From positions 1 through 14,657 of the forward strand of contig JAGVWJ010000049.1 in NCBI GenBank assembly GCA_018304385.1: a stretch of DNA of 14,657 nucleotides, read 5' to 3'. The notes beneath the pieces were generated by a model. The model saw only the letters and a list, made by a program, of their open reading frames with translations, had not been told where the DNA came from and made no database searches. Shown piece after piece: positions 1-14,657 of the stretch (position 1 is the stretch's first letter; each line of letters starts with the position of its first letter). This DNA is from Candidatus Micrarchaeota archaeon (GTDB lineage: Archaea > Micrarchaeota > Micrarchaeia > Anstonellales > Bilamarchaeaceae). A program made the position numbers and the translations under genes.

Positions 1-762
1 AATAATAGGAAGACCTTGGCCTTTTACCGCCTTGCTACCCATACCAAAAACAACTAATGCTTTTCCTTTTTTATCTAATGTAGCATGGGTATAACCGCAA
101 CTGGCAATCCAGGGATAGAAAAATCGTTCGCTTTCTTTTCCTTCGAAATCTGAAAGACTAGTGCTATGTCTATGCTCTTCACCAATAACTGGCAATATCC
201 AAAGCGCTGCTAGTGGTTCCACTCCTTTTCTTTTAGTATAAGCAAAAGCATCTTTTGAAAAGGCAGATCGATAAGCAGATTTTATAGCATCAACTAATGT
301 TTCAATATTTTCAACTGGTTCATCCAATAAGGCAATAATCTTTGTCTTAGTAACACCAACACCGCGAGACTCGCCTTCTAAAGATGGTCTAATCGCAATA
401 ACCTGGCCGCGGAATGTGCGCTCGATTTCTGCAATTGCTTCCATTTCTTGATCAGAGAATTTTAATCCTTCATCAAATAATAAACGAACGTTGTTAACAT
501 ATGCTACTCGATCTTTTATCTCATTAATAGCTTTCATTCTTTCTCTTATGCCGTCTTGCCCACCTTCAAATCTTTCAAAAAAACCGCTTGCTAATGCAAA
601 TCCAGGTGGCGGCATTGCTAAACCACACTCTACAAGTGGTTGCGCATTATCAAATACGCCATTTATTTTTCCACCTAGTTTACCATGACCAAATACGTTT
701 AATGAAGTTATAGCCCCACCTAATTGTGGTTTTTCTATAAGTCGTCTTTGTAAAACTGGCAT
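1..762 (-). CDS. PEP/pyruvate-binding (PPDK_N, ATP-grasp) domain protein, PEP synthase/pyruvate phosphate dikinase N-domain-like; 3' end runs off the window
   Basis: Absent from the ORF track; translated by hand. ATG at 762-760 (in-frame TAA at 780-778 upstream), open to position 1. Contains FGHGKLGGKING, GLAMPPPGFAL, VIAIRPS, AIKSAYRSAFSKDAFAYTKRKG and RFFYPWIASCGY...VFGMGSKAV. These match the GGK, PxGF, RSS, YAS-FS-AxxY and FYP-G-GLG pattern of bacterial PEP/pyruvate-binding domain proteins. Confidence 0.8.
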   Translation of the reverse strand, partial: MPVLQRRLIEKPQLGGAITSLNVFGHGKLGGKINGVFDNAQPLVECGLAMPPPGFALASGFFERFEGGQDGIRERMKAINEIKDRVAYVNNVRLLFDEGLKFSDQEMEAIAEIERTFRGQVIAIRPSLEGESRGVGVTKTKIIALLDEPVENIETLVDAIKSAYRSAFSKDAFAYTKRKGVEPLAALWILPVIGEEHRHSTSLSDFEGKESERFFYPWIASCGYTHATLDKKGKALVVFGMGSKAVKGQGLPII

Positions 763-792
763 AAATATCTGTTCATCTTATGTATAAGAGTG

Positions 793-800
793 TTTATAAA
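793..800 (-). promoter_or_regulatory. Putative TATA box for the PPDK_N-like gene
   Basis: TTTATAAA (palindromic) 31-38 nt upstream of the ATG at 762, in the short intergenic gap. Confidence 0.45.
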
Positions 801-814
801 TGTACTTGTATGTG

Positions 815-1879
815 CTAACATTCCTGATAACTCGCTTTAAAAACCTCAAACAATTTCGGGCAAATACCCGCATTCTTTTGGAAGGTGTTGAGTGTATCGT
901 CATCATAGCTTGTTCCGCCCATTATTTCACTGCATTTTTCAGTGCCAAAATGATCGTAGTTGCCATGCTCGCCAAAGTGATGCATTAGCTCGTGAACTGT
1001 AGATGCTGCAAGGAAATTATATCTGTCTTTTGCGTAAAAAGAATTTAAAGATTCATTATCATTGCACATGTAATAGCCAAAATCTTCTCTGAAAATGCAT
1101 GCTGTTCCACGTCTATTTCTACATTCTCCGTCTATTGACATATTACTTATATGCACTGGATTTTTTGGATCGCTAGAATCATATCCACAACTAGAATACA
1201 TGTGCTTCCAATCCATAAGTCCACCATAAACCCTATTCTTTTTGTCTCCTTGGGGGTCTCTATACCTATTACAAGATCCTGCAAGATCAATGCCAATTGC
1301 ATAGCCACCATAAGTTGCAGAGGTATCGTCTGCCCTTAAAAATATAAAAAATTCGGGTGGATCTTCGCTTTCGTACCTTAAAAATATAAAAAATTCGGGT
1401 GGATCTTCGCTTTCGTATATTTTTTTCAGAATATCGTTCGTTACAATAGTTCTGCTTATTATAATAGAATTCTTTATTCCGCTATAAGAAACCCTTCTTG
1501 TCTTCATTAGCTTCATTTCAACATCTGCTTTATCAACTAGAATATTGTTTGTTACTCGAAAAAATTCATTAAGTTCGCTATCGCTTGGAGAAAAAGAATC
1601 AGTATCAACAATTATATCAACTTTTATATCGCGATTTATCGAACTTTTCTTTAAAGTAGTATCTTGTTTTGCTGGCGGTGGTTCGGCAGTTGGTTTAGTC
1701 TTTATTGGTTGCGGCGTTGGAGATGGATCTGGAACCTTGGCTGGGGGTTGTGAAGTTGGTTCAGGCTTTTTTGTTGGCTCTTTAGATGGTTCAGATTTTT
1801 TTTCTACTTCTTGTTCTTTTGTTTCGCTAACGCAACCGAAAAATAGAATTATCATAATAAACAAAACAAAAATTCTCAA
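815..1879 (-). CDS. Putative surface lipoprotein with Pro/Lys/Thr-rich linker and metzincin-like zinc metalloprotease domain
   Basis: TTG start preceded by GGTGAG. Hydrophobic N-terminus ending LFFG-C (lipobox-like), then a P/K/E/T-rich spacer (KKPEPTSQPPAKVPDPSPTPQP). Motif TVHELMHHFGEHGNYDH is followed by CSEIMG (candidate Met-turn). Many Cys residues. Confidence 0.7.
   Translation of the reverse strand: MRIFVLFIMIILFFGCVSETKEQEVEKKSEPSKEPTKKPEPTSQPPAKVPDPSPTPQPIKTKPTAEPPPAKQDTTLKKSSINRDIKVDIIVDTDSFSPSDSELNEFFRVTNNILVDKADVEMKLMKTRRVSYSGIKNSIIISRTIVTNDILKKIYESEDPPEFFIFLRYESEDPPEFFIFLRADDTSATYGGYAIGIDLAGSCNRYRDPQGDKKNRVYGGLMDWKHMYSSCGYDSSDPKNPVHISNMSIDGECRNRRGTACIFREDFGYYMCNDNESLNSFYAKDRYNFLAASTVHELMHHFGEHGNYDHFGTEKCSEIMGGTSYDDDTLNTFQKNAGICPKLFEVFKASYQEC
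1334..1417. repeat. Perfect 42-bp tandem duplication (2 copies, in frame)
   Basis: ccttaaaaatataaaaaattcgggtggatcttcgctttcgta at 1334-1375 and 1376-1417; encodes YESEDPPEFFIFLR twice. Confidence 0.97.
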
Positions 1880-2526
1880 AATACGCTCACCAATTCCTGT
1901 AAAAATTTCTTAGGATCTTCTGCATTAACAAATGCGCTTGCGAGAAGCACACCTTTGCTTCCTTGCTCTAATGCACGCTTAACATCATCTTTATTGCTAA
2001 TGCCTGCGCCACAAAGTACAATTATTTTATCATTAACCTGCTCTAAGTGTTTTACTGTTTCTTTTATGAGATCTGGTCTAGCATTTGATACGCTCACACC
2101 TGTGCCAATAAGTTCTGGTGGCTCAACTGCAATATAAGTAGGAACAAAATGCGCAATCTTCTCTGCCTCTTCTAATGTTGCTGCGCAAACCAAACTTTCT
2201 AATGCACTAGCATGTAGCTTATCTGAAACAAGTTTAACTGTTTCTAATGGTAATTTTTTCTCAGAATGATTAACAATAGATCCCTTTGCTTTTATCGCCT
2301 TAAGTGCTTCTGCTGGTAAATCACCAGTATGTTGGCCAGGTTCGCTTGCGTCGCAATGCTGGCTAAATACCTCGCTAAAGCGGCCTGCAGCATCTTTTAA
2401 ATGAATAGAAGGTGGGCAAACAACAATACGCATACCTGATTCTTCAACTACCTCGCTTGCCAGATCAACAAAATAAAGTGCTTTCTCTAAGCTACGCTCA
2501 TATGTCTTTAGATTAAGAACTATCAT
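1876..2526 (-). CDS. tpiA: Triosephosphate isomerase, archaeal short type
   Basis: NLKTY (catalytic Lys), SQH (catalytic His), AVEPPELIGTG (catalytic Glu and loop 6), GAGI; 216 aa as in archaeal TIM. Confidence 0.97.
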   Translation of the reverse strand: MIVLNLKTYERSLEKALYFVDLASEVVEESGMRIVVCPPSIHLKDAAGRFSEVFSQHCDASEPGQHTGDLPAEALKAIKAKGSIVNHSEKKLPLETVKLVSDKLHASALESLVCAATLEEAEKIAHFVPTYIAVEPPELIGTGVSVSNARPDLIKETVKHLEQVNDKIIVLCGAGISNKDDVKRALEQGSKGVLLASAFVNAEDPKKFLQELVSVF

Positions 2527-2638
2527 AATAGTGTATTAGAGGGAAAGAAATAAAAGATAACGTGTGCATAAATAAAATAAAACTGTTAGTTTGATTAACG
2601 AGGCAGTTTTGTGGAATCCACTTATTGTGGGTTTTGGG

Positions 2639-2659
2639 GTGCCTTTTCCTAAAAGGCAC
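2639..2659 (+). other. 9-bp hairpin in the 5' leader of tRNA-Ser
   Basis: GTGCCTTTT-CCT-AAAAGGCAC, ending 2 nt before tRNA G1 (2662). Confidence 0.7.
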
Positions 2660-2699
2660 AAGCTGAGGTCGCATAACCTGGTAGTGCGTCGGTCTTGAA

Positions 2700-2759
2700 G
2701 CATATGGACGCAAACGCTTCCTGTGGTTCGAGGACGAATCTCGAACCGGTTAGCAAGCA
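2700..2759 (+). other. tRNA-Ser intron at canonical position 37/38
   Basis: Bulge-helix-bulge (BHB): central helix CTTG(2694-2697)/CAAG(2754-2757) is perfect, with bulges AA|G and CA|A. Internal 8-bp hairpin GGTTCGAG/CTCGAACC (2725-2747). Confidence 0.88.
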
Positions 2760-2789
2760 AACCGATCCCTCGTGGATTGTAGGTTCAAA

Positions 2790-2943
2790 GCCATAGCCCC
2801 TTTCTTCGAAAGAAAGGGGCTGAGGCTTTCACCCCCAAAGAAGCGGTGATAAGCCTTAACAGCATTTTATTTTACGCTGTTTTGGGGTGAAGCCCTTTTT
2901 ACATAAGAAAAAGATAAGATTGTAAATGGGCTTCAACTGATAA
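2790..2943 (+). other. tRNA-Ser T-loop intron (59/60), 154 nt, multi-hairpin
   Basis: Central helix TTCA(2784-2787)/TGAT(2938-2941), bulges AA|G and AA|T, closed by the true T stem. Excision restores TTCAAAT. Confidence 0.82.
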
Positions 2944-2957
2944 TCCTGCCCTCAGCG

Positions 2958-2969
2958 TTTTTTTATTTT
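2958..2969 (+). terminator. Oligo-T archaeal terminator after tRNA-Ser
   Basis: TTTTTTTATTTT immediately after the discriminator G2957. Confidence 0.6.
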
Positions 2970-2975
2970 GCCTCA

Positions 2976-3039
2976 TATTCAAAACCAACAAAGTATTTCC
3001 GATTTCTTTAATTGGCCTTATTGAGTTTGGTTTTGAATA
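2976..3039. repeat. 13-bp perfect inverted repeat with 38-nt spacer
   Basis: TATTCAAAACCAA (2976-2988) / TTGGTTTTGAATA (3027-3039). Confidence 0.75.
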
Positions 3040-3042
3040 GAT

Positions 3043-3067
3043 CGAGCCGACTTTTTAAGTTGGCTCG
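3043..3067. repeat. Near-perfect palindrome/hairpin upstream of the GGDEF promoter
   Basis: CGAGCCGACTT-TTT-AAGTTGGCTCG, 11-bp stem with one G-T pair. Confidence 0.75.
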
Positions 3068-3084
3068 GGATAAAGATACATATA

Positions 3085-3092
3085 TTTATAAA
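3085..3092 (+). promoter_or_regulatory. TATA box of the GAF-GGDEF gene (leaderless transcript likely)
   Basis: TTTATAAA(TA) at -32 to -25 from ATG 3117; no GGTGA-type RBS in between. Confidence 0.65.
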
Positions 3093-3116
3093 TAGTTTTG
3101 TAGAAAATAGTTAATT

Positions 3117-4316
3117 ATGTCAACCCATGCAGAAATAAAAACAGGCAGCCAAAGGCATACAGGACCTGCAGCAATTAAAGAATTTGGTACAATGCCAACA
3201 CTAGCTGAAGGCATAGCTGGCTATAAAAGGGCTGTTGGGCAGGCTGTTGTCCACAGGTTTATAGAGGCGCAGGGTAACATTGGTAGCATGGCTAGATTTC
3301 TTGCTAAGTTGTTTGAAAATTTTGATGGGGTAAGATCTGTTTCATTATATAACGCCAGGAATAGCCATCTCGAACATAGTATAACCCTAACAAGAGAAAA
3401 TGGAAGGATTTATCCACAAACAAGTAATGCGCATGCATTATTCGATGAAAATGATCCCTGTATTCGCGCGTATAGAGAACTTGGTATAATAATTACTGAT
3501 GGAATAAATGGCAAGACATACAAATTTGATCTTAACCCGGAAAACACTAGGTTTAACGAACTTCTTGGCCCTTTTGATGGAGTGGTACATGCAGTTTTCC
3601 CGTTATATTCTGGCAGCGGGCAGAGAAAACACGGGGTTTTATCAATTCAGGGAATAAATATACAAATAAACGGAAGTAATGCGCAGGGCGCTGTAGCCAT
3701 ACAAGAAAGTGCCGATGCATTGGTCTCTATTGCTCGATTAGTATCTTACATAATAGATAGTGGATACGATACGCTTACTGGATTACCAAGAGAAAAACAA
3801 TTTGCTATCGTGATGGATGACATATTAGCAAATTATAAAGAAGGAATGAATTGTTCATTCATACGATTTGATATTGATCATTTAAAGGCAATAAATGACC
3901 TAGATGGACATGACGCAGGGGACATGGCATTACAGCGCTTTAGTGAGGTTGTTTTCAATTCTTTAAGAATAGAAGCAAGAACCGATGATATGATACCTGA
4001 TATACTATTTAGATTAGGAGGAGGCGCTGATGAATTCATAGCTGTTTTGCCTGGTGTTGATGTGGCAACAGCAGCAGTAATAGCTGATAGAGTAAGACAA
4101 GAGGTCCAAAAACACACGATAGTTACATGCAGTTGTGGGGTTAGCGATTTGAAAGCAATGATAGGAGAAAACCAGGTAGAAACTGAAGATGGGATTAGAA
4201 GAATCAAAAACATAACAGATGAAGCAGCATATGCTGCAAAGAATCATGGAAGAAATACGGTATTCTCAATAAGAGTAGAAGGTGCTGGTTTAGTTGCTGT
4301 TCGATACACACAATAG
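3117..4316 (+). CDS. GGDEF-domain (diguanylate cyclase-like) protein with N-terminal GAF-like sensor
   Basis: DTLTGL, RFDIDHLKAINDLDGHDAGDMAL, RLGGGADEFIAVL, VTCSCGVS and AYAAKNHGRN give the GGDEF domain architecture. The N-terminal part has a GAF-like pattern (HAVFPLY...GVLSI). Confidence 0.88.
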   Translation: MSTHAEIKTGSQRHTGPAAIKEFGTMPTLAEGIAGYKRAVGQAVVHRFIEAQGNIGSMARFLAKLFENFDGVRSVSLYNARNSHLEHSITLTRENGRIYPQTSNAHALFDENDPCIRAYRELGIIITDGINGKTYKFDLNPENTRFNELLGPFDGVVHAVFPLYSGSGQRKHGVLSIQGINIQINGSNAQGAVAIQESADALVSIARLVSYIIDSGYDTLTGLPREKQFAIVMDDILANYKEGMNCSFIRFDIDHLKAINDLDGHDAGDMALQRFSEVVFNSLRIEARTDDMIPDILFRLGGGADEFIAVLPGVDVATAAVIADRVRQEVQKHTIVTCSCGVSDLKAMIGENQVETEDGIRRIKNITDEAAYAAKNHGRNTVFSIRVEGAGLVAVRYTQ

Positions 4317-4329
4317 TTTATTATTTTTA

Positions 4330-4337
4330 TTTAACTA
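4330..4337 (+). promoter_or_regulatory. Putative TATA box for tRNA-Thr
   Basis: TTTAACTA at -29 to -22 from G1 (4359); an imperfect match to TTTAWATA. Confidence 0.4.
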
Positions 4338-4377
4338 ATTCTATCTAGCATGTGTTATGCCCCTGTAGCTCAGCGGT

Positions 4378-4389
4378 TATTATAGCTAA
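4378..4389 (+). other. tRNA-Thr D-loop intron (20/21), 12 nt
   Basis: TATTATAGCTAA. BHB-like: central AGCG/AGCT (3 pairs plus G-A), bulges GT|T and AA|A. Cutting after the second bulge nucleotide restores the canonical GCTCAGCGGTAGAGC. Confidence 0.8.
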
Positions 4390-4428
4390 AGAGCGCTCGC
4401 TTCGTAAGCGAGATGTCGCGGGTTCAAA

Positions 4429-4483
4429 AGCCTTGAATCGCTGGCAAAAAAATCGATTCAAGATTTGCCAGCAAGGCTGTCAA
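4429..4483 (+). other. tRNA-Thr T-loop intron (59/60), 55 nt
   Basis: Inner stems GCCTT/AAGGC and GCTGGCAAA/TTTGCCAGC; relaxed central helix TTCA/TGTC; bulges AA|A and AA|T. Confidence 0.82.
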
Positions 4484-4521
4484 TCCCTCCAGGGGCTTTT
4501 AACATTTATTATTAAGATGAA

Positions 4522-4620
4522 TGAGGTCGCCCAGATTTGAACTAGGATCACCGACGCCCAAGGCCGGCAGTCTGCCAGGATAGCATCTCTTCTAAATGAA
4601 GAAAATTAGCCCACGACCCC
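4522..4620 (-). tRNA. tRNA-Pro(UGG) with a 26-nt D-arm intron (best placed at 15/16)
   Basis: Minus strand: acceptor GGGGTCG/CGACCTC plus A73, anticodon arm CCGGC-CT-TGG-GC-GTCGG, T arm CCTAG-TTCAAAT-CTGGG. The D arm is interrupted by an AT-rich hairpin. The D stem is weak (GGCT/GACT). Confidence 0.9.
4580..4605 (-). other. tRNA-Pro intron, 26 nt
   Basis: TTTTCTTCATTTAGAAGAGATGCTAT. Inner stem TTTCTTC/GAAGAGA, central GGCT/TGCT, bulges AA|T and AT|C. The exact register is inferred because GCTA is repeated at both junctions. Confidence 0.7.
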
Positions 4621-4645
4621 AATAATTTTATTTTGTAACAAAGAC

Positions 4646-4660
4646 TATATAAAATTAGTT
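4646..4660 (-). promoter_or_regulatory. BRE-TATA promoter of tRNA-Pro
   Basis: Minus strand AACTAAT-TTTATATA. The consensus TTTATATA lies at -33 to -26 from G1 (4620), and the BRE-like ACTAAT overlaps the GNAT stop codon. Confidence 0.8.
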
Positions 4661-5056
4661 ATTCGCCCTTCTTACAAGAAGATATACTCCTTTTGCCTCA
4701 TTATGCCTTGCTAAAACAAAGCCAAAACGTGCGTAAATATTATTCGCAGGATTAGTATCTTTAACTTTTAAATAAACAGGCTTACCAACTGACACAAACT
4801 TTTTTATTACGCTCTCGATTAGTCCTGTGCCAATACCAATGCCACGAACGTTTCCTTCAACGCCAAAGCCTTTTATTACTGCTTTATCTCCATAATAAGC
4901 ATAATGCACAAAACCAACTATCTGGCCATACATATCTGCAATAATAATTCTGTCGCCATGATCAATCTTAATATTAGAATTTGGAAAAACTCGACACATT
5001 AATTTTAGCATTTCTGAATATTCATTGTCTTTTAACAAGCGGATGCTGATAGCCAT
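4655..5056 (-). CDS. GNAT family N-acetyltransferase
   Basis: GFGVEGNVRGIGIGTGL is the acetyl-CoA binding motif A (RxxGxG); NPANNIYARFGF is motif B. Start placed at ATG 5056, just after the upstream stop; the ORF track extends to 5083. Confidence 0.88.
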   Translation of the reverse strand: MAISIRLLKDNEYSEMLKLMCRVFPNSNIKIDHGDRIIIADMYGQIVGFVHYAYYGDKAVIKGFGVEGNVRGIGIGTGLIESVIKKFVSVGKPVYLKVKDTNPANNIYARFGFVLARHNEAKGVYLLVRRANN

Positions 5057-5060
5057 TATT

Positions 5061-5693
5061 TCAAACCGTAATGTATTCAACATATGTATTTTTATTTCTT
5101 ATGGTAAGGTCGCATAGTTTATTGTTATTTGCTGCTGGCACCTTGATTAGTTCAGTTCTGCCAACTTTAGCAGCTCCTTCGTATTCGTGCACATGACCAC
5201 ATAAAATAGCGAGCGGTTGTTTTTCTTCCACAATACGCTTAATGCTGCTACTACCTATGCGCTTGCCACGCACCTCATCAAAATAGCCATAGGGTGGGCA
5301 GTGGGTAATCAACAATGTATTATTATCTATTTTCAATTTACTCATTCTTTCATAAATCTCGCTTTCGCTATACTCATTAGGTGTGCCAAATGGTGTGATA
5401 TTACTATAACCAAAGCCAACTACATTTAACCCATCACGCAACTCAACACGCTTTTCATGAATATAATTATCTTTTGTTTTAAGAAAATCCATTACTGCTT
5501 GCGGTTCGTTATTACCCGGAACTAAAAAGCAATTAGGGAACGCAACGATAACATCTTCTGCAAAGCTAACGCTGTGGTTTGTTATATCCCCGCAGATAAA
5601 AACATAATCGAATTTATTTTTCTTATAATAAGATTTCAACTTTTCTAGCATTATTTCGTCATCATGAATATCTGAAAAAACAAGAATTTTCAT
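5061..5693 (-). CDS. Metallophosphoesterase (calcineurin-like, Icc-related)
   Basis: SDIH, CGDIT, PGNNE, THCPP and CGHVHE motifs in order. Start at ATG 5693 (MKILVFSD); alternative start at 5720. Confidence 0.92.
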   Translation of the reverse strand: MKILVFSDIHDDEIMLEKLKSYYKKNKFDYVFICGDITNHSVSFAEDVIVAFPNCFLVPGNNEPQAVMDFLKTKDNYIHEKRVELRDGLNVVGFGYSNITPFGTPNEYSESEIYERMSKLKIDNNTLLITHCPPYGYFDEVRGKRIGSSSIKRIVEEKQPLAILCGHVHEYEGAAKVGRTELIKVPAANNNKLCDLTIRNKNTYVEYITV

Positions 5694-5736
5694 AATATCT
5701 GCCGTGGGCTTATAGCTCATTGCTCAATCGCCATCT

Positions 5737-6576
5737 CTATTCCTCGGCCCCTCGATCCGCCGGTCGTTCCACTGCTTTATTCTTCTTATATTGTTCCATT
5801 ACCTCATTATAGCGCTTTTCCAAATCTTTTTTGAGATCTTCGGCAATAAACCTCTTAGTAAATGCATCTGCCTTTGCTGCGAGCGTAATCTTATTTGCTA
5901 AAGCACGTGCAATCTTGCCACGAACTACTTTCGGCGAGCTTGAGATGTAGACGTGTTGGAATATTATACCGTGTTTTGGTGGATCAATTCTCTTATTCTT
6001 TAAATGCTTAAACAATGCCTTTTCTGCTCCAAGCACTTGTATTGTACTTGCTGGAAGCAGAGAAAGCTTTGAAAGCGAACCAACATGAGAAATAAGTTTT
6101 GCAGCAATAGCTGCACCAGCCACTGTAGATATATTCGGACATATCTCCTGACACAACTCTTCTTGATATTTTTCATATTCTGAGATAAGATTATCTAGAT
6201 TAACGATCTCCTTAGCTAGGCTTTTACACTTTTCTAGATCGTTATCATTAATATCCGCGCCTAGACTTTTACTTACAAGTTCCATAAGCTCGCTTGCTTT
6301 TTTCACACCAACGATTTTTTCTATTGGCTGTCTATCCCCTTTCTTATCAAAAACAGAAACAAACTGTGCAAACTTCGCTTTATCATCAAGCTTAAGCTCT
6401 GGAAAATAAACTGCATACCATTCCTCTAAGCGCTCGCCTAATGCATTCTTAACTCCAGTGAGCTCATCTATGCTGCGCTGAACATTTGCAATGAGCATGT
6501 CCCTGCTTTGAAGTGCTTCGTGCACTGCTTCTCTCGTTTTCCTTATAAATGACTCTCTCTTAGAACTAGGATTCAT
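5737..6576 (-). CDS. nop5: Box C/D sRNP core protein Nop5 (Nop56/58), short form
   Basis: ERLEEWYAVYFPEL, LPASTIQVLGAEKALF, PPKHGIIFQH and RGKIARALANKITLAAKADAF are Nop coiled-coil and Nop-domain signatures. Confidence 0.95.
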   Translation of the reverse strand: MNPSSKRESFIRKTREAVHEALQSRDMLIANVQRSIDELTGVKNALGERLEEWYAVYFPELKLDDKAKFAQFVSVFDKKGDRQPIEKIVGVKKASELMELVSKSLGADINDNDLEKCKSLAKEIVNLDNLISEYEKYQEELCQEICPNISTVAGAAIAAKLISHVGSLSKLSLLPASTIQVLGAEKALFKHLKNKRIDPPKHGIIFQHVYISSSPKVVRGKIARALANKITLAAKADAFTKRFIAEDLKKDLEKRYNEVMEQYKKNKAVERPADRGAEE

Positions 6577-6598
6577 AAGAGATATCTATCTGCAAATG

Positions 6599-6609
6599 TT
6601 TTTAATTAT
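6599..6609. promoter_or_regulatory. Putative shared bidirectional TATA element between nop5 and the divergent gene
   Basis: TTTTTAATTAT lies about 23-33 nt from both ATG 6576 (minus) and ATG 6629 (plus). Confidence 0.45.
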
Positions 6610-6628
6610 GCAACAACAAATTCTATCT

Positions 6629-7114
6629 ATGGTTGATATTGAAAAGCTTACAAAAGACACTATAAACAAAGGTGGCATACTGTCTATATTATATTTTGAT
6701 CTTCATTCAAAAGATAAAGATAAACTGCAGGCTCTGGCTACTAGTTTTATTGATAGCATACTAAAACAAGATGGAGTGGTTACTGCATATGGAGAGATAG
6801 AAGAACCACTAGAGCAGGATGGCATGTTCTCCACTTCTATAGAAGTGAAAGTGCTTACCAAAGATTTCCTTTCTTTGATAAACATCTGCTCTATATTCAA
6901 TCCAATAACAGTTGAGATTCTGAGACCAAATGAGGTAAAAATAACGCTTGATAAGGCGCACGAACTATTGATGAGCGTTGCAACAAATTGGTTTAATATA
7001 AAGAGATATATCACAGAAAAGGTATCGAGCAAGGAAGATATTGAACATATAAAGAAATATTTAGAAAATAGAGAATTAATAGGAAAACAGTTATTGGAAA
7101 AGAAAGGTGAATAG
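6629..7114 (+). CDS. Conserved archaeal hypothetical protein, abutting the KaiC-like gene
   Basis: Clean ORF with a FSTSIEV...FNPITVEILRP core; its stop TAG directly precedes the next ATG. Start 6629 is preferred from promoter spacing; 6596 and 6608 are alternatives. Confidence 0.75.
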   Translation: MVDIEKLTKDTINKGGILSILYFDLHSKDKDKLQALATSFIDSILKQDGVVTAYGEIEEPLEQDGMFSTSIEVKVLTKDFLSLINICSIFNPITVEILRPNEVKITLDKAHELLMSVATNWFNIKRYITEKVSSKEDIEHIKKYLENRELIGKQLLEKKGE

Positions 7115-7813
7115 ATGGGCCAGGATTTTATCAAAAGCGGTATTATCGGTTTAGATGATGTGTTAGGTAGTGGGTTCCTTAAAGGATCTATTTGCTCTCT
7201 ATCCGGCCCAACCGGCTCTGGAAAGAGCACTTTTGCAATGCAATTTCTTGTAAATGGTGCATTAAAAGCAAAAGAACCAGGTCTTTATATTTCAATAGAA
7301 GAAAGCAAACAATCCATGTATTTTCATATGTCTGGATATACGTGGGATTTAGAAAAAATGGAAAAGAACAGGCAGTTTGTATTTTTAGATTATCCTATAT
7401 TTGAGGTCGATCAATTCCTCACACAAAATAGCGCAATTCAAGAGATCATATCAAAAATAGGTATTAAACGTGTTGTTATAGATTCGATTATGCCAGTAGC
7501 GATATATTTTAAGGAAGAGAATGAGAGAAAAAAGGGATTTTTGAAGCTAATAGAAAATATTAGAAGATGGGGAACAACAACACTTATTATTTCTGAGGAT
7601 ACGCCTGCAACCACGCAAGATGTTTTGCCAGATACCCATTATGGCATAGAGACATTTACAGATGGATGGCTGCATTTATATTATTTATATTCGCCAAAGG
7701 AGCGCGAACGTACTCGCGCTATAGAGGTACTAAAGATGAAAGGAGTGCATCATTCTTCTAAGATATTCCCGTGCGAAATAACTGATGATGGATTTGTTAT
7801 ACATTCAAAATAA
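7115..7813 (+). CDS. Single-domain KaiC/RAD55-type RecA-superfamily ATPase
   Basis: Walker A GPTGSGKS, SIEES, Walker B VVIDS, TDG, RAIEVLKMKG; RBS GGTGA upstream. Confidence 0.92.
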   Translation: MGQDFIKSGIIGLDDVLGSGFLKGSICSLSGPTGSGKSTFAMQFLVNGALKAKEPGLYISIEESKQSMYFHMSGYTWDLEKMEKNRQFVFLDYPIFEVDQFLTQNSAIQEIISKIGIKRVVIDSIMPVAIYFKEENERKKGFLKLIENIRRWGTTTLIISEDTPATTQDVLPDTHYGIETFTDGWLHLYYLYSPKERERTRAIEVLKMKGVHHSSKIFPCEITDDGFVIHSK

Positions 7814-7821
7814 GCATTGTA

Positions 7822-9123
7822 TTATTCTATGAAAACTATTTCTCTTTGTATCTCGCATGTTGCACGCGGCCCAAGCACAGGATCAACATAAACATCTGCC
7901 TCTATCCTCATGCCATATCTCCCAGGAATATAGATACCAGGTTCATCGCTTGAAAGTGTTCCTGGCAATACTAATCTAGGGTCATCCCCTTTTGAAGTGC
8001 TTGTTCCAGTTATCGATACCCCTTCGCCATGTACAATTGTTGTAATACTATGGCCAGTTGAATGCATGTTGTAATCTGGATACCCTGCAGCAATTATAAC
8101 CTCCCGAGCTGCTCTATCTATAAGTTGTGGAACTAATGGATCGCCTCTTGCAAACATTTCTTGCATTTTTATTAGAGCTGCATCTCTTGCCCTTACTAAT
8201 GTACTAAATGCCATTGCGTATTCTACTGGAAATTCTGCTTTGCTTCCTACAAACCCCATCCAACCAAGATCAGCATATATTGCATTCGGATCTTTGTCTT
8301 TAGCCCATATATCTATAAGAACAAGGTCTCCTTTTTGTATTTCTTTTAGTCGTTCGCCGCCTTCTATTGGCGCATAATGTGGATCTGCGCCATTCTCACG
8401 AACAGCAACTATTGGAGGGTGGTCGCATTCTAAATTATTTTGTTCGAAACGAGTCACTAGAAAGTGTTGAACGTCGTATTCTGTAACCTTTCTACCAGCT
8501 CTTATTTCTTGACCTATAAATGCAAATGCTTCCTTTACAAATCTGGTTAGCAATTCAGCAGCTCTAACATGACTGGCTAATTCTTGCTCAGTTAGAACAC
8601 ATACCTGCGCTTGAAGTAAATCGCCAGAGCTTACGATTTCAGCGCTGCTCATTATTCTTAGCCAATCCAACATTGCAGCAGGTAGTATTGAGGTTCCTCC
8701 AACAAACATTCCGGGCGTATGTTCTGCGGCTATTCTCCTACAACCTTCAGTTGCTCTTCTTATTGCATCATCTCTTTCATCTTTTGTGCTTATTGCGATT
8801 ACCTCTCCAAGTGGTTCAAAATAATCATAATGTTTCCTTTCTAATTTACTACATATTAATATCGGTGGCTTGTCTGGATAGATTACGGCCAATACCATCG
8901 CTGTTAGGTTTTGTACTCCAGTTGCTCGTAATAATCTAAGTGCTGCTGGATTCAGAATATGTGGAGGGTTATGAAATGTAAACCATGCATCTATTCCATT
9001 ATCGCGCATGTGTTTAGCTGCTGCTGGTCGAAGTAAAGAATCAGTTACAACGTCCTTACCTCTAAATGCATCCTTGCCACTGCCTATCCCACTACCTCTT
9101 GTAACATGTGCTCGCGCTGTCAA
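7822..9123 (-). CDS. M24 family Xaa-Pro aminopeptidase-like peptidase
   Basis: Metal ligands in order: IDIWAK (D), YADL (D), HSTGHS (H), DEPGIY (E), RIEAD (E); also GADPHY. TTG start with GGTGA RBS at 9128-9132. Confidence 0.9.
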   Translation of the reverse strand: MTARAHVTRGSGIGSGKDAFRGKDVVTDSLLRPAAAKHMRDNGIDAWFTFHNPPHILNPAALRLLRATGVQNLTAMVLAVIYPDKPPILICSKLERKHYDYFEPLGEVIAISTKDERDDAIRRATEGCRRIAAEHTPGMFVGGTSILPAAMLDWLRIMSSAEIVSSGDLLQAQVCVLTEQELASHVRAAELLTRFVKEAFAFIGQEIRAGRKVTEYDVQHFLVTRFEQNNLECDHPPIVAVRENGADPHYAPIEGGERLKEIQKGDLVLIDIWAKDKDPNAIYADLGWMGFVGSKAEFPVEYAMAFSTLVRARDAALIKMQEMFARGDPLVPQLIDRAAREVIIAAGYPDYNMHSTGHSITTIVHGEGVSITGTSTSKGDDPRLVLPGTLSSDEPGIYIPGRYGMRIEADVYVDPVLGPRATCEIQREIVFIE

Positions 9124-9183
9124 ATTTTCACCTTTAGTCGTTTATTTATAAAAATAGTTGTGATAGATAGTATAAGGAAATAT

Positions 9184-9693
9184 TTATAAAGATTCGATTA
9201 TGGCGAATGTGAATTTTTCCATTTCCTTTTTGAAGTCTTTGGCATAAACTAAAATTCGCTTTCCGAGCTTTGAGAATTTTTTAACGCTTTCCTGCTTTGC
9301 ATCTTCAATAATTAAATCATAAACATCGCTTATTTCTCCAGTATAATCATTTTTTATTTTTCCAACTAGTAAGCGATTTTTATCCTTGAATTTCTTCAAA
9401 TCAAGTTTTGTTGGTAAAATAATTACTACACGCGCATTTATACCAAGCAAGCGTTCAATAAATTCTTCTCGATCACACTCGACTTGTACATGCATAAGAT
9501 AGGTTAGTTTATCATATACATCAAAATTAGTTTCAATGCCACGCTGCGCATCTAAATCAATAATATGTAAAAGTTCGAATCCTTGATCTTTCAATTTTTT
9601 TGCTGTTTCTATTGGTTTGCCAACTAATCTTAACGTACCAACTTTTTCGAAAAATTGTTTATCTTTCAAATAAACTAACTTTGCTTTAAGCAT
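9184..9693 (-). CDS. Degenerate, truncated HisA-like barrel protein
   Basis: PIETAKKLKDQGFELLHIIDLDA and NFDVYDKL...VQV match the HisA N-half, but the GGG motif is replaced by ECD and the protein is only about 169 aa. Start at ATG 9693, after the antiporter stop. Confidence 0.7.
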   Translation of the reverse strand: MLKAKLVYLKDKQFFEKVGTLRLVGKPIETAKKLKDQGFELLHIIDLDAQRGIETNFDVYDKLTYLMHVQVECDREEFIERLLGINARVVIILPTKLDLKKFKDKNRLLVGKIKNDYTGEISDVYDLIIEDAKQESVKKFSKLGKRILVYAKDFKKEMEKFTFAIIESL

Positions 9694-9697
9694 TTTT

Positions 9698-10978
9698 TCA
9701 CTTTTTTCTCTTAGCAATTAAATAATTCATAACAAATGGTGGGAATATTGTAGTAAGCAAAGCCATTGCAGCAATTATCGCATATTCGCTTTGCGAAATG
9801 GCAGCACGCTGCAGACCAAGCGAAGCAACAATTAACGCAACCTCTGCGCGCGGTGCCATGCCAAAACCAATTATTGCAGACTCAATTCTATTCATGCCAC
9901 TTGCTAATGCACCAACACCACAACCAATTATTTTTGTGAGGATTGCGATTATACTTATGATTATTATTGGCCAGGCAAATGCAATAATGTCATTTAGATT
10001 AACAAGAAGGCCTAGAGATATAAAAAATATTGGCACGAAAATAGTTTCTAATGGATAAACCTTATCCTCCAGTTCCTTAATATGTTTACTATTTGTTAAA
10101 AGCAAACCTGCAATAAATGCTCCAACAATTGCAGATAGTCCAATAACTTCAGCTATGTATGAATACAAATGCAAAAGCACAAGCGCAATCAGGAAATTAG
10201 CATTTGTCATCTCTAATTTATCTAAAACATTTTTAACAAACCAATTGCCCGCAATGATACCACCGCCTAAAAACACAATTGTTGCACCAGCAATCTTTGC
10301 CAGAGGCAATGCTGACTCTGCGAGATTTAAATCAGCAGGTAAGTTGAGCACAAATGATAGCACAAGCAAACCAAGAATATCATCAATTACTGCAGCGCCA
10401 ATAATAACTTGTGCAAATTTCTCACTCATCAAACCTGCTTCTTTTATTATTGCAACGCTTACGCCAACGCTCGTAGCAGTAAGTGCTGCTCCAAGAAACA
10501 TAGAATACACAAAATTTCCGCCAGTTAATGTTGCATAAGCAAATCCACCAGCAAATGGAACAACAACACCAAGCATTGCAACTATAGCATTTTCCTTTGA
10601 AAATATAGATTTGAAATGAGAGTGTAAGCCAACTCTAAAGAGCAGGAAAATTGAGCCTAGCTGCGCAAATAGATAAATTAGTTGTTCATCCCTAAAAATC
10701 TTAAACCCTAGGATACTTTCGCTCATTATTACGCCAACTAAGAGCAGTAGGATTGCGCTTGGCTGCTTTGAATAAATAACACCTATTTCTGCAAGAACAG
10801 CAATAAGCAATAGAAAGCTTATTTCGAAAAAGGCATATTTATGCAACTCTACTTCGCCAAAAATCGAGCGGCGCAAAATAGAAATTAAAAGGATAATAAA
10901 TAATACAAAAAATGCAGTAAGCACAATAGGGTAAACCTTTTTTGCTAATCTATCAAAGGATTTTTGAGAAACTGGCAT
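9698..10978 (-). CDS. CPA2 cation:proton antiporter (NapA/KefB family)
   Basis: Highly hydrophobic; ATSVGVSV, GAAVIDDILGL (DD motif), PIFFISLGL, MAPRAEVALIV. The DD pair suggests a NapA-like protein. Confidence 0.92.
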   Translation of the reverse strand: MPVSQKSFDRLAKKVYPIVLTAFFVLFIILLISILRRSIFGEVELHKYAFFEISFLLLIAVLAEIGVIYSKQPSAILLLLVGVIMSESILGFKIFRDEQLIYLFAQLGSIFLLFRVGLHSHFKSIFSKENAIVAMLGVVVPFAGGFAYATLTGGNFVYSMFLGAALTATSVGVSVAIIKEAGLMSEKFAQVIIGAAVIDDILGLLVLSFVLNLPADLNLAESALPLAKIAGATIVFLGGGIIAGNWFVKNVLDKLEMTNANFLIALVLLHLYSYIAEVIGLSAIVGAFIAGLLLTNSKHIKELEDKVYPLETIFVPIFFISLGLLVNLNDIIAFAWPIIIISIIAILTKIIGCGVGALASGMNRIESAIIGFGMAPRAEVALIVASLGLQRAAISQSEYAIIAAMALLTTIFPPFVMNYLIAKRKK

Positions 10979-10987
10979 TTTATAACC

Positions 10988-11614
10988 TTAACTCTCTAAT
11001 AAAAGTTTAGCTTTTGACCTGACTTCTTTATATGCATCACCCTGAAATACAGGTAAATTAGCAATTATTGTTAAAACCTTCTTATTGGATTTAACCTTAG
11101 GATTTTCTAACAAGGCCTGCGCTAACGAAGGTTGTATATACTCAGAAAGACTGTTAGCGATCTTAAGCAGTACCTCGTCTGGGGCATCGGAATCTTTTGC
11201 CAATGAAGGTAAAAATGCATATTGATAAGTCCAATCATCTTTGTTCTTAAGTTTACTAAAGAAATCATCTGAAAAGAGATATTCATCTCTACTGTCGAAA
11301 TCGTACATGGAAATACTAGGCAGATCACTATGTATCCAACCAATTTTTTCTTTGTTCTTTATTACAATTAAACTACGATAAAAACAACCAGACTCGCAAT
11401 CTTGTGGCGCACCGTAACTAACCTTGAAAACCTTGACATTTTTATCTGGGATATCCAAGATAAACGTTGGTGGTTGTGTATTAGAAATATTAAAACTTTT
11501 TACAAAATCTTCTATAGAATAACCTAGGTATTTATCATCTTTTGTATCTTGCTTCTGTACACAACCCGTGATTAGAAGCCCAACAAAAAACAACAAAATA
11601 AAATTTTTCATCAA
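10988..11614 (-). CDS. Hypothetical lipoprotein
   Basis: Signal ending LLITG-C; GGTGA RBS; QDCESGC motif; helical C-terminal region (LAKDSDAPDEVLLKIAN...ALLENP). Confidence 0.7.
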   Translation of the reverse strand: MMKNFILLFFVGLLITGCVQKQDTKDDKYLGYSIEDFVKSFNISNTQPPTFILDIPDKNVKVFKVSYGAPQDCESGCFYRSLIVIKNKEKIGWIHSDLPSISMYDFDSRDEYLFSDDFFSKLKNKDDWTYQYAFLPSLAKDSDAPDEVLLKIANSLSEYIQPSLAQALLENPKVKSNKKVLTIIANLPVFQGDAYKEVRSKAKLLLES

Positions 11615-12843
11615 ATCACCAACCTCTTAATTATTTCTTCCAAAGTTAGTTTCTCCTCTTTTCCAGTCTTCATATCTCTTAACGTAAATTTGCCTTCTTT
11701 TACTTCACGTTCGCCAATAACTATTAGAAATGGAATTGCTAATGAATTAACATATTCCAATTGCTTTCTTAGATTGCGTTCGTTTAGATCAGTTTCGCAA
11801 GCAACCCAGGATGCCCGCAACTTATTAGCAATATCTGCTGCATTAGAAAAAAATTCTGGTTTTACATTTGCAACAAATACCTTGGTGTAAGTTTTTTCAT
11901 TTTCTTTTTTTCTTTCTTTAATTAATGTAATTATGCGTTCAATACCTAGGCTTATGCCAACTGCATAGTCTGGTTGACCGTAAACTGCAAGTAGATTATC
12001 ATATCTGCCTCCACCAGCAACACTGCCAATTTCAGTGCTGGCACGAATTTCAAATACAGGACCTGTATAATATCCTAAGCCACGAACTAGTTCAAGATCA
12101 ACCTCTACTTCGAAATCGCAACCATTTATGATTTGCTCAAGCTCGCTAGCCCCTTCATCGCTCAAAGAGCGCGCAACCTCCAGTTTCTTTTTGTTATTCC
12201 CTTTTGTATCAAATATTTCAAATAGTTTTTTTGTTTTCTCGCTGCTTATTACATCTGCCATCTCTTTTTTTACTACCTCTTCTCCGACTTTATCTATTTT
12301 ATCAAGCAAGCGAAATATTGCATCTTTTTTATTTTCAATTCCAAGCTTTGTCGCCAGCGCATCAAGTATCTTGCGATTGTTAACTAGAATTCTTAATTGC
12401 TTAAAACCTAGTGCATCTAGCACTTCTCTTGCAGCAGTTAGCAACTCTGCTTCAGCACGCATGCCTTTTGTTCCAACTATATCTATATCTGCCTGCCAAA
12501 ACTCTCGAAATCGCCCTTTTTGTGGCTCTTCCTTACGCCATACTGGTGCAATTGCATATCGCTTAAATGGCTTGGAAAACGCATTATTCGCTGCAACACG
12601 CGCAAGCGGCACTGTTAAATCAAATCTTAGGCCTAGCTCATTATCATCAAATCTGAATATTTGCTTATCAATTTCTTCACCTGCTTTTGCACGAAGCGTT
12701 GCTAGATATTCTAGGGCTGGAGTTTCAATCGGAACAAAACCATACCTGCGATAGACGTTCTCAACTATCCCCAGCACTTCTCGTCGCAGTATCGCATCTT
12801 CTGGCAGTATATCACGCATACCTTTTGGCGCTAATTTTGTCAT
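11611..12843 (-). CDS. hisS: Histidyl-tRNA synthetase
   Basis: PKGMRD, LRFDLTVPLAR, motif 2 WRKEEPQKGRFREFWQADIDIVG, RGLGYYTG, GGGRYD, motif 3 GISLGIERI, and a C-terminal anticodon-binding domain. Confidence 0.97.
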   Translation of the reverse strand: MTKLAPKGMRDILPEDAILRREVLGIVENVYRRYGFVPIETPALEYLATLRAKAGEEIDKQIFRFDDNELGLRFDLTVPLARVAANNAFSKPFKRYAIAPVWRKEEPQKGRFREFWQADIDIVGTKGMRAEAELLTAAREVLDALGFKQLRILVNNRKILDALATKLGIENKKDAIFRLLDKIDKVGEEVVKKEMADVISSEKTKKLFEIFDTKGNNKKKLEVARSLSDEGASELEQIINGCDFEVEVDLELVRGLGYYTGPVFEIRASTEIGSVAGGGRYDNLLAVYGQPDYAVGISLGIERIITLIKERKKENEKTYTKVFVANVKPEFFSNAADIANKLRASWVACETDLNERNLRKQLEYVNSLAIPFLIVIGEREVKEGKFTLRDMKTGKEEKLTLEEIIKRLVI

Positions 12844-13409
12844 TTTCTTCTCCTCTTTAATTCGTTTAATACTTCACTGAAATTTATATTTCTATTCTCT
12901 AAGTAAACTAATATGAAATATAATAAATCTGCGGCCTCCCACTTAATATCGCTTTTCTTTTTAGCTTCTATTAGCTCTTCAAGTTCTTCTCTGAGTTTCG
13001 CTATTATGGCATTTCTATCATTAACTATTTTTGAAGTGTAAGAATTGCCTTTTGGGTATTTCTTTCTTTCGGATATTACTTCTATAAGCTCACTTAGTAT
13101 GTTCTTCTCTTCCTTAAAGCAGGAATAACTATTAGTGTGGCAGGCTGAACCAAGTGGCTTAACTTTAACGAGCAATGCATCGCTGTCACAATCTTCAGAA
13201 ACTGAAATTACTTTCATTGTGTTGCCACTAATCGCTCCTTTTTTCATTAATTTGTTTTTGCTTCTGCTGTAGCGCCATACGAATCCTGTTTTCTTCATTT
13301 TTTCTATAGATTCTTTATTCCCGTAGAATAGGGATAACACTGCCAAGCTATCAGCATCTTGTACTATCATCGGAATTACCCCATCTTTATCAAATTTCAC
13401 GTATCTCAA
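12840..13409 (-). CDS. hisIE: Bifunctional phosphoribosyl-AMP cyclohydrolase / phosphoribosyl-ATP pyrophosphatase
   Basis: HisI: [18 protein letters not shown]. HisE: [25 protein letters not shown]. Start TTG 13409 or GTG 13400. Confidence 0.93.
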
Positions 13410-14148
13410 CTCCTTTTTGTTTTAGGTATTTCTTCAAATCTGGAATTTGAATTTTCTTATAGTGAAATAAACTAGCTGCCAATGCAGCAGAAACATTTGT
13501 TTTTTTGAAAACATTTAGGAAATCTTGTCTTTTTCCTGCACCGCCAGATGCAATAACTGGAATAGAAACTAACCGAGCTATTGTTTTGTTAAGTTCTAGA
13601 TCATATCCTCTCTTTGTTCCATCGTAATCGATACTTGTGAGTAAAATCTCACCTGCACCAAGTTTGGCTACTCTCTTTGCCCAGCTTAATGCATTTAGAT
13701 TGGTTTTCTTTTTACCGCCATAAATATAAACGTCCCACCTACCCCCATTTTTCTTTGCATCTATGGCAATAACAATTGCTTGTGAACCGAATCTTTTGGC
13801 TGCTTGTGATATTAACTTAGGATTTTCAATAGCAGCAGTATTTATTGAAACTTTATCTGCGCCAGCTTTCAGCAGTTTTTCTATATCTTGTGTAGTGCGA
13901 ATCCCACCACCTATCGTAAAAGGAATGAAAATCTCTTCTGCAACCTTGCTTGCAAGTTCAACAATTGTTTTCCTACGTTCTGCGCTTGCGGTTATATCAA
14001 GAAAAACAATTTCATCTGCACCTTCTTCATAGTAGTGCTTTGCTAGAGTTACTGCATCACCAGCATCTCGAAGCTTTTCAAAATTCCTACCCTTAACAAC
14101 ACGACCGTTTTTAACATCTAAACAAGGAATTATTCTTTTTGTTAACAT
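13390..14148 (-). CDS. hisF: Imidazole glycerol phosphate synthase, cyclase subunit
   Basis: [70 protein letters not shown]. Start placed at ATG 14148. Confidence 0.97.
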
Positions 14149-14149
14149 A

Positions 14150-14657
14150 TCAATCAACCAACTGAAAACGAAACCCATTTTTTAATGAAATTTTTTTCTC
14201 AAAGAATGCCCTGCCAATTATCACGCCATCTATGCCAGACTTCTTAAGTTCCATGATATCAAATACATCACGTATGCCACCGGCAGCAATTATACTGGCT
14301 TTGCATTTTCTTTTTACTTTGGTAAGAAGTTCTATATTTGGGCCACCAAATGTACCGTCCCTTTCAGTATCTGTTACTATTATTTCTTCTAAACCATCTG
14401 TAAAGCTAGCCAGTTCAATATCTGATCCTCTAGTCCAACCAGCATAACCAATTTTCCCGTTTTTAAAATCTAAGGAACCAATTATTCTTCCGCGATATTG
14501 TTTTTTTATTTTATCAGCAAGTTCTGGGAATCTTATAAGCAGCGTACTTAGAACAACTTTTTTTACTCCAGAACTAAGCAAATCCTTAATTCTTTGTTCA
14601 TCACGTATGCCGCCACCTACCTGAATAGGAAATTGCTTTGCAAGCTGCTTGATTATT
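14150..14657 (-). CDS. hisA: ProFAR isomerase HisA, 5' end outside the window
   Basis: The frame stays open past the ORF-track start to the window edge ([19 protein letters not shown]...). Also [32 protein letters not shown]. Confidence 0.93.

Follow-up and report, generated by a model that had tools for sequence, protein, structure and literature searches.

In Candidatus Micrarchaeum acidiphilum ARMAN-2, 56% of the tRNA genes are disrupted, and the epsilon2 splicing endonuclease has a broad specificity and cleaves relaxed bulge-helix-bulge motifs (Fujishima et al., 2011, PMC3239211; structures 4FZ2 and 9W2K, PMC12397907). Its introns include non-canonical ones, T-loop introns among them, with up to three in a gene, and standard finders miss the genes. 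The locus described here comes from another member of the same phylum, whose genome likewise encodes a full-length epsilon2 enzyme and has relaxed motifs, non-canonical introns and genes that escape standard finders. The ARMAN-2 enzyme has been purified and crystallised. The two systems differ in the extent of disruption (56% there, against nearly all tRNA genes in the genome studied here, in which about 46 tRNAs would be expected and 4 pass the Rfam cut-off), in the T-loop introns, which are much longer here (150-200 nt), and in a second anticodon cassette, which is present here and is mentioned for ARMAN-2 in neither PMC3239211 nor PMC12397907.

In the split and tri-split tRNAs of Caldivirga maquilingensis and the split tRNA-Glu of Nanoarchaeum equitans, anticodon pieces are swapped onto a shared body to give synonymous tRNAs (Fujishima et al., 2009, as related in PMC4033280). 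As far as that secondary account goes, these genes resemble what may hold for ours, namely that one body can be combined with alternative anticodon segments that differ at position 34 and are joined by the bulge-helix-bulge endonuclease and a ligase. They consist of separate genes joined in trans, whereas both of our cassettes lie in cis within one 296-nt gene and the choice between them would be made by alternative folding; the separate loci and trans joining of split and tri-split genes are thus absent here. Similarly, large-scale transposition of tRNA introns has been reported in Thermoproteales (Fujishima et al., 2010, cited in PMC4033280). Going by that citation, the likeness is that our second intron has paralogues in different tRNAs and positions and is gained and lost between close relatives, and the difference is that it belongs to another lineage and to a family that is long, modular and strongly structured.

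The present gene agrees with archaeal tRNA genes with bulge-helix-bulge introns in its cloverleaf, its splice motifs and the endonuclease and ligase encoded in the genome. The archaeal tRNA-Trp intron, in Haloferax and others, encodes a C/D-box guide RNA. It is long and structured, as is our second intron, and differs in lying at 37/38, whereas ours lies in the T-loop and has neither conserved C/D boxes nor an Rfam match. A heavily interrupted tRNA gene is expected for Micrarchaeota, one of the two groups that a preliminary description of this DNA had named for non-canonical intron sites; the nested CGA cassette is new.

The tRNA-Ser(UGA) gene and its genome

The window analysed is a stretch of 14,657 nt (contig JAGVWJ010000049.1, assembly GCA_018304385.1, Candidatus Micrarchaeota archaeon). 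Judged by its sequence, the segment 2662-2957 on the forward strand (296 nt, with G1 at 2662 and the discriminator G73 at 2957) is a genuine tRNA-Ser(UGA) gene, with the following layout.

2639-2661, + strand: one copy of a hairpin that is dispersed in the genome (stem of 9 bp, loop CCT), followed by AA, adjoining G1 upstream; recognized in the sequence.
2662-2699, + strand: exon 1 including cassette 1, 38 nt.
2662-2692, + strand: exon 1 proper, nt 1-30, comprising the acceptor 5' strand, D-arm and anticodon-stem 5' strand to G30; from the ARAGORN cloverleaf, with orthologues identical or nearly so.
2693-2699, + strand: cassette 1, nt 31-37, TCTTGAA, anticodon UGA, contiguous with exon 1; invariant in the five genes that hold both cassettes (dual genes).
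2700-2759, + strand: intron 1 (as removed for the UGA product), 60 nt, position 37/38, hBH-type bulge-helix-bulge; missing in relatives.
2693-2738, + strand: alternative 30/31 intron, 46 nt.
2727-2738, + strand: 3' end of the alternative 30/31 intron, with inner-helix strand TTCGAG, central-helix strand GACG (2733-2736) and AA.
2739-2745, + strand: cassette 2, a second copy of nt 31-37, TCTCGAA, anticodon CGA; homologous to the 7-nt micro-exon of Ser(CGA) genes.
2746-2759, + strand: 14-nt homologue of the Ser(CGA) 37/38 intron, complementary in its 5' part to the D-loop at 2674-2681.
2760-2789, + strand: exon 2, 30 nt, nt 38-59, comprising the anticodon-stem 3' strand, 14-nt variable arm, T-stem 5' strand and T-loop TTCAAA.
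2790-2943, + strand: intron 2, 154 nt, position 59/60, relaxed bulge-helix-bulge; missing in the G002 orthologue.
2944-2957, + strand: exon 3, 14 nt, nt 60-73, comprising T60, T-stem 3' strand, acceptor 3' strand and G73.
2958-2964, + strand: run of seven T right after the discriminator, seen in the sequence and likely an archaeal terminator.

The exons (38 + 30 + 14 = 82 nt) leave 214 of the 296 nt, or 72%, as intron, and CCA is not encoded after G73. This is the architecture of the preliminary description (82 nt of exon, a 60-nt 37/38 intron and a 154-nt 59/60 intron), whose coordinates proved exact. The hairpin upstream of the gene recurs, in that a 17-mer of 2639-2661 occurs in at least six other places in the genome, and the anticodon-loop introns of Asn(GUU) (C59:33574) and Ser(GGA) (contig C3) end in a hairpin of this type followed by AA.

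Spliced by hand, the 82-mer is recognized by ARAGORN as tRNA-Ser(tga). Its cloverleaf has an acceptor stem of 7 bp, a D-stem of 4 bp, an anticodon stem of 5 bp, a variable arm of 14 nt and a T-stem of 5 bp, and the conserved tertiary nucleotides U8, G18G19, U33, A37, G53-C61, T54T55C56 and A58 are in place. The 14-nt variable arm, G73 and the anticodon UGA are class II serine features, and the orthologues share them. In contrast, the uncut window gave no tRNA with ARAGORN and no match to any Rfam model, so that default scans miss the gene as the preliminary description had anticipated; permissive Rfam E-values over 2600-3000 added just hairpins that resemble microRNA and sRNA families by chance. 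Folding the whole precursor by thermodynamics alone yields neither the cloverleaf nor either bulge-helix-bulge. The interpretation as a cryptic two-intron tRNA-Ser(UGA) gene is supported.

The gene was compared by BLAST with 40 relatives and then with 99 genomes of the same family, and most of the genomes searched have an orthologous gene. Both junctions are fixed because natural alleles without intron 1 or intron 2 exist in relatives. With G000 denoting the genome of the window and G001 and G002 two genomes of the same genus, the syntenic Ser(UGA) gene of G002 has an uninterrupted T-loop. Intron 1 is missing from the orthologues of G016, G005, G007 and G009, in which the anticodon loop is uninterrupted, and from that of G054, all of which read straight through ...CTTGAAAACCG..., and the genes of G054, G064, G091 and G094 are wholly without introns. 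The intron-free gene of G054 scores 60.4 bits on Rfam RF00005 (cut-off 29), and the spliced G000 sequence is identical to it at 79 of 82 positions (96%); of the three differences, two make up a compensatory change of pair 27-43 and one replaces a G.U of the T-stem by G-C. Across at least five genomes the exons are 95-100% conserved while the introns turn over. The predicted junction of the UGA product, with a slash at the joint, is ...GGTCTTGAA/AACCGATCC (...CTTGAA/AACCGA...), and the predicted T-loop junction is ...GGTTCAAA/TCCTGCC (...TTCAAA/TCCTGC...).

The archaeal bulge-helix-bulge has two 3-nt bulges 4 bp apart and is cut after the second nucleotide of each bulge; its central helix joins four exon nucleotides to four intron nucleotides, in each case those that precede the final two. 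At intron 1, CTTG (32-35) and CAAG (2754-2757) form all four pairs, the bulges AA/G and CA/A lie beside the anticodon stem and there is no inner helix on the UGA route. At intron 2, TTCA (54-57) and TGAT (2938-2941) form three of four pairs with a T.T beside the T-stem, the bulges are AA/G and AA/T and no inner helix is found in the motif, which is of the relaxed hBH type. The orthologous intron 2 of a further dual gene, L323, has TTCA/TGAA and pairs at 4/4. Also, an alignment of the intron 2 family predicts this helix, with a register that moves with the splice position in 58/59 copies, and helices of three pairs out of four are common among the T-loop introns of the genome.

The genome (1.53 Mb, 65 contigs, 89% complete, about 37% G+C) gave two tRNAs with ARAGORN, and four when canonical introns were allowed. 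A custom finder, which starts from the pairing of T-arm and acceptor stem and tolerates introns in the three loops, found about 30 plausible interrupted tRNA genes; its output includes a three-intron Ser(GGA), an intronless Ser(GCU) and the Ser(UGA) of the window. This inventory is incomplete because the finder overlooks genes whose introns lie within a stem or where the T-loop begins. ARAGORN run at lowered thresholds with long introns returned mostly noise and was left out of the inventory, and a naive search for anticodon stem, intron and stem was too unspecific, with about 900 matches per anticodon.

No other UGA-like or CGA-like serine gene was found in the 89%-complete assembly by BLAST (E up to 10) or by the intron-tolerant custom finder, and a second Ser(UGA) gene, for which the preliminary description had suggested looking, is among the things not found in that search. 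Among the TCN serine codons UCA is used most (4865 occurrences in 795 long ORFs), and a UGA tRNA is therefore indispensable. The genome encodes an EndA of 399 aa (contig C28), which matches PDB 4FZ2, the ARMAN-2 epsilon2 enzyme, over its full length (E 1e-129) and whose closest homologues all come from Candidatus Micrarchaeota assemblies. It also encodes RtcB (339 bits). A second EndA-like gene, of 161 aa, is also present.

We consider it highly probable that the window holds a functional two-intron tRNA-Ser(UGA) gene, the sole detectable one, spliced by epsilon2 and RtcB. Exon boundaries, cloverleaf, orthology, enzyme genes and scanner failure form the observed basis, from which we infer cleavage. 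A precursor of about 296 nt would be transcribed and cut by the epsilon2-type endonuclease at 37/38, where the anticodon stem is followed by the 4-bp CTTG/CAAG helix, and at 59/60, where the T-stem is followed by the helix of three pairs out of four. RtcB would then join the three exons into an 82-nt class II tRNA, and CCA would be added afterwards. Intron 1 would be a remnant, or a still working part, of a Ser(CGA) anticodon region in which the 30/31 and 37/38 signals have been kept.

The CGA cassette in intron 1

Aligned with the serine genes of G001, G002, G015 and G016, the gene reads in order exon 1 to G30, TCTTGAA, 39 variable nucleotides ending in GACGAA, TCTCGAA, 14 nt and exon 2. By this alignment intron 1 is composite, with a second copy of nt 31-37, carrying CGA, between a 30/31 and a 37/38 splice signal. 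The 60-nt 37/38 intron of the preliminary description stands as the piece removed for the UGA product; the CGA cassette with splice signals of its own had been overlooked.

The right-hand part of this layout recurs in stand-alone tRNA-Ser(CGA) genes, of which 14, spread over several genera of the family, have a 30/31 intron, the micro-exon TCTCGAA and a 37/38 intron. Their 30/31 intron is short and consists of an A, a hairpin with a covarying stem and then GACGAA, and their 37/38 intron begins with CCGG and ends in (C/T/A)GAG plus two bases. Two further Ser(CGA) genes lack the 30/31 intron and read TCGG-TCTCGAA directly, which fixes the 30/31 junction of Ser(CGA). The corresponding junctions of a CGA product of our gene are predicted as ...GTGCGTCGG/TCTCGAA/AACCGATCC (...GCGTCGG/TCTCGAA/AACCGA...).

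Genomes with a stand-alone Ser(CGA) gene also carry a separate Ser(UGA) gene. Searched whole, G000, G001 and G002 each have one locus of the UGA/CGA type, and G015 and G016 have two. Synteny with the gene for triose-phosphate isomerase (TIM) gave two more dual genes, L321/L322 (Logan assembly) and L323 (GCA_023247545.1). The dual gene is the positional orthologue of Ser(CGA), because the TIM-tRNA-GGDEF locus in which it lies is occupied by a plain Ser(CGA) gene in the outgroups L326 and G015; its variable arm and acceptor stem resemble those of the Ser(UGA) genes of relatives. Since a Ser(CGA) position is thereby combined with Ser(UGA)-like parts, the dual gene has the appearance of a recombination product of the paralogues Ser(UGA) and Ser(CGA). 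No second dual-cassette gene was found among nine other tRNA genes of G000 with anticodon-loop introns, and in a scan of metagenomes for the two-cassette pattern none of the matches listed, all of them chance matches, had a Ser-type D-arm.

The signals around cassette 2 were compared in an alignment of the five dual genes (G000, G001, G002, L321 and L323). Cassette 2 is invariant in all five. The 30/31 central helix (exon CGTC at 2687-2690 with GACG, GGCG or GATG) keeps its four pairs in every gene, and its only changes are two transitions in which pairing is retained through G.U. It is preceded by three bases (GAG, AGG, AAG, AAG and ATG) that can pair with the CTT of cassette 1 in all but one of the genes, and in G000 the inner helix of TTCGAG with cassette 1 has six pairs. 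Further, of the eight bases that follow cassette 2, six to eight pair with the D-loop, with U:A where other genera have C:G. This D-loop-intron helix is paired in 92.7% of cells and, taken together with the central helix, in 95%, compared with 12-43% for partners shifted out of register; in two pairs both sides have changed.

The remaining intron has fared differently: the left part of intron 1 is unalignable between species, and G002 has a 47-nt insertion within the 14-nt segment. The neighbouring GGDEF proteins of G000 and G002 are 53% identical, and third positions of identical residues match at 45%, so neutral sites between the two genomes are near saturation. Because the CGA block has been kept while neutral sites neared saturation and the left intron became unalignable, we infer that it is under selection.

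In the predicted minimum-energy fold of the G000 precursor, the D-loop pairs with the intron, a short 30/31 helix forms, cassette 1 lies in a hairpin stem and cassette 2 is unpaired, and four of six stand-alone CGA precursors are predicted to share this architecture. Plain thermodynamic pair probabilities are near zero for the splice helices of both products and do not recover the cloverleaf; they favour neither route. The 3' part of the 14-nt segment (CAAG followed by CA) is the 3' splice site common to both routes. Its helix strand is CAAG in G000, G002, L321 and L323 and CGAG in G001, which by TIM identity has diverged furthest among the five. CAAG is perfect for CTTG of cassette 1 and leaves an internal C.A opposite C34 of cassette 2 (CTCG), whereas CGAG fits both cassettes; the derived A in CAAG would favour the UGA route.

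With the 3' splice helix tuned to UGA in four of the five genes, and with UGA as the indispensable product, we lean slightly towards a gene that makes the UGA tRNA only. The CGA cassette and its flanks would then be a leftover of the recombination between Ser(UGA) and Ser(CGA), of which the Ser(UGA)-like variable arm and acceptor stem are suggestive, and would either aid folding or intron recognition, for example through the D-loop pairing, or be slowly decaying. In G042 and L315 an intron is flanked by two identical copies of TCTTGAA, so a 7-mer duplication is possible without a second product. A slow decay is made unlikely by the near-saturated synonymous sites of G000 and G002, which leave little room for a relic that has had no time to disappear. 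This reading also has difficulty with a cassette 2 that is unpaired in predicted folds yet invariant next to intron sequence that has been fully replaced, and it has no need of the fact that changes in both helices that would remove cassette 1 all keep pairing.

Those same regularities are what would be expected if the gene had two products, a reading that we entertain tentatively and hold to be the less probable one. Two exclusive folds of the precursor would yield tRNA-Ser(UGA) and tRNA-Ser(CGA) by alternative splicing in cis, replacing two genes in the genus. In the first fold, cassette 1 would pair with CAAG and the whole 60 nt would be removed, giving tRNA-Ser(UGA). In the second, exon CGTC would pair with GACG and cassette 1 with TTCGAG, as in stand-alone Ser(CGA) precursors; the 46-nt 30/31 intron would leave with cassette 1 inside it, cassette 2 would be joined to G30, and removal of the 14-nt 37/38 intron would give tRNA-Ser(CGA). 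The layout is exactly that of the 14 stand-alone genes and the locus is that of the plain Ser(CGA) genes of L326 and G015. The genus has a single UGA/CGA-type locus where G015 and G016 have two, and the pairings of the second fold are conserved (central helix 4/4 in all, inner helix CTT:RRG in 4/5, D-loop helix kept) around an invariant cassette 2 at near-saturated neutral divergence and amid otherwise unalignable intron. The minimum-energy fold of G000, shared with most of the stand-alone precursors examined, points the same way. However, the five genes descend from one event, so few independent changes lie behind the conservation argument, and the helix of the second step (CTCG/CAAG) contains the internal C.A in G000 and three others and is perfect in G001 alone.

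Codon reading bears on this possibility from both sides. A U34 tRNA can usually read UCG by wobble, which makes Ser(CGA) dispensable, and many archaea have no C34 isoacceptors. The genome nevertheless keeps other C34 isoacceptors as separate genes (Gly CCC, Leu CAG, Lys CUU, Glu CUC, Pro CGG and Thr CGU), and UCG is not depleted, being used as often as CCG, ACG and GCG, which is weak evidence either way. A full-text literature search found no cis alternative splicing of an archaeal tRNA gene that gives two anticodons.

The T-loop intron and its family

Intron 2 has a paralogue in the T-loop of Leu(UAA) on contig C33 (77% identity over 153 nt) and others in the T-loops of Arg(UCU), Ala(UGC) and another gene on contig C20 and in Leu genes of G001 and G002; its identity to the T-loop introns of Leu(UAA), Arg(UCU), Ala(UGC) and others is 73-93%. 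It is built of a 5' module (about 2790-2850) and a 3' module (about 2877-2936) that occur separately elsewhere, and five full-length copies give a consensus fold with four domains and 51 pairs, of which 9 show compensatory changes. By these comparisons, intron 2 is a copy of a structured intron family spread among the T-loops of several tRNAs. As in mobile or duplicating introns, its homologues sit in tRNAs of different identity and are present or absent among close relatives. At the T-loop site of Ser(UGA), G002 has no intron, G001 has an unrelated one of 197 nt, L321 has one of 26 nt and other genera have introns of 38-55 nt from other families; because its contents vary so among relatives, the site is a hot spot of intron gain and loss.

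The preliminary description had noted that the long tRNA introns known so far carry functional RNA. In the long T-loop intron of our gene, neither Rfam nor the family alignment revealed an embedded C/D-box or catalogued RNA. We regard it as very improbable that a functional small RNA, for instance a C/D-box guide like the one in the archaeal tRNA-Trp intron, is encoded in it. Its fold is conserved with compensatory changes, a near-match to the C box (GTGATAA) lies near 2856, two CTGA motifs occur in the intron and SNORD25 matches weakly (15 bits), but no Rfam cut-off is reached, the order and spacing of the motifs are unlike C-D'-C'-D, and the C-like and terminal CTGA motifs are not conserved among family members, whose alignment has no conserved C/D boxes.

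A pseudogene or chance cloverleaf, which silence from the scanners and the imperfect motif of intron 2 might suggest, is hardly credible for a gene that is 96% identical to an intact orthologue, holds its exons at 95-100% in at least five genomes through intron turnover, is the sole candidate reader of the abundant UCA codon and is followed by a terminator-like T-run.

Implications for the family

The genome studied here, and probably many related assemblies, will seem to lack most tRNAs, including the sole reader of the commonest TCN codon. Among relatives, the stand-alone Ser(CGA) genes present a conserved 7-nt micro-exon between two introns, together with a covarying pairing of intron and D-loop. 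Even with cassette 2 unused, the locus would record the merger of two paralogous tRNA genes. If cassette 2 is used, the locus would be the first case of alternative splicing in one tRNA gene leading to two isoacceptors, and would provide a link between ordinary intron-containing tRNAs and the trans-swapped split and tri-split tRNAs.

Interrupted tRNA genes and a GGDEF gene downstream of tRNA-Ser

Three further genes follow the two-intron tRNA-Ser(UGA) gene in the window:

3117-4316, plus strand, GGDEF-domain protein gene between the tRNA genes (Pfam, E 4e-20)
4359-4497, plus strand, tRNA-Thr(CGU), interrupted in the D-loop by an insert and in the T-loop by a 55-nt intron
4522-4620, minus strand, tRNA-Pro(UGG), interrupted by a D-loop intron

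Diguanylate-cyclase-like genes are unusual in archaea, and the GGDEF gene is syntenic with the triose-phosphate isomerase gene and tRNA-Ser in several relatives. The tRNA-Thr(CGU) gene scores just 19.5 bits (Rfam), and its T-loop intron belongs to the AGCYTTGA...GCTGTCA family, which also occupies the Ser(UGA) T-loop in other genera (G009, G056 and G042). The 5' module of the family of intron 2, the 154-nt T-loop intron of tRNA-Ser, also occurs in the same genome at C51:14536-14588 (locus L075) with no recognisable surrounding tRNA gene; a tRNA gene lies on the opposite strand about 100 nt away.

Anticodon-loop introns in serine tRNA genes of relatives

In the stand-alone tRNA-Ser(CGA) genes of 14 Micrarchaeota genomes (loci L283-L295 and L063), a 7-nt micro-exon (nucleotides 31-37) is conserved between introns at 30/31 and 37/38, and the D-loop is complementary to the beginning of the 37/38 intron, a pairing that covaries. 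The Ser(UGA) gene of L315 (G042, C64) has an identical copy of TCTTGAA, the UGA version of this 7-mer, on each side of its intron. The splice position is therefore ambiguous and could be any point from 30/31 to 37/38, and the pair looks like a 7-nt duplication that arose at intron gain.

Hairpins upstream of tRNA-Ser and the splicing endonucleases

Several relatives (L061 from G002, L066 from G007, L321 and L324) carry, just upstream of the real tRNA-Ser, a mini-hairpin with a copy of one half of the acceptor stem on each side (GCTGAGG ... CCTCAGC); a conserved TCA(T/C)ATT...TTC motif comes next. Such elements, which may be remnants of integration or duplication events, are lacking upstream of tRNA-Ser in G000, the genome of the window, where a different hairpin was found:

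2639-2661 of the window, immediately 5' of G1 of tRNA-Ser, hairpin GTGCCTTTT-CCT-AAAAGGCAC, then AA
C59:33574-33706, Asn(GUU), and C3:10415-10617, Ser(GGA), loci with further copies of hairpin plus AA at intron 3' ends

In both Asn(GUU) and Ser(GGA), the anticodon-loop intron ends in this same hairpin plus AA, abutting the 3' splice site. G000 encodes both epsilon2, its three-unit ARMAN-2-type splicing endonuclease, and a second EndA-like protein:

C53:12962-13210 (locus L201:1465-1950), minus strand, single-unit (alpha-type) EndA-like protein of 161 aa

Among archaeal splicing endonucleases of known structure, its closest matches are 2GJW and 1R0V (E 1.6e-11). Because the hairpin plus AA also stands at intron 3' ends, either RNase P or the splicing endonuclease may generate the 5' end of tRNA-Ser.
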